Assembly (NCBI GenBank): GCA_046539325.1
Contig: JBKHHD010000002.1
Location: 1 to 64,000, forward strand
Origin: Candidatus Aenigmatarchaeota archaeon
Lineage (GTDB): Archaea; Aenigmatarchaeota; Aenigmatarchaeia; PWEA01
Length of the DNA stretch: 64,000 nt
Direction: 5' to 3'
Shown here: one piece after another, positions 1 through 64,000 of the stretch
Layout of the letters: each line of letters opens with the position of its first letter
Position numbering within the stretch: position 1 is the first letter of the stretch
Position numbers and translations under genes: made by a program
The notes under the pieces: model-generated
What the model was told of the DNA's origin: nothing
Databases searched by the model: none
Seen by the model: only the letters and a program-made list of their open reading frames with translations

Positions 1-64
1 CGTAGATCTTCCAGACAAGAGCTTCCCCATCTACGATGTCACAGAATATACAGTCCTGGTTCAT
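1..64 (-). CDS. HIT family hydrolase, N-terminal fragment (runs off window start)
   Basis: Manual translation MNQDCIFCDIVDGEALVWKIY; DCIFC zinc motif typical of HIT N-termini. Confidence 0.75.
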   Translation of the reverse strand, partial: MNQDCIFCDIVDGEALVWKIY

Positions 65-219
65 AGCTTCTTCCTTCTTCCGGAGGTTTAAATAAATTTT
101 TATATAGTCCATCTTGCCAGAATTGAATAATATTTTTATATTTCTCAGAAGAGGTTAAATTAAAGAGCAGAATCCCGCGTCAACCGCTTCAGTCCACCTT
201 CAAGAATAAAGGAAATACA

Positions 220-2874
220 ATGGAAAATAAAAAAGGCCTGGTATTGTTCTCAGTAGTTCTATGTAGTTTTATCCTTCTGTCCACAGGAGTGCTCGCCGAT
301 TGGTCCGAAGGCGAGGTCCGTACTTACACATTTGAAGGAGATTCTGAAGCAGAATCGAAATACCCTGTAGAACTAGCTCCAGGAACCTATCAAATAGAGA
401 TGCACGGTGCCGACGCCGAAGATGGATGTGACATGGAGGACTATGGATTTGGAGGTTCTGGTGGATATATCAAAGGTAACTTTACTGTAGACTCATATAG
501 AATTCTCAACGTTTGGGTCGGCGAAGGTGCCAGTGGATGGGAAGGTTTGGTAGATGGTTTATGGGGAAGGCACAATGGCGGGGGTGTCAATGGATCAAAT
601 GGTTATGGTGGGGTCGGGGCAGGCTCAACCGAAGCAGTGTTTGGTGATGGTAGTTTCCTAGCTGCTGCCGATGGAGGAGGTGGTGGAGCTTCTGAAATCG
701 AAGTATTGGGAACTACTAATTACTACGCTGGCGGCGGAGGTGCCAGGGGAGGAACTGGTGGAACTGGCGATGTAAACGGTTTAGATGCTGAAGGCGGGGG
801 TTATGGAGGCGACGGTGCCGAGGAAGGATCTATGGATGGAGAAGATGGGGGAACTGAAGCTGAGGATATGCTAGAGGTTATTCAAGAATCAAAAGGTGGT
901 GCAACCAAAGGCTCAGGCGGCAACGGTTATGTAGAGTTAAAGGCTCTTTCACTCGCTCCAAATGAACCAACTAACCCCGACCCTTCCGACGAAGAAATAG
1001 GCGTTTCAACCGACCCGACTCTAAGCGTAGATGCCTCCGACCCGGACAACGACCAGATGAACGTAAGCTTCTATGAAGCCCGGGATTGGCAATACTGCAG
1101 AAACATTTCCGTCTCGAACGCCGTTGAAGGCTACCAGTATTATCTGCATATTACAAACACAACACATATGGACAGGGATTCGATCCGCATAGTCAACGCA
1201 TCCTGCAATGATGGCGGTTCAGTAGTAGACCACTGGACGGAATCCTTCGCCCCGGACGATGCAGAAGTCTGGTTCAAGGGTTCCGGTTCAGGAACTGATT
1301 ATGCCCTTTACTACAACAACTCGGAAGCTTCTGACGCCAGCAACGGTGACAAAACCTTTCCGTACTTTGATCACTGGACATCGGACAATACCGATGACTG
1401 GAGGAACTCCAATACAGGAAACAATCACCATCACTGGTGGTTGGATAACACGGACTTCACTGATTCAAGAGAATTAAAGATTGACAGCAATCTATTGGAC
1501 TGGAACTGTGGTGATTGGGACCACACAAATATAGGATGGACGGAGGACAAAAGTAGTTATTATCAGGATGTCGAGCATGTAACAATCTATTGGGAACACA
1601 AGGACGACAACGGATGTAAAGATAATTCGACAGTTTTGGTGAAACTACACCTCAAAAACTCTGGTAGCACATACACAACTTCCCTCAAAAGTTTCTCGAA
1701 GCCAGATAGCAGTAGCGATATATATGTTTCCCTTTCGTACTCCTCAGACAATGTAAGCTATGAAATTAAGAATCTAGATACAGGAACAGTCTTAGCGTCA
1801 GACTTCATAGACAGTCCATCTAAAATACCCTCTCTACCCTCTACAAACTATTTTTTCTTCCATGCATGGGATGCTGGCGGTGGTATTTTCAATTATAATT
1901 CACCCACCTATCTAAAATGGGGCAATGAACAAAAAAATGGCGGAATGGAGTGGAAGACCGATTACTGGTTTATCAAAAACTACGACCCACCTGAGCCAAC
2001 AACTACCTTGGGCAGTGAGAATCCTGTCACAGTAGGGTTTTATTCAGGATTGATCGGTACAGACGAGAACGTTGATTCAGGAGACAGAGCCTCTGTAACA
2101 TGGTCTGGCCTTTCGAAAGATAATACATATGAATGGTACGCTGTGGCCGACGACGAGAAATATACTAACCATAGTTCTCTATGGAGCTTTACAACTGGAG
2201 AAGAACCTGACTCTATTTCTGTCAAAACCCAACCCGGAGACACCGAAGCCGGTGAGACTATCAACGGGCCGCCTGAAGCAAATGTCACGGATTCGGATGG
2301 AAACGGCGTAGGAGGGATAGAGGTAAATATATCTGAATCCGAAGGTTACAAGTTTGACTCAGGAACCACGACTAATACGACTGAAAGCGATGGTACAGTA
2401 ACCTTCAATGATCTCGTAATAGAAACCGCTGGGACCTATCAGCTTACCTTCGATGCAGAAGGAGTTACAGACGATGCCGTATCGCAGGACTTTGATATAA
2501 GTCCTTCGGATCCTGATAATGTTTCCGTCTATACACAACCCGAGGACACGAAAGTTATTGATCCCATCCGCGGACCGCCTGAATCAGAGGTCGTAGATGA
2601 GTACGGGAACGCAGTCGATGGAGTCGATGTAGACGTCTTTGAATCCGGGGGCTATACCTTCGACTCAGGAACAACAACCCAAACCACCGGAAGTGAAGGT
2701 ATAGCAACTTTCGATGACCTAGAAATACATGAAGAAGGGGTCTATCAACTGACATTCGATACGGATGGAGCCGATGACGCTGTATCAAATAACTTCAGGA
2801 TGACAGTAAATTACTGCGAGGTCAGGATATGTGGACCGCAAAATGTATGTGACGAAGTCACGGTGAGGTGTTGA
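220..2874 (+). CDS. Large secreted surface protein: signal peptide, glycine-rich domain, DUF2341-like region, two Ig-like repeats, Cys-rich pilin-like C-terminal tail
   Basis: Hydrophobic N-terminus ending VLA-D; GGxGG runs; WQYCRNISV...ALYYNN...TFPYFD DUF2341-like pattern; duplicated TQPxDT...GTYQLTFD unit. Confidence 0.7.
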   Translation: MENKKGLVLFSVVLCSFILLSTGVLADWSEGEVRTYTFEGDSEAESKYPVELAPGTYQIEMHGADAEDGCDMEDYGFGGSGGYIKGNFTVDSYRILNVWVGEGASGWEGLVDGLWGRHNGGGVNGSNGYGGVGAGSTEAVFGDGSFLAAADGGGGGASEIEVLGTTNYYAGGGGARGGTGGTGDVNGLDAEGGGYGGDGAEEGSMDGEDGGTEAEDMLEVIQESKGGATKGSGGNGYVELKALSLAPNEPTNPDPSDEEIGVSTDPTLSVDASDPDNDQMNVSFYEARDWQYCRNISVSNAVEGYQYYLHITNTTHMDRDSIRIVNASCNDGGSVVDHWTESFAPDDAEVWFKGSGSGTDYALYYNNSEASDASNGDKTFPYFDHWTSDNTDDWRNSNTGNNHHHWWLDNTDFTDSRELKIDSNLLDWNCGDWDHTNIGWTEDKSSYYQDVEHVTIYWEHKDDNGCKDNSTVLVKLHLKNSGSTYTTSLKSFSKPDSSSDIYVSLSYSSDNVSYEIKNLDTGTVLASDFIDSPSKIPSLPSTNYFFFHAWDAGGGIFNYNSPTYLKWGNEQKNGGMEWKTDYWFIKNYDPPEPTTTLGSENPVTVGFYSGLIGTDENVDSGDRASVTWSGLSKDNTYEWYAVADDEKYTNHSSLWSFTTGEEPDSISVKTQPGDTEAGETINGPPEANVTDSDGNGVGGIEVNISESEGYKFDSGTTTNTTESDGTVTFNDLVIETAGTYQLTFDAEGVTDDAVSQDFDISPSDPDNVSVYTQPEDTKVIDPIRGPPESEVVDEYGNAVDGVDVDVFESGGYTFDSGTTTQTTGSEGIATFDDLEIHEEGVYQLTFDTDGADDAVSNNFRMTVNYCEVRICGPQNVCDEVTVRC
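2200..2800 (+). repeat. Tandem intragenic duplication of an Ig-like domain (two copies of about 100 aa)
   Basis: TQPGDT..GPP..GYKFDSGTT..TFNDLVI..GTYQLTFD versus TQPEDT..GPP..GYTFDSGTT..TFDDLEI..GVYQLTFD; boundaries approximate. Confidence 0.8.
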
Positions 2875-2875
2875 A

Positions 2876-3217
2876 ATGAAAAAAGGTCTTTCACAGATAT
2901 TGGCATTCATGTTGTTAACACTCCTCGCAGTAGTAATAGTTGGGTCCGTAGCTACATGGATGAGAAAAACAGAAGGAGAGGCTGAGGAAGGGATAGGAGA
3001 TAAATTAACAGGCCAAGAAGATATCCATTTCTATATAAGTGGAGTAGAAGAGCAAGACGGATATGTATATGTAAATGTAACCAACAATGGAAGGTTTGAA
3101 ATACATTCAGGACAAATGACAGGATACTTCGAAGGCGACCAAAAAGACGTAGAACAAATAGGAGGACCGGATCCAATACCACCCGGAGAAACAGGTAAAT
3201 TTAACGTAACCGTTTAA
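2876..3217 (+). CDS. Archaeal type IV pilin-like protein, apparently C-terminally short
   Basis: Class III signal MKKG/LSQI followed by hydrophobic helix; VNVTNNG and IPPGE motifs; starts 1 nt after the upstream stop. Confidence 0.75.
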   Translation: MKKGLSQILAFMLLTLLAVVIVGSVATWMRKTEGEAEEGIGDKLTGQEDIHFYISGVEEQDGYVYVNVTNNGRFEIHSGQMTGYFEGDQKDVEQIGGPDPIPPGETGKFNVTV

Positions 3218-3221
3218 TCAC

Positions 3222-4166
3222 TTACGAACTCGCGAACTGCGCAAGCAACGCCTCAAGCTGAATCTGTTCGTCTGCTCCTTCATCCAAACGGAACTCATAC
3301 TCGCCCATTTTTTCAACAAGCCTTATCTTCCTCTTTTCTTCTATATCCATATCGTAGACCTGCCTGTGTATTTCCTTTATTATATCTACGCCGGAAATCC
3401 CTTTCTCCAGTATAAGCTCCTGAAGTTTGTCCCTTGACTTTGTAAATTCACCGTCGAGAGCGTTTTCCAACATTCCTTGAACAGCATCTGGCTTAGCCTG
3501 TGAAGATACCTCATAAACAACTTCCTCCGTTACCTCCTTCCCCGTCGCGGAAACCGACTGGAGCAGATTTATAGACTTTCGGAGATCGCCGCGCGTAACT
3601 GAAAATATAGCCTCAAGCCCTTCCTCATCGTAGCTTACGTCTTCCTTCTTGCAGATACTTCTCAGAAGTCCTGAAGCGTCTTCCCTTTCCAAACGCGGGA
3701 AGCGGAATATGGAACACCGTGATCTTATCGGATCAATTATCTTGCTTGAGTAGTTGCATATAAGGATAAAGCGGGCCGTTTCAGTGTAGTTCTCCATTGT
3801 TCTCCTCAGTGCGTGCTGAGCCTCCGGTGTCAGCGCGTCCGCTTCGTCGAGAATTATTATCTTGAAGGGGACGTCTCCTACGGCCTTGGAACGTGCGAAG
3901 TCCTTGACCTGGTTCCTTATTATATCTATACCTCTCGTGTCCGAAGCATTCAGCTCAAGTACGTTGTTCCTCCACTTGTCACCAAAGAGATCCTTTGCTA
4001 TAGCCAGAGAAGAAGCACTCTTGCCTGTTCCTGCCGGTCCAGTGAACAACAGATGCGGCAGAGATTCATCTTCCACGAATGCTTTCAGACGCTCAACTAC
4101 GTGCTCGTGGTTAACTATATCATCAAGCGTATCAGGCCTATACCTTTCAGTCCAGACTTCTACCAT
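3222..4166 (-). CDS. rfcS: Replication factor C small subunit
   Basis: WTERYRP, GPAGTGKS, LELNASD, IILDEAD, SRC motifs. Confidence 0.97.
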   Translation of the reverse strand: MVEVWTERYRPDTLDDIVNHEHVVERLKAFVEDESLPHLLFTGPAGTGKSASSLAIAKDLFGDKWRNNVLELNASDTRGIDIIRNQVKDFARSKAVGDVPFKIIILDEADALTPEAQHALRRTMENYTETARFILICNYSSKIIDPIRSRCSIFRFPRLEREDASGLLRSICKKEDVSYDEEGLEAIFSVTRGDLRKSINLLQSVSATGKEVTEEVVYEVSSQAKPDAVQGMLENALDGEFTKSRDKLQELILEKGISGVDIIKEIHRQVYDMDIEEKRKIRLVEKMGEYEFRLDEGADEQIQLEALLAQFASS

Positions 4167-4256
4167 AATACCCCTAAAGAACTTTTACATGATCTTTTAT
4201 TAAGCTTTTCGGGATCGAAGATTTAAATCATTGGAAAGTAACTGTGTAGGGGTATC

Positions 4257-4781
4257 ATGAAAATAGCTATAACGGGGACACCCGGCACCGGGAAAACTAC
4301 GATAGGAGAGAAGCTGGCCGAAGAGACCTCCTTGGAGTACATATCGATAAACGACTTAGCCAGAGAAAGGGACTGCATAATCTCGCACGATGAGGACAGG
4401 AACTCGGATATCGTTGACGTCAAGGAGCTACGCAGAGAAGTAAAAAACCTGGAAGACTGCATTCTCGATGGCCATCTTTCACACTTCATGGACAACCAAA
4501 TGGTCTTTGTGCTACGTTGTAAGCCTTCTGTTCTGAAGAGCAGACTTGAAGATAAAGGCTGGAAAGAGGAGAAGGTAGCGGAGAACGTGGATGCGGAGAT
4601 AACCGGAGTCATTGAAAGGGAAGCAAGGAACGGAAATGAAGATGTTTACTCCATAGATACAACGGACAAAGACGAGGAAGAAGTGGTCGGCATTATAAAG
4701 GATATAGTTGAAACAGGCGAGGGGAAGGAGTACAAAGAACACTTCGACTGGATAGAGAAGGACGAGGTAGATGTAGTTTGA
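4257..4781 (+). CDS. Adenylate kinase, AK6/Fap7 family
   Basis: ITGTPGTGKTT; DGHLSH; LRC..L..RL..KGW...KV.EN. Confidence 0.9.
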   Translation: MKIAITGTPGTGKTTIGEKLAEETSLEYISINDLARERDCIISHDEDRNSDIVDVKELRREVKNLEDCILDGHLSHFMDNQMVFVLRCKPSVLKSRLEDKGWKEEKVAENVDAEITGVIEREARNGNEDVYSIDTTDKDEEEVVGIIKDIVETGEGKEYKEHFDWIEKDEVDVV

Positions 4782-5389
4782 CCCTTATACTGAAGGATCC
4801 AAAGGAAGAAGGCATAGAACAGGCCGCGAAAAGGATGAAGGACGGGGAAACCTGCATATACCCCACGGAAACTTGCTATGGCCTTGGAACCAATGCCCTG
4901 GACGAAAAGGCTGTGAAGAAGATATACAACGTCAAGGAGAGGGATGAGGAAAAGAAGCTTTCATGTTTGGTTCCTTCCTTGGAAGAAGCCGAAAAATACT
5001 GTAACCTGAGCAGGAACGAAAGGAAGGTCTGCGAAAGGTTTATGCCGGGACCGCTTACTCTGGTAGCTGAAAAGAAGGATAACGTACCTGATCTCCTGAA
5101 CAAGGACTTCGTTTTCAGAATTTCTTCTAATAAAGTAGCAAATAAGCTTTCAGAGAAAGCCGGCGTTCCCTTAGTAGCGACCTCTGCTAATTTCTCCGGT
5201 ACAGAAGGAAGATATTCTCTGGGCAATATTTCAATGGTCATAAAGGAGCGCGTCGATGTTATAATAGACCACGGAAAACTGAAAGGAGAAGAACCATCGA
5301 CGGTAGTGAAGGTTGAAGACAACGAAGTAAAGGTATTCCGCGAAGGTCCTGTCTCAAAGGGAGAAATCGAAAGGTTTTTAAATATTTAG
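4778..5389 (+). CDS. tsaC: L-threonylcarbamoyladenylate synthase (YrdC/Sua5 domain)
   Basis: YPTETCYGL, K.R, PGPLTLV, TSAN, PSTVV. Confidence 0.93.
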   Translation: MTLILKDPKEEGIEQAAKRMKDGETCIYPTETCYGLGTNALDEKAVKKIYNVKERDEEKKLSCLVPSLEEAEKYCNLSRNERKVCERFMPGPLTLVAEKKDNVPDLLNKDFVFRISSNKVANKLSEKAGVPLVATSANFSGTEGRYSLGNISMVIKERVDVIIDHGKLKGEEPSTVVKVEDNEVKVFREGPVSKGEIERFLNI

Positions 5390-5414
5390 TTCTGAAAGAG
5401 GTTAGGTGACTTGT

Positions 5415-5582
5415 ATGCCTGAGGAAGCCGTTAGGAAAAGACTGTTCGACAACGTATTCATATGCATGAACTGCAAAGCTAAGATGAGAGCGAAGCCAAG
5501 GAAAGTAAGAGACGGAAAAGTGAAATGTAGGAAGTGTGGCTCAAAAGATCTCAGGCTAAAGTCCAAAGAAGACAGGAGTTAG
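5415..5582 (+). CDS. rpl40e: 50S ribosomal protein L40e (55 aa, not in ORF track)
   Basis: Manual translation MPEEAVRKRLFDNVFICMNCKAK...KCRKCGSKDLRLKSKE; GGTGA Shine-Dalgarno upstream. Confidence 0.9.
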   Translation: MPEEAVRKRLFDNVFICMNCKAKMRAKPRKVRDGKVKCRKCGSKDLRLKSKEDRS

Positions 5583-5584
5583 AG

Positions 5585-6397
5585 ATGAAGCCCTTTCTAA
5601 GGCTGATAAGGCCTGTAAACTGTCTAATGGCAGCAGTGGCAGTTCTTATAGGAGCCTATCTAGGTGGAATAGCTTCCTTTGGACCTGTATTTCTTGCTAT
5701 GGCTACAGCATTCCTTGTAACCGGTGGTGGAATGGTTATAAACGACTACTACGACAGGGATCTTGACATTATCTACGACCATGAAAAACCAATACCTAAT
5801 GGCGATGTATCTATTAAAACTGCAATAATACTCTCCTTCATCCTCTTTGCAGTTGGAATCTATCTTTCTGTCTGGATTAACGTATACGCTCTTGCACTAG
5901 CAGCTGTCAACTCTGCTCTGCTCGTAGGCTACGCAAAGGACTTACAGAAAAGGTTTCTAGTTTCAAATATTACCGTATCCTTCCTCGTAGGCTCGACCTT
6001 TGTATTCGGAGGCCTGGCCGTAAACAACTTTCTCCCGTCAGTACTTCTAGCAGCCATGGCGTTCTTTGCAAATACAACCAGGGAGATAGTAAAGGACATA
6101 GAAGACAAGGAGGCTGACGCAACAAAGGGTGTGAAATCAGTTCCCATAGTTCTCGGGGAAGGGAAGGCAAGGGCAGTTTCCTCTTCATTCTCTTTGGTAG
6201 CTATTCTTATCTCACCCTTACCTATACTGCTCGGAATTTTCGGGCTGTTTTACGGAATCGCCGTAGTTTTCTCAGTAGCTGTATTCTTTTACTCCGTTGT
6301 CCTCATAGAAAGGAAGGGGGATCCTTCAAAGATACAGGGTATGCTTAAGCTTGGCATGTTACTCGGTCTTATAGCCTTTCTTGTAGGAGCCTTCTGA
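5585..6397 (+). CDS. Digeranylgeranylglyceryl phosphate synthase (UbiA family)
   Basis: LIRPVNC, INDYYDRDLD, REIVKDIED.EAD; start reassigned to ATG 5585 after the L40e stop. Confidence 0.88.
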   Translation: MKPFLRLIRPVNCLMAAVAVLIGAYLGGIASFGPVFLAMATAFLVTGGGMVINDYYDRDLDIIYDHEKPIPNGDVSIKTAIILSFILFAVGIYLSVWINVYALALAAVNSALLVGYAKDLQKRFLVSNITVSFLVGSTFVFGGLAVNNFLPSVLLAAMAFFANTTREIVKDIEDKEADATKGVKSVPIVLGEGKARAVSSSFSLVAILISPLPILLGIFGLFYGIAVVFSVAVFFYSVVLIERKGDPSKIQGMLKLGMLLGLIAFLVGAF

Positions 6398-6442
6398 GGA
6401 GATCTGAAGATTTAAATATTCATCTTCAAAAGCTTTGTTTCT

Positions 6443-6808
6443 ATGAGCGAAGAACTAGACGACTCGGAAAAGGTAAAGGGAAAGGAAAACCTGCAGCTTG
6501 AAAAGATAGATGAAATGGTAAAAAACGGTGAAATCGATCCTTCTAATGTTAAGTTTACGACCTGGCAGGACAAGAAAAACGATGATGGAGAAGTGATAGG
6601 CACAGCCAGGGTCGTTCAAGAGGAAGGAGAAGAACTCGCAAAGGTAGAGTACATCTGCCCGCGATGTCAGAACCACGGCTTCAAGAAGACGGAGTACAAG
6701 AGACCTTTCTGGGTCGAATGTGAAAGCTGTGAAAAAAGCTTTTCCGTACCAAGGCTCAAGGACAAGGTTGAAAGGGAAAACAAGGAAGAGCCTGACGTCG
6801 ACGCATAG
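6443..6808 (+). CDS. Hypothetical zinc-ribbon protein
   Basis: CPRC...CESC; TTTAAATA box upstream. Confidence 0.65.
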   Translation: MSEELDDSEKVKGKENLQLEKIDEMVKNGEIDPSNVKFTTWQDKKNDDGEVIGTARVVQEEGEELAKVEYICPRCQNHGFKKTEYKRPFWVECESCEKSFSVPRLKDKVERENKEEPDVDA

Positions 6809-6815
6809 TAAAAAG

Positions 6816-6987
6816 GCCTCGGTGGCTCAGAGGTAGAGCGCGTCCTTGGTAGAACCTTTTTGCAGCGAACTGCAAAAATTTTGGGGTCAAGAAATCCCAA
6901 ATATTCGGAAGGAAGTTCCGAAGACGTTCGTCAAAAAAGATTACGGAAAGGACGAGGTCGCGGGTTCAAATCCCGCCCGAGGCTCCA
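6816..6987 (+). tRNA. tRNA-Thr(GGT) with 97-nt intron at 37/38 (6852-6948), CCA encoded
   Basis: GCCTCGG/CCGAGGC acceptor stem, U73, CGTCC/GGACG anticodon stem, TTCAAAT T-loop. Confidence 0.92.
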
Positions 6988-7032
6988 TTAACTAATAAAA
7001 GGTTCTCCTACTAGTTTTATACAGAGATAGAG

Positions 7033-9219
7033 ATGCCAGAAAAGGAAACTGGCTCCAGAAGGTTCGGAGCCTTTGAAGGAGTCTTCATACCTACCTTCCT
7101 TAGCATCGTCGGAGTTATACTTTTCTTACGTCTCGGATACGTGGTCGGAGGCGCCGGCCTGTTCGGAACTGTGGCGATAATACTTCTTACAATATCCGTG
7201 ACCCTCGCCACAGGTCTGTCACTCAGCTCCATAGCGAGCAACATAAGGATAGGCGCAGGCGGAGCCTACTCCATCGTCACAAAGACATTGGGTCTTGAAA
7301 TCGGCGGCAGCATAGGAATTCCGCTCTATCTCGCACAGGCTTTTTCGGTTGCTCTTTATATTTTTGGTTTTTCTGAAGCCTGGCAGTTCGCCTTCCCAGA
7401 GCACAGCATAACTATGATAGCGCTCCTCTCTTTCTCGGCGATCTTCCTCGTAACCTACATAAAGACGGACTTCGCCGTGAAGGTACAAGGCGTTGTATTC
7501 GTACTCATATGTTTAGCCCTCCTTGTTATATTCATGGGTGTTGGTGTAGGCGGGGGCGAGCTTTCCGCACCCTTTGTAAGATCCGACGGACCTCCTTTCT
7601 GGACTCTCTTTGCTATATTCTTCCCGGCGGCAACAGGTCTTATGTCAGGCATAGGCCTTTCAGGCGAGCTGACGGATCCAAAGAAGCAGATACCGAAGGG
7701 AATTATATACGGACTTGGTGCCACAACATTGATATACCTGGCGATGACCTTCGTCCTCTCCTACTCAGCTACTCCTGAACAGCTTATAGAAAACAGCCTT
7801 ATACTGACGGAAATATCCATATTCCCTGAGCTTGTAGTTGTGGGAATACTTGCCGCGACCTTCTCGAGCGCCCTGACTATGCTCATAGCAGCGCCGCGCG
7901 TTCTTCAGGCATTGGCTGAAAAGTCCATACTTCCAAAGAAAAAGTTCATAAGCAGGAAGACCAGTAAAGGCGAGCCTAGAAACGCCATAGGACTGACAGC
8001 GCTACTTATAATACCGCTGCTTCTTCTCGGAAGCCTTGACTTCGTGGCACAGGTACTGACCATGTTTTTCCTTATAACGTATGCAAGCATAAATCTCTCC
8101 GTTTTCCTAGAGCAACATCTCAGTATAAGAAGCTTCAGACCGACATTTGAGATTCCTAAGATAGTTCCCCTCTACGGCTTTCTCGGGTCCTTAGCAATAA
8201 TGTTCGTTGTCAATCCTTACGCAGGTATAGTAGCTACTGTTTCCGTACTGGTGATATACATATTACTTTCAAAGAAGCCGATAGAAAGGGAGCACGGCGA
8301 CGTAAGGTCTGGTCTGTTCAGGGCTCTTTCTGAATGGGCAGCAGAAAAGACCAGGAGACTTCCTGAGTCCTCAAGACATGTCTGGAAGCCGAACCTACTT
8401 GTTCCTGTAACCACGGATAAGACGCTCATAGGAGACTTTCCTCTCATAAAATCTATAGCTTATCCACACGGAAGGATAACCGTGCTGGGTCTGGAGCTGG
8501 ACGACGAAAGTAGTATACCTGAGGAAGAGAAGGTAGAGGAAGGCGAAAAGGAACTCAAGGAAGTTCCTGAAACTGTCGACAAGTTCGAGGACAGCAAGAT
8601 ATTCGCCACTTACTCTACGATAGATGCAAAGGACTACAGCAACTCAGTCATCGTATCAATGGAAGCTATTCAGAGCCAGGTTTTTGCTCCAAACATACTT
8701 TTCCTTCCCTATGAACCTGGTGGAATAGTCGAGGAAGGCCTGAAGAAGATAGTTGGGGCTGCAGAAGAAAACTACTGCGGACTAACACTTCTCGACAAGG
8801 ATGAAGATGTCAGGCTGGGAACGGAAGGTGATATACACGTCTGGATCTCACCTAAGGCTTTGGAAGACGGTTTATTTCAAAGAAGATACTACGATCTCGC
8901 TCTCTTGATAGCATACAGCATAAAGAGCAACTGGGACGGTAAGATACATCTCTGGATGGCGATCGATAACGAAAACGAGGGTGCAGAGGCAGAGAAGTAT
9001 CTGAAGAAACTTGTCTACGAGGCAAGGCTCCCGCGGTCCACGGAGATCAACGTCATCAAAGGAGACTTCAAGGAAACTCTGAAGGAAGCCCCCGCCGGAG
9101 ACCTTCATATAATACCCTTTGAGAGATCGGACATAGAATCTATAAATGAGATCAGTACAATCGAAGGAAAGTCCTACCTCTTTGTTCATGACTCGACAAA
9201 GGAAAGTGTACTGGCGTAA
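7033..9219 (+). CDS. Cation-chloride cotransporter-like APC permease (SLC12-like)
   Basis: FGAFEGVFIPT..SI.GVILFLRLG, GGAY, FAIFFPAATG, APRVLQA, WKPNLL; large soluble C-terminal domain. Confidence 0.88.
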   Translation: MPEKETGSRRFGAFEGVFIPTFLSIVGVILFLRLGYVVGGAGLFGTVAIILLTISVTLATGLSLSSIASNIRIGAGGAYSIVTKTLGLEIGGSIGIPLYLAQAFSVALYIFGFSEAWQFAFPEHSITMIALLSFSAIFLVTYIKTDFAVKVQGVVFVLICLALLVIFMGVGVGGGELSAPFVRSDGPPFWTLFAIFFPAATGLMSGIGLSGELTDPKKQIPKGIIYGLGATTLIYLAMTFVLSYSATPEQLIENSLILTEISIFPELVVVGILAATFSSALTMLIAAPRVLQALAEKSILPKKKFISRKTSKGEPRNAIGLTALLIIPLLLLGSLDFVAQVLTMFFLITYASINLSVFLEQHLSIRSFRPTFEIPKIVPLYGFLGSLAIMFVVNPYAGIVATVSVLVIYILLSKKPIEREHGDVRSGLFRALSEWAAEKTRRLPESSRHVWKPNLLVPVTTDKTLIGDFPLIKSIAYPHGRITVLGLELDDESSIPEEEKVEEGEKELKEVPETVDKFEDSKIFATYSTIDAKDYSNSVIVSMEAIQSQVFAPNILFLPYEPGGIVEEGLKKIVGAAEENYCGLTLLDKDEDVRLGTEGDIHVWISPKALEDGLFQRRYYDLALLIAYSIKSNWDGKIHLWMAIDNENEGAEAEKYLKKLVYEARLPRSTEINVIKGDFKETLKEAPAGDLHIIPFERSDIESINEISTIEGKSYLFVHDSTKESVLA

Positions 9220-9230
9220 AACTTTGAAAG

Positions 9231-11048
9231 CTAGGAAACGTAAACCTCTATATCCTTGCTGTTTGCCAGGGCCCTAACAAGACTCTCACCTAGCTCTGAA
9301 TCCTTAGTCAACTTTATCTCTCCGTTTTTGCCTATCGTAGCGGTAAAGAAGTATTCCTTGTCTATGTAGATGTTTGCGTTGCTTCCCGAATACTTGTCGT
9401 CAAAGTTGAAGGTGATGTAGGCTCCTGTTTCACCGATATCGAAATCTATGCTTTCGCCTGTCGTTTTTGTCTTCGGTTCAACGTCTATCTTGACGCCGAG
9501 CTTCTTTTCCAGTTCTTCAACAGTCTTCCCGTTCCTGCCTATAAGATGCGGAATGTTGTCGTTATCGACCTTCGCTGCTATTCTATCCTCGGATATAAAC
9601 TCTACCTCTGGATTATCGTCGAACCTCTTAAGCTCGTCTATTATCTTGTCCTTGGCTAAGCTCTGGACTCCTTTTTCTTCTTCGCTTTCCTGGACCGGGA
9701 CCACAATGTTTTCCTCACCATAGGTGTATATCTCGTACTCCAGCTCCTTTGTTTCAAAGTCTCTTATCTCTATCACCGGCCTTGCAAGGTCCTGCTCCTG
9801 CATTCCTGAAGGAACCTTGACCTTCATCTCCAAGGAATAAACCTTGGTTATATCACCGGCGTCTATATGTATTACAGTGTCAAGCACGTGTGGTATCATT
9901 CCAAGTTCAGTTCTTCCAACAAAGCGCTGAACCGCATCTATAGAATCTGAAGCATGAACCACGCCCACCATTCCTGTTCCTGCCAGCCTTAGATCAGCAA
10001 AGGTCGAAAAGTCGTATCCTTTCCTGACCTCATCGTATATTGTGTAGTCTGGTCTCACAAGAAGGAGGACATCAGCAGAGTTGTCCATCCTCCCCTCCAG
10101 CTCCGTGTACTGTGTTATATCCTCAGAAACGTCAAGATCCCTCGGTGACTCCAAGGTCTTGACAATGTTGCCTTGTGAACTGTAGAACTCCGCAAGCGAC
10201 TGCGCAAAGGTCGTCTTACCGCTTCCTGGATTCCCAGCTATAAGGATTCCCTCGGCCTTCTCCTCCAGCCTGCTCCTGAGCTTATCCGTTATAGAGTAAT
10301 CGTCAAGAGTAAGCTTGACCAGAGGCCTTACAGCAGTTATCTCCCTGCGGAGTGAAAAGGGTGGCTTGGCTATAACGATTCTATAGTCCTTGTACTGGAT
10401 TATTTCTGCACCTTTCTTCGACATCTCGACCTCAGCATCGTCCTTCTTCCTCGCAAGATCTATAATATTCTTACTCAGCTCCTCGAGCTCCTCCTTGTCT
10501 ATCTCCTTACCAGAAATCTCCTCAAGGCTAAAGCTTCCTGGTGAGCCTCTCTTAGCTTTGGGCCTACATCCCTCAACAAGATGAACGCTCATAGTATCTT
10601 CATCGAAGTAGTCTTCCAGCAGAAACTTATCCTCTTCCTCCTGCTTAACGTACACAACCCCAAGGCCTTCTGCTTCAGCAACCTGTGACTGAACGTAGTC
10701 TTCCGTGTAAAGAACAGCTTCCTCCTCGTCAACATGGTCCTTTATTAGCGCATCTATCCTTCCCTTTCCAGCAAGCTTTATCTCTTCTTCCGTCGGTCTC
10801 CTTCCTGTATGCGAGACCTCTATACCCTTATCTCCGAACTCTCTGAGATTCTTTATCTCATCCAGGCCCTCGTAGCCCGTTTCCTTGCCGCGGTTAGCCT
10901 GTGCCTGAAGCTCGTCGACTACGGCTTCGGGAACAATTATCTCTGTGTTATTTAACTCTCCTGCCTCAGCCATTTCGGAGAGCTTCTTGTCAATAAGAAT
11001 AGATGTGTCTGGAACGATCTTCTTTTTTCCGTTAGTTTTCTCTGACAT
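9231..11048 (-). CDS. PIN-domain ATPase with KH domain (PINA family)
   Basis: N-terminal PIN (VPDTS), GNPGSGKTT, RPDYTIYDEVR, GMVGVVHA, KH motif LIGRNG. Confidence 0.92.
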   Translation of the reverse strand: MSEKTNGKKKIVPDTSILIDKKLSEMAEAGELNNTEIIVPEAVVDELQAQANRGKETGYEGLDEIKNLREFGDKGIEVSHTGRRPTEEEIKLAGKGRIDALIKDHVDEEEAVLYTEDYVQSQVAEAEGLGVVYVKQEEEDKFLLEDYFDEDTMSVHLVEGCRPKAKRGSPGSFSLEEISGKEIDKEELEELSKNIIDLARKKDDAEVEMSKKGAEIIQYKDYRIVIAKPPFSLRREITAVRPLVKLTLDDYSITDKLRSRLEEKAEGILIAGNPGSGKTTFAQSLAEFYSSQGNIVKTLESPRDLDVSEDITQYTELEGRMDNSADVLLLVRPDYTIYDEVRKGYDFSTFADLRLAGTGMVGVVHASDSIDAVQRFVGRTELGMIPHVLDTVIHIDAGDITKVYSLEMKVKVPSGMQEQDLARPVIEIRDFETKELEYEIYTYGEENIVVPVQESEEEKGVQSLAKDKIIDELKRFDDNPEVEFISEDRIAAKVDNDNIPHLIGRNGKTVEELEKKLGVKIDVEPKTKTTGESIDFDIGETGAYITFNFDDKYSGSNANIYIDKEYFFTATIGKNGEIKLTKDSELGESLVRALANSKDIEVYVS

Positions 11049-11161
11049 TTACGACACCTATATAATTCTCTGGAGAAGGGGCCACGGTTAGCATCGACGT
11101 TAAGCTTTATAAGTCTTTCGGATACCTAAAAGTTAAAATATTGCAGACAAAAGAATAAACT

Positions 11162-11302
11162 ATGCCTACCTTCAAACAACTTATCCGTGAAGGTAAAAGA
11201 GCAAAGGAATGGGACAAAGGAACTATAATCAAATACAACGACAAGTATTACTGGCTTGACAACAAAAAAGAAAAAGTAGTTATGAAGGGTAATTTTATTT
11301 AA
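11162..11302 (+). CDS. Small basic hypothetical protein (46 aa, not in ORF track)
   Basis: Manual translation MPTFKQLIREGKRAKEWDKGTIIKYNDKYYWLDNKKEKVVMKGNFI; AT-rich box about 25 nt upstream; fills the intergenic gap. Confidence 0.5.
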   Translation: MPTFKQLIREGKRAKEWDKGTIIKYNDKYYWLDNKKEKVVMKGNFI

Positions 11303-11313
11303 CGTAGAAGCAG

Positions 11314-11784
11314 TTACTTCAGTTCTGCGACATCACCTATAGTCAGTTCCTCGTCTTCGCTCCTGAAGTTCTCCACTTCGATATCCAGTTCTTCGAAAAG
11401 CTCCACGTCAAGCTCCCTTTCAAGCTTTTCAGAAAGAGTTTCATCAGGCTTGAGCTCCTTGTTCTCCACTCTCCTTATCACGGACTCCTTCTCAGAAAGT
11501 TTTTTGGCAAGATCCTCCATCGTAAGATCTGCCTCTTCCCTGGCTTTCCTCACGACCTTTCCGTAGTTCTTTTTAAGGACCTCTTCTTCAGAAGATCTAG
11601 AACTTTCCAAAAATTTCTTCGGGGTTTTGCTTTTCTTCTTAGGTTTACGTTTCTTCGACGGAGACTTGGACTTTACGGTACCGAGGGAAGAACACTCCTC
11701 GCAAACTCTCATTTCGCTGCCTTCCACCTCAGCTACCTTGGATGCATCAGAAGCTCCACATACTTCACATTTCAAGAAAAACAC
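11314..11784 (-). CDS. mbf1: Multiprotein bridging factor 1 (archaeal MBF1)
   Basis: CEVCG...VEG..MRVC..C zinc ribbon plus C-terminal HTH; LTIGDV end. Confidence 0.92.
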   Translation of the reverse strand: MFFLKCEVCGASDASKVAEVEGSEMRVCEECSSLGTVKSKSPSKKRKPKKKSKTPKKFLESSRSSEEEVLKKNYGKVVRKAREEADLTMEDLAKKLSEKESVIRRVENKELKPDETLSEKLERELDVELFEELDIEVENFRSEDEELTIGDVAELK

Positions 11785-12018
11785 CCTCCTTTGGTCTTTC
11801 AGTATTTAAGGATTTACAGGTCAAGAAAATCATCTAAGTTTGATTTTACTTTTCCACAGTCTTAGTTTATTTGGTTCGGTTTAAATAATTTTCTAATTCC
11901 ACGCCAGAAATAGAAAATCCCGCGAAGTAGCCCTATCACGGCTTATATGCTACTTTTCAGTGACTTTGAGATATAAATGTTTTGGGGTCAAATATATGCC
12001 CTATGGGGTGTGTTCAAT

Positions 12019-13557
12019 ATGAACGATAATGAATTAGGCGGATTGGATAACGGTTTAGATTACGAAATCAACAAAGACATGGAACTTGAGGAGCTAGAAG
12101 AAAAGGTAAAGGGTTACCAGGAAGATCTCAACAATACTGAAGACAAGCTTGACAATGCAGAAGAGCTTAATCTCGACCGATGGTATAAAATTCTCGAAAA
12201 AGAAAAGGAATACTCCGAAAAACTTGATACAACATTAAAGGAAGCTATGAATAGAGGGATTGAGAATTTCGACTTTGACTTCCTAAAGGATAGAGATGAC
12301 ATAGATATATACGAACTTGCGGATCAGATCATTAAAGACGAAATTTCAGAAGAAGACGCCAAGACTTTACTGGAAGAAAAGAGTTACAATGAATTTATGA
12401 AATTCAAGAAGTATGTCGAAGAAGCCGGTGAATCGATTAAGAGAATAAATCACAAGGTAAACAACAACAAAGGACTTCTTGTTCAAAAGGCAAGGGAACT
12501 CTATGAGAATAAAAACGAGCTCCAGGAAATTAAGAACGACCACTATGAGGCTTCTATAGCTAGTATAATGGCTATGCTTGAGGACAAGCTAGGAGGCGAA
12601 GCTGTGGGATACGAAGAAGCAAAGGAAGCCTACGAGCTATACGAAAAGGAGAGGGAGGAAAAGGATCTCCCGCCGTTGACGGTAGGTATGCTTTCTGGAC
12701 TGGCAGGCGACAAGGAGCTCCGAGATAAGTGTTTATTGAGCAGTGAGGCTCTGACAACTGAAATAAAGGATCCGAGCGATCTTGTACAGACATACGAAAT
12801 AATAGATGCGGTTGAGAATCCTGACTACCATTTTGAGTTGAAAGGCAATGTAGGAGCAGGGATAACGGCAGGTCTGTTGTTGGGTGCAGCGGTGGCTGGT
12901 GCTGCAGCACTTCCAGAGGACACAGAACTGGAATGGGATGGAGGACCTACGCTTGCTGAATACAGTGATCTAGACACGGACATAACTGGCGGGGCTACCC
13001 AAGAGAACCTGACGATTACTGGTACCGTGGAGGGTGGTGATGCCCAGATTTCACTGGAACCAGTAAACATAGGAGGAAGCCTTGGCCTGGAGGACACGAA
13101 AGGAAACCTCTTTGTAAACGATACTACTGGCCAGGTCGAGTTTGGCACCGGCAACGTGTCACAGATAATAAACGCGACCGATGGAAACGTATGGCTCAAT
13201 GAAACAGAGGGATTTCTTGAAATAAACGAAGGAGAGCTTGCAGGTAGATGGGAACAGATCAACAGAAGCGAGCTTGACGCTGAGGTCGAGGAAATAGACT
13301 TAGAGATAGACGCACAAACTCAAGGAGAACAGAAGACCCAGACTTCATTAATACCAGCCCTCACTGCTTCCGTCGTCGGTGGTGGTGTAGTCGGTTACTT
13401 GAACAATAAGCTAAATCAGGTAAAGAAAAAGGAAGACGAAGACCTGGCAGAATTTGTCACGAGGAAGTACAATGCTTCAAGGGAAATAGAGGAAGCATCC
13501 AGAGAAGCTTTCAAAGATTTCTACAAGGAGATGCGGGAATGGGAGAAGGAAGAGTGA
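12019..13557 (+). CDS. Hypothetical membrane protein: long coiled-coil, two Gly/Ala-rich hydrophobic segments flanking an acidic beta-rich domain
   Basis: GGGGTG SD before ATG 12019; GAGITAGLLLGAAVAGAAA and LIPALTASVVGGGVVGYL segments; several NxS/T sequons between them. Confidence 0.7.
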   Translation: MNDNELGGLDNGLDYEINKDMELEELEEKVKGYQEDLNNTEDKLDNAEELNLDRWYKILEKEKEYSEKLDTTLKEAMNRGIENFDFDFLKDRDDIDIYELADQIIKDEISEEDAKTLLEEKSYNEFMKFKKYVEEAGESIKRINHKVNNNKGLLVQKARELYENKNELQEIKNDHYEASIASIMAMLEDKLGGEAVGYEEAKEAYELYEKEREEKDLPPLTVGMLSGLAGDKELRDKCLLSSEALTTEIKDPSDLVQTYEIIDAVENPDYHFELKGNVGAGITAGLLLGAAVAGAAALPEDTELEWDGGPTLAEYSDLDTDITGGATQENLTITGTVEGGDAQISLEPVNIGGSLGLEDTKGNLFVNDTTGQVEFGTGNVSQIINATDGNVWLNETEGFLEINEGELAGRWEQINRSELDAEVEEIDLEIDAQTQGEQKTQTSLIPALTASVVGGGVVGYLNNKLNQVKKKEDEDLAEFVTRKYNASREIEEASREAFKDFYKEMREWEKEE

Positions 13558-13598
13558 TTTAAAGAAATAACTTTCTGCTTCGTTCAAAGGGGGGTTAA

Positions 13599-16500
13599 AT
13601 GAAGGATAAGACAACAACTTCGGCAGTTAGAAGAATATTGTTAATCCTACCAATTTTCCTTATTTTTCTACCAACAGCTTCAGCAGCCTCCACGTCTTCG
13701 TTTGAAATGCTAATAAATGCAAGTGGTTTCGTAGAAAACAACAGAGAACAAGCCATAGAAGGAGCAAATGTAACTTTATGGTCACCCGGCGACGACCACT
13801 ACTGTGAAATTCCAGGAATTTCTTCAAGAAGCGAGCTAACAGATGAACACGGTTACTGGGAAATGCTGGACTACGGTGAAGTCGTATCAGGAGGTGACTA
13901 TTGTTATCTGATTCTAACAGTTGAAGAAGACGGGCATTATACGAACGAGACAGAAGTAAGGATTGAAACGGAGGAGCAGGAATACGAATGGAACAGAACA
14001 CTTGAACACAAATCGAACTTTGAAGTCGAGATAGTAGAACCAAAGGAAGGTGATGAATTTGCAGAAAACGAAGGGGTTGAAGTTACCTATCTTGTAGAAA
14101 ACACAGGTGATGCAAACGGAACACAGGACATAGAGTTCTTCGTAGACGGTGAGCACCAAGCTACAGAGGAGGACTTTACTCTAGAAGAAGGTGAATCAGA
14201 ATACGGGACCTTTGAGTGGACCGCAGACACGCCACATGGAGAGCGTGAGCTTTCTGTGGAGAGTTACGATGACTCCGATTCTGTAACAGTTGCTGTGGGG
14301 TTACATAAACTAACTATACAATCAACGGACGGAGGAGAAGCTGTGGAACCAGGTGAAGGTACATTTGAATATAAACACAACGAAACAGTTGATATTGAGG
14401 CTGTTGCAGAAGACAACTCGGACTTTTTATATTGGTCAGGTGATGTTGGAAACATCGAAGATGTGGAATCACCAGTGACCTCAATAGTAATGCAGGACAA
14501 CTATACAATAACTGCTGAGTTTTCTAAAGAGACCCCGGAACTTGAATTATCTTCAACAGAAGGTGGAGAGGTTTCGGAGCCTGGTGAAGGGACCTTCCAG
14601 TACGACCACGGTGAAGTCGTCGATATTGTCGCAGAAGCGGATGAAGGTTGGGAGTTCACTGAATGGACGGGTGATGTAGGTAATGTTAATGACACCGACT
14701 CAGCGGAAACCAACGTAACGATGGAAGACAATTACTCCATAACTGCTGAGTTTGAAAGGAAGGAATACGAGCTGGGGGTAAATGTTCAGGGCCAAGGTGA
14801 GGAGCTGAACCACGGACAAGGTCTTCACAGGATTGATTTCGGTGAAACAGTAGAACTAGAAGCCTCTCCTTCAGATGGATGGTACTTTGACCAATGGTCC
14901 GGATATAAGGACTCTCAAAGTAAAACTGTCTCGTTTGATATGCCTGCCAAGGACACAAATATGACGGCAAGTTTCGGTGAGTATGGTGTAGATGTAACAG
15001 CACCGGAGGATGATGAGGTTGTTAAGAAGGGAAGGTACAAGTATAACTTTACTGTCAAGAATACTGGAGATACTCAAGACACGTACAATATAACTGTAAG
15101 CGAGGAGGGGAGCTGGTTGGTAGATACGAGGACGATAACTCTTGAACCTGATGAAACCAGAAACGTTACAGCGACTCTTGAGATACCTGGGGACGATATA
15201 ACCGAGAACAATACGATAACACTGAACGCGACGAGTCAGAGTGACGATACGGTTTCGGACTCCGATTCATTCAACGTTCACTTCAAGGAGTACTACAACG
15301 TCTCTGTTGAGGCTCCGGTAAATACTACGGTGCCAGAAGCAGGAAACTACAGCTATGATTTCCTTGTGAACAATACCGGGAACAGAGAGGATACTTATGA
15401 TCTAACTGTTAGCGATACGGAAGGCTGGAACGTGGAGGCTCAGGACTCGGTAACTGTAGGTGCGTGGAACGAGACCTGGGTGGAGGTGAACGTAACTGTC
15501 CCTGAGGGTACCAAGGGCGTAACCAATGAAATAAACCTCACGGCCCAAAGCAACAACGCGAGTGACTGGGATTCGTTTAACGTAACACATAAGACTGTGG
15601 AATATAGCTTCGAAATTCTTCAAACCATAGGAAACGGAACGGTATACGTCAACGGCAGCGAGGTAGAGCCCTATTATCAGGACGAGTTTGTCCATCGCTC
15701 TGTAATTGAAGTAAACGCCAGTCCTGATCCAGGATGGAACTTCAGCCATTGGATGGGTGATTACCCTGAAGGAAACCAAACGGAAAACATCATAGCTCTT
15801 GAGATGGATGGGAACAAGACTTTGAGAGGATACTTTGAAAATATCACAGAAGATATCAAGCACAACCTTACTATGAACGTAGACGGCGAAGGAACTACTG
15901 TTCCAGAGAAAGGAGTTCACGAATACTCGCACGGCGAACTGGTAATCCTGAAAGCAATGCCTGATGAATGCTGGGATTTCAGCAACTGGAAGGGAGGTAT
16001 AATGGACCACTACACGGGAAACGAAAGCGAAGTGACGGTCCTTATGGACGAAGATAAGAATATAACTGCAAACTTTACCCGACCATCCGAATGTCATAGG
16101 CTGACAATAGAAACACAAGGAAGCGGTACAACCGATCCAAGCCCAGGGGACCATTACTTTGAATCCGACGAAGTAGCTACAGTTGAAGCAACTCCAGACA
16201 GTGGATGGGAATTTGATAAATGGACAGGTGATGTCGATGGAACCGGAACTACAATAGACGTGGCCATGGACAGTGATAAATCAATAACAGCAAATTTCAA
16301 GGAAACGGATGATGGTGATGGAGGATCAGGAGGAGGGGGAGGAGGTGGAAGACCTAGTCCCATAGAGCCTGTAGTCCGTCCTGTAGCGAATGCAGGAGAT
16401 GATATCGAAGGCTACATATTTGAAAGTATAGCCTTTGAGGGCACAGGAAGCATTGAGGAAGGCTCGATAGAAGCATACAGATGGGACTTTGACGGCGATG

Positions 16501-17120
16501 GAACATGGGACTACGAAGACACCGAAGACGGCACGACAACACATGTATACAACCAATCAGACATATACGAAGCTGTCTTCGAAGTGGAAAGCAGTGAAGG
16601 ATACACTGACAACGATACTACAAAGGTTTTTGTATACCGAACAGACCATGGAAAGCCCAAGGAAAGTAGAAGAACAGTCATAAAGGATATGTTTATTGAT
16701 GGCTTCATGGCCCAGTACATCTACGACTCAGAGGAAAATACAACGTCCTTTGAACTAAACGTCGAAAACAACTACACAAGCCCAAAGATTGCCAGAATAA
16801 ATGTAACTCTTCCAGAAGAGCTGTCGAAGGATATTCAAGATATTGACGCAAGTCCCCTTGAGTATGAAACCGTAAACAGTAGTCTAGTCTGGGAAATCAG
16901 ATTAGATCCTGGTGAAAACACGACAGTCAGTTTCAGTAAACCCGGATACATATCTGAAGAGACATTCAAGAAGATAAGAATCAGGGTGGACATGCTTGAC
17001 GTCGAAGCGCCTACAGGATTCCTCACGAGAGCAGTTTCGAACCCTGTTTTCTTTGCACTTATACTTGGAATAATCTGGATAATTCGGGAGATTCTGGTAG
17101 GCAACTTTTCCACGAAATGA
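13599..17120 (+). CDS. Cell-surface glycoprotein/adhesin: CARDB-like, InlB-B/bacterial-repeat, PKD domains, C-terminal TM anchor
   Basis: Signal peptide; repeated GW.F..W.GD...M..N..ITA.F units; V.NTG...DTY; PKD WDFDGDG; C-terminal hydrophobic helix; many sequons. Confidence 0.85.
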   Translation: MKDKTTTSAVRRILLILPIFLIFLPTASAASTSSFEMLINASGFVENNREQAIEGANVTLWSPGDDHYCEIPGISSRSELTDEHGYWEMLDYGEVVSGGDYCYLILTVEEDGHYTNETEVRIETEEQEYEWNRTLEHKSNFEVEIVEPKEGDEFAENEGVEVTYLVENTGDANGTQDIEFFVDGEHQATEEDFTLEEGESEYGTFEWTADTPHGERELSVESYDDSDSVTVAVGLHKLTIQSTDGGEAVEPGEGTFEYKHNETVDIEAVAEDNSDFLYWSGDVGNIEDVESPVTSIVMQDNYTITAEFSKETPELELSSTEGGEVSEPGEGTFQYDHGEVVDIVAEADEGWEFTEWTGDVGNVNDTDSAETNVTMEDNYSITAEFERKEYELGVNVQGQGEELNHGQGLHRIDFGETVELEASPSDGWYFDQWSGYKDSQSKTVSFDMPAKDTNMTASFGEYGVDVTAPEDDEVVKKGRYKYNFTVKNTGDTQDTYNITVSEEGSWLVDTRTITLEPDETRNVTATLEIPGDDITENNTITLNATSQSDDTVSDSDSFNVHFKEYYNVSVEAPVNTTVPEAGNYSYDFLVNNTGNREDTYDLTVSDTEGWNVEAQDSVTVGAWNETWVEVNVTVPEGTKGVTNEINLTAQSNNASDWDSFNVTHKTVEYSFEILQTIGNGTVYVNGSEVEPYYQDEFVHRSVIEVNASPDPGWNFSHWMGDYPEGNQTENIIALEMDGNKTLRGYFENITEDIKHNLTMNVDGEGTTVPEKGVHEYSHGELVILKAMPDECWDFSNWKGGIMDHYTGNESEVTVLMDEDKNITANFTRPSECHRLTIETQGSGTTDPSPGDHYFESDEVATVEATPDSGWEFDKWTGDVDGTGTTIDVAMDSDKSITANFKETDDGDGGSGGGGGGGRPSPIEPVVRPVANAGDDIEGYIFESIAFEGTGSIEEGSIEAYRWDFDGDGTWDYEDTEDGTTTHVYNQSDIYEAVFEVESSEGYTDNDTTKVFVYRTDHGKPKESRRTVIKDMFIDGFMAQYIYDSEENTTSFELNVENNYTSPKIARINVTLPEELSKDIQDIDASPLEYETVNSSLVWEIRLDPGENTTVSFSKPGYISEETFKKIRIRVDMLDVEAPTGFLTRAVSNPVFFALILGIIWIIREILVGNFSTK

Positions 17121-17295
17121 AGTTTCCGGATACCTTTAAATACTTTACAAATCCACTTTCAACAGTGATTGATATGGCAGGTGGACGTTTTATCCAAGGT
17201 TGAGGAAACCTTTGTCTGCTTCTATTTATTTGAAAACTGCCTGGCAAAGAAAAAGAATATAAAAGAAACTGAGGAATATTTTAGAGTCCGGTAGC

Positions 17296-20200
17296 ATGAA
17301 CGAGGAATACGATCCGAAGGTGATTGAAAAAGAAATAAGACAGTTCTGGAGAGAGAACAGCATAAAGGAAAAGGTAAGGAAGGAGAACAAAGGTAAGGAG
17401 AAGTTCTTTTTGCTGGACGGACCACCTTACCTGACAGGAAACCCGCATTTAGGGCATATGCTGAACAAGGTCGTGAAGGATACGGTTCTCCGTGTAAAGA
17501 GAATGCAAGGCTACGACGCGTGGGATCAGGCAGGCTTCGATGCACATGGACTGCCTAACGAAGTGAAGACGGAGGAGAAGCTCGGAATAGAAAAGAAGAC
17601 GGATATAGGTACCAAGATTTCTGTGGAAAAGTTTATAGAAGAGTGTAAGAAGAGAGCTGTCTCCTCTGAAAACGTTTGGAAGAACGTTATGGAGAAACTG
17701 GCTGTATGGCAGGACTTCGAAGATCCGTATATAACCTTCCATGATTCCTACATAGAGTCGGAATGGTGGTTTGTAAAACAGGCCGCTGAGAAGGATCTCA
17801 TCTACAAGAAGAAGAGGCCCATGTACTGGTGCCCGAGGTGTATGACATCGCTCTCACAGAACGAGATAAGCGATGAGTACAAGACCATAGAGGACCATTC
17901 AATCTTTGTAAAGTTCCCAAGAAAGGATAAGGAGAACGAATACTTCCTCATATGGACCACAACGCCTTGGACGATTCCAGGAAACGTCGCTATACTTATG
18001 CACCCGGACTTCAGGTACGCAAGGGTGAAGACGGAAGAAGGCGTATTGATAATGGCGAAGGATCTCGTAGAGGACGTCATGGAAAAACTTGGTATAGAGG
18101 ACTACAAGATATTGAATACGGTGGATGGAGCTTCCTTGCAGGGCAAGGAGTACGTGCATCCGCTTCGCGAAGAGGTTCCGAAGCACGAAGAGCTGGATGA
18201 ATCGATGAACGTTCATAGAATACTGAACTCCAGAAATCTTGTAACACTGGAGCAAGGTACCGGATGCGTGCACACAGCACCGGGCCACGGTGAGGAGGAC
18301 TACGAAGCAACGAGGAAGTACGAGCTGGATGTTTTCTCGCCGGTCAACGATGAAGGAAACTTCACCGAAGAGGCTGGAAAGTACGAAGGCGGTTACGTTC
18401 ACGACACAAACGAAGATGTTCTGGACGACCTGAGGACAAAGGGATATCTCATAGGCGATACTACTATAGAGCATGAGTATCCGCACTGCTGGAGATGCAA
18501 GACAAAGATAATCCAGCGCGCCACGAAACAGTGGTATATAGACGTAAGCTCCCTCAAGTTCGACATGCTTGAGGAGAACGAAAAGGTAAACTGGATTCCA
18601 GGGAAGATTAGGAAGAGGTTCGAGAACTGGCTGGAAAGGGGAAAGGACTGGTGTATATCCAGGCAGCGTTACTGGGGCGTGCCCATACCTATATGGGTTT
18701 GTGAGGAGTGCGGCGAAAGGGAGGTCATAGGTTCCTTCGATGAGCTTGAAGAGAAGGTAGGTGAGCTGCCGGAAGACTTTGATCCACACAAGCCGCAGGC
18801 TGACGAGTGGAAATGGGACTGTGACTGTGGCGGAACCATGGAAAGGACTGAAGACCTTCTGGATGTATGGTGTGATTCGGGCTGCGCACCCTTCGCCTCC
18901 ACACATTATCCCTTTGAAGAAGAGCCCTTCCAGTCCCTGCGCCCTATGGACTTCATAGTCGAGGGCAGCGACCAGATAGCGAAGTGGTTCTACTACCTGA
19001 TGCTATGCAGCGTTCTGGCTTTTGACGAAGCTCCTTCAAAGGAAGTTTTAATGCACGCCTTCGTTCTCGACGAAGAAGGCAAAGCGATGTCCAAGTCACT
19101 GGGAAACGTCATAGAGCCCGAGGAGATAATAGAAAAAATGGGGACGGACATACCAAGGTTCTGGATACTGGAGAACTCACCGCTCTGGGAAAATCCCAAG
19201 GTGAAGCTTGATGAGATAGAGAACGAAGGGTACAAGATATTTTCCGTTTACTGGAACACCGCCCAGTTCCTTGAGAAGTACAGGAACGGAAAGATCGTAA
19301 GGCCGGGGAAGCTTAGGCCCGAGGACAGATGGATACTGTCCCGGTTGGAAAAAATGGTAAAGGAAGGGCATAAAAGGTACGAGGACAAGCATTTCCACAA
19401 CTTCTGCAGGAAGTGGAGGGACTTCGTTCTCGAGGACCTCTCCCGCTGGTATGTAAAGTCCGTGAGAGACCGTGCGAGGAAAGGCGATGAGGCTGCCCTA
19501 TGGACCCTTAAACAATGTATAAAGAAGTCAACACTGATCATAGCTCCGATAGTTCCACATGTAACTGAAAAGGTCTACAGAGACGTACTGAAAGGTGAAA
19601 GAGAAAGCGTCCATACCGAGGAGTTCCCTGAAGTTGAGAAAGGGAGGATAAACGAGGAGCTGGAGGAAGAGATGAAGATAACAAGGGACGTTGTAAACCA
19701 GATATTTTCTCTCCGCGAGGAAGAAGGGAGGAAGTTAAGATGGCCTGTAAAGAGAGCTGTAGTTTCCACGGAGGACGAAGTGAGGGATAAGTTGAGGAAC
19801 ATGGAGAAGCTCATCAAGGACATGGGAAACGTCAGGGATCTGGAGTTCGGTGAGGTGGAAACGAAGCTCGAGACCAAGCCCGACTACTCGAACCTAGGAC
19901 CGAAGTTCAAAGGAGACGCGGAAAAGGTCGCAGATACAATAGAGGAGCTGACGGAAGAGGAAGCAAAGGAACTGAAGGAGAAGGGAAGTTTGAAGAAGCA
20001 AGGCTTTGAGATAAGCGAAGACGACGTAAAGTTCTCGAGATCAACTTCCGAGTCTATATCCGGCAAGGACTTCGGCCAAGGAAAGGTATTTCTGGACATG
20101 GAGATGACGCCGGAGCTTGAGGAAGAAGCTGCACTATCTGAGCTCACAAGGGACATACAGCTCTCGAGGAAGGAAGAAGGCCTGCACGTAAAGGACAAGG

Positions 20201-20382
20201 TCAAGCTGTTCCTGAATGGAAACAAGAACGAAACGCTGGAAAACTGGAAGGATAAGCTGGAGGATAGGTTGATGGTTACAGAAATTGTTATAGGACAACT
20301 TCAGGGAGAGAAAGGTAGCTTTGAGCACGGCTCGTGGAAGGTAAATTACGGCTTTAAGCTGGTGGATAAACATGCTGAATAA
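17296..20382 (+). CDS. ileS: Isoleucine--tRNA ligase
   Basis: DGPPY..G.PHLGH, WTTTPWT, GTGCVHTAPGHG, DWCISRQRYWG, AMSKS. Confidence 0.97.
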   Translation: MNEEYDPKVIEKEIRQFWRENSIKEKVRKENKGKEKFFLLDGPPYLTGNPHLGHMLNKVVKDTVLRVKRMQGYDAWDQAGFDAHGLPNEVKTEEKLGIEKKTDIGTKISVEKFIEECKKRAVSSENVWKNVMEKLAVWQDFEDPYITFHDSYIESEWWFVKQAAEKDLIYKKKRPMYWCPRCMTSLSQNEISDEYKTIEDHSIFVKFPRKDKENEYFLIWTTTPWTIPGNVAILMHPDFRYARVKTEEGVLIMAKDLVEDVMEKLGIEDYKILNTVDGASLQGKEYVHPLREEVPKHEELDESMNVHRILNSRNLVTLEQGTGCVHTAPGHGEEDYEATRKYELDVFSPVNDEGNFTEEAGKYEGGYVHDTNEDVLDDLRTKGYLIGDTTIEHEYPHCWRCKTKIIQRATKQWYIDVSSLKFDMLEENEKVNWIPGKIRKRFENWLERGKDWCISRQRYWGVPIPIWVCEECGEREVIGSFDELEEKVGELPEDFDPHKPQADEWKWDCDCGGTMERTEDLLDVWCDSGCAPFASTHYPFEEEPFQSLRPMDFIVEGSDQIAKWFYYLMLCSVLAFDEAPSKEVLMHAFVLDEEGKAMSKSLGNVIEPEEIIEKMGTDIPRFWILENSPLWENPKVKLDEIENEGYKIFSVYWNTAQFLEKYRNGKIVRPGKLRPEDRWILSRLEKMVKEGHKRYEDKHFHNFCRKWRDFVLEDLSRWYVKSVRDRARKGDEAALWTLKQCIKKSTLIIAPIVPHVTEKVYRDVLKGERESVHTEEFPEVEKGRINEELEEEMKITRDVVNQIFSLREEEGRKLRWPVKRAVVSTEDEVRDKLRNMEKLIKDMGNVRDLEFGEVETKLETKPDYSNLGPKFKGDAEKVADTIEELTEEEAKELKEKGSLKKQGFEISEDDVKFSRSTSESISGKDFGQGKVFLDMEMTPELEEEAALSELTRDIQLSRKEEGLHVKDKVKLFLNGNKNETLENWKDKLEDRLMVTEIVIGQLQGEKGSFEHGSWKVNYGFKLVDKHAE

Positions 20383-20881
20383 AGAAGAGATCGTGGACCT
20401 CATTGAAAGTGAAGATCTTGTTGAGAACCTCCCACATCTGGAAACGCAGATTCAACCCAACGGCTTTGATATTACTGTGGATAAGATATTCAGCTTTTCG
20501 GGAAGCGGTAAGCTCGACTTCTCCAACTCGGAGCGCGAGATACCTGAGACAGAGGAAATAAAACCGGAGAAGAAAAAAGAAGAGGACAACTACGGCTGGT
20601 GGAAGCTGGAAAAAGGAACTTACAAGGTAAGGACAAACGAAAGATTCAATATGCCCAACGACCTAGCTGGAATTGTATTCCCTCGTTCTTCGCTCCTTAG
20701 GATGGGCTGTACAACTGAAACAGGTGTTTGGGACGCAGGTTACAGCGGCAAGGCCGAGTTTCTGCTCATAGTTGAAAACGAAGAAGACGTGGAGATAAAG
20801 GAGAACGCAAGGATTGCTCAGCTACTTTTCATACCTATAGATGAGGTAGAAGAGGGCTACAGGGGTGTCTATGGTGAATGA
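20372..20881 (+). CDS. dUTPase / dCTP deaminase family (archaeal dUTPase-like)
   Basis: QIQPNGFD, PRSSLLRMG, WDAGYSG, RIAQ. Confidence 0.88.
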   Translation: MLNKEEIVDLIESEDLVENLPHLETQIQPNGFDITVDKIFSFSGSGKLDFSNSEREIPETEEIKPEKKKEEDNYGWWKLEKGTYKVRTNERFNMPNDLAGIVFPRSSLLRMGCTTETGVWDAGYSGKAEFLLIVENEEDVEIKENARIAQLLFIPIDEVEEGYRGVYGE

Positions 20882-21437
20882 GGTTTCAAAGGAAGATTTG
20901 ATTGAACTTACGGAAGAGATAGAAGACAAAGAGCTTAGAAGCAAGACTTCAGATCTCTTGGATAATCTGGAGCTCAGCAACGAGAACTTTGACTACGAGA
21001 AGTCCGACCTCGAAAAAATTCCCTGCTGGATAGGAGGTCACCATTACTACGAGGGTGGGCTTATAGAACATATCTACTCCGTAGTTAAGTTATGTATAGA
21101 TCTGGCGGATAACTTCAAGGAGTTTTACGGAAGGGAGCTGGACAGGGACAGTTTGATTTCTGCCGCTCTTCTCCATGATCTCGCGAAGCAGTTTATAATC
21201 GAGGGCATGGAAGGCTTCGGGGACTACAAGCTTGACCACGAAGTATGGATCTCCTGTGAGCTTTACTCTAGAGGTTTCCCTGAAAAGGTGATAGAGATTA
21301 TAATGGGGCACGGTGGGGAGACGCATGAACCCATGCCAAAATCCGAGGAGGCCAAGATACTACACCACGCAGACTCGTTGGATGCGGAGATGAACGAGGA
21401 CGAAGTCTTTGGAGGAGGTGCAGTCCTTGAACTATGA
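20865..21437 (+). CDS. HD-domain hydrolase (YhaM-like)
   Basis: HHYYEGGLIEH, ALLHDLAK, H.ADSLDA. Confidence 0.85.
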   Translation: MSMVNEVSKEDLIELTEEIEDKELRSKTSDLLDNLELSNENFDYEKSDLEKIPCWIGGHHYYEGGLIEHIYSVVKLCIDLADNFKEFYGRELDRDSLISAALLHDLAKQFIIEGMEGFGDYKLDHEVWISCELYSRGFPEKVIEIIMGHGGETHEPMPKSEEAKILHHADSLDAEMNEDEVFGGGAVLEL

Positions 21438-22461
21438 AAAAAGTAAGAAGTTTCTTCAGAGCCTGGAAAAGCCTACTATAGTCTATCACAAGGACGCAGA
21501 CGGCGTCTGTTCTGCAGCACTTCTCCAGAAAATGGTTTCCGGTAACGCCCTCCCGAACAACGGACCCGGGATACAGCTCGGTGAGGATCTTCTTGAATCC
21601 CTGAAGGACAGTGAAAGCGTTGTATTTCTAGACATTCCCGTCGACCAGCTTTCCGTAGTAGAAGAGCTTGATCAAAAGGTATTCATACTTGATCATCATC
21701 CACCTGAAAAAGACCTAACGGGCGGCAAAGTTCTTCACGAAAACCCTAGGTTCGGCGACGCAGAGAAGTACCTCCCGGCCTCGTACCTTGTATTCCAGCT
21801 TCTCAAAGAAAAGGACAAAGCATGGAAGGCTGGCGTAGGTGTTGTAGGCGACCACGGCGTCGAGGACTGCCAGAACCTGTTCGAGATAATAGCCAAAGAG
21901 AATCCAGAGGTCGTAGAAGAAGGGAAATATACATATGAAAATATAAAGGAAGGCAAATTAGGGATTATAGCGGATATGATAGAGGCCTCCAAGGTCGTTG
22001 AAGGGCTCGACGGGATAAGGAAAGCGCAGAGGATAATTAAAGATGCTTCTGAGCCGAACGATATCTTCAACACTGAGCTCAAGGACTTCTACGAGATTTA
22101 TATCAAAGAGCTGGAAGTCGAAAAGGAAAAGTTTGAGAAGGAAGCCGAATACTTTTCGAAAAGCAACTCCTACCTCTATGAGATAAATTCCCAGTACTCC
22201 TTGGTTTCTGACCTTGCAACCTCGATGTCAAACCGAAAGCCTGAAGCTGTTGTAATTGTTTACGAGAAGGGTAGAAACGGGATGAAGATATCTGGAAGGT
22301 GTCAAAGCGGCAGGATCGACGTATCTGAGATAATAAAGTACGCAGCAGAAGGCCACGGCACAGGCGGCGGACATCCCCAAGCTGCCGGTGGTTTTGTGAA
22401 ACAAGGGAAGGAGGAAGTCGCATTGGAAAGGTTCAGGGAAAAGCTTGAGGGAATTTCCTAG
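21427..22461 (+). CDS. DHH/DHHA1 phosphoesterase (RecJ-like)
   Basis: HKDADG, LDHH, GGGHPQAAG; TTG start after GGAGGTG. Confidence 0.88.
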   Translation: MNYEKSKKFLQSLEKPTIVYHKDADGVCSAALLQKMVSGNALPNNGPGIQLGEDLLESLKDSESVVFLDIPVDQLSVVEELDQKVFILDHHPPEKDLTGGKVLHENPRFGDAEKYLPASYLVFQLLKEKDKAWKAGVGVVGDHGVEDCQNLFEIIAKENPEVVEEGKYTYENIKEGKLGIIADMIEASKVVEGLDGIRKAQRIIKDASEPNDIFNTELKDFYEIYIKELEVEKEKFEKEAEYFSKSNSYLYEINSQYSLVSDLATSMSNRKPEAVVIVYEKGRNGMKISGRCQSGRIDVSEIIKYAAEGHGTGGGHPQAAGGFVKQGKEEVALERFREKLEGIS

Positions 22462-23108
22462 GACTTCTGGGCAACTATGAAGCAGTGGTCATCTTCAAAG
22501 GGATCAAGCCTGAGAAACTCCTTAATTTCAAAATCTTCCCTGAGATTCGACTTAACATCTTCGTATATACTTTCGGGATCCTCGGTAACATCTGTGGCTC
22601 TTGCCTTAACAGCCAACATTATCCAGCCTTTCTTCTTTAGAAACTCCTTTGCATTTCTTTTGAGAATTTCAACCTGGTCTGGCTGGGCAACGTCCTGATA
22701 AACGACGTCGACTTTTTCAACCCAGTCGTACTGTTCAGGCTTCCTTGCATCAGCAAGTACAGGCACCATATTGCTTCTCCTTTCACAGACTTTGAGAAGA
22801 TCACGTACAGCCCTTTCAGAGAACTCGACAAGGTAAGCTATTCCCTCTTCTTCTATTATATCGGATATATGGGAAGGTGTTGTTCCCTGAGCAGCTCCGA
22901 GGTAGAGTACTTTCGTTCCCTTTTCAAGTGGAAAGTTTCCGAGGTCTTTTTTGAGTGCCGCGGCGAGCTTTGACCTGTTCGGATCCCAGCTCCTCAGCTC
23001 CTTGTCTTCTTTGATCAGTCCTTCGCCGTAAACCTTGTTCCCAGGATCAAGGTTAACCGTATAGAACTTTCCTTGTTTGTTCACAACGTTATTAAATACC
23101 TCATTCAT
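22458..23108 (-). CDS. flpA: Fibrillarin-like rRNA/tRNA 2'-O-methyltransferase
   Basis: WDPNRSKLAA, VLYLGAAQGTT.SHISD, DVAQPDQ. Confidence 0.96.
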   Translation of the reverse strand: MNEVFNNVVNKQGKFYTVNLDPGNKVYGEGLIKEDKELRSWDPNRSKLAAALKKDLGNFPLEKGTKVLYLGAAQGTTPSHISDIIEEEGIAYLVEFSERAVRDLLKVCERRSNMVPVLADARKPEQYDWVEKVDVVYQDVAQPDQVEILKRNAKEFLKKKGWIMLAVKARATDVTEDPESIYEDVKSNLREDFEIKEFLRLDPFEDDHCFIVAQKS

Positions 23109-24162
23109 TCCTTATCTCCTCCAGTTCCTTTTGCAGTTTTTCCTTATACTTTTCACCCTTGAACTTATCCGTATACTGGTCAGTCCTTGCTGCCATCATG
23201 AGCTTTGAAGCTATAGCTCTCGCGGCCTTGCCTCGTTTATCCTCTGGAGTCTGTTGTATGTAAGGATGGTTGTAGATAATACCGTGTTTAGGAGGCTTAC
23301 CTCCGCCCTTCAGATGGCGGAAAAGCGCTTTCTCAGCACCGAGAAGTTGGATCTTCGAAGAAGGCATCCTTGCAAGTTTCTTCAATGAGCCAGCAAGGGA
23401 AATAAGTTGCGCTGCCATTTCAGCCCCTATTATATGTGTGACGTTTGGGGCGATATCCTTCATAACGTTTTCAAGGTATTCTTTGATCTCCTCCTCCTGC
23501 TCGTAGACAGACTTGACCTGTCTTGCAAAACTTCTCATAGCTTCTATATCCTTCCTGTCGAGGTCTATGCCCATTGAACCCGCGTAATCCTCAAAGTCCT
23601 CTCTCCCGTCAAGTTCTGCTGCAAGCTCCGCGTACTTTTCGTTTTCCTCGACACTCAGCTCCGGATAGTAGAGGCCGTACCATTCCTGAAGCCTTTCGGA
23701 GAGTTCATTAGTTATTCTTCTAAGGTCCTGGAGGGCAGAAACGGCCTGTGCAGCAACCTTGTCCTTCTTGACCGAAGACTTGATTTCCTTTCTAGTCCTC
23801 AAAATCTGTATATCTCTCATTATTTTGTTGAACTCCCTATCGTTTTCCACAAAGCCAGAGTCCTTTGAAAGGCTTCTCAAGTTGTTTCTAAGGTATTCGG
23901 AAGCTGAGACCTCATCTTTCAACTCTACATCAAAGTTCTTTGGATCAACGGGAAGTTCAGTAACTATATTTTGAGTATCTAGAATTCCTACAACATCTTC
24001 CAACTCTTCAGTAACCTTACCTTCTTTTAGCATGTCTAGTTTCTCCTCTATTTCTTCAGCGTCTCGTGGAAAAGGAGAGGTAGCTACTAAATTCTTATCC
24101 CTGTCAAAAGCAAAGACTCCTGGGATATCCGCCACCAAAAATATGAATCCAATTTCTGACAT
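23101..24162 (-). CDS. nop5: C/D box RNP subunit Nop5 (Nop56/58)
   Basis: EWYGLYYPEL, APN, IQLLGAEKALF, PKHGII. Confidence 0.95.
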   Translation of the reverse strand: MSEIGFIFLVADIPGVFAFDRDKNLVATSPFPRDAEEIEEKLDMLKEGKVTEELEDVVGILDTQNIVTELPVDPKNFDVELKDEVSASEYLRNNLRSLSKDSGFVENDREFNKIMRDIQILRTRKEIKSSVKKDKVAAQAVSALQDLRRITNELSERLQEWYGLYYPELSVEENEKYAELAAELDGREDFEDYAGSMGIDLDRKDIEAMRSFARQVKSVYEQEEEIKEYLENVMKDIAPNVTHIIGAEMAAQLISLAGSLKKLARMPSSKIQLLGAEKALFRHLKGGGKPPKHGIIYNHPYIQQTPEDKRGKAARAIASKLMMAARTDQYTDKFKGEKYKEKLQKELEEIRNE

Positions 24163-24232
24163 GTTAACCAGTTACTGTGCTTTCAACTATTAAAAATATA
24201 AGTAGTTGTTGGTAAACTAAAGGTGTGAGAAG

Positions 24233-24649
24233 ATGAACAAAGGACAGACAATGGTTGTAGCTGCGATACTAATGGTTTCTGTAATAATAGCTTTGGCGTC
24301 AGGAATACTGGTTTTCGGAAAAGAAAATATAACGGACGTCCTAAATGTCGGTGAAGAGGAGGTCGACGAAAGGATAGACGAAACAAAGGCCTCGATAGCC
24401 ATAAACTCCGTATCTGATAAAATAGAGGTAATGAATATCGGAAGCGTAGAGCTACCAGTCGATTTCTCAGTATACGTCGACGGAGAACCGTATGAAGTGG
24501 AACATACATGCGGCGATAAGATCGAAGTTGGAGAAAGATGTAATCTATCCCTCCCGAACTTTGACAGCGATCTATGCACATACGAGATAACTATCCACGG
24601 TCCTGCGGATACATGGGACGAAGTCGAGGCAGGAGAAGCATGCGATTGA
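24233..24649 (+). CDS. Archaeal type IV pilin-like protein
   Basis: Class III signal MNKG/QTMV plus hydrophobic helix; VMNIG, VYVDG; four Cys. Confidence 0.75.
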   Translation: MNKGQTMVVAAILMVSVIIALASGILVFGKENITDVLNVGEEEVDERIDETKASIAINSVSDKIEVMNIGSVELPVDFSVYVDGEPYEVEHTCGDKIEVGERCNLSLPNFDSDLCTYEITIHGPADTWDEVEAGEACD

Positions 24650-24663
24650 AGTTCTTATCGGTA

Positions 24664-24802
24664 TGCGGGGGGCCGGATTCGAACCGACGAAGGTACTAAA
24701 CCACCAGATTTCTCATCGGAACAAAGAAATTTCCTCAAAACTCAAGTCAAACTTGAGTCTGGCCCCTATAGCCTTCATATTTGACCGCTTGGGTACCCCC
24801 GC
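24664..24802 (-). tRNA. tRNA-Leu(CAA) with two introns: 13 nt at the D-loop (about 24768-24780) and 42 nt at 37/38 (24710-24751)
   Basis: Reverse complement GCGGGGG/CCCCCGC acceptor, CCAGA/TCTGG anticodon stem, long variable arm, TTCGAAT; BHB helix CTCA/TGAG. Confidence 0.9.
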
Positions 24803-24825
24803 AAAAAGATGAAGAAGGGAAGTTG

Positions 24826-25449
24826 TTACTCCATTCTGTCGAGGCTATCGCGGATGTTTCTGAGTTCACCCTGTAGGTCCTGAACAGTCTTCGAAACTCC
24901 AGACTCGGGCTCGCTTATGATTTCTTCTGAACCTTCAGGTCTTATGAACTTTTCATCCATTGAGACCAGTGTATTTGCAAGGTTCGCCATTCCCTCTCTG
25001 AGTTCTTTCATACCTCTCCTCTTGATGTTATCAACTTCGTTCATGAGTTCGAAAAGCTGCTTGAGATCGGCGAGGGAACTCCTGACGGACTCAAGATCCT
25101 GCAAGACTTCGTTGTACTTGTCTATCTTGACGAAAAGCGGTGCAAAGTCATCGTCTTTTCCCTGTGGTGGTTTTCTGGTAATATCGGGCATCTCTTCTCT
25201 TCTATCTCCATCCTCCCTTATCCTAACGGATGGTTCGCCCATCATTTCACCTGTCCCTTCAAATTCTACTGACTCCTCTCCAGGAGGTACAGGACCTTCG
25301 TCTATAGGTGCTTCCTCTGTTTCTTCCTCACAAATCTCGGGTCTGGGGGGTTCAGGCAAACGTGTCTCGCCTCTACCTTCTCCTTCGACTTGTCTCTTAA
25401 CCTCTTCTATCTCTCTCTTCTTTTCATCGTCGCTCTTCCAAAATGCCAT
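24826..25449 (-). CDS. Hypothetical protein, Pro/Glu-rich N-terminus and coiled-coil C-terminus
   Basis: Long ORF with host-like composition; PLFVKIDKY followed by heptad pattern. Confidence 0.7.
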   Translation of the reverse strand: MAFWKSDDEKKREIEEVKRQVEGEGRGETRLPEPPRPEICEEETEEAPIDEGPVPPGEESVEFEGTGEMMGEPSVRIREDGDRREEMPDITRKPPQGKDDDFAPLFVKIDKYNEVLQDLESVRSSLADLKQLFELMNEVDNIKRRGMKELREGMANLANTLVSMDEKFIRPEGSEEIISEPESGVSKTVQDLQGELRNIRDSLDRME

Positions 25450-25499
25450 TATAAATCACAGGTATGTTTACTCCTTCTACATTTAAATATTTTCAAGCA

Positions 25500-25802
25500 C
25501 TATCCACCGAAAATCGATCCAAAACCTTCGGCAGCTTCCTTCTCTGCGGCCTCTATAGCTTCAATCACTTCTTCCTTTTCAGTTCCCTGTAACTCTTCCC
25601 CGAACTCTGAAAGCTTTTCCCTTGCCTGTTCACAGACCTCGTCGTCGCCGTCAAGCATTACAAAGATTCCTTCGGCGTCGACATCAATCGTCTCTGAGCT
25701 CTTCTGGCTTATGGAAAGCCTGGCTATAGGGTCTTCGTCGAGAACATCCTGAAGCTTTGGCTTTTCCGACTCTCCAACGTTGAACACAATTTTCATGATC
25801 AA
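25500..25802 (-). CDS. Small acidic hypothetical protein
   Basis: ORF with GGTG SD; ends AAEGFGSIFGG. Confidence 0.7.
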   Translation of the reverse strand: MIMKIVFNVGESEKPKLQDVLDEDPIARLSISQKSSETIDVDAEGIFVMLDGDDEVCEQAREKLSEFGEELQGTEKEEVIEAIEAAEKEAAEGFGSIFGG

Positions 25803-25914
25803 ACACCTAACATTAAAACCAATGCATTGCTTAAAAGTCTTTCGGGGCTCTCGAAAGACATAAGCAACCCTGAGAAAATGTGGAAGTTAAATCGGTGGTA
25901 AACGAGACACAATT

Positions 25915-26223
25915 CTACTCTTCTTTGTTTGCTTCGGGGGTTATTAGTCTGTTACAATACTTGTTTATATCCAGACCTTCATCGGTATTCTCCTCAGAAA
26001 TCCCTGCATTCTCTTCCTCGGAAGGAGGTAAAACTGCATAAACACTATTCCCTTGTTCAAGGATGAAGGCTTGTCCAGACTTCATAGTATAAGGAAGTAG
26101 AGCGTTCTCTAAAGAACACCCAGGATCGTAATCCTCGCCCCACTCGATTATCCTATAGTCCATATCCATCTCTTCTAATTTACTTTTCAGTTCTTCCAAA
26201 TCGTTTAGCTCCAACAAAAACAC
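25915..26223 (-). CDS. Small acidic ORFan 1
   Basis: 102-aa ORF with own TATA-like box; start uncertain. Confidence 0.55.
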   Translation of the reverse strand: MFLLELNDLEELKSKLEEMDMDYRIIEWGEDYDPGCSLENALLPYTMKSGQAFILEQGNSVYAVLPPSEEENAGISEENTDEGLDINKYCNRLITPEANKEE

Positions 26224-26354
26224 CCAGACTGTTCTAATTCTTAATTACAAGTTATCAATCCAAGTTTAAATTTCTTATCTAGAATTAAAGAGGGCCTAAA
26301 TAGCCTTCAATCTAATCGAAAGCTCGATAAAGTAGCCAAGCAACCATGAACCGT

Positions 26355-26582
26355 CTAGAGGAGATGAATACTGGAGGCCGCGTTCTTCAGTGCACCAAAA
26401 ATTCCCTCTTCTTCGTATGAATCTTCTTGCCCTGTCACAACGTAAACTCCCAACTCTTTCTGATCCTCTTGATCAATTTCTTTGATAGTGTCGGCATATT
26501 CGGGTATGTTGCATTCTCGACCTTCTACTATAGGCGCATTCTGTCTAGGCTCATAGTTGGGGGTGTTCCTAGGTTCTACCAT
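26355..26582 (-). CDS. Small acidic ORFan 2
   Basis: 75-aa ATG ORF with upstream TATA-like box. Confidence 0.55.
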   Translation of the reverse strand: MVEPRNTPNYEPRQNAPIVEGRECNIPEYADTIKEIDQEDQKELGVYVVTGQEDSYEEEGIFGALKNAASSIHLL

Positions 26583-26844
26583 ATCCTAATCAATTATAAA
26601 TTGTTTTCAATCTTTTTTAAAAGTTTACACAGGCAAAGAAGGTCTTTCAATGTCACAAAAAGTTATATAATAACTCAAGGTATCCTAAATAGTATAATAA
26701 CCTTAAATGTAGAATATAATGACATATAGAAGATAAGGAGACATTGAAAAATACATGTAAGTATTAAAGGATGTCTAAAACTTATAGAATTCTGATTAGG
26801 CCGTTTCTTTTCCTTCGGAAGTTCTATATTCCTCTATTTTTGTA

Positions 26845-27000
26845 CTAGGAGTCCTCATTAGAACTGTAATATTTTTCTGAGATTAATAAGTCATCTACAG
26901 GGTAAAGAGGACCACCTAAATCCGCATCAAAAAAGTAGTTATACTTACAAGCCTTATCTGCAAATTCATCAAGCTTTTCAAGTATACTAGAATAATCCAA
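26845..27000 (-). CDS. Small acidic ORFan 3 (51 aa, not in ORF track)
   Basis: GGTGAG SD then TTG: MDYSSILEKLDEFADKACKYNYFFDADLGGPLYPVDDLLISEKYYSSNEDS*. Confidence 0.5.
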   Translation of the reverse strand: MDYSSILEKLDEFADKACKYNYFFDADLGGPLYPVDDLLISEKYYSSNEDS

Positions 27001-27199
27001 GATCTCACCATCTATTAGATTACAAACAAAGGCTTATAAAATTTACCGAGGATAAAGACAGGGCCTAAAAGCTTTCTAAGATCCAGTGAAGCCTTTAAAT
27101 AAATTTTTTAAAAGTAAGAACTAAACTTACGCAAAGACAGAAAATTCAGATAAGAATACGTTATAGCTATATCTGAAAAGAAAACCGACCCCGGACAAA

Positions 27200-27463
27200 T
27201 TACTTCCGGGAATTTGCTTTCCTGGCAACCTCCCTTACAATATCTTCAGAGTCATTCAGGGATAGACCGGACCCATACGCAAGCTCCTGCTTGGCCTTAT
27301 CGACAAAGGGTTCGCCCAGTTCACCATCACTGTAATTAGATCCCGGCCTACGATCAGTGGGGTTGTCTTCTTCCTTATAAAAGAAGCAGCCCATGAAAGG
27401 ATCTACATTTAAAGGATCCTCATTGTATGTCGAATTTCCCATGTCAGGGTAAATCTTGTTCAT
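27200..27463 (-). CDS. Small ORFan 4
   Basis: 87-aa ATG ORF, TATATAA about 30 nt upstream. Confidence 0.55.
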   Translation of the reverse strand: MNKIYPDMGNSTYNEDPLNVDPFMGCFFYKEEDNPTDRRPGSNYSDGELGEPFVDKAKQELAYGSGLSLNDSEDIVREVARKANSRK

Positions 27464-27590
27464 AGTTTCAGGTGAAGTTTTAGAACCAAGGCTTATATAT
27501 CTTTACTCGAGTAAGAGAGCCCAAATGAAGCCAATTTTAGATAAATAACTGGCACAAAGACTTCCTCGGAGGAAAAGATTTTTAAATTAT

Positions 27591-27628
27591 TGTTTATAAA
27601 AGTAAACACATGTTTACAAAAGTAAACA
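27591..27628. promoter_or_regulatory. Tandem palindromic operator TGTTTA-N6-TAAACA x2 overlapping the MNT start codon
   Basis: TGTTTATAAAAGTAAACA (27591-27608) and TGTTTACAAAAGTAAACA (27611-27628). Confidence 0.7.
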
Positions 27629-28158
27629 AAATTGGTTGGAAAATACTTGAGCTTTTCTTCGAAGAGCCTACAGAGGCCTTACATCTAAGAGAAGTCGCAA
27701 AGAGAATAGATGTCTCTCCAAGAACTGCAAAGAAACATCTAACCGATCTTGAAGATGAAGGTTTTATTGAATCGGAAGAAGACGGTGTTTATCTTCGCTT
27801 TAAAGCTTCAAGGAACCAAAAGTTCAAGGACTGGAAAGTCCTGTACAACTTAAGAAGAATAAGGAATTCGGGACTTGTAGACTTTCTCAACGAGAAGTTC
27901 AACTTTCCTCTGATTGTACTATTCGGTTCCGCATCAGAGGGTGACGACATCGATAAAAGCGATCTAGATATATTTGTTCTAACAGAGTGCAAGAAAAAAG
28001 TCGATCTAGAAGTTTTTGAAGACAGGATGGATAAGGAGATCCAACTAATTACCAGGACCGAGAAAGAACTCGAGAAGATGAAGGAAAATAACCCGGAACT
28101 CCTAAACAATATCCTCAACGGTATAGTTGTTTCCGGTTACTGGGAGATGTTTAAATGA
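27610..28158 (+). CDS. wHTH-fused minimal nucleotidyltransferase (MNT antitoxin)
   Basis: N-terminal HTH (LREVAKRIDVS); LFGS..EGDD...SDLDIF = GSX10DXD. Confidence 0.88.
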   Translation: MFTKVNKIGWKILELFFEEPTEALHLREVAKRIDVSPRTAKKHLTDLEDEGFIESEEDGVYLRFKASRNQKFKDWKVLYNLRRIRNSGLVDFLNEKFNFPLIVLFGSASEGDDIDKSDLDIFVLTECKKKVDLEVFEDRMDKEIQLITRTEKELEKMKENNPELLNNILNGIVVSGYWEMFK

Positions 28159-28573
28159 GTTGGAAGGAATGTCTTGAGAAAAACGATGCAAAGGGGGCAA
28201 GAAAGATAGAAATAGAGCAATATCTTTGGTGAAGACCTCTGAAAATAGAATGAGACATGTTCTTGAGAGCGAGATAAAGGACTACAACGCTTCCACTTTG
28301 TTTTCTGAAGCCTACGAAGCTCTCCTACAGATATGCCAGGCAATAATATCTTTAAGGGGCTATAAAGTCTACAACCATGTCTGTATAACTTCGTTCCTTG
28401 ACGAAGTTCTTGGAAAGAAGGCAATTTCAAATAAATCTGATAGGTACAGAAAGGTCAGAAACAGGATAAACTACTACGGCGAGGAGGTCTATGAAGACTT
28501 CGCAGAAAAAGCTATCTCGGAGATAGAGGATATAATCTCATCACTTAAGGACGAGTTTCTCGAAGACATCTGA
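28155..28573 (+). pseudogene. HEPN-domain toxin partner, frameshifted near codon 14 (or N-terminally truncated)
   Basis: ATG 28155 overlapping the MNT stop reads MSWKECLEKNDAK then hits a stop; the HEPN frame (KDRNRAISLVKT..YEAL..NH..RNRINYYG) is offset by 1 nt around G5 at 28193-28197. Confidence 0.7.
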
Positions 28574-28575
28574 AT

Positions 28576-28653
28576 TGGAGCCCCGGGTGGGATTTGAACC
28601 CACGGCCTGCGCCTTACGAGGGCGCCGCTCCGGCCGAACTGAGCTACCGAGGC
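28576..28653 (-). tRNA. tRNA-Thr(CGT), CCA encoded
   Basis: Reverse complement GCCTCGG...GCGCC CT CGT AA GGCGC...TTCAAAT...CCGGGGC T CCA. Confidence 0.95.
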
Positions 28654-28701
28654 TGAACAGGCATATTATATTCGACAAGGTTTAAATATTTCTCCGCACC
28701 A

Positions 28702-29172
28702 TTGTTTTCTATGAGCCTCTACATAGCAAGGATCGCCGCCGGTCTCATAGCAGGCTTTCTCGCAGGTCTTGTGAGCTACCTACTGTACAGGAAGTACGAG
28801 GAGGCCCACGAGCTTCTCAAGAGGCTTGTATACAGGCCGATAGGACTGCCCGATGAAGGACAGATGTTCAGGAAGAGGTCCTACCTTCTTATAATGTCGA
28901 TAACAGGAATGATCTTCGGCTTCGTTTTCGAGGCCTTACGAATGCACAGATTCCTCAAACAGCTCACCGTAAGGATGCAGGACCTGGCCTTCTTTGCCTT
29001 CTCGATATGCCTTTCCGTTGCAGTTTTCCAGATTTTTCTCCACTGGAAGATGAAGGACGCAAGCAAGAAGGTGATGGAGCAGTGGCTGATTTTAGGACTC
29101 GTTTTCGGTTTCTTCCTAGGACTTTTCTTTAACCTGATATCCTTCTTTGTAATAGGACCGCTTCTTCTCTGA
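28702..29172 (+). CDS. Hypothetical membrane protein (about 4 TM)
   Basis: Four hydrophobic segments. Confidence 0.65.
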   Translation: MFSMSLYIARIAAGLIAGFLAGLVSYLLYRKYEEAHELLKRLVYRPIGLPDEGQMFRKRSYLLIMSITGMIFGFVFEALRMHRFLKQLTVRMQDLAFFAFSICLSVAVFQIFLHWKMKDASKKVMEQWLILGLVFGFFLGLFFNLISFFVIGPLLL

Positions 29173-29208
29173 AGAAGTTTTTTATCCTAAGACCGACAAG
29201 TTGAAAAC

Positions 29209-30252
29209 ATGGCAGAAGAAGTTGAAACTGCAATATACGAAAATTTGGAGGGGGATACAGTTAGGTGCGGTGTATGTCCCCGTAATTGCGTCATAGACGA
29301 GGGCGAACGCGGCTTCTGCAACGTAAGGGAAAACAGAAGTGGAAAGCTGGTTTCGCTTGTCTACGGGAGGGCCGTGTCTTCAACGGTTGATCCTATAGAA
29401 AAGAAGCCTCTGTTCCACTTCGCTCCCGGAAGCAGAGCTCTTTCAATAGCGACGGTTGGTTGTAACCTCCGGTGTGATTTCTGCCAGAACTTCAAGATCT
29501 CACAGGACTGGAACGAGATAAGCGGCGAAGACCTTCCCCCGGAAAAGGTCGTTGAGGAAGCTGAAAGGTACAGATGTGAAGGGATAGCTTACACTTACAC
29601 GGAACCTACGATCTTTCTAGAATACGCACGGGACACTATGAGGAAAGCTTCGCCGTTCCATTACAACGTATTTGTGTCTAACGGTTACATAACGGAGGAG
29701 TCAATAAAGGAGATAGCTCCGTACCTCGATGCTATAAATATAGACCTTAAAGGCAGTGGAAGGTTCTACGAAGAACACTGCAGCGTTCCTGATATGGAGC
29801 CAATAAAGGAGGCCATGAAGGCAATAAATGAGAGGGACATTCTTTTAGAGGTCACAAACCTCATAATCCCTGGCGAGAACGATTCAGAAGAAGAGATAGT
29901 GGAAAGGGTGGACTGGATCAAGGATAATCTCGGGAGGGAAACACCTGTCCATTTTTCCCGCTTCCGTCCTGATTTCAGGATGAGGGACAAGAAGCCTACG
30001 CCCTTGGAAACACTTGAAAAGGCTATAGATATAGCTGAGAACCACGGACTTAAGCACGTATACTGCGGAAACGTTCCTGGACATAGAAGCGAATCCACGT
30101 ACTGTCCGAGGTGTAGCAGCCTCGTAGTAAAGAGAGAGGGCTTCTCTGTAAAGGAGATGGACCTGAGGAAAGGTATGAGGTGCGGAAGCTGTGGGAAGGA
30201 GCTTAACATCGAAGGGGAGGACTGGATTCCTGACAAACTATTTAAAGGTTGA
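29209..30252 (+). CDS. AmmeMemoRadiSam-type radical SAM enzyme (PflA-like)
   Basis: C..CPRNC, DPIEKKPLFHF, GCNLRCDFCQN, YTYTEPT, C-terminal CPRC/CGSC. Confidence 0.92.
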   Translation: MAEEVETAIYENLEGDTVRCGVCPRNCVIDEGERGFCNVRENRSGKLVSLVYGRAVSSTVDPIEKKPLFHFAPGSRALSIATVGCNLRCDFCQNFKISQDWNEISGEDLPPEKVVEEAERYRCEGIAYTYTEPTIFLEYARDTMRKASPFHYNVFVSNGYITEESIKEIAPYLDAINIDLKGSGRFYEEHCSVPDMEPIKEAMKAINERDILLEVTNLIIPGENDSEEEIVERVDWIKDNLGRETPVHFSRFRPDFRMRDKKPTPLETLEKAIDIAENHGLKHVYCGNVPGHRSESTYCPRCSSLVVKREGFSVKEMDLRKGMRCGSCGKELNIEGEDWIPDKLFKG

Positions 30253-30707
30253 GAAGGATAAAAGGTGCGATGAGCATGCACGAAGAAGAGACAAGGGAAA
30301 AGGTAGAGAAGGGATGGTTAAGGGTCAGAGCTTTCGTTGAAGTGATGGCAATCAAAGAGGACGCAGCGACCAAGGCGTTGGAGAAACACGTGGAGAAGAT
30401 AGAAGATCAGGACGGCATCGAGGTCTACAAGAAGGAGTTTGATGAACCGGAACTGGTCGACAACCCACCGACGAAAAAGGCGAACAAGGCATATTCACAG
30501 ATCGTGGAGATAGAGTTCGTCGTTTCCTCGGTAAAGAACCTTATGACGTTCTCGATGATATACGGTCCTTCATCCGTGGAAATCATAGAACCCAACTCTG
30601 TAGAAATCAAAGTCGATGAACTGCAGGATATGGCAAACAGTGCCGCAGCCCTGATACATCAGTACGCATCACAGGGAGCCGGTGGCATTGTTACTTCGCC
30701 TGATTGA
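30249..30707 (+). CDS. Conserved hypothetical protein
   Basis: ORF coupled to the radical SAM gene; YGPSSVEIIEP motif; true start may be a downstream ATG. Confidence 0.7.
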   Translation: MRRIKGAMSMHEEETREKVEKGWLRVRAFVEVMAIKEDAATKALEKHVEKIEDQDGIEVYKKEFDEPELVDNPPTKKANKAYSQIVEIEFVVSSVKNLMTFSMIYGPSSVEIIEPNSVEIKVDELQDMANSAAALIHQYASQGAGGIVTSPD

Positions 30708-30772
30708 AACGTTTCAGGAAAGCCGAACAAAATCTAAAACTATTTATTTCTTGATTAGAAACCTTAGACAGT

Positions 30773-31669
30773 ATGAAAAGAATAGTTTTAAGTCTCGCTC
30801 TAGCGTTGGTGCTTATGCCTGCAGTGGCAGAAGCAGCCAGTCTGAACCTTTACAGGAGACAGGTTCTCGCAGGTCCCGCGGAGAGCTCCGTGGAGGATAC
30901 ACTTCTCTTCGAGGAGGCACCATCTACGCTAGAACTACCGATTTTTTCCACCCTGAGTAAGTTCGAGGCAAGGTCAACACTCTCAAACCACACCTGCGAA
31001 GCGGGCGAAAAAGGGTATGGTTCACTCATAACCTGTGAGCTTCCTGAGGGCGAAAGCGGAAGGCTCTCCCTGGAGTTCACGACCAAGGGATTCGTCAGGG
31101 AAACGGGTAAACACTACTACTTCCAGGACGACTTCGATACGCCGTACCAGACAGAAAACATGGTATACAACGCCAAGCTAAAGGAAGGTCTCGTGCTAAT
31201 AGACGAGGATATGGAAACGCCCTTCGACAGGTTCTCGCCGAGCTATGGTGAGGAGGGCTCGGACGGAAGGAGGATATATATTGTATGGTCGGAGGAGAAT
31301 GTATCTCCGGGCGAAGGAATACAGGTATCTATGTCCTTTGAAAAAACAACAAGAGAGAATGGTATCTCACTGGAGGTTTTGATAGTTATAACGGGTGTAG
31401 TCCTTGTGGCCTTACTCCTCGTATTAGGTGCAAATATAGGGAAGGGTGAGGAAGGCTCCCTTCCGGAAGCCCTCAAGGATGACGAGAGGAAAACAATGGA
31501 GATAATTGAGAACTCCGGAGGGCAGATAAAACAGAAGAGGATCGTGGATGCAGTAGACTTCTCCAAAGCAAAGGTTTCAAGACTGGTCCACGATCTAAAG
31601 GAACGTGGCCTCCTGGAAACAGAAAAGGTTGGCAGAACGAACAGGGTAAAGCTAAAGGAAGGTAACTGA
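30773..31669 (+). CDS. Membrane-anchored protein with extracellular domain and C-terminal wHTH
   Basis: Signal peptide, TM, Q..IV....FSKAKVSRLV..L.ERG....K.GRTN. Confidence 0.85.
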   Translation: MKRIVLSLALALVLMPAVAEAASLNLYRRQVLAGPAESSVEDTLLFEEAPSTLELPIFSTLSKFEARSTLSNHTCEAGEKGYGSLITCELPEGESGRLSLEFTTKGFVRETGKHYYFQDDFDTPYQTENMVYNAKLKEGLVLIDEDMETPFDRFSPSYGEEGSDGRRIYIVWSEENVSPGEGIQVSMSFEKTTRENGISLEVLIVITGVVLVALLLVLGANIGKGEEGSLPEALKDDERKTMEIIENSGGQIKQKRIVDAVDFSKAKVSRLVHDLKERGLLETEKVGRTNRVKLKEGN

Positions 31670-31670
31670 C

Positions 31671-32900
31671 ATGTTCCTAACACAGCTACTGGTACAGAAC
31701 TCGGTTATAATCGTTGCATCACTGATATCGCTGTTCGTCACTATATACTTCCTCCTATGTTTCATCGAAAATCGCGGAAATCTAGACAGTCCGGAGTCCA
31801 ACTGGACGCCATACGTATCGATACTTGTGCCGGCCTACAACGAGGAAGGCATTATAGGTAAGACGATAGAAGGACTGATGGAGATGAACTATCCTAATAA
31901 GGAGATCATCGTCGTGGACGACGGATCCACGGACGACACGGTGGAGGTAGCGAGGGAAGCCTCGGGAGGCGATGACAACATCAGAATACTGACCAAGGAA
32001 AACGGTGGTAAACCAAACGCCCTAAACTACGGCCTCGACTACTGTGAAGGTGAACTTATATTCTCCCTGGATGCAGACTCCGTCCCGAGGGAAGGAGCTA
32101 TAAGGAATATGATCTCCCACTTCGAGAAGGACGAAAGGGTTATGGCGGTCGTCCCAACCCTCAAGGTCATGGAACCCTCCAACCTTTGGGAGAAGGCACA
32201 GGCCGTCGAATACGGAATAACTTCGTTTCTGCGTAAGATGCTTTCCTTCATAAACTCCCTCAACGTTACGCCGGGTGCACCGATGTACCGCAAGGAGTTC
32301 TTCGAGGAGCACGGTGGATTCGACGAAACTACGGTTACGGAGGACCAGGAAATGGGTCTGAGGATACACGAGAAGGGATACAAGGTGGACCACGCCATAG
32401 ATTCTGTGGTCTACACGAAGGCACCGGACGATATGAAGGGGCTGAAGACACAGAGGGTAAGGTGGAACTACGGAAAGCTAGAGAACCTTGCAAAATATAA
32501 GCATATGTTGAGCAGGAACTACGGAAATCTAGGCACCTTTTACCTACCCACGACGCTGGCTTCCGTGGTGGTTCCTATAGCCCTTCTGTTGTACATAGGT
32601 GCGAACTCACTGGATAGACTTTACAGTCTTCTACGTCACCAGTACCTAATAGAGTTCGACCTGGAGTACCAGATGGCTTCATTTCTGGAGTTCGGGTTCT
32701 CGCCCAACATAGCCCACGTTATCCTCGGGTTTCTGATACTGTTCTCAGTAGTCACGTATATTCTGGCAAGGAGAAGGGTAAAAGAAATAGGTTTCAAGCT
32801 ACCGTACATCTTCTACCTCTTCATCTACATATGGATACTTGCCGCATTCCAGTTTATAGCTCTTGTCCGGTTCATATTCGGAAGGAAACCGAAGTGGTAA
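31671..32900 (+). CDS. Processive-type GT2 glycosyltransferase
   Basis: PAYNE, VDDGSTD, GGK..ALN, DAD, TED, QRVRW. Confidence 0.92.
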   Translation: MFLTQLLVQNSVIIVASLISLFVTIYFLLCFIENRGNLDSPESNWTPYVSILVPAYNEEGIIGKTIEGLMEMNYPNKEIIVVDDGSTDDTVEVAREASGGDDNIRILTKENGGKPNALNYGLDYCEGELIFSLDADSVPREGAIRNMISHFEKDERVMAVVPTLKVMEPSNLWEKAQAVEYGITSFLRKMLSFINSLNVTPGAPMYRKEFFEEHGGFDETTVTEDQEMGLRIHEKGYKVDHAIDSVVYTKAPDDMKGLKTQRVRWNYGKLENLAKYKHMLSRNYGNLGTFYLPTTLASVVVPIALLLYIGANSLDRLYSLLRHQYLIEFDLEYQMASFLEFGFSPNIAHVILGFLILFSVVTYILARRRVKEIGFKLPYIFYLFIYIWILAAFQFIALVRFIFGRKPKW

Positions 32901-32945
32901 GGAGAAAGATATTAATAGTAGGCTCGATTAAACTTCTCTGATAGC

Positions 32946-34307
32946 TTGAAAGATCTCGAAGAACTGAAGGGATGGATTTCAGAAAACAGGTACCTTCTCT
33001 TGATATGGATAGCTTCGACGCTGTTCTTCCTTTACCAGCAGTCCACGGGACTTTCCTGGGACTTCGCCGTCTACGAGATGAACGCGGAGTACCTCTGTTG
33101 TGACGGACACTACTTCGAGTGGGCCAGACCACCCTTTGCTCCGCTCCTCATGATCCTTTCCTCTGCCTTTACACTGTTCACGTGGAACTACGCAGGATAC
33201 GTATACGTCGTCATAGTTTCCGCGATATTTGGCTTCGGCTCCGTGAAATTCGCCGATGAGTTCGGAGTCGATAGAAGGCTGTTCTACGCTCTCATACTGT
33301 CGCCCTTCGTTCTAAACATGGGCCTCATGGCAGGCACGGAGCTGCTGACCCTGGGCTTACTGATGTTTTTTCTCTCCTACATAAAGGATATCAAGGGAGC
33401 CGTGTTTATGGGTTTGGCAGGTCTTTCGAGGTATCCTGCATTTATCTTCTTTCCGCTGGTCCTCTTCCAGAAGAACTGGAAGAAGATCCTCGCTTCCCTA
33501 CTGGTCATAGGCCTCGTTGTCTCGCCTTGGCTTCTTTACAACGAGATGAAGAGGGACGACCCCATCTACTCCTTAGAAAACAGTTACGCACTCAACGTCG
33601 AGCAGCGACATGACACGGTCGATGAGCCCGGACTCATGGACTTCCTATTGCCGATAGGTTACTACCTTCCCCTTCTCTTCCTCGGAGCTTACTTCAAGTG
33701 GAAGGAAAACTGGGGCGAAAAGGACTGGATTATAGTCGCCTTCACAGCTCTGGCCGTTTTCTCCTATCTCCGAACGCCTCACAAGGAACCAAGATACCTC
33801 TTCAACCTAATACTTCCAGCGGCCTATTTTTCATACCACAGTCTGAGAGATCGGCACGAAAAGATTTTTATTGTAGTTCTGGCTGTAAACCTGGTTCTTG
33901 CTGGAGCGTTCTTCGTACCGCTCGGCGAGTACGCAGACATGGGTGAGGCCGTACAAGCAACGGGTAACTGCATGGCAACATCGAATCTCTGGGTGCCGAT
34001 GAACTACCACGGAAAGCCAACCGAGCCAATCTCAACCAACATCTCAGAATCCCTGGAACAGGGGAATAGGGTAGTCCTTTTCAAACACGCCTCCAACTAC
34101 GAGACTTACTTGAACAGAATCGACTCAGAACAACCGATAATCGAAGAAACCGAAATCTATACAGTTTTTGGTTACGAAGATAGATGTTCACCGGAGAGAA
34201 AGGCCGACCGTTCCTTCCTGGTAAGGGAAGGGGAACTGAACGACATAGAAGGCTGCGAGGATATGTTTCCTTGGTTTATCTGCGTATTCTCTCCTTCAGT
34301 AGCATGA
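32946..34307 (+). CDS. GT-C fold membrane glycosyltransferase (ArnT/PMT-like)
   Basis: Multi-TM; WD..Y, RPP, KEPRYL. Confidence 0.78.
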   Translation: MKDLEELKGWISENRYLLLIWIASTLFFLYQQSTGLSWDFAVYEMNAEYLCCDGHYFEWARPPFAPLLMILSSAFTLFTWNYAGYVYVVIVSAIFGFGSVKFADEFGVDRRLFYALILSPFVLNMGLMAGTELLTLGLLMFFLSYIKDIKGAVFMGLAGLSRYPAFIFFPLVLFQKNWKKILASLLVIGLVVSPWLLYNEMKRDDPIYSLENSYALNVEQRHDTVDEPGLMDFLLPIGYYLPLLFLGAYFKWKENWGEKDWIIVAFTALAVFSYLRTPHKEPRYLFNLILPAAYFSYHSLRDRHEKIFIVVLAVNLVLAGAFFVPLGEYADMGEAVQATGNCMATSNLWVPMNYHGKPTEPISTNISESLEQGNRVVLFKHASNYETYLNRIDSEQPIIEETEIYTVFGYEDRCSPERKADRSFLVREGELNDIEGCEDMFPWFICVFSPSVA

Positions 34308-34935
34308 GAAGGATTTTAGGTGCGTCCCTCGTTCCGCTGAGGTTGGATTCACCTCTTCTCTGATCGTAATCCACCCAGACCTCCATCACGTTAAGCTCCT
34401 TCTTACATACCTGTGCGAAGATATTTGCCTCTATCTCGAATCCTCTGGCAATGAGCTCCAGGGAACGGAGAGCTTCCTGGGTAAAGCCAAGATAGCCTGT
34501 ACAAAGGTCCTCGGTTTTTCTGTAAAGGAGGGTCGCAGTAATGGAAAATAAACTGTTGCCCAGATGGTGACTCAACAGCATGTTTTCCTCATCCATATCC
34601 CTGACGCCACGTACCACGTCGCAGTTCTCTAAAAGCTCAAGGAAACGTGGTATGTACTTCGGCGGATAGGTCATATCTGCGTCCAGCATTACGAACCTGT
34701 CGTAGTCATCTATTATATGACCAACTGCAGCTCTGAAGGCTATGCCCTTTCCCTTCTCCCTTACCATCAGAACTCTGGCTCCCTTTTCTTTGGCTATCTT
34801 CACCGTGGCGTCCGTAGACAACCCATCTATAACCACGGGCTCGAGGTCGTAGCCGTCTACATCATGAATCCTCTCCAGAACCTCGCCTATAGCCTCCTCT
34901 TCGTTGAGCGTAGGAAGGAGAACTGCGTTCCTCAT
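34276..34935 (-). CDS. GT2 polyprenol-phosphate glycosyltransferase (DPM-synthase-like)
   Basis: PTLNEE, DGLSTD, GKG, DADMTY, FEIE, R.GES. Confidence 0.88.
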   Translation of the reverse strand: MRNAVLLPTLNEEEAIGEVLERIHDVDGYDLEPVVIDGLSTDATVKIAKEKGARVLMVREKGKGIAFRAAVGHIIDDYDRFVMLDADMTYPPKYIPRFLELLENCDVVRGVRDMDEENMLLSHHLGNSLFSITATLLYRKTEDLCTGYLGFTQEALRSLELIARGFEIEANIFAQVCKKELNVMEVWVDYDQRRGESNLSGTRDAPKILLMLLKERIRR

Positions 34936-34985
34936 CCTATCGTCAAGATATTTATAACAAGGGTTTAAATGTTTATACGGTATTC

Positions 34986-35741
34986 ATGGGTGAGGTATTC
35001 GACACGAACTGGAAGAGATACGGAGCAGCGATAATCGCAACGCTAGTAGTCTTCGGCTTCGGTGTGGGACTGGGCTATGCCTTTGCTTCACAGACCGCAA
35101 GACGTGTAAGGAACATGCAAGAGGACCTCGAGGAGCAGCTCCTGGGCATGGAGGTTCAGGAGTCTCTGGCCGAGGAATACATCTGTGAGGCCGATATATT
35201 TGGGGTTAGTGAGGAAAGAACCAGTCTCGGACGGCGTCTCACCCGAATGGAGAACTCCTTCGGTCCCGAGGACGAAAGAGTAAAGGATATGAAGAAGAGG
35301 TACTCCTTGCTTTCAATAAGGCAGATGCTCGTCGTCGAGGAGTACAACGAGTTATGTAACGACAGCTACGCACCTATAATATTCTTCTACTCGAACAAGA
35401 AAAACGTGACTGACAGCGAGTCACAGGGCTACGTCCTGGACTACATATACGAGACGTATCCGGACGAGGTCGTGATTTACTCCCTGGACTTCGATCTCGA
35501 TGAACCAGGGCTCAACGCACTAAAGGATGTGTACAATGTCAACAGTACACCTACGATAGTTGTGAACGAGACGAAGTACGAAGGCCTGAGGGATCGTGAC
35601 GAGGTCGAGGAGATACTCACTGAGGAGACATATCTGGACCTCAAGGAGGAAGAAGTCGAACCGGAAAGTTCGAACGAGACCGAAAGTCTCAACGAAACCT
35701 CAGAACCTGAAAACCAAACGTCTGAGAACACAGAAAATTAG
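34986..35741 (+). CDS. Membrane-anchored thioredoxin-fold-like protein
   Basis: N-terminal TM; IIFFYS...YNV.STPTIVVN cis-Pro-like motif; no CxxC. Confidence 0.6.
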   Translation: MGEVFDTNWKRYGAAIIATLVVFGFGVGLGYAFASQTARRVRNMQEDLEEQLLGMEVQESLAEEYICEADIFGVSEERTSLGRRLTRMENSFGPEDERVKDMKKRYSLLSIRQMLVVEEYNELCNDSYAPIIFFYSNKKNVTDSESQGYVLDYIYETYPDEVVIYSLDFDLDEPGLNALKDVYNVNSTPTIVVNETKYEGLRDRDEVEEILTEETYLDLKEEEVEPESSNETESLNETSEPENQTSENTEN

Positions 35742-36020
35742 AAAACCTCTCAGAAAGCTTCTTTAAGACAATAAAAGTTCATAAGCTCCTATGAAACAGT
35801 TAAATGGTCTTAAAAATGTTCTGTGGTTCGAACAGAGTCTCTCCACAGAACGAAATCGCAGGCCTGAAACTGTTTCAAGTTACCTTTTTATAAGGGAAAG
35901 GGGTTATCTAGTGATGGAGTTAAAACAAAAGGTCCATCACGGACCGAATCCGGTTCCACCAAAATCTTTCGGAATCGGATAAACAAACAAAATTTTTAGC
36001 AAACTTAGGTGATTAGCAAC

Positions 36021-38756
36021 ATGCAAATTAAGAAACTTGCAGCATCTGCATTGGGTACATTGATGGCTGGAGCTTCTCTAGCCTTCCCAGCAGCAGCTGC
36101 ATCAATGGAAGATCTTCCAGCACCGTTCATCGAGGACGGTGAAGCCGACTTCTCAATGGTAGTCGGTCAGGACGCAGCACCTTCAGACGTTGTAGGTGCT
36201 ATCGACGTCGCAACGACCATGGGAGGTCAACCAACAGTAGAAGAAGAAGTAGAAACAGAAGGAGGTGTTTCAGAGTGGACAGCAGACAACGGAATCACAC
36301 TCAACAGAGAGAACAGCAACCTGTTCCTATATGATGCAACAGACGCAGAAGAAAGCCGACTAGACAGCAGAGACCTAGACGCACTCTCCTCAACAGAATT
36401 CACATCTGAAGACGGAGAAGACGTAGACGTAGAATACGAAGCAAACATCGGAAGCGAGAACCAGAGCTTCAACACAGCAGGAGACCACGACGACCCACTC
36501 CTACACGTCAACGTTGACACTGACGCTGAAGAAGACGAACTGTTCTCAGCAACCGTTGAATTCAGTGACAGCATCGACTTTACAGAGACAGACCACGGCG
36601 AAGGAGATGCAGACGAAGTTCTTGAAGATGGAGATGAAATCTCACTCTTCGGAACAGAGTACAGCTTCTCTGACGAGTCCGACAAAGACACACTCGTCCT
36701 TTACGAGAACAGTGAGACATTCGACGTCGAAGACGGAGACGAAGAAACAGTCGAAATCGGTGACGACGAACACACCTTCGAAACAGTAACAGTCAACGAA
36801 GAAGGAGACTCAGCAACAATCCGTGTCGACGAAGAACTTGAAGAAGTCAACGAAGATAGCGACGACGAAATCACAGTCGGCGACACAGACATCCGAGTAA
36901 GAAACATCTTCTCAACAGGCAGTGACGGAGAAGGAGTAGTCGAATTCGCAATCGGAAGCGACGAACTGAACATCCACGAAGACGGAGAAGTAGAGAAAGA
37001 CGAAGACGAAGTAGAAGGAGTCCACGCTGAACTCAGCGGAGGCGACTTCAACGACGTTGACGACATAGAGTTCCGTTTCGGAGCCGCAGACAGTGATGAG
37101 GACTACCTCGAAGCTGGCGACAGCTACACAGACCCAGTCTTCGGAGCACTTGAGTTCCACTACGGAGGACTCAGCCCGAACGCTGCTGAAGACCCAGCAG
37201 AGACAGTCGAAGTCGAAGCAGAAGATGAAGAAGCAGCAGAGATCAGCTTCATGGACGAGAGCGGCGAAGACGCAGACATCGCATTCAAACACGAAGACGC
37301 AGACAACAACCTGGCAGTTGACGACGACGAAGACATCGCGACCTACGACGGACAATCAGTCAAAGAAGAGGAACACCTCATCCTCAACCAGAACGAAGAC
37401 GCAGCGATGTACCAGGTCACAGACGTCGACGACACAGACCTCCAAGACGCACGTGACAGTGATGATGATAACGATCCTTACACTGAAGACGGAGAAGTCT
37501 CAGTAGAACTTGAGAACGTTGTCACAGGAGAATCAGTCACAGTCGAAGACGATGGACTAGAAATCGATGATGATGCTGCTGAAACAGTTGAACTCAAAGA
37601 TGAATCTGTCGAAGGAATGGACTTTGATGTCACGTTCGAAGGCGACGACCACGTCTCACTCGAAAGCACCTACGACGACGGACAGGCAGTCTATCCAAAC
37701 CTGTACAGTGAATCAGGTGCAGCAGTAGCATTCGCAGAAGAAGCAAGCAACTTTGCATCCATCACCGCAGATGATGAAGATAGTGATACACAGACTCACG
37801 ACATCAGACTTCCAAGTACCACGTCTTCAGGAGATCTAGACGTAACAGTGGAGATTGATGAGTCTAATGAGGAAGCAACGGTAACTGGAGATGGCGTCTC
37901 AGACGCTGACACAGAAGACGTAGACGAAGGAGCAACCATCGATTTCACAGCAGGAGAAGTTGACTACGACCTTGAGCTATCAAACGAGACTTTCGACGGA
38001 AATGCTGGTGATACGACGTTCGATCTGACTTTGAACGTTGACGAAGCAGACAGCAATCCGTCCGCAATGGTTCTTCAGCCTGAGGACGACGAAGAAGACG
38101 AGCACGGATTCATCTTCGAGCCTAAAGGCGCCGATGACGATGAGGTAGACGGCGGCGTAGACGTTGGCTACACAGGAGAAGACGACGACGACAGAGACGA
38201 TGTCCGTAAAGGCGGTTGGGCAACACAGGACATGGACAGTGAGGACAACGTCGAAGTAGGTTACAACACCTACGGTACGTACACAGAGTACGACACTGAT
38301 GACGACGACGAAGTCTTCACAGCTCAGCTTCCAGAAGCTCAGTCAACATCTGGTATGGCTCTGACTGGCGAAGACGGAGAGCTTTCCGCTGAAGGTGGCG
38401 GAGGTTCAGTGAGCTACGACAGGATCATGCCGGTTTATGATGCTGTCGGTGCACTCGACAGTGAAGTCGAAGACCCCGCAAGCCAGGATCTGATTCTGGT
38501 TGGTGGACCTACGGTCAACACTCTGGTCGACGATCTCGTCCAGGAAGGCAAGATCGAAGGAACAGGCGCAGAAGAAGAAGAAGAAGACACGTTCGAGTGG
38601 CAGGAAGACACGCCTGAAGTCCAGCTGGTCGAAGACGCATTCGCTGACGGTCAGACCGCTCTTGTTGTCGCAGGGTGGGACCCCGAAGACACGAGAGACG
38701 CTGCTTTCGAAGTGCAGGATCAGTTGAACCCTGACACTGAAAGTCCGTTCGCTTAA
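36021..38756 (+). CDS. S-layer protein (highly acidic)
   Basis: IKKLAA signal, VVG..A.PSDVVGAIDVA N-domain, LILVGGP.VN and VVAG....DTR.AA C-domain; extreme D/E content and strong codon bias. Confidence 0.9.
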   Translation: MQIKKLAASALGTLMAGASLAFPAAAASMEDLPAPFIEDGEADFSMVVGQDAAPSDVVGAIDVATTMGGQPTVEEEVETEGGVSEWTADNGITLNRENSNLFLYDATDAEESRLDSRDLDALSSTEFTSEDGEDVDVEYEANIGSENQSFNTAGDHDDPLLHVNVDTDAEEDELFSATVEFSDSIDFTETDHGEGDADEVLEDGDEISLFGTEYSFSDESDKDTLVLYENSETFDVEDGDEETVEIGDDEHTFETVTVNEEGDSATIRVDEELEEVNEDSDDEITVGDTDIRVRNIFSTGSDGEGVVEFAIGSDELNIHEDGEVEKDEDEVEGVHAELSGGDFNDVDDIEFRFGAADSDEDYLEAGDSYTDPVFGALEFHYGGLSPNAAEDPAETVEVEAEDEEAAEISFMDESGEDADIAFKHEDADNNLAVDDDEDIATYDGQSVKEEEHLILNQNEDAAMYQVTDVDDTDLQDARDSDDDNDPYTEDGEVSVELENVVTGESVTVEDDGLEIDDDAAETVELKDESVEGMDFDVTFEGDDHVSLESTYDDGQAVYPNLYSESGAAVAFAEEASNFASITADDEDSDTQTHDIRLPSTTSSGDLDVTVEIDESNEEATVTGDGVSDADTEDVDEGATIDFTAGEVDYDLELSNETFDGNAGDTTFDLTLNVDEADSNPSAMVLQPEDDEEDEHGFIFEPKGADDDEVDGGVDVGYTGEDDDDRDDVRKGGWATQDMDSEDNVEVGYNTYGTYTEYDTDDDDEVFTAQLPEAQSTSGMALTGEDGELSAEGGGGSVSYDRIMPVYDAVGALDSEVEDPASQDLILVGGPTVNTLVDDLVQEGKIEGTGAEEEEEDTFEWQEDTPEVQLVEDAFADGQTALVVAGWDPEDTRDAAFEVQDQLNPDTESPFA

Positions 38757-38895
38757 GGACCTTCAGATTAGGGTGATCTAGGACTGGTTGATTCCGGTCC
38801 AAACCCCCTCCCTTTTTCTTTATTATTCTTACGCGACCAGCCTTGGCTCCGTGAAGCGTAAGGTTTTTATTTCTCAACGTAGACTTCATAAACAT

Positions 38896-39327
38896 ATGTT
38901 TGAATTCTTTGACTTCGAGCACTTCTCATGGGGAGTAGTTGTAGCACTGTTCGCCGTTATCGTACTGCTCGGAGTTACCTTTGGATTCTCCGCGTCGCTG
39001 GACATAGAGATGGAGAAGGTCCCTCTCTACGCACTCCTCGGTTTCACGATATCTATGGCACTGTTTGAGGGTGGTCTCATCGTCTACCTCTACGGTGCAA
39101 ACCGTGGAGCCTTCCACTCCGAGGAGAGGAGGAAGAACCTTATCCTGAAGCTCAACTCAGTGAAGAACGCCAGGGAGGACGTCGAAGAGGGCTTCATGAA
39201 GAGGAACATGGACAAGGAGTCCAGGGACGAAATGCTGAGAGACCTCAAACAGAAGGAGCTGGAGATAAAGAACCAGCTGGAGACGCTACAGAAGGGCGAG
39301 CTGGATTTCGATATGGAGGGTGAGTGA
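38896..39327 (+). CDS. Hypothetical 2-TM protein with C-terminal coiled-coil
   Basis: Hydrophobic pair then charged helix; start reassigned to ATG 38896. Confidence 0.65.
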   Translation: MFEFFDFEHFSWGVVVALFAVIVLLGVTFGFSASLDIEMEKVPLYALLGFTISMALFEGGLIVYLYGANRGAFHSEERRKNLILKLNSVKNAREDVEEGFMKRNMDKESRDEMLRDLKQKELEIKNQLETLQKGELDFDMEGE

Positions 39328-39943
39328 AATGTCTTACTCCTTTGACTTCGATCTTACAAAGATATCTCGTTCCTTCTTCCGCGAGCTCGCAAGCTTCACG
39401 GAGAAGAGCGAGGTTCACAGAAAAACAGGGAACGCCTCGAGGAAACTGGCGAAGAAAATGAAGGTCAACGAGTTGACCGGAATTCCTATGACCGATGCGA
39501 TAACTCTGGTCGAAGACATGATAGACGTCCACGCGAAGAATCTCGCCCATGAGGACGAGTTCCAGGAGACGGAAAACAGGGCTCTTTTCCTTCCGCACTG
39601 CTCCAGGAAACACATGGACGGAGAGTGTGAAGCGAGCTTCGACCCCGAACTGTCCTCCTACAGCTGCAGAAAGTGCAGCGAGGACTGTCCCGTTAAGAAG
39701 GCAACGGAGATAGGAGAAGAAAGGGGCTACGATGTGTTTGTTTTCCCAGGAGGTTCCTGTATACCAAAGGTACTGGCGAAGAGGGACTACGATGGTGTAG
39801 TCGGTGTTGCATGTTCTGAGGAGATAAAGCTCGGGATAAAAAAACTGGAGGAAGCAGGTGTCGAATACCAGGGAATACCTCTGCTGAAGAACGGGTGTGC
39901 AAACACGGAGTTCAACATAGAGACGCTCAAGAAAAAGCTTTAA
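39320..39943 (+). CDS. DUF116 family protein
   Basis: LFLPHC, C..C..C, PGGS, GVAC, G.PL...GC. Confidence 0.85.
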   Translation: MSEMSYSFDFDLTKISRSFFRELASFTEKSEVHRKTGNASRKLAKKMKVNELTGIPMTDAITLVEDMIDVHAKNLAHEDEFQETENRALFLPHCSRKHMDGECEASFDPELSSYSCRKCSEDCPVKKATEIGEERGYDVFVFPGGSCIPKVLAKRDYDGVVGVACSEEIKLGIKKLEEAGVEYQGIPLLKNGCANTEFNIETLKKKL

Positions 39944-39968
39944 AATACTTACGCGAAAGTGTTCTACG

Positions 39969-40298
39969 ATGAAAGTAAAGACGTTGGCTGTGCTCGTGCT
40001 GGTAGTTTCTGCAACCTTGATGGTATCGGGATGTGTAGACTTCCTCAGAAGGACAGCAGACAGGGTCACAGGAGGCGAGTGTATAGAGCTTGAGAAAAAG
40101 GCAGAGACCAGACCGGGCATGGACTGCAAGTGTTATCCGACTGACTTCATTCCAGAAGGTGTCAAGAACCAGACAGATATGGAGCAACTGGAAGGAAAGT
40201 GCTACTGTACGTGCTCTTTCGAGGAAACCGACGAGGAGGCCAATATATCGATAGTCGAGGGCCCTGATGGAAACACGATAATTTCTCAGCTCACATAG
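39969..40298 (+). CDS. Cys-rich lipoprotein
   Basis: VSGC lipobox; CKC, CYCTC. Confidence 0.7.
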   Translation: MKVKTLAVLVLVVSATLMVSGCVDFLRRTADRVTGGECIELEKKAETRPGMDCKCYPTDFIPEGVKNQTDMEQLEGKCYCTCSFEETDEEANISIVEGPDGNTIISQLT

Positions 40299-41469
40299 AC
40301 TTCTTCATAATTTCTCTCATAACCACGGTGGCGTATCTACCGGGCTTCAGAGAGAAGGATACTTCCACTGTTGCTTTACCTTCAACTTCCTTTACTTCAG
40401 TCACTTCAAAATCCGGTTTGATAAGGACAGCTCGTAATGTACCCTTTGAAGAAAGTTCTCCGAAGTCTTTGAATTCGAAGTCCTTGAGCTTTACATTGTC
40501 TTCCTGTAATGCTTGCTCGAGGTAGCTGTCGAAGCTTTGCGAGGAAAAGTTGGTTCCGTATCCCGGAACCTTACCAGGAAAGTTCCTCGCATCGTGTCTC
40601 AACAGCCGTGATACGGCTTTGTTGAAAACATAGGACTGGTAGGCATGGACGAAAAGTCTCCGTAGGTTTTTAGGGAAAACCTTGAAGACCTTGATCCAGT
40701 CCTTGTCCGTGGAAGGATTCAGACCGTTTAACTTTTTAATAAGATCCCTTTCGTAGGTAAGAGGTCTTGGAAAGTATTCCAGTGCTTCATCGTAGTTTTT
40801 ATTCTCTTCAAGCCTTGATCTCGCTTCTCTGAACTCCTGTTTCTCCGTGGAAAAAGTTTTGAAAAGGTAGGTTTCAACGGCTTCCCTGTAGTTTCTTCTG
40901 AGAAGCTCTTTTCCAACCAGGTGTGTGATAGGTCTCTTACCGCCGAATCTCTGTAGCCCATAGTAGTTGGGTACACCCTCCTTGATTTCTTCAGCGAGCT
41001 CTTGTAGCCTTTCCCTACACTCCTCCAAACCTACATCTATCCCTCTTAATGTTATGGTAAATCTGTTTTCCTTCAGGTCGCCGTTTTTGAGAGAACGGGA
41101 AACCTTCTTGACAGCTTCCACCTCTAGGCCTTCTTCGTCCAGCTTCACCTCCTCCCCATCCAAGCCCTCTAAGGTCACGAACTGGGTCGTACAAGCTCTC
41201 TTATCCTTCAAACCAGCGTATCCTATCCTCTTCTTTGAGAGACGTAGCTTTGACGAAATTCTGTCTATGGCCTCAAAGGTGGTCATATTCCGCTTCTTGA
41301 GCTTGCAAAGAAGGAAGTTTCCGCCCTCCTCAAGGTCTATGGGAACTTCTTCGACTACGAAATCCTCAGGTTTGGTCTTCAGCCTTCCTCCTATACCCGG
41401 AGAATCAGTTCCGTACTCCTCGATTCCGCAGAACTCTTCAAGATCGAAGTCATTGGACATAATCAACAT
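40291..41469 (-). CDS. truD: tRNA pseudouridine(13) synthase
   Basis: PEDFVVEE, AGLKDKRA.TTQ, NRF, PNYYG.QRFG, HAYQS..FN, GRYATVV. Confidence 0.95.
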   Translation of the reverse strand: MLIMSNDFDLEEFCGIEEYGTDSPGIGGRLKTKPEDFVVEEVPIDLEEGGNFLLCKLKKRNMTTFEAIDRISSKLRLSKKRIGYAGLKDKRACTTQFVTLEGLDGEEVKLDEEGLEVEAVKKVSRSLKNGDLKENRFTITLRGIDVGLEECRERLQELAEEIKEGVPNYYGLQRFGGKRPITHLVGKELLRRNYREAVETYLFKTFSTEKQEFREARSRLEENKNYDEALEYFPRPLTYERDLIKKLNGLNPSTDKDWIKVFKVFPKNLRRLFVHAYQSYVFNKAVSRLLRHDARNFPGKVPGYGTNFSSQSFDSYLEQALQEDNVKLKDFEFKDFGELSSKGTLRAVLIKPDFEVTEVKEVEGKATVEVSFSLKPGRYATVVMREIMKKSM

Positions 41470-41487
41470 CCATTGAAATATAATCTA

Positions 41488-41829
41488 TTACTTAATCAGA
41501 GGCAAGTGGCCTGTGACCTTGTCTATTTTTTCCTCCGATCCTGGACCCACGGCCAGAGCCGTCGTGGTTCCCTGAGGAATTTCTGTCCTTCCGGCGTCCT
41601 TCACGAGGTAAGCAGGTACGCCTATCCCCTCGGCATTCCTCTTGATTTGGAATAGCTCTTCCTCGTCTTCCACGCCAACTACCACCTTCTTCTCACCTGA
41701 TTTTTCCCATTTTCTAAGGTTCTTCTCACTGACCTTACGGTATGCTCCCAGAGAGGCGTGGGCCGCCTGCGCAGCCGCCTTCCCCTTGCTGAGGTTCAGA
41801 TCCTTTCTCACCACGATAACCTGTTTCAT
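41488..41829 (-). CDS. pth2: Peptidyl-tRNA hydrolase 2
   Basis: KQVIVVR.DL, GK.AAQ.AHA, DAGRTEI, D.VTG.L.L. Confidence 0.96.
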   Translation of the reverse strand: MKQVIVVRKDLNLSKGKAAAQAAHASLGAYRKVSEKNLRKWEKSGEKKVVVGVEDEEELFQIKRNAEGIGVPAYLVKDAGRTEIPQGTTTALAVGPGSEEKIDKVTGHLPLIK

Positions 41830-41865
41830 AGAAACAATTAAAAAGAAACGGACTTATATTGTTGT

Positions 41866-42450
41866 GTGAAAACCATGCTCCACGATCTGGAGGAGAAGTA
41901 CAGTATAAGAAGGAAGTTCACGGGACCGCTTCTCGTAGACGTAAATCCAAACTACCTGTCGATCCTTGCGCTCTTCTTCGCCTTCGCGTCGGGCTATATG
42001 TTCTACAGGAATCTCAACGTGCTCGCAGGTGTCTTCCTTCTCGCCAACGGTTATCTGGATATACTGGACGGAGAGGTCGCCAAGGAGTTCGGAAGGTCCT
42101 CAAAGTTCGGGGACTTCATAGACCACACCTTCGACAGAATAGCCGATCTCGCGATGCTACTGGGACTGGCACTGGGTCCTGTAGTTCCTCTCGAACTGGG
42201 GGGCCTCACGGCGGTAGTCGTACTCCTTGTCTCGTACATGGGCACGCAGCATCAGGCCATAAGCCAAGAGAGGCTCTACGGTGGTCTGTTCGGAAGAAGC
42301 GACAGGATAGCAGCACTTTTCGTCTTTTCCGTTGCCTCCTACTTTTTCCCTGAGGCACTGCTCTACGGAGTATACGTGGTCCTGATACTGTCGGCGGTAA
42401 CGTTTATCCAGAGGTTTCACAGATCCGCAAAGGAGATAAGACGCCTCTAA
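41866..42450 (+). CDS. CDP-alcohol phosphatidyltransferase (archaetidylinositol-phosphate-synthase-like)
   Basis: DILDG.VA......KFG..ID...DR.AD. Confidence 0.9.
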   Translation: MKTMLHDLEEKYSIRRKFTGPLLVDVNPNYLSILALFFAFASGYMFYRNLNVLAGVFLLANGYLDILDGEVAKEFGRSSKFGDFIDHTFDRIADLAMLLGLALGPVVPLELGGLTAVVVLLVSYMGTQHQAISQERLYGGLFGRSDRIAALFVFSVASYFFPEALLYGVYVVLILSAVTFIQRFHRSAKEIRRL

Positions 42451-42459
42451 GATAAAGGA

Positions 42460-43251
42460 CTAGACGGCCATGGCAACCGTAAACATGTTCCTTGCGGCTA
42501 GGGAGAGACCAAGTCCAAGGACAACTATCTTCAGCCAGTTCAGAAGCTCCACGTCCTCTACGACGTCGTCAAGAAGGTAAAGAACCGGCCATACGACAGC
42601 TATCTTCAAAGGGATCATTACCCAGGCACCTGTTGCGTCTATAAGGATATCAGGGAGAACATGTTTCTCCGTGTAGCCGAAGACGGTTATAGCTATGAAG
42701 GTCGAGGTACCGTCCATAAGGTGCCCGGAAAGTATGTGGTGGTTGATTCTGGTGAGGTATTCAGGGCAGAGCTTCGTGACCACGTAAAGGACGGCGGAAA
42801 GTGCACCGGCTATTCCGAGGACGTATACGAAGACCATGTAGTTCGGAAAGCCTATATTCGCGGCCGAGAAAAGACAAGCGAGGAAGGGAATTCCCCCAAA
42901 GATCCACATCCACTTAACGTAGGAAATACTGTATCTGTCCTCGAGGTACTGTGAAAGGAGGACTGTGGGTACCGTATACGCAGCTATGAGAAGGTGTATC
43001 CCAGGAGTGTTGAACCAGAAACCTGTAAATATCTCCGCATCACCCTGTCCCAGAGACCTCAAAATACCTCCGAGGAGAAGGTAAGGGACCATGGCCAGCA
43101 CAAAGCTCTTGTCTATATCCGTTCTTATTTTCTTGAGGAAGAAGCGGTGTATCAGATATATAGCAACTACGAGCAGAAGGGCGTATGCCACCGTCTCAAC
43201 CGTGGTGTATCCCGAACCTGCAAAGTATGACGCGTAGATCTCCTCCAGCAT
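42460..43251 (-). CDS. DUF63 family membrane protein
   Basis: GY..V.T..Y, TPG, H..DG.STF, Y.EKHV. Confidence 0.85.
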   Translation of the reverse strand: MLEEIYASYFAGSGYTTVETVAYALLLVVAIYLIHRFFLKKIRTDIDKSFVLAMVPYLLLGGILRSLGQGDAEIFTGFWFNTPGIHLLIAAYTVPTVLLSQYLEDRYSISYVKWMWIFGGIPFLACLFSAANIGFPNYMVFVYVLGIAGALSAVLYVVTKLCPEYLTRINHHILSGHLMDGTSTFIAITVFGYTEKHVLPDILIDATGAWVMIPLKIAVVWPVLYLLDDVVEDVELLNWLKIVVLGLGLSLAARNMFTVAMAV

Positions 43252-43787
43252 TACCAGGGGACCTCCTTTATACCCAGATAGTATGCGAGAAGGTTAAAAA
43301 AGTAGTGCACTGCTGGAGTTATGAAAACTATTAAAGCAGCGGACATGTAGGTCATGTCCGAGAGGACGAGTGCAACGGGCAAAGAGAATACCAGGAAGTC
43401 CAGCTGATCCACAAGAGGAATACTTGTTCCCCTCTCAGTTCCTGCTCTTCTCTTAAAGAAGGACGCGACCATATCGCCGAGCATAGCAGAAAGCGAGAGT
43501 ACGAAGGCGAGGGTTGCCGTCATGTATGGCGTCGAAAAGCCAAAGCCCGTGGTAATCTGGTTGAACTGTGGCCACAGAAGGATCTGGACGAGGCCTATGA
43601 AGACACCGGAAGCTATGGCAAATAAGAACCCTTCCCAAGTCTTTCCGCCACCAAGAAGGTCATTTCCACGGAACTCCTTGCCGAAGTCCATTCTATGTCC
43701 TCCACCGAAAACAGGCGCTCCGCCGTTGGCTATGTAGGCAGGAAGTATAATCCATAGCCCCTGGATCAATGCATGTAGCCAGCTCAT
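43251..43787 (-). CDS. carS: CDP-archaeol synthase
   Basis: LPAYIAN..P, D.G, G.GKTW.G, GD...SF.KRR, DQLDF, KEVPW. Confidence 0.93.
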   Translation of the reverse strand: MSWLHALIQGLWIILPAYIANGGAPVFGGGHRMDFGKEFRGNDLLGGGKTWEGFLFAIASGVFIGLVQILLWPQFNQITTGFGFSTPYMTATLAFVLSLSAMLGDMVASFFKRRAGTERGTSIPLVDQLDFLVFSLPVALVLSDMTYMSAALIVFITPAVHYFFNLLAYYLGIKEVPW

Positions 43788-43846
43788 AGTCCCTATACTT
43801 ATAACCAGATGGTTTATAAAAATGCTGACTCTATGCTCAATTTTTT

Positions 43847-44386
43847 ATGTTCAGAAGACAAAGAAAGTTCTGGGGTGATTTTATCTCAGAAACAGACAAG
43901 AATCTCGACAACGCGTTTGGAGGCGAGTCCCGGGCAAGGAGCAAATACCTGCTGTACGCTGAAAGGGCCGAGGAGGAAGGTTTAGAACAGATAGCCAAGC
44001 TCTTCAGAGCAGTAGCCAAGGCAGAGGCAATACACATAGGCAATCACGCAGAGGCTATGGACAAGGTCAAAGAGACAGTGAACAATCTCCAGGACGCGAT
44101 AGAGGGAGAGAAGTATGAAAACAGCGAGATGTATCCAAAGTTCTTAGAGAAAGCCAGAGAAGAAGGCGAAAAGAACGCTGCAAGAAGCTTCCGCTGGGCA
44201 AAGGAAGTAGAGGAAGTCCATGAAGAGCTTTACAAGAAGGCCAAGAAGAAAGCAGAAGAAGGCAAGGATATGGAAGAGAAGAAAATCTTCATCTGTGGAG
44301 GCTGTGGCTACACGACCATGGATGAAGCTCCTGATGTGTGTCCGGTCTGCGGCGCTCCTAAGAAGATGTTTGAAGAAGTGGAGTAG
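43847..44386 (+). CDS. rbr: Rubrerythrin
   Basis: AF.GES.A, E..H, GE.YE...MY, E..H, C..CG...CPVCG; start ambiguous. Confidence 0.93.
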   Translation: MFRRQRKFWGDFISETDKNLDNAFGGESRARSKYLLYAERAEEEGLEQIAKLFRAVAKAEAIHIGNHAEAMDKVKETVNNLQDAIEGEKYENSEMYPKFLEKAREEGEKNAARSFRWAKEVEEVHEELYKKAKKKAEEGKDMEEKKIFICGGCGYTTMDEAPDVCPVCGAPKKMFEEVE

Positions 44387-44434
44387 GCTTCAAAATTTTA
44401 AAAAGGACTGAAAGGTCCAGAAGGGGGTGAAAAT

Positions 44435-44794
44435 ATGGAATGTGAGGAGGACTTATTTTGTGGTGTGAACTATGCTGATAAAGAGCCAGATGAAATGGAC
44501 GCTCTTGAGAAAAAGCATACGCCCGTTGTTGAAGTCGAGGAACTAGACGGCAATAGATATAGAGTTACTGTTAAGGTCGGCGAATACAAAGACCATCCAA
44601 ACGAGCACAACCATTTTATAGAGTCTATAGAGCTTTACTCCGGAAGAACATTTCTAGGGAGAGCTACATTTGCCTCGGCAAGGTCCAATCCGGAAGCGAC
44701 CTTTGAGGTAAAGTTAGACCATAAACATCCGTTTGTGGCCTTTGCACGGTGCAATATGCACGGCACGTGGCGCTCCAGGGGGAAGGAGATCTGA
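44435..44794 (+). CDS. Superoxide reductase (neelaredoxin-type)
   Basis: KKHTP, HP...HFI, CNMHG. Confidence 0.88.
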
Positions 44795-44795
44795 T

Positions 44796-45173
44796 ATGGA
44801 AGAAAAGATTTACTCTATACAGAAGCACGACGCTTCGCAGCTTCACTACGACCTGCGGCTGGAGAAGGACGGCGTGCTGAAGAGCTGGGCCGTTCCGAAG
44901 GAGCCGCCCGAAGAAGAAGGGACTAAGAGACTAGCGATACAGGTGGAGGACCACGAGCTTGACTACGCCTTCTTTGAAGGTCAAATAGAGGAAGGAAACT
45001 ACGGCGCAGGGGAGGTGGAGGTCTGGGATAGGGGTAGCTACGAAGAAGTGAGCTGGAAGGAAAACAAGATAGTTTTTGAGATAAAGGGTGAAAAGCTGAG
45101 TGGGGAGTACGTCCTGGTGCGCTTTAAACCGGAGGAAGAGCCGGACAAGTGGCTGTTCTTCAAAAAAGGCTGA
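44796..45173 (+). CDS. Stand-alone LigD 3'-phosphoesterase domain
   Basis: [41 protein letters not shown]. Confidence 0.92.
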
Positions 45174-45215
45174 GTTTGTTTATTTAAGTCTTTATGACTA
45201 ATTTCATCCTGGATT

Positions 45216-45524
45216 ATGTCAGATTCTGAAAAAGAGGAAATCGATTGTGGTGTAAGCCCTGGGTTTATAAAACATCTCTATGACTCACTTCTAGACCATG
45301 AGAAAAACAGAGGACCCCATAAGGTAGAAGAAGGACATGGAAACTCTCTGGACAAGGTTATTATGGGCGAGAGGTTCGTTACCGACAGTTTTTTTGAGTA
45401 CAGAAACAAGAGGCTAGTCATAGAAAAGGAAGGTGGCTCTGACTATGAACTTCCAGGAAACTATGTAATTGACGCTGAAAACAGTGAAACGGACAATATC
45501 TGGCTTCAGGAAGAAGGCCTTTGA
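45216..45524 (+). CDS. Small acidic ORFan
   Basis: 102-aa ORF with upstream AT-rich box. Confidence 0.55.
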   Translation: MSDSEKEEIDCGVSPGFIKHLYDSLLDHEKNRGPHKVEEGHGNSLDKVIMGERFVTDSFFEYRNKRLVIEKEGGSDYELPGNYVIDAENSETDNIWLQEEGL

Positions 45525-45572
45525 TCTGGATACGAGGAAAAGATTTATTTCTGCAGTATAATTCTTGAAACA

Positions 45573-45650
45573 GGGCCTGTGGTCTAGTCTGGACAGGACG
45601 GTTGGTTGCGGACCAACAGATCCTGGGTTCAAATCCCAGCAGGCCCGCCA
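45573..45650 (+). tRNA. tRNA-Arg(GCG), CCA encoded
   Basis: GGGCCTG/CAGGCCC acceptor; GTTGG TT GCG GA CCAAC; TTCAAAT. Confidence 0.95.
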
Positions 45651-46160
45651 TCAGCATATATTTCTTCCGTACTCCTCTAAGAGGCTTCTATTTACCTGTA
45701 TAGGCGCGTCGGCGCGGAGTGCCACCGCGACTGCGTCACTAGGTCTCGAGTCAAGCCTGTAGACAGTTTCTTCCCTCTCCAGGTAAAGGTCAGCTATGTA
45801 AGCGCCGTCCTGTAGGTCGTGGACCCTCGCCATAACAACCTCCACGTCGTATCCACGGAGAGCATCTACCATAAGGTCATGGCTTCCTGGTCTTTCCCAC
45901 AGCTCGTTGTTCAAACCGTACTGTATAGACCTCGCCTGATCAACGCCTATAGTCATAGTCAGAGCATCGCAGTTGTGCCTGAGTTCGAGGTTCTGATTTT
46001 GGAGAAATACATTAGCTTCAACAAACCCTTCGTTCTCCACTGGAATTTCCGGTACTTCGCTGTCAGAAGGGGAAATAAGGAGGAGAGCAAACGCTACAAT
46101 AGCAGCGATTGCAAGCATTGAAGGCTTGTTCTCGGTTATTTTTTCGTTATCGTCACTCAT
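45651..46160 (-). CDS. Bifunctional nuclease / DUF151 domain with N-terminal TM
   Basis: IG...A..I, RP.SHDL, DSRPSDAVA.ALR..API. Confidence 0.88.
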   Translation of the reverse strand: MSDDNEKITENKPSMLAIAAIVAFALLLISPSDSEVPEIPVENEGFVEANVFLQNQNLELRHNCDALTMTIGVDQARSIQYGLNNELWERPGSHDLMVDALRGYDVEVVMARVHDLQDGAYIADLYLEREETVYRLDSRPSDAVAVALRADAPIQVNRSLLEEYGRNIC

Positions 46161-46653
46161 CTTGTTCCACGGGAACTATTATTCCTTTGAGGTCTTCGTG
46201 CTCGTCGCGTAAATACTTTTTGCCAGTGAGAGCACAGACGAGAGCATCGAACTCGTCCTCCGTGAGGTTCTCCGTCCTCCTGACCTGAAGATTGTCCTCC
46301 GAAGCTCTTGGAAATACCTCTATTATCTCGAAGCCGTCCACCGTCTTCAGTTTTTCTACGAGGGACTTGGCACGTCTTACGAGAACCTTCATTCCGGGAA
46401 AGTTAGGTGAAAGTACGTCGTAGCCCTTCTCCTTTAACTCTTCGTCACAGTCTCTGTACATGCCGTCCTCAGGGAAGCCAAGGGGCGCATCCAGAGCTAT
46501 AAGGTCCGGGTTAACACCCTTCACTACTTCAAGGATCTCCACATCCGTCTTAAGAACCTCCGTTCTCACAGAACAACCGTCCAGAAGACAGAACCCTGTG
46601 TCGTTTTCCTCTTTACCTGCAAGGTCCAGTCCCACGACCTTCATAGTTGTCAT
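46153..46653 (-). CDS. DUF429 family predicted nuclease (RNase H-like)
   Basis: GLDLAG, DAPL, R.CD, IEVFP, D..DA..CA. Confidence 0.82.
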   Translation of the reverse strand: MTTMKVVGLDLAGKEENDTGFCLLDGCSVRTEVLKTDVEILEVVKGVNPDLIALDAPLGFPEDGMYRDCDEELKEKGYDVLSPNFPGMKVLVRRAKSLVEKLKTVDGFEIIEVFPRASEDNLQVRRTENLTEDEFDALVCALTGKKYLRDEHEDLKGIIVPVEQDE

Positions 46654-46664
46654 TTCTCCTTGAG

Positions 46665-47156
46665 CTAAATAAAGTATAGGTTTGCGAGGATTATTACTGT
46701 GACTGTGCAGAATATGATAGGTAGGAAAGGATACCTGTCTCCTTTACTGAGTATAGATCTGAGAACAAGAGAGAAGATCTTCAGAAGAAGGTAGAAAGCT
46801 AGAAGAGGTGTAAAGCTTAAGAGGGTTGAGACCGCTACAACAGCAGAGACGTCCATCTTAGCAAGTCTGAATACGAAGCCTGTCCTTCGCCAGGATAAAA
46901 GAACAAATGCACCTATCAGAATCCACTTACCTAAGAATAGCGGTGGGAAGGATCCTTCGACAAACTGAGGGTAAAAGTCCACTATGGCCATCACGCCTGA
47001 GAATATCAACCAGAAATGGAAGAACTCTTTCTGTGCCGCCGTCTTCTTGAGGTCACTTATCGAAGATACAGCGAGGGAGCCAAGAAGAAAGAGCATAGCA
47101 TATATTTGATAGGTGGTCAGTTCCAGCTGCAGTCCTTCCGCAAGCTCCGCTAACAT
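46665..47156 (-). CDS. Membrane protein resembling a prepilin peptidase (A24) core
   Basis: SS.SDLK first-Asp context, AKMDV second Asp, PFLP.I motif. Confidence 0.5.
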   Translation of the reverse strand: MLAELAEGLQLELTTYQIYAMLFLLGSLAVSSISDLKKTAAQKEFFHFWLIFSGVMAIVDFYPQFVEGSFPPLFLGKWILIGAFVLLSWRRTGFVFRLAKMDVSAVVAVSTLLSFTPLLAFYLLLKIFSLVLRSILSKGDRYPFLPIIFCTVTVIILANLYFI

Positions 47157-47231
47157 GTTTAGGTTTTGTGGCGGTCTGTATTTAAAATTTTCAGATAAAG
47201 AATTAAAAGATAGATACCCAATGATGATGCA

Positions 47232-48635
47232 ATGAAGAAGCTTCTTGGTCTGATCCTGGGGATAGCAGCGTTCATCGGGTTCTCGGAGACATCTTACGCG
47301 TATATCTCGGGATCAAATACTCGAGCTCATGTACTTATGAGTACCGGAGAAATAGTACTTTCTTCTATACTGTTATTTCTGGTAAACCTTTTGATAACGA
47401 TTATAGTTATCTCAGTTCTCGTAAAGATGTTTTGCAAATGGAACACCAAGAAAATTATAGTACTTTCTCTGACAACAGCTACTGGTTTCTTATTTTTTGA
47501 CCTTCTAACGTTTTTCTCATTGACGCGTTCCGGAATGGAAGGACATTCTATATCAATATTCTACCAGGTCTTCAGAACACTAATAGTTGTTGCAGTGGTT
47601 TACGGGTTAGAGAAGTTATATCTGAAGTTTACAGAAGACGGAGGAATAAAAAAGGCCTTGGTATTTGCAGTTTCAGCTGCATTTATCATTAACTCCGTAG
47701 CCTTCACTGGCCTATATTACTACGGGGGCATGGATACACTTCTTCCTGGTATACCTGAACCAAAAAATGGCAGGCGAGACAAATCAACAGCTACAACTGA
47801 AGATGTTCTTGTCATTGAAAACGAGGAAATCAGTCCTTCGCCGGTTAAAGCTAACGATGTCTTTGATTTTTCCTTCCATTTAACCAATATCAACAAAAGA
47901 GAAAAGGCAGAGAACGTTGAGGTCAGGTTATACGAGACAGATATGTGCGACCTGCATGACGACAGTGCTGAAGGATTAAGTGATGTTGTCATCTTTGAAG
48001 AGGCCACAAGAATGATAAAATGGAACTTGAAAGCGCCTAATGAAGATGAACTCGGTCTGATGGAGGATACTTGTTCGCTTGAATACTACGTTAAGTATGA
48101 TTTCGGGACCCAGGGCCATGCAGATCTCTACGCCATGGATGAAAATGTTTCCGAGGACGATGAAATCGCTCAGGTTTCTCCTTCAACAGAAAAAGGTAAG
48201 GGTCCATTGAAAATAGAGATTGAATTCGGTGGTCCACAACCTTTCAGAAAAGGAAGTACCATACCTTTCAAAGTAAGACTTAGAAACGTAGGCGAGGGTG
48301 TTGTAGAATACATAACACCAGAAGACTTGATTATTAACATAAGCTATGACGATGATGAAAACCAGATAAATGAAAACTATCTGTATCAAGAGGACGAATG
48401 GGAAACGGGCTGCAGGCTTCCAGTTGGCGAGGTAGATGAAAACATACCGTTTATCGATGACACAAGTCCTCCTATAGCCTGCAGATTATACTTTCATGAA
48501 GGAAACGAAGACAAGGACTACGGAACCTACTTCGAAGAGCCTCTGAGTGAATTCAACATAGAAGTAAGTGTAGAGAACTATACCTATAAGCTTACCAGTA
48601 AAAAATCTGTAGAAATTGAAACTTCTTCTAATTAG
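47232..48635 (+). CDS. Multi-TM protein with large acidic extracellular beta domain
   Basis: About 5 hydrophobic segments then beta-rich domain (LTNI, LRNVG.G); AT-rich. Confidence 0.7.
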   Translation: MKKLLGLILGIAAFIGFSETSYAYISGSNTRAHVLMSTGEIVLSSILLFLVNLLITIIVISVLVKMFCKWNTKKIIVLSLTTATGFLFFDLLTFFSLTRSGMEGHSISIFYQVFRTLIVVAVVYGLEKLYLKFTEDGGIKKALVFAVSAAFIINSVAFTGLYYYGGMDTLLPGIPEPKNGRRDKSTATTEDVLVIENEEISPSPVKANDVFDFSFHLTNINKREKAENVEVRLYETDMCDLHDDSAEGLSDVVIFEEATRMIKWNLKAPNEDELGLMEDTCSLEYYVKYDFGTQGHADLYAMDENVSEDDEIAQVSPSTEKGKGPLKIEIEFGGPQPFRKGSTIPFKVRLRNVGEGVVEYITPEDLIINISYDDDENQINENYLYQEDEWETGCRLPVGEVDENIPFIDDTSPPIACRLYFHEGNEDKDYGTYFEEPLSEFNIEVSVENYTYKLTSKKSVEIETSSN

Positions 48636-48727
48636 CAATTAACCCTATCAGGACTTGTTCTGGTTTCTATTTAAAATTTGAGACAGGACAGCATATTTTT
48701 AAGTTTGACTGGGTAAAAGGTTAGAAT

Positions 48728-50053
48728 ATGGTACTTGATAACCTTTCCGAGGGAATACAGAATGCAGTTGACAAGATCAGCGGCAAGAGTCTCGTGGACG
48801 AGGAAGTGATAAAGGAGGTGTGTAAGGACATACAACGCGCTCTGCTCCAGTCTGACGCAGACGTTGAGCTTGTCTTTGACCTCACGGAGTCGATAAAGAA
48901 GCGTGCTCTGAATGAAGAACCACCAGAAGGACTTACGGAGAAGGAGCACGTTGTAAACATTGTATACGAGGAGCTTGTGAAGTTTGTTGGTCAGGACGAG
49001 GCAAAGGTCTCTCTGGACAAAGGAAGGATACTTCTTATGGGTACCTTTGGCTCAGGAAAGACTACAACAAGCGGGAAGCTGGCGCGTTTTTACAAGAACC
49101 GTGGACTGAAGCCAGCCCTGGTTGCATGCGATACCTACAGGGAGGCAGCTTACGACCAGCTGAAGCAGATAGGCGACAGGCTTGACGTGCCTGTATACGG
49201 CGATCCGGATGAGGAGGATTCAGCTAGGGTTCTGAAGGACGCACTTGAAGAGATAGAGGAAGAGGTAGTTATCGTGGACTCCTCTGGAAGGGACGCGCTG
49301 AACGAAGATATGATAGAGGAGATAAGTACCCTAAATGATATACTGGAGCCAGACGAAAGGTTCATTGTAATTCCTGCTGACATGGGACAGCAGGCAGGAA
49401 AACAGGCTAGAAGATTTCAGGAGGAACTGGATATAACTGGCGTGGTGGTTACGAAGATGGACGGTACGGCCAAAGGTGGTGGCGCTCTTTCTGCATGTGC
49501 CGCTACAGGTGCAAGCGTGAAGTTCATAGGTACCGGAGAGGAGATGAAGGATCTGGAGAAGTACGATCCGGAGCGATTTGTCTCGCAGCTTATCGGCTAC
49601 GGTGACCTGGAGGGTCTTCTGGAGAGAGTCGATGAAGAAGAAGCGGCGGAGCAGGCCAAAAAGATGATGGAAGGTGAGTTTACGTTAGAGGACTTCCAGA
49701 GCCAGATGGAGCAGGTCCAGTCCATGGGCTCTCTGGACGAAGTTATGGGCAAGATTCCAGGGATAAGCAAATCAAAGCTTCCGGATGGGTTGATAGATAT
49801 GCAGGAGGAGAAGATGGAGCTATACAACTATATAATAGATTCTATGACGCCTGAAGAAAAGAAGGATCCCAAGGTCATAGGCTCTTCGAGGAAGAGGAGG
49901 ATAGCCAAAGGTTCCGGGACGGAGGTTGAGAACGTCTCCGAGCTCATCAAGCTGTACAGGCAGTCGAAGAAGGCCATGAAGATGTTCAAAGGCGGAAGAG
50001 GCGGAATGAAGGGTAATCTGAAAAAGATGATGAAGCAGTTCGGCGGATTCTGA
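48728..50053 (+). CDS. srp54: Signal recognition particle protein SRP54
   Basis: ALLQSD, GSGKTT, DTYR.AA, TKMDG.AKGGG, IDSMT, RIAKGSG; Met-rich tail. Confidence 0.97.
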   Translation: MVLDNLSEGIQNAVDKISGKSLVDEEVIKEVCKDIQRALLQSDADVELVFDLTESIKKRALNEEPPEGLTEKEHVVNIVYEELVKFVGQDEAKVSLDKGRILLMGTFGSGKTTTSGKLARFYKNRGLKPALVACDTYREAAYDQLKQIGDRLDVPVYGDPDEEDSARVLKDALEEIEEEVVIVDSSGRDALNEDMIEEISTLNDILEPDERFIVIPADMGQQAGKQARRFQEELDITGVVVTKMDGTAKGGGALSACAATGASVKFIGTGEEMKDLEKYDPERFVSQLIGYGDLEGLLERVDEEEAAEQAKKMMEGEFTLEDFQSQMEQVQSMGSLDEVMGKIPGISKSKLPDGLIDMQEEKMELYNYIIDSMTPEEKKDPKVIGSSRKRRIAKGSGTEVENVSELIKLYRQSKKAMKMFKGGRGGMKGNLKKMMKQFGGF

Positions 50054-50073
50054 TCCAGAGAAGTTTCTGTGTT

Positions 50074-50694
50074 CTAAAACGAAAGAGCTTCTAAAGGAAC
50101 AGTTTGACCTCCAGCAGATGCGGAAGACTCTATTCCTCCTAACCAGAAAAGCGGTATGAAAACAATTAAGACAACTACTAATCCCAGTAATACAGTACCT
50201 AATATAACTGAAGCCGCTGCTTTTCCGGTGCTCATTCCATGCATCTTCTCTATGCCCCTTGCTTCCGCATATATAATGTAGATAAAAACAAGAAGGTTTA
50301 AGATCGGTATCCATCCAAAAAGAGCATTTATAGCAGTCGGGTAGGAAACAGCTTCTGTAGTTTTCTGATACCCATCAAATCCAAACAGCTTTACAAAGAC
50401 ATGGATAAATCCTGACTGTAACAGTAAGCCAAGGGTCCCGCTGATCACGCCAACTAAAAGAAGGTAAAAAAGGCTTTCAAGCACTGATACACCCGGCATC
50501 GGTTTGGTCCCAATGCCAGCCATTATTTGAATCTCCTGTGAAACAAAGACAAGGAGTGATAGAACTATGCCGGATGTAACCGCGAATTTGATTGGATAAC
50601 TGTAGTTCCCTCTTTGTTCAACATCTTCGTAGAAGTCCACGGGACTTAAAACAATTTTCTTGGCCTGTTCAGCCCACTCCTTGAGCCAGTTCAT
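50074..50694 (-). CDS. Yip1-domain membrane protein
   Basis: P..F, H.FVKLFG..GY..T...V.Y, WIP, G....H.MS..KA; 5 TM. Confidence 0.78.
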   Translation of the reverse strand: MNWLKEWAEQAKKIVLSPVDFYEDVEQRGNYSYPIKFAVTSGIVLSLLVFVSQEIQIMAGIGTKPMPGVSVLESLFYLLLVGVISGTLGLLLQSGFIHVFVKLFGFDGYQKTTEAVSYPTAINALFGWIPILNLLVFIYIIYAEARGIEKMHGMSTGKAAASVILGTVLLGLVVVLIVFIPLFWLGGIESSASAGGQTVPLEALSF

Positions 50695-50746
50695 AGTTGG
50701 TATTAGTAAAAAGAGATTTAAAAGCTTGGAGTCTTAGAGGTAAGCT

Positions 50747-51313
50747 ATGCGAATACTGTTGATAGGCGATATGCATATTCCGGAAGAAGCTGAGGAGATT
50801 CCAGACGAGTTCTTGGAAGAAGCAGAGAGCTGCGACCTTATAATATGTACAGGCGATTTGACAGAAAATATGGTTCTTGATGAGCTGTTTGAGAGGGCAA
50901 AGGTAAGAGCCGTCAAAGGAGAAAAGGACTACATAGATCTTCCTGAGCAAGACCTTGTGACTATAGAAGAAATGAAGTTCGGCGTTGTTCACGGTCATCA
51001 GATCGATGAAGTTATCGACAGCGAGAACGAGAAGATGGAGGACGAAAGAGATAGAAGCTGCGAGGCAAGTGAAGAAGAAGGCAAGGACAGCGACGGAAAA
51101 GGACATGCGGAAAAGCTCATGGAGTTCGCAGATCTGTTGAAGGCAAACGTTCTGGTTACAGGTCATACACACAAGCCTTTCAGAACAGAAAAGAGCGGAA
51201 CTGTCCTTCTAAACCCTGGAAGTGCTACAGGCGTTGGCGGCGGAAAAAGAACCTGTATGGTCGTTGAAGTGGAGGGCACGGATCTGAGGGAATGTGAAAT
51301 TCTTACAGCGTAA
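50747..51313 (+). CDS. Metallophosphoesterase, YfcE/Vps29 family
   Basis: IGD.HIP, CTGD, HGHQ, GHTH, NPGSATG; acidic insertion. Confidence 0.88.
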   Translation: MRILLIGDMHIPEEAEEIPDEFLEEAESCDLIICTGDLTENMVLDELFERAKVRAVKGEKDYIDLPEQDLVTIEEMKFGVVHGHQIDEVIDSENEKMEDERDRSCEASEEEGKDSDGKGHAEKLMEFADLLKANVLVTGHTHKPFRTEKSGTVLLNPGSATGVGGGKRTCMVVEVEGTDLRECEILTA

Positions 51314-51366
51314 CTGAGGACGAGAAACACTTTTATATTTTGCTCCAGAACTTAGTTTTGGTAGAG

Positions 51367-51984
51367 ATGTTGGAGAGATTAAAGAGGTTACTGTCCGGCC
51401 TTTTCGGCGACAAAAATCAGATAAAGCTTGGTATATACGGTCCACCGAACACAGGAAAGACTACACTCGCAAACAGAATTTCTGAGGAGTTCACAGGCGA
51501 AGAGATGGGTAGTGCTTCTGAAGTTCCGCATGAGACAAGGGCTGTCCAGAAGAAGGAGAAGGTGAACCTGCAGACGGATGGAAAAGAGATATCGATGAAC
51601 CTCCTGGACATGCCAGGTATTTCTACGAAGGTCGACTACAATGATTTCGTTGACCATGGAATAGATGAAGACGAAGCGAAGGTCAGGAGCAAAGAAGCAA
51701 CGAAAGGTGTAGTCGAAGCCATAAAGTGGTTGGACAAGGTCGACGCTGTTCTAGTTGTCTTTGATTCTACGGATGATCCTTATACGCAGGTCAATGTAAC
51801 CATTCTCGGAAATCTCGAGGCAAAGGACATCCCAATAATACTTGTAGCGAACAAAACAGACCTCGATGAGGCAGATCCAGAAAGCATACAGGACGCGTTC
51901 CCACAGTACAACTTCACGCAGATTTCTGCCAAGGAGAAGGACAACCTCGACGATCTGTACAAGGAGATAGTTGAAAACGTCTAA
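51367..51984 (+). CDS. oapA: Small Era-like GTPase OapA/ArvA
   Basis: IGIYGPPN.GKTTLAN-like, PHETR, D.PG, EATKGVVEAIKWL, DP.TQVN, ANK.D. Confidence 0.88.
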   Translation: MLERLKRLLSGLFGDKNQIKLGIYGPPNTGKTTLANRISEEFTGEEMGSASEVPHETRAVQKKEKVNLQTDGKEISMNLLDMPGISTKVDYNDFVDHGIDEDEAKVRSKEATKGVVEAIKWLDKVDAVLVVFDSTDDPYTQVNVTILGNLEAKDIPIILVANKTDLDEADPESIQDAFPQYNFTQISAKEKDNLDDLYKEIVENV

Positions 51985-51994
51985 GGTGCTTTAG

Positions 51995-52378
51995 ATGGCC
52001 AAGAAAAAGAAGGAAAAGAAGGGTGGAGTAAAGATAGAGTTTCTTTCAAGGTTGAGGCTCCAGGAGAAGGCCTTTGAAGATAAGCTCGACATGATAATGG
52101 ACGGCGTCAAGGACGAAAACATCTTGGTTCTGGAAGAAGCTTTGAGTCCACAGGAAAAAACGCAGCTTATAGAGAAGTCGATGGAAGAGTGCGACGAAGA
52201 TTTTCCTGGCATAGAGTTCTCAGGATTCGATGCCAGGGAGAACTGGATTGAGAAAATTTTAGGTACTATAACAGGCAAACCTCAGAAGGACGGCCTGCTT
52301 ATCGTTGGTTCTTCCGACGTGATGGAGAAAGTGGAGGAAGACAAAGACGCTATTTCAATGATAGCCAAGCTGGAGTGA
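51995..52378 (+). CDS. oapB: OapB/ArvB (DUF2073)
   Basis: ILVLEE.L.P.E...LIE..M, F.GIE; directly after oapA. Confidence 0.85.
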   Translation: MAKKKKEKKGGVKIEFLSRLRLQEKAFEDKLDMIMDGVKDENILVLEEALSPQEKTQLIEKSMEECDEDFPGIEFSGFDARENWIEKILGTITGKPQKDGLLIVGSSDVMEKVEEDKDAISMIAKLE

Positions 52379-52382
52379 TCTG

Positions 52383-52775
52383 ATGCCACACAAGTGCTTG
52401 AACTGCGGGAAGACACTCGAGGAAGATTCGGACGAGCTTATGGAAGGCTGTAGTAACTGCGGCCAGAAGCTGTTCGTTTTCGAAGGCGATAAGGACATAA
52501 GTGATAGTGAAAGAGACTCTATAGTTCAGGACGTGGAGGAGTTCATGGACAACCTTGAAGAGGAAGAAGAAGCAAAGAAGAGGCTTCAGGAAGCGATGGA
52601 GTTCGACCTCGAATCGATAAAGGTAGAGGAACCAGGCGTTTACGAGATAAACCTGAGGAAGCTTCTTGAGGAGATTCCACTTATTGTGGAGATGAAGGAA
52701 GGCGAGTACTACATATACCTACCTTCTGCCTTCAGTAAGGATAGGAAGAACATACGTATAGACGACCTGGTTTAA
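52383..52775 (+). CDS. oapC: OapC/ArvC zinc-ribbon protein (DUF2072)
   Basis: MPHKC..CG......GC..CG..F, ESI.V..PG.YEINL, G.Y.I. Confidence 0.85.
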   Translation: MPHKCLNCGKTLEEDSDELMEGCSNCGQKLFVFEGDKDISDSERDSIVQDVEEFMDNLEEEEEAKKRLQEAMEFDLESIKVEEPGVYEINLRKLLEEIPLIVEMKEGEYYIYLPSAFSKDRKNIRIDDLV

Positions 52776-52824
52776 GGAACTCCGGTACTAGCTTATTTAA
52801 TTGTTGAAACCAAAGATATTTTCT

Positions 52825-54102
52825 ATGAAATTTGAAAGTTTGAAGGGTTTCCGGGACTTTTTGCCCGAGGAGATGGTTGCAAGAAGGGAGGTCTTCGATA
52901 GAGTTGAGAATGTTGTAGGGAAGTTCGGCTTCAGGGAGATAGATCTTCCTTCCCTGGAAAAAAGGAAGCTGTTCGAGGTGAAGAGCGGGGAAGAGCTAGT
53001 TGACCAGACATACAGCTTCAAGGACAAGGGCGAAAGGAATGTAACCTTGATTCCTGAGCAGACTCCGTCCCGAGCCAGACTGTTAGCGCAGGAGAAGTCG
53101 TTGAACCGGCCCGTGAAGTGGTACTCCACATCGAAGCGCTGGCGCTACGAGCAGACGCAGAAGGGAAGGCTGAGGGAGTTCTATCAAACGGATATAGACA
53201 TCTTCGGCGCGAACAGCGTGGAGGCAGACGCGGAAATACTTGCAGTCCTGGTCGAGATTATGGACGAGCTGGAGGTATTGGACGCTGTGGACGTTCTCGT
53301 AAACGACAGAAACCTTATGGAAGAGGTACTGGAAGAAGAAGGCACCGAAGAGAAGAGAAAGGTCATGGAAATTATAGACGACAAGGAGAAGATGAAAAGA
53401 GAAGAGTTTATGGAAGAGCTGATGGACATCGGACTTGGCAAGGAGGAAAGTGAGAGGATAGAGGAGCTCACCTCTATCAGCGGGCCGATTGGACAGAAGC
53501 TGGGGGAGGTAGAAGAGCTTGTATCAGAGGATAACAAAGCTCTGGAGAGGATGATGGAGCTGAAGGAAATTCTCAAGAGCTACGGTGTTCTTGACAAGGT
53601 AAAGCTGGACATGTCGATAGTCCGCGGCTTGGACTACTACACAGGCCTCGTGTTCGAAGTTTTTGATAAGAAAGGTGAGCTGCGCGCTATATGCGGCGGT
53701 GGTAGGTACGACGAGCTTGTTGAGCTTTTCGGCGGTGAAAGTGTTCCTGCAGTTGGCTTCGCGATAGGGGACGCGGTTATCGAGGAGCTTATGAGAAGAG
53801 AAGATGTTTGGCCTGAGGAAGAGCTAGAAACGGACGTGTACGTGCTTCCTGTATCTGATGAAATCCGCGAGGAAGCTACGGACATTGTCAGAAAGTTGAG
53901 GGACGAAGAGCTGATTGTTGAAACCGACCTCAAGAACAGGAACGTTTCGGCGCAGCTGAACTACGCTAATTCGATAGGCGCAGACAAGGTAATTATAGTT
54001 GGTGAAAGGGACCTGAAAGAAGGTAAGGTAACAGTAAAAGACATGGAGTCGGGAGACGAAAAACTAATAAGTTTGGAGGAAGTAGTTGAGAAAGTCAAAT
54101 AA
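52825..54102 (+). CDS. hisS: Histidine--tRNA ligase
   Basis: KGFRDF, WRYE..QKGRLREFYQ, VRGLDYYTG, GGGRYD; anticodon-binding domain. Confidence 0.97.
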   Translation: MKFESLKGFRDFLPEEMVARREVFDRVENVVGKFGFREIDLPSLEKRKLFEVKSGEELVDQTYSFKDKGERNVTLIPEQTPSRARLLAQEKSLNRPVKWYSTSKRWRYEQTQKGRLREFYQTDIDIFGANSVEADAEILAVLVEIMDELEVLDAVDVLVNDRNLMEEVLEEEGTEEKRKVMEIIDDKEKMKREEFMEELMDIGLGKEESERIEELTSISGPIGQKLGEVEELVSEDNKALERMMELKEILKSYGVLDKVKLDMSIVRGLDYYTGLVFEVFDKKGELRAICGGGRYDELVELFGGESVPAVGFAIGDAVIEELMRREDVWPEEELETDVYVLPVSDEIREEATDIVRKLRDEELIVETDLKNRNVSAQLNYANSIGADKVIIVGERDLKEGKVTVKDMESGDEKLISLEEVVEKVK

Positions 54103-54107
54103 CGTGT

Positions 54108-54181
54108 GGCCGGGATGGTGTAGCGGTTTAGCACGAGGGCCTGTGGAGCCCTTAGCCCGGGTTCGAATCTCGGTCCCGGCC
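54108..54181 (+). tRNA. tRNA-His(GTG) with genomic G-1
   Basis: G-GCCGGGA/TCCCGGC-C; AGGGC CT GTG GA GCCCT. Confidence 0.95.
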
Positions 54182-55905
54182 CTTTTTCTTGACCTTTAAA
54201 TAGTTCCAATGTTAATCTAGAGCTGCGCGGTTTTTGGTGGGGTTGCCGTAAGATATTTAAACCTCACTCTGAATTACTTTACGCTGTTAAGGCGTGCCGG
54301 CGTAGTTGAGCCTTGGACGTTCTGACGTCCAGCGATGACCAAAATTCCAGGCACGAACAAATGATGAGGAAGGGAGTTCAATCTCTTCTGATGTAGGAAA
54401 CCCGAGAATGAAACCGAGAGGTTTCAGTAGCCAAATGTAGTTGGTGTGACGCGAGGACTAGTTTACTCTCTTACCAATTCCGGTTGATCCTGCCGGAGGC
54501 TACCGCTATCGGGATTCGATTTAGCCATGCGAGCCGAGGGTGGTTTATCCGCCCGGCGGACTGCTCAGTAACACGTAGTCAACCTCCCCTCAGGACGAGT
54601 ATAACCCCGGGAAACTGGGACTAATACTCGATAGGAAAGGGATACTGGAATGTTCCCTTTCTGAAATGTTCCGACGCCTGAGGATGGGACTGCGGTGGAT
54701 TAGGTCGTTGGGGGTGTAACGGACCTCCAAGCCTATAATCCATACGGGCGTTGAGAGACGGAGCCCGGAGACGGACTCTGAGACACGAGTCCGGGCCCTA
54801 CGGGGCGCAGCAGGCACGAAACTTTTACAATGCGTGAAAGCGCGATAAAGGGATCCCGAGCGCCTTGGCATTGCCAAGGCTTTTTTGGAGTGTAAAAAGC
54901 TCCACGAATAAGGGGTGGGAAAAACGGGTGCCAGCCGCCGCGGTAATACCCGTGCCCCAAGTGGTGACCACGATTATTGGGCCTAAAGCGTCCGTAGCCG
55001 GCCGGATGGGTCCTCAGTGAAATCCTGCGCTAAAACGTAGGACTTGCCGGGGAAACTATTCGGCTTGGGACCGGGAGAGGTCGGGGCTATTCCTGGGGTA
55101 GCGGTAAAATGCTGTAATCCCAGGAAGAGCGCCTGTGGCGAAAGCGCCCGGCTGGAACGGCTCCGACGGTGAGGGACGAAAGCCAGGGTAGCGAAGGGGA
55201 TTAGATACCCCCGTAGTCCAGGCCGTTAACGATGCCCGTTTGGTGTAGCATCTCCTACGTGGAGGCGCTGTGCCGTAGCGTAGGTGTTAAGCGGGCCGCC
55301 TGGGGAGTACGTCCGCAAGGATGAAACTTAAGGGAATTGGCGGGGAAGCACCACAAGCGGTGGAGGCTGCGGTTTAATTGGATTCAACGCCAGGAACGTT
55401 ACCAGCGCTGACAGCATGATGACGGTCCGCTTGAAGAGCGTACCTGAAGCGCTGAGAGGTGTTGCATGGCCATCGTCAGCTCGTACTGTGAAGCGTCCGG
55501 TTAAGTCCGGTAACGAGCAAGACCCACATCCCTAGTTGCTATCGTGTCCTTCGGGACGCGAGCACTCTAGGGAGACCGCCTCCGACAAGGGGGAGGAAGG
55601 TGTGGGCGACGGTAGGTCTGTATGGCCCGAATGCGCTGGGCTACACGCGGCCTACAATGGTCGGGGCAGCGGGTTGCGACTCCGAGAGGAGGAGCTAATC
55701 CCAAAACCCGGCCTTAGTTCGAATCGAGGGCTGAAACCCGCCCTCGTGAAGCCGGAATCGCTAGTAAGCGAGGGTCACTATCTCTCGCTGAATACGTCCC
55801 TGCTTCTTACACACACCGCCCGTCAAGCCATCCGAGTGGAGCCTTGATGAGGCTTGGGAAATTTTCTCAGGTCTAATCAGGGCTCCGCAAGGAGGGCTAA
55901 GTCGT

Positions 55906-56719
55906 AAATTAATTGCGACCTCGGACCGAAAGGTTCGAGAAAACCCGGCTGTATGCTGGAAACTCCACTCATACCAGGCTGCCGGAATTGTCCTAAGCTT
56001 TTTATCAAAAGCACGGGCAATGTAAGGTAGAGAGGTCTGGTCGTTGTGGACAATCAGCAGGGAAGCTCACTACTCTGACCTGAAAAGGTGAGGTATAGCC
56101 CCTCAGAGACTGCACGCCGGCCCCTAACGGAGCTGATTGGATGTCACAAAGCTACCTCAAGGGAATACTTCACGATGCCACGGAAAGGAAGTACACCTAC
56201 CGAATTTCACAAAAGAACAAAGATTTCATTGAAAAGCTGGCCGAAATGATTCGAGATCTGGGCAAAAAAGCCTGGATTTAAGAAGAAGGCAACCGAGGAA
56301 TATACGTAGTGGAATTTAGTAAGAGTGGTCTCAAAAAGCAAGAAATCGAAACAAGACAAGAAAAAAGAGACTATATCCGTGGCTACTTCGACGCTGAAGG
56401 AAGCGTTCCAAGGAGTCCTGAAGTGCGACCTTACATTTACTTCGCACAACAGGACAAAAAAGACCTAAAGAAAGTGAAGAAATTCATTGAGGAGTTTTAA
56501 ATTGAAACAGGCAAACTCCACAGACCCAGTAAGGAGTCTGATCCAGATTACTGGAGATTTTACATCTCCACAAAGGATCACAAAAAATTTGCCAGAGAAA
56601 TAGGCTCTTGGCATCCAAAGAAAAATCAGCTGCTGAGGGAGATGAGACAGTCCACGCCTCGATGCGAGTCGGGGTGACACTTTCAAAGTGTCCGAACACC
56701 ATTATGGTGTGAGCATGTG
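55906..56719 (+). mobile_element. Group I intron in 16S rRNA after the U1498-equivalent
   Basis: P1 GTCGT/GCGAC with U.G at the splice site; TGCTGGAAA, AATCAGCAGG, TCAGAGACTG, GAGACAGTCC core; terminal G; exons rejoin as AAGTCGT|AACAAGG. Confidence 0.93.
56141..56677 (+). pseudogene. Intron-encoded two-motif LAGLIDADG homing endonuclease, interrupted by two in-frame TAA
   Basis: SYLKGILHDAT and DYIRGYFDAEG in one frame; TAA at 56279-56281 and 56498-56500. Confidence 0.85.
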
Positions 56720-56760
<41 letters not shown>

Positions 56761-56809
56761 AATTCATACCAACTACAGGCTAAAATTTCGGGTTTCCTAA
56801 AGAACATAC

Positions 56810-57018
56810 GGGCCCGTGGTCTAATGGCAATGCAGAACCGTGTTCCGATTTACGGTTTGCACCGGAATGACGTCGCCCTTGCAAGGCGAAGACTGTGGGT
56901 TCAAAAGAGACCACTTTGGAATGAAAACACTTTACTGAAAACGGAGTTTTCGTAAAGATCCAAGCTTCGTTTGAAATATTTTCCAAAGGGTTTTCTGGAA
57001 TTCCCACCGGGTCCACCA
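56810..57018 (+). tRNA. tRNA-Ala(TGC) in the rRNA spacer with two non-canonical introns (D-loop 56830-56867; T-loop 59/60 56906-57001)
   Basis: GGGCCCG/CGGGTCC acceptor with G3.U70; TCGCC CT TGC AA GGCGA; BHB-like junctions; CCA encoded. Confidence 0.9.
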
Positions 57019-57365
57019 GTACTGTTCGCGATTTTAGAAAGTTTTAAATAACTTCACTGTTACAGGACTTTTGAACCTGATACAGGCCTGATAAGATGAC
57101 TGGAAAGTAAGACTTGAAGGATTAGTTGCTTACTTCAGTCTGTTCTTTTTCGTTTTGTTGTATAGTTTTAATGTGCAGCTCTCTACCGCAGGTAGAGGGT
57201 GAAGAGTGATAAGGGACGATGAATTGAGTTTTGTGAACACCCTTTGATCCCGAGAGGGAGATGATAGTAAGACGATCACAAGAGTCCCTTGGATGAGCTG
57301 TTATACGTCAAGTCTTGGAAACTTATGTTTCCAGTTTGAAATCCGAGAGGATTTCAAGACCCACC

Positions 57366-60374
<3,009 letters not shown>

Positions 60375-60491
60375 GGTGGATCTTGAAATCAAGGAACACA
60401 AACTTAGAAACAGAGGTTTCCAAGACTTGGCGTATAGCAGCTGAAGCTCTTTTCTCATAAGATTTAAATTGTTAGAATCAAATGTTCCTAC

Positions 60492-60947
60492 TGTGGTGAG
60501 CTGGAGAGGGACCACCGGGATAGTTTGGATGAGGTTGTTTTCCTTCACAGGAAACACCCTTGTATTCCCGGAGGAAGCTCCTCCCACCCGTTGTGCTGTA
60601 AAAGTGCAACGAGGCCCAGGCTCGCAAGAGTCCGTCCTGAGAGGGAACGGAACAGGGAACAGAAACGATACCCCCGCGCTGGAGCGTTGAAAGCTGAGAA
60701 GGCACGGAGGGATGGAACGTACCCTGATCTGGGTGGTGCAAGACCAAATAGGCTCCGGGAAATGGATGTGCCTTGCACGTCGGTCTCTTGGAGCGGGTAG
60801 GTCGCTATTTGGAGTCCGTGAGGGCTTCAAACTTGGAAGCATCTGCTTCCGAGAAGATGAATGTCCCGAAGACCTGACATGGACGCGGACTTCGTCCACG
60901 TCGTTTTTGGGTCCGAACAGAAGGAGGGCTACTCCCAGCACACCACA
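60492..60947 (+). ncRNA. rnpB: RNase P RNA
   Basis: P1 TGTGGTG/CACCACA; GAGGAAGCTCCTCCC, ACAGAAAC, GGTGCAAG, AGATGAATG, AACAGAAGGAGGGCTA; TATA-like box near 60462. Confidence 0.93.
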
Positions 60948-60973
60948 CTATTTTCTCGCTTGGATTTTAGGCA

Positions 60974-61355
60974 CTACAGAACTTTACGCTTTATTCTTCT
61001 GTAATATCTGAGGAACAAACCTATAATAATCGAAAAGGCAGTAAATATCAGAAAGTAATAAGGTGGAAACAGCTCTTCGGGTGGGGCTGTTGGAGCTGGT
61101 CTTGTTTCGAGACCCAAAGTAAGTTGAAATAAGAGAATAGTGACGAATATAGTTAACAAAATCAAGGCCTTTCTCTGCATCTTGTCGTAACCTGTAAATA
61201 TAATATAAATTACTAAGACAAGACCAGCAAGTGGTAGTATGAGAGTAGAAGTAAAGCCGACAACAGGTCTAAGGGTTGAAGCTATGAAACCAAGTAAAAA
61301 TAAAAAATCCGAAAACTAAGAAGGATTTTCCGGCTTTCTCTGTAAAGTTTCTCAT
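60974..61355 (-). pseudogene. Small 4-TM membrane protein gene with a 1-nt frameshift in a T homopolymer
   Basis: MRNFTEKAGKSFLVFGF from ATG 61355 joins LFLLGFIASTLRP...GYDKMQRKALILL if one base near 61302-61307 is removed. Confidence 0.55.
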
Positions 61356-61538
61356 AATTATGTTTCAGTGTTTCTATTTAATTAATTTATTAAGGCACTA
61401 CACTTCCTTAATCTCTATATTCCACTCATCTTTAAGCTTACATACAGGTTATCTTCTGTCCTTCCACCCTCCTCAAATAAATACCTAAAATCTCATTGGT
61501 TGGTATTTCGCCGGCTTCACATGACACTCATAACCAGG

Positions 61539-61790
61539 TTATTCATTCATTCTAATTACTCTTTTTCTACTTGTTGAATACCTCTTGAACCCTGCATAGA
61601 GTAAGTTGGCAAGTCCCACTGTCCACCATCCCAAGAATAGGAATATCAAGAAGTGTGCTAATCCACTGCCATAAGAATATCTCTCCATCACTACTTTATG
61701 GTGAGCATCGGTCTTCACTTTCCAACCCTCTTCTATTAGGTCATTCTTCTTGTTTTCTAACTCCTCCTTTGAGTCAACAGTCAGAGCCAT
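61539..61790 (-). CDS. Small membrane protein
   Basis: GGAGGTGA SD; YGS..AH....L..WWT.G.ANL.Y hydrophobic motif. Confidence 0.7.
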   Translation of the reverse strand: MALTVDSKEELENKKNDLIEEGWKVKTDAHHKVVMERYSYGSGLAHFLIFLFLGWWTVGLANLLYAGFKRYSTSRKRVIRMNE

Positions 61791-62147
61791 TTATCTATCA
61801 CCTCCCCCTTGACTTATCTATCATACTTGCATCTTTTACTAAAAAAGGTACTAAAGATATAAAAGATTAAGTTTCTTAAAATTCTTCTTCTGAACTAGGA
61901 AAGAACTAGAATATACGCCCAAACCAATACCCATAGAAGAATAAAGGATTTCAAGGACTACAACTTTTAAATAGATTCGTTTGTAAAACTATAGTGGAAG
62001 GTAACACAGGCCAGTGATCTAGGCGGTGAGGTACTTCCAGAAGATTGCACTATTTTCTTTCATGGATTTTAGGCACTACAGGTAGAGCTGCGGTGTTGTC
62101 TTCGGGTACCCAATGACTTAAGTATCTGTCTTCTTCAATACAAATCC

Positions 62148-63194
62148 ATGGAAAGTGAGAAGGAGTACATCAAGCCCGATATTGTAACATCTTCTGTCAG
62201 GAATGTTGAGCCGCTTAAGGAGAAGGACAAGGTTCCAGTTCTGAAGAAGGATGGAAGTCCGGAGCCTGGAGACGTAGCCGTTGCGAAGGTTGTCGAGGAA
62301 GGCGGAAGCTACGACGAGGCAGAGCTGGAGGGCGGTGAAATGGTAAAGCTGGAAGAGGGTGATTTAATTGTGGGCGTCCTGGGCGTGAGAAAAGCTGTCC
62401 GTGGCTTTGCCTCAAGAATACCTGAAAAACTGGAAAGGGGGGATCCCATCGACTTCGTCTCGTCAGGAGGCGTGATGGCGGAATGTTTGAGCTCGCCTGA
62501 AGAGCTCGGTAAGCCCTACCGTCTGGAGTTCAGAGGCTTCGTTGCAAACGATACAGGTAAGGTAAATATATCCGAATACTCGATAGATCTTCAGGACAAA
62601 CTAAAGGTGGACTGTCCTGTAGTCCTTGTTGCAAGCTCTAGAATGGACGCAGGTAAGACCACGTTATGTGCAGGGCTTATTGAAAAGTTCTCTGAAAGAG
62701 GTAAAAAGGTCGGAGCTGTAAAACTCACAGGGGTTACAAGGCAGAGGGACAACCTCAGCATGAAAGAAGCCGGGGCCATCTGCTCCTACGAGTTTACGGA
62801 CTGCGGGTTACCTTCTTCGACATGCAGTGCTGAAAAAGCTGTGAAGGCTAGCAAGGGGCTTATAAGCGAAGCTGCCGAAGGCGCGGACATCGTAGTCGCA
62901 GAGTTGGGTGCAGGTCTACTTTCCTCCTACAATGTTCTGGAAGTTTTGAAGGACGGAGAGATAAAGGAAGCATGTAGCAGCCTTATATTCATGTCCATAG
63001 ATCCTGTGGGCGCCTACGGAGGCTTGAGAATACTTAAGGACCATAGCTACAGGCCTGATGTAATCTCCGGGCCCACTACTGATACGGATGCAGGAAGGGA
63101 AAACATACGGAGGTTTACTGAAGTACCTGTCTTAAACGGGATACACGACATAGACAAAATATCCCAAATCATTTTCGAAAAGGTGTTTTCGTGA
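62148..63194 (+). CDS. DUF1611-like P-loop protein
   Basis: GD...GVLG.R.A..GF N-domain; M.AGKTT, KLTG, VAELG.GL. Confidence 0.7.
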   Translation: MESEKEYIKPDIVTSSVRNVEPLKEKDKVPVLKKDGSPEPGDVAVAKVVEEGGSYDEAELEGGEMVKLEEGDLIVGVLGVRKAVRGFASRIPEKLERGDPIDFVSSGGVMAECLSSPEELGKPYRLEFRGFVANDTGKVNISEYSIDLQDKLKVDCPVVLVASSRMDAGKTTLCAGLIEKFSERGKKVGAVKLTGVTRQRDNLSMKEAGAICSYEFTDCGLPSSTCSAEKAVKASKGLISEAAEGADIVVAELGAGLLSSYNVLEVLKDGEIKEACSSLIFMSIDPVGAYGGLRILKDHSYRPDVISGPTTDTDAGRENIRRFTEVPVLNGIHDIDKISQIIFEKVFS

Positions 63195-64000
63195 GAAAGG
63201 TCGCTGTTCTCTGGGATGAAAGGTATATTTCTGAGGATGAAGTTCTCTTTGAAGACGAGAAGCTGAAGAAGACTATGGAATACTTCTGCAAACAAGGAGA
63301 AAGAAAAGGGCTGAAGGTCTACGTTTCGCACTTTTCTTCCTACGACAAAGGTAAGCTTGAACAGGCCTATACTTTTGATGGTCAGTGGAAAGAGGTAAAA
63401 AACATAGAGATAGATCTGGTCTTTGACAAGTTCTACTTCAACGAAGAGACGAAGGAGCTGAAGTACAGGATTGATGAAGAGGTAGGTATATTCAACCAGC
63501 CCGAGTTCGAGGAGTTCTGCAAGGACAAGTTCAAAGTCTACTGCACCTTCGCTGGTTACGTGCCCAAGACTGTCAGGGCAAATAAAAACGACCTCGATAA
63601 ACTTCTCGACGAGTTGATAACGGAAAATATAGTGGTGAAACCACGCTTCGGATCTGGAGGTGAGTCCGTTAAGATCGTGTCTAAGGACAAGGTTTCAAAA
63701 GCTCTGGAAGGCTTTGACGACGAAGAAATAAAGGAAGGTAATGTACTTCTACAGGAGTTCGTAGACTCCTCAAGAGGCATTCCATCCCTCGATGTAAACG
63801 GAGTCCATGATCTGCGAATTGTACTTGTAGACGGAAAGCCCTCCTATTCCTTTGTAAGGACTCCTGAAAGGGGAAAAATAAGCAACGTGAGCAGAGGCGG
63901 AAACATGGAAACTGTTTCCCTGGAAAACATCCCTGAGAAAACAATGGACGTGGTAAAAGAAATCGACAAAGTGATGTCAGATTACGATGACCGGATTTAC
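63191..64000 (+). CDS. ATP-grasp ligase (RimK/glutathione-synthetase-like), runs off window end; not in ORF track
   Basis: Manual translation from GTG 63191: CKDK, VVKPRFGSGG, LLQEFVD, HDLRIV, SNVSRGG. Confidence 0.85.
   Translation, partial: MRKVAVLWDERYISEDEVLFEDEKLKKTMEYFCKQGERKGLKVYVSHFSSYDKGKLEQAYTFDGQWKEVKNIEIDLVFDKFYFNEETKELKYRIDEEVGIFNQPEFEEFCKDKFKVYCTFAGYVPKTVRANKNDLDKLLDELITENIVVKPRFGSGGESVKIVSKDKVSKALEGFDDEEIKEGNVLLQEFVDSSRGIPSLDVNGVHDLRIVLVDGKPSYSFVRTPERGKISNVSRGGNMETVSLENIPEKTMDVVKEIDKVMSDYDDRIY

Follow-up and report, generated by a model that had tools for sequence, protein, structure and literature searches.

The window analysed here, a stretch of 64,000 nucleotides from a DPANN archaeon, begins with two adjacent genes that probably encode a split pilin: judging from structure predictions, the C-terminal hairpin of a large secreted adhesin would complete the fold of a short pilin in trans and so tie the adhesin to the pilin. 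The two genes would together make up a split surface-display module. The upstream one (positions 220 to 2874, forward strand) would give a large Sec-exported protein of swappable adhesin-type modules, with a disulfide-pinned beta-hairpin as its last 19 residues, and the downstream one (2876 to 3217, forward strand) a type-IV-pilin-like protein that combines a class III signal and a hydrophobic helix with an Ig-like beta domain, from which strands F and G would be missing. Both open reading frames (ORFs) lie on the sequence exactly where a first-pass annotation of this DNA had put them.

That annotation had also proposed that the tail docks on the short pilin, and this was borne out by prediction. 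ESMFold2 gave the tail and the short pilin ipSAE values of 0.62, 0.67, and 0.66, compared with 0.02 for the best of three controls. In calibration, 58 of 80 solved complexes reached the ipSAE mark, as did 2 of 110 mismatched pairs, counts that are only roughly valid for input of the kind used here, namely, unpaired alignments of 9 and 8 related sequences. At least 95% of the contacts agreed between the runs, and the partner pLDDT was at least 67. The predicted contacts between pilin and tail residues (84-15, 82-17, and 86-13, respectively) place tail strand 13-18 antiparallel to pilin strand 81-86, and pilin residues 52-54 are touched by tail residue 24.

We infer the tail-pilin binding itself from this predicted complex. 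Outside the membrane, the hairpin would slot into the sheet that the pilin head, held at the membrane, leaves open; the first hairpin strand would run antiparallel to pilin strand 81-86, the second would lie beside pilin strand 50-54, and I869 would be in the core. The completed fold would then hold the adhesin on the pilin non-covalently but very stably. Through its N-terminal helix, the pilin may carry the pair into a type IV filament, with the tip as the most likely place, or the two may form a membrane-anchored stalk. Since the gene pair lies outside a pilus-assembly cluster, we only infer its membership in a filament, and the place suggested for the pair in a pilus is likewise putative.

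The proposed donor, a 19-aa C-terminal tail with four Cys residues (2815 to 2871, forward strand), was delimited from alignment A1 and the predicted complex. It has the Cys pattern C-x4-C-G-P-x3-C-D-x5-C, and columns C12, C17, P19, C23, D24, T27, and C30 are invariant in alignment A1, which comprises 8 genomes. Two disulfides probably pin the hairpin, with C866 paired to C884 and C871 to C877 as the presumed arrangement. A C-terminal tail had been noted in the first reading and is indeed present, but its four-Cys part starts at 2815 and not at 2809. The four-Cys tail occurs once in this genome. Its profile gave a single match per genome, at 54.9-66.2 bits, in the 8 genomes of the genus; elsewhere in the class (363 genomes), no score exceeded 16.8 bits, and the frames concerned were scattered and either short or interrupted by stops. 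A word-based homologue search with the tail region returned only the query itself, and scans with the tail pattern hit 6 loci in metagenome contigs and 7 in genome contigs, all from the same seven relatives and with no new lineage among them.

The donor gene and its junction with the pilin gene

The 884-aa product of the donor ORF (220 to 2874), a secreted modular surface protein with an adhesin-like body and the donor tail, ends in ...NYCEVRICGPQNVCDEVTVRC. A candidate Sec-type signal peptide at residues 1-26 (220 to 297, forward strand) was recognised by reading the sequence and by a hydropathy peak at residues 4-11; a charged n-region, a hydrophobic core, and a small-residue c-region lie ahead of D27, before which the protein would be cleaved. 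Similar n-h-c start segments were seen in the orthologous-position proteins of G003, G006, and G002, the last of which has a full length of 774 aa according to the contig pattern scan. The adhesin had been described as having no membrane anchor of its own, and in agreement with this we found no second hydrophobic segment, the Kyte-Doolittle mean (19-residue window) exceeding 1.6 at residues 4-11 only, i.e., in the signal peptide. The protein is rich in acidic residues (18%, against 5% basic) and matches the Pfam models DUF2341, Big_1, and CarboxypepD_reg, all of them barely over the cut-off; it presumably functions as an adhesin. The gene pair (220 to 3217) adjoins the genes for RFC and adenylate kinase.

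When the 884-aa protein was compared by BLASTP with its seven counterparts in the genus, the matches were confined to the last 20-39 residues, with the single exception of G005, in which the last 86 residues were covered, and every match ended at residue 884. The tail is the sole region common to the protein and all seven counterparts. The bodies differ within the genus: DUF2341/Big_1 is found here, and InlB B-repeats, GLUG, Laminin_G_3, Gly_rich_2, and CARDB/Big_7 are found elsewhere (Pfam).

The two genes meet in a junction that points to tight coupling (2872 to 2875, forward strand). The stop codon TGA occupies 2872-2874, a single A follows at 2875, and the pilin ATG starts at 2876, so that the spacing of 1 nt reported initially is correct. 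The same succession of a stop, 1 nt, and ATG is present in 5 of the 8 genomes of the genus, whereas G006 has a gap of 2 nt and G001 one of 4 nt; in G003 the start is unclear or overlapping. As a stop and 1 nt are all that parts the two ORFs, they could be taken for one gene, read through by a programmed frameshift or broken by a sequencing error, whose product would be an adhesin ending in a C-terminal transmembrane helix. We dropped this reading and see virtually no chance of its being correct: every one of the 8 genomes has kept a stop (TGA, TAA, or TAG); an ATG and a K-G leader come straight after it in 7 of them; and the spacing varies between genomes (1, 2, or 4 nt or an overlap), so that no single frameshift would fit. 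It is further contradicted by a gap of 11 nt in G011 and by the second locus of G002, where two stops intervene and the downstream ORF begins with a separate signal peptide.

The short pilin and its fused paralogue

The acceptor gene, defined by its ORF and orthologues, encodes a short type-IV-pilin-like protein of 113 aa that consists of the head only and has no Cys; it ends in ...GKFNVTV at 3214, and its stop codon runs to 3217. The protein starts with a class III (prepilin-type) signal (2876 to 2962, forward strand), that is, a short charged leader ending in Gly (M-K-K-G) and then about 25 hydrophobic residues of the N-terminal helix. Residues K3, G4, and W28 are invariant in alignment A2, K3 and G4 being present in 9 of 9 sequences. 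The AlphaFold2 (AF2) model has a helix at residues 2-42 and a six-stranded beta domain at residues 50-113 (3023 to 3214, forward strand; AF2 and VIA-align), which is the proposed acceptor, and it shows the combination of N-terminal helix and beta-sandwich by which archaeal type IV pilin-like proteins are recognised.

Short orthologues of 113-126 aa, 39-47% identical and aligned over their full length, were found in all 7 other genomes of the genus, each after a tail-bearing large ORF, which rules out the recent nonsense truncation that had been considered earlier. All 9 representatives found at an E value of ≤7e-28 among 1.84 billion proteins were 108-130 aa long, and a word-based homologue search with the short pilin returned 2 proteins only. 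The wider pilin family comprised 455 matches at an E value of ≤0.001.

Structural comparison with VIA-align matched the short model to FlaF (4p94_B; Z 7.2, rmsd 2.2 over 66 residues), with model residues 46-113 corresponding to chain residues 45-136 of 164, and to FlaG (5tuh_A; Z 6.8), with model residues 46-113 corresponding to chain residues 46-125 of 151. The model ends 26-28 residues, or two strands, before the end of the solved FlaF/FlaG sandwiches; as modelled, the short pilin is without strands F and G, with which the FlaF/FlaG/archaeal-pilin sandwich ends. The initial view that it is not a complete fold on its own received an ambiguous answer. AF2 folded it confidently alone, which speaks against that view, yet the model stops at residue 136 of 164 in FlaF and 125 of 151 in FlaG, which speaks for it. 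Because the pLDDT of the beta domain modelled alone is 82-92, the head might be stable by itself. The best Foldseek rows, 8q30 and 8fk7, had E values of about 2e-3, with none at ≤1e-3. The structural matches of the pilin models further include archaeal pilins and archaellins of known structure.

The second pilin of the window, a 138-aa paralogue (24233 to 24649, forward strand; ORF and AF2), carries its hairpin in cis and serves as the reference for a complete fold. It ends in ...LCTYEITIHGPADTWDEVEAGEACD. Its C-terminal hairpin, from C115 to C137 (24575 to 24643, forward strand), was located from the AF2 strands and alignment A3, in which both Cys residues are invariant, and is the counterpart of the tail proposed to be donated. 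The hairpin strands lie at residues 118-122 and 128-132 of the AF2 model, which has a pLDDT of about 90 over residues 51-138. This model covers both FlaF (Z 10.0, rmsd 3.2 over 89 residues; model residues 44-135 on chain residues 42-164) and FlaG (Z 9.9; model residues 48-133 on chain residues 45-151) to their last residues.

FlaF and FlaG are membrane-anchored stator proteins of the archaellum, not filament subunits, and we know of no split form of either. Like the window pilins, the Sulfolobus acidocaldarius proteins (PDB 4p94, 4zbh, and 5tuh) combine an N-terminal membrane helix with a beta-sandwich, but in sequence they differ from them, with an identity of 12-20%. As neither model has better structural matches than these two proteins, the hairpin could complete the head just as proposed and the pilin-like protein could nevertheless be a membrane anchor or stalk and not a part of a pilus. 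We find this rather unlikely. The K-G leader and hydrophobic helix, typical of processed archaeal pilins, are present in 9 of 9 sequences; the wider family includes members in tandem arrays beside pilus-like genes; and solved archaeal pilins and archaellins appear among the structural matches. A role as an anchor or stalk agrees with the surroundings of the gene pair, where we found no pilus-assembly cluster, assembly ATPase, or platform gene, but the genome does contain 2 Peptidase_A24 genes (prepilin peptidase) and 5 T2SSE matches (assembly ATPase), all over the cut-off. It also agrees with the outcome for the curated pilin models, which neither pilin passed: no Pfam model was matched by either window pilin at an E value of ≤1, and in NCBIfam, UpsA reached 14.5 bits (cut-off, 130) and TIGR02537 reached 17.7 bits (cut-off, 20), the latter with the 138-aa paralogue only.

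The two pilins of the window had been aligned by eye in the first-pass annotation. BLASTP between them gave a nonsignificant E value of 1.2. Profile alignment with hhalign gave a probability of 98.7% and an E value of 3.4e-16, with residues 1-110 of the short pilin on columns 4-112 of 142 of the fused one and with the same residue equivalences as listed originally. In this alignment, the short pilin stops where the last hairpin of the 138-aa pilin starts. The identity of 7 of 15 residues counted between the tail and the corresponding segment of the 24233 pilin is also correct. Within the last 25 residues, none of the remaining ORFs in a set of 1200 with 100 aa or more reaches this value, the next best having 5 identities; when 15-mers were taken anywhere, 2 non-self windows of 265,052 reached 7. 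Alignment with hhalign of the tails of the first locus (8 sequences) with the hairpins of the second (7 sequences) gave a P value of 0.0036 and a probability of 9%, and the similarity of the tail by itself is therefore suggestive and not proof. A profile of 51 hairpins from cis-type, distant pilins did not retrieve the tail from 3206 ORFs at an E value of ≤100; the hairpin being too short and too variable for such a search, this outcome speaks neither for nor against homology. The motif [IVLF]x[IVLF]xGP(3-5)[DE]E, which is descriptive only since it was made after the sequences had been seen, occurs 6 times in the 417,339 ORF residues of this genome; the only occurrences at a distance of 10 residues or less from a C-terminus are those in the 884-aa tail and in the 24233 pilin.

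Cis and trans forms across genomes

Fused and split forms, which would be expected among relatives of a split pilin, were both found at the 24233 locus. The orthologues are fused pilins of 137-143 aa in G000 (the genome studied here), G001, G004, and G007. A natural split exists in G002, where a 116-aa head is followed by two in-frame stops and then by a 291-aa ORF that has its own signal-peptide-like start and ends in a homologous hairpin. The same syntenic spot in G005 holds an ORF of at least 794 aa ending in the hairpin. In the relatives P0014, P0042, and P0075, a single protein contains, in this order, the head, the hairpin, a linker (Ser/Thr-rich in two of the three), and the body.

The pairing of adhesin and short pilin was likewise found in related genomes, as anticipated. 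A large ORF with the four-Cys tail is located directly upstream of the short pilin in all 8 genomes of the genus, which are kin, so that this count equals one or a few evolutionary events. G011, from a different family within the order, encodes a secreted Ser/Thr-rich protein with a tail of the type strand-GP-turn-DE-strand, followed after 11 nt by a 121-aa hairpin-less pilin. Order-wide, 22 genomes yielded 115 pilin-family matches, 11 of which had an open frame of at most 128 aa. A tail-bearing neighbour was present beside each of the 10 that were examined; the 11th lies at a contig edge. Three other, apparently short pilin frames, in G197 (twice) and G044, were dropped, being cut by contig ends or N. 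Hairpin-less pilins were also seen in other lineages (P0012, P0016, P0026, P0038, and P0051), outside the order-wide pairing count.

The existence of further short pilins without a known partner, the confident folding of the short pilin alone, and the statistically weak similarity of tail to hairpin would all suit a different arrangement, in which the short pilin is a complete minimal pilin, the four-Cys tail is an autonomous disulfide-knotted cap or a tag (which might, for example, bind the S-layer or a host ligand or serve in sorting), and the genes are merely co-expressed; in a variant, a pseudopilus might expel the adhesin as its cargo, in the manner of type II secretion. We consider this highly improbable, as it leaves four observations unexplained: a cis hairpin in four genomes versus a separate secreted carrier in G002, a model that ends exactly two strands short of FlaF/FlaG, a tail-bearing neighbour beside each of the 10 hairpin-less pilins examined across the order, and a complex score of 0.66 versus 0.02 with contacts in strand register.

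Relation to known systems

In chaperone-usher pili, an incomplete Ig-like subunit is short of a single strand, the seventh (G), which is supplied by the chaperone or by the N-terminal extension of the next pilin, driving polymerisation. The completion proposed here is similar in that an incomplete Ig-like subunit would be completed by a strand of another polypeptide. It differs in that two C-terminal strands (about 26-28 residues) and not one are missing, the donor would be the C-terminus of a non-pilin adhesin, one for each pilin, and the N-terminus of the acceptor is that of a type IV pilin. In the modular type IV pilins PilB and PilC of Streptococcus sanguinis, an adhesin module is joined to the pilin in cis. 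Here, too, a pilin head would display a large adhesin-type module, but the parts are permuted over two genes, with the body and hairpin on one and the head on the other. Some archaeal filaments other than type IV pili polymerise by strand donation, as the titles of PMC12337348 and PMC12518558 indicate.

A closer parallel comes from bacterial type IV filaments, in which, as the main text of Ellison et al. (PNAS 2026, PMC13533445) describes, a C-terminal strand of PilC/PilY1 completes the beta-sheet of PilK. According to that text, PilC/PilY1 is a large adhesin that is exported by Sec, varies in its N-terminal part, and has a conserved C-terminal beta-propeller, the completing element is in cis in GspK/XcpX, or in CpaL with a large middle insert, the genes are syntenic neighbours (MshQ beside mshDOP), and the PilI-PilJ heterodimer recognises completed PilK to start the fibre (PMC13533445). 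Its tests concern bacteria only, archaea are named twice in the main text, both times in the introduction, and the discussion suggests that the mechanism may go back to the last common ancestor (PMC13533445).

The archaeal pair shares with PilC/PilY1-PilK a large Sec-exported adhesin with a variable body, the extreme C-terminus of which is predicted to complete a pilin sheet in trans, as well as the occurrence of trans pairs, cis pilins (G000, G001, G004, and G007), and adjacent genes. Unlike in the bacterial system, the pilin fold is an Ig-like FlaF/FlaG-type sandwich, the donated element would be a two-strand four-Cys hairpin and not one strand of about 10 residues, and the adhesin gene precedes the pilin gene. 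Scanning 9 of the proteins against Pfam revealed no beta-propeller or other conserved adhesin domain, only the 19- to 20-aa tail being common to them. Having no PilC/PilY1 beta-propeller, the archaeal pair would therefore work like the PilC/PilY1 family without being a member of it. The analogy with chaperone-usher donor-strand complementation drawn in the first-pass annotation is reasonable, but the novelty claimed there is narrowed by the closer bacterial precedent to archaea and to the two-strand disulfide-stapled hairpin. We found no archaeal case of pilin completion by an adhesin tail in the literature covered, to which the supplements PMC13533445 Dataset S1 and PMC13705601 S10 Fig (DPANN loci) did not belong.

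Confirmation would make this the first instance in archaea of an adhesin attached to a type-IV-pilin-like protein through beta-strand addition. The bacterial mechanism of 2026 would then reach across the domain boundary, and the archaeal pair makes testable the last-common-ancestor suggestion in the discussion of PMC13533445. A tentative idea, which we regard as possible rather than likely, is that pilin completion in trans, with a Sec-exported adhesin donating its C-terminus, is a principle general to type IV filaments and perhaps ancestral in them, found in archaea as well and used by DPANN archaea for plug-and-display. It would mean that a constant plug, the 19-aa disulfide-stapled hairpin, and its socket pilin are kept, that adhesin bodies are exchanged between close relatives, and that one locus flips between cis and trans within a single genus. 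DPANN archaea have genomes of about 0.7 Mb and are thought to live attached to hosts. For such cell-surface symbionts, plug-and-display would, if true, allow fast re-tooling of host-binding specificity, and it bears on how DPANN archaea fix surface adhesins without a cell-wall sorting system. The 19-aa donor and 80-aa acceptor domain, with natural cis and trans versions in one genus and with adhesin bodies that change while the plug stays the same, make an unusually clean test system, and the hairpin-socket pair could serve as a protein-ligation or display tag.

The locus 1 gene pair and its fused counterpart

In the genome under study (10 contigs, 715 kb, GC content of 44 to 46%), an ORF at 220-2874 (+) codes for an 884-aa protein with a signal-peptide-like N terminus, in which charged residues come first, followed by a hydrophobic core and, ahead of D27, by small residues. 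This is its sole hydrophobic segment (Kyte-Doolittle window means above 1.6 at residues 4 to 11 only), in line with the first-pass annotation, which had described the protein as lacking a membrane anchor; the Pfam matches (DUF2341, Big_1, and CarboxypepD_reg) each barely exceeded the cutoff. The protein ends in ...NYCEVRICGPQNVCDEVTVRC. Its stop codon, TGA at 2872-2874, is followed by a single base and then by the ATG (2876) of a 113-aa ORF (2876-3217), as the claimed 1-nt spacing of the two genes requires. The 113-aa product, referred to here as the short pilin, has no Cys and carries a class III (prepilin-type) signal of M-K-K-G plus about 25 hydrophobic residues; an RFC small-subunit gene on the opposite strand ends 5 nt beyond it. 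Locus 2 (24233-24649, +) is a 138-aa pilin-like ORF with four Cys, lying between a Nop56/58-like gene and the gene of a conserved acidic protein, and has its C-terminal hairpin in cis. The earlier statements on the sequences of locus 1 and of the 24233 pilin were all right except for one coordinate: the C-terminal tail of the 884-aa protein is present, but it starts at 2815 rather than 2809.

The short pilin had been read as the head of the 24233 pilin without its end segment. Although the two are too diverged for BLASTP (E value of 1.2), the profiles of their orthologues aligned with a probability of 98.7% (E value of 3.4e-16), which bears this reading out. Residues 1 to 110 of the short pilin matched columns 4 to 112 of the 142-column alignment of the fused pilin, which leaves the C-terminal 31 residues of the 138-aa protein without a counterpart. 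The identity reported between this missing segment and the tail of the 884-aa protein (7 of 15 residues) was correct and rare in this genome: 1 of 1,200 ORF C termini reaches it, as do 2 of 265,052 windows overall. A profile comparison of tail and hairpin was only weakly significant (P = 0.0036, probability of 9%).

The hairpin in the pilin family and predicted docking of the tail

A profile of the head, i.e., the pilin without its hairpin, was run over 151 pilin-family proteins from a library of 1.84 billion proteins. Sixty-nine matches got to the end of the head; 16 of them ended within 8 residues, while 53 extended further, most of them by two strands joined through a turn, often G-P or S-G, and in many cases ending in Cys. 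Three long relatives, P0014 (626 aa), P0042 (257 aa), and P0075 (645 aa), consist of head, hairpin, linker, and a large body. Hairpin-less heads of 114 to 123 aa from other lineages were also seen (P0012, P0016, P0026, P0038, and P0051); since P0038 and P0051 retain the two head Cys typical of 24233-type pilins, these two may, judging from their sequences, be further natural splits.

The AlphaFold2 model of the fused pilin had a pLDDT of about 90 over residues 51 to 138, with the last two strands at 118 to 122 and 128 to 132. It aligned with FlaF (4p94_B; Z score of 10.0, rmsd of 3.2, 89 residues aligned, model 44 to 135 to chain 42 to 164) and FlaG (5tuh_A; Z score of 9.9, rmsd of 2.1, 83 residues aligned, model 48 to 133 to chain 45 to 151), extending to the final residues of both solved domains. 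A short pilin with a complete fold of its own would speak against a donated hairpin. Modeled alone, its head did fold confidently (pLDDT of 82 to 92 in residues 52 to 113), but the model matched FlaF up to residue 136 of 164 only (Z score of 7.2, rmsd of 2.2, 66 residues aligned) and FlaG up to residue 125 of 151 only (Z score of 6.8, rmsd of 2.2, 66 residues aligned). As modeled, the short pilin thus ends two strands short of the solved FlaF and FlaG domains.

A complex of pilin residues 24 to 113 with the 30 C-terminal residues of the 884-aa protein was predicted from alignments of the short pilins and of the eight locus 1 tails, both of them shallow (8 to 9 related sequences). The ipSAE values were 0.62, 0.67, and 0.66, against 0.01, 0.02, and 0.01 for three controls; among the 80 solved complexes of the calibration, 58 attained the mark, as did 2 of the 110 mismatched pairs, counts that carry over only roughly to user-supplied alignments. 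Contacts agreed to at least 95% among the runs, and the partner pLDDT was at least 67. The contacts of lowest error (pilin-tail 84-15, 82-17, and 86-13) are in antiparallel register; tail residue 24 contacts pilin residues 52 to 54, and tail residue 16 (I869) contacts I54, V68, and F109. From general Ig-fold topology, rather than from a measurement, we infer that strand F would lie beside C and G beside A. The predicted complex favors the docking of the tail on the short pilin, as had been anticipated, without demonstrating it.

Distribution of split and fused forms

A recent nonsense truncation with no conserved pairing would be another explanation of the short pilin. All seven other genomes of the genus, however, contain an orthologue (identity of 39 to 47%, coverage from 1-108 to 1-113, open frames of 116 to 128 aa), preceded in all seven by a large ORF with the same tail, which argues against this explanation and for a maintained pair. 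Seven columns are invariant in the alignment of the eight tails (C12, C17, P19, C23, D24, T27, and C30). The junction consists of stop, 1 nt, and ATG in five of the eight genomes, the spacing being 2 nt in G006 and 4 nt in G001, while in G003 the pilin start is unclear or overlapping; synteny with the RFC gene is held in 7 of the 8, G001 having another neighbor.

The complete large proteins measure 884, 774, 733, 506, 500, and 1,487 aa. By BLASTP, the 884-aa protein shares with the other seven only a C-terminal stretch running up to the last residue, 20 to 39 aa long (86 aa for G005) and 30 to 80% identical. Pfam modules in the bodies from the other genomes are InlB B-repeats, GLUG, Laminin_G_3, Gly_rich_2, CARDB, and Big_7. 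Contig ends break three of the seven locus 1 tail-bearing genes and the locus 2 gene of G005 (contigs L019, L021, L022, and L064, from G002, G004, G001, and G005, respectively), so that body lengths are underestimated; such breaks fit repetitive or strain-variable adhesin bodies.

The tail profile gave one match in each of the eight genus genomes (54.9 to 66.2 bits) and stayed at or below 16.8 bits in the remaining 363 genomes of the class, and tail pattern scans of the metagenome and 185,579-species collections returned contigs of the same relatives only. Against the 1.84 billion representatives, the short-pilin profile had nine matches with E values of ≤7e-28, all of 108 to 130 aa; hence, none of these closest relatives has a tail in cis.

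Both forms occur at locus 2, where the neighbors are the Nop56/58-like gene and the "MAFWKS..." gene. Four genomes have a fused pilin, of 138 aa in G000 and G001, 137 aa in G004, and 143 aa in G007. The pilin is naturally split in G002, where the head ORF ends at 116 aa and is followed by two in-frame stops plus 21 nt and then by a 291-aa ORF with its own charged-hydrophobic-small signal-like start. The C terminus of this ORF is a clear hairpin homologue with both Cys retained, so the split keeps the putative disulfide pairs intrachain, two Cys in the head and two in the tail. The same terminal hairpin is found at this spot in G005, on an ORF with InlB B-repeats that is cut by the contig start and spans at least 794 aa, and in G003 the contig holds the last 31 residues only. 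A very acidic 207-aa protein starting with MAFWKSDDEKK (24826-25449, -) adjoins the 24233-type pilin or the hairpin-bearing partner in G000, G001, G003, G004, G005, and G007 (G002 is doubtful); it may be part of the same surface module or reflect simple synteny.

A second lineage with such a pair was found in G011, from another family of the order, in which a hairpin-less 121-aa pilin (P0030) lies 11 nt downstream of a tail-bearing gene. The product of the latter has Cys-rich modules and long Ser/Thr linkers behind a signal peptide, and a C terminus of strand, G-P, turn, D-E, and strand; the gene includes a 100-N scaffold gap, across which the frame differs, as expected since the gap length is arbitrary. 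Long Ser/Thr-coding repeats were noted in this gene (L113, contig C1, 4017-5454). Throughout the 22 genomes of the order, the head profile had 115 matches, 11 of which had open frames of ≤128 aa (the eight locus 1 pilins, the G002 locus 2 head, the G011 pilin, and a match that stops at profile position 95, with a contig end 36 nt away); the frames of all others were ≥134 aa. Leaving out the contig-edge match, all 10 short-frame pilins examined have a tail-bearing neighbor, a count that represents a few events rather than ten because the genomes are kin.

Precedents and a possible mode of assembly

The nearest precedent is the strand addition described by Ellison et al. (PMC13533445): the ~10 C-terminal residues of PilC/PilY1 act in trans to complete the small sheet of PilK, whereas in GspK and XcpX the strand is in cis and in CpaL it follows an insert of ~470 residues. 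Their tests concern bacteria only, and the authors suggest that the mechanism may be ancestral. The locus 1 system would work alike, yet it falls outside that family: it has no beta-propeller, its pilin fold differs, and two strands would be donated instead of one. Archaeal type IV filament systems were surveyed in 2026 (PMC13705601); that paper mentions adhesin-like proteins, and its main text does not contain the word "strand." A literature search of main texts listed no paper on a split archaeal pilin or on an archaeal adhesin that docks by strand addition. The novelty claimed for archaeal type IV pili therefore stands for archaea in the literature searched, but not for the principle, which PilY1-PilK anticipates in bacteria. 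Archaeal filaments other than type IV pili are reported to polymerize by strand donation.

Taken computationally, the models and sequences support the earlier interpretation, and we consider it probable that the 884-aa tail completes the short pilin head in trans. The adhesin would go out via Sec, and its tail would for that reason be the last part to emerge, with two putative disulfides, 866-884 and 871-877, keeping the hairpin preformed. With its N-terminal helix anchoring it in the membrane, the pilin head would accept the hairpin as strands F and G, between its strands 50 to 54 and 81 to 86, and the sandwich would be completed; close coupling of the two genes would favor 1:1 production. 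The adhesin would then either become part of a filament along with the completed pilin, probably at the tip, or be retained at the cell surface, and we regard a place on the pilus and one on the membrane as about evenly balanced. The needed peptidases and ATPases are encoded in the genome, and the locus 1 pair lies outside any assembly cluster.

At least four T2SSE-type ATPase genes were seen in this genome, all with pilin-like ORFs clustered nearby (contig C1, about 15 to 22 kb; C3, about 64 to 73 kb; C5, about 20 to 37 kb; and C6, about 9.7 to 13.8 kb), and a loose N-terminal pattern selected 45 ORFs, false positives included. Tandem pilins of 145 and 152 aa beside an ATPase (C6, 9712-10631) look like major-pilin candidates. 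In the window, a weak T2SSE match (9918-10310, -; 26.2 bits against a 24.9-bit cutoff) falls within a 605-aa open frame. The largest entry in the genome's ORF list, of 2,982 aa (C3, 75987-84935, -), may be another surface protein.
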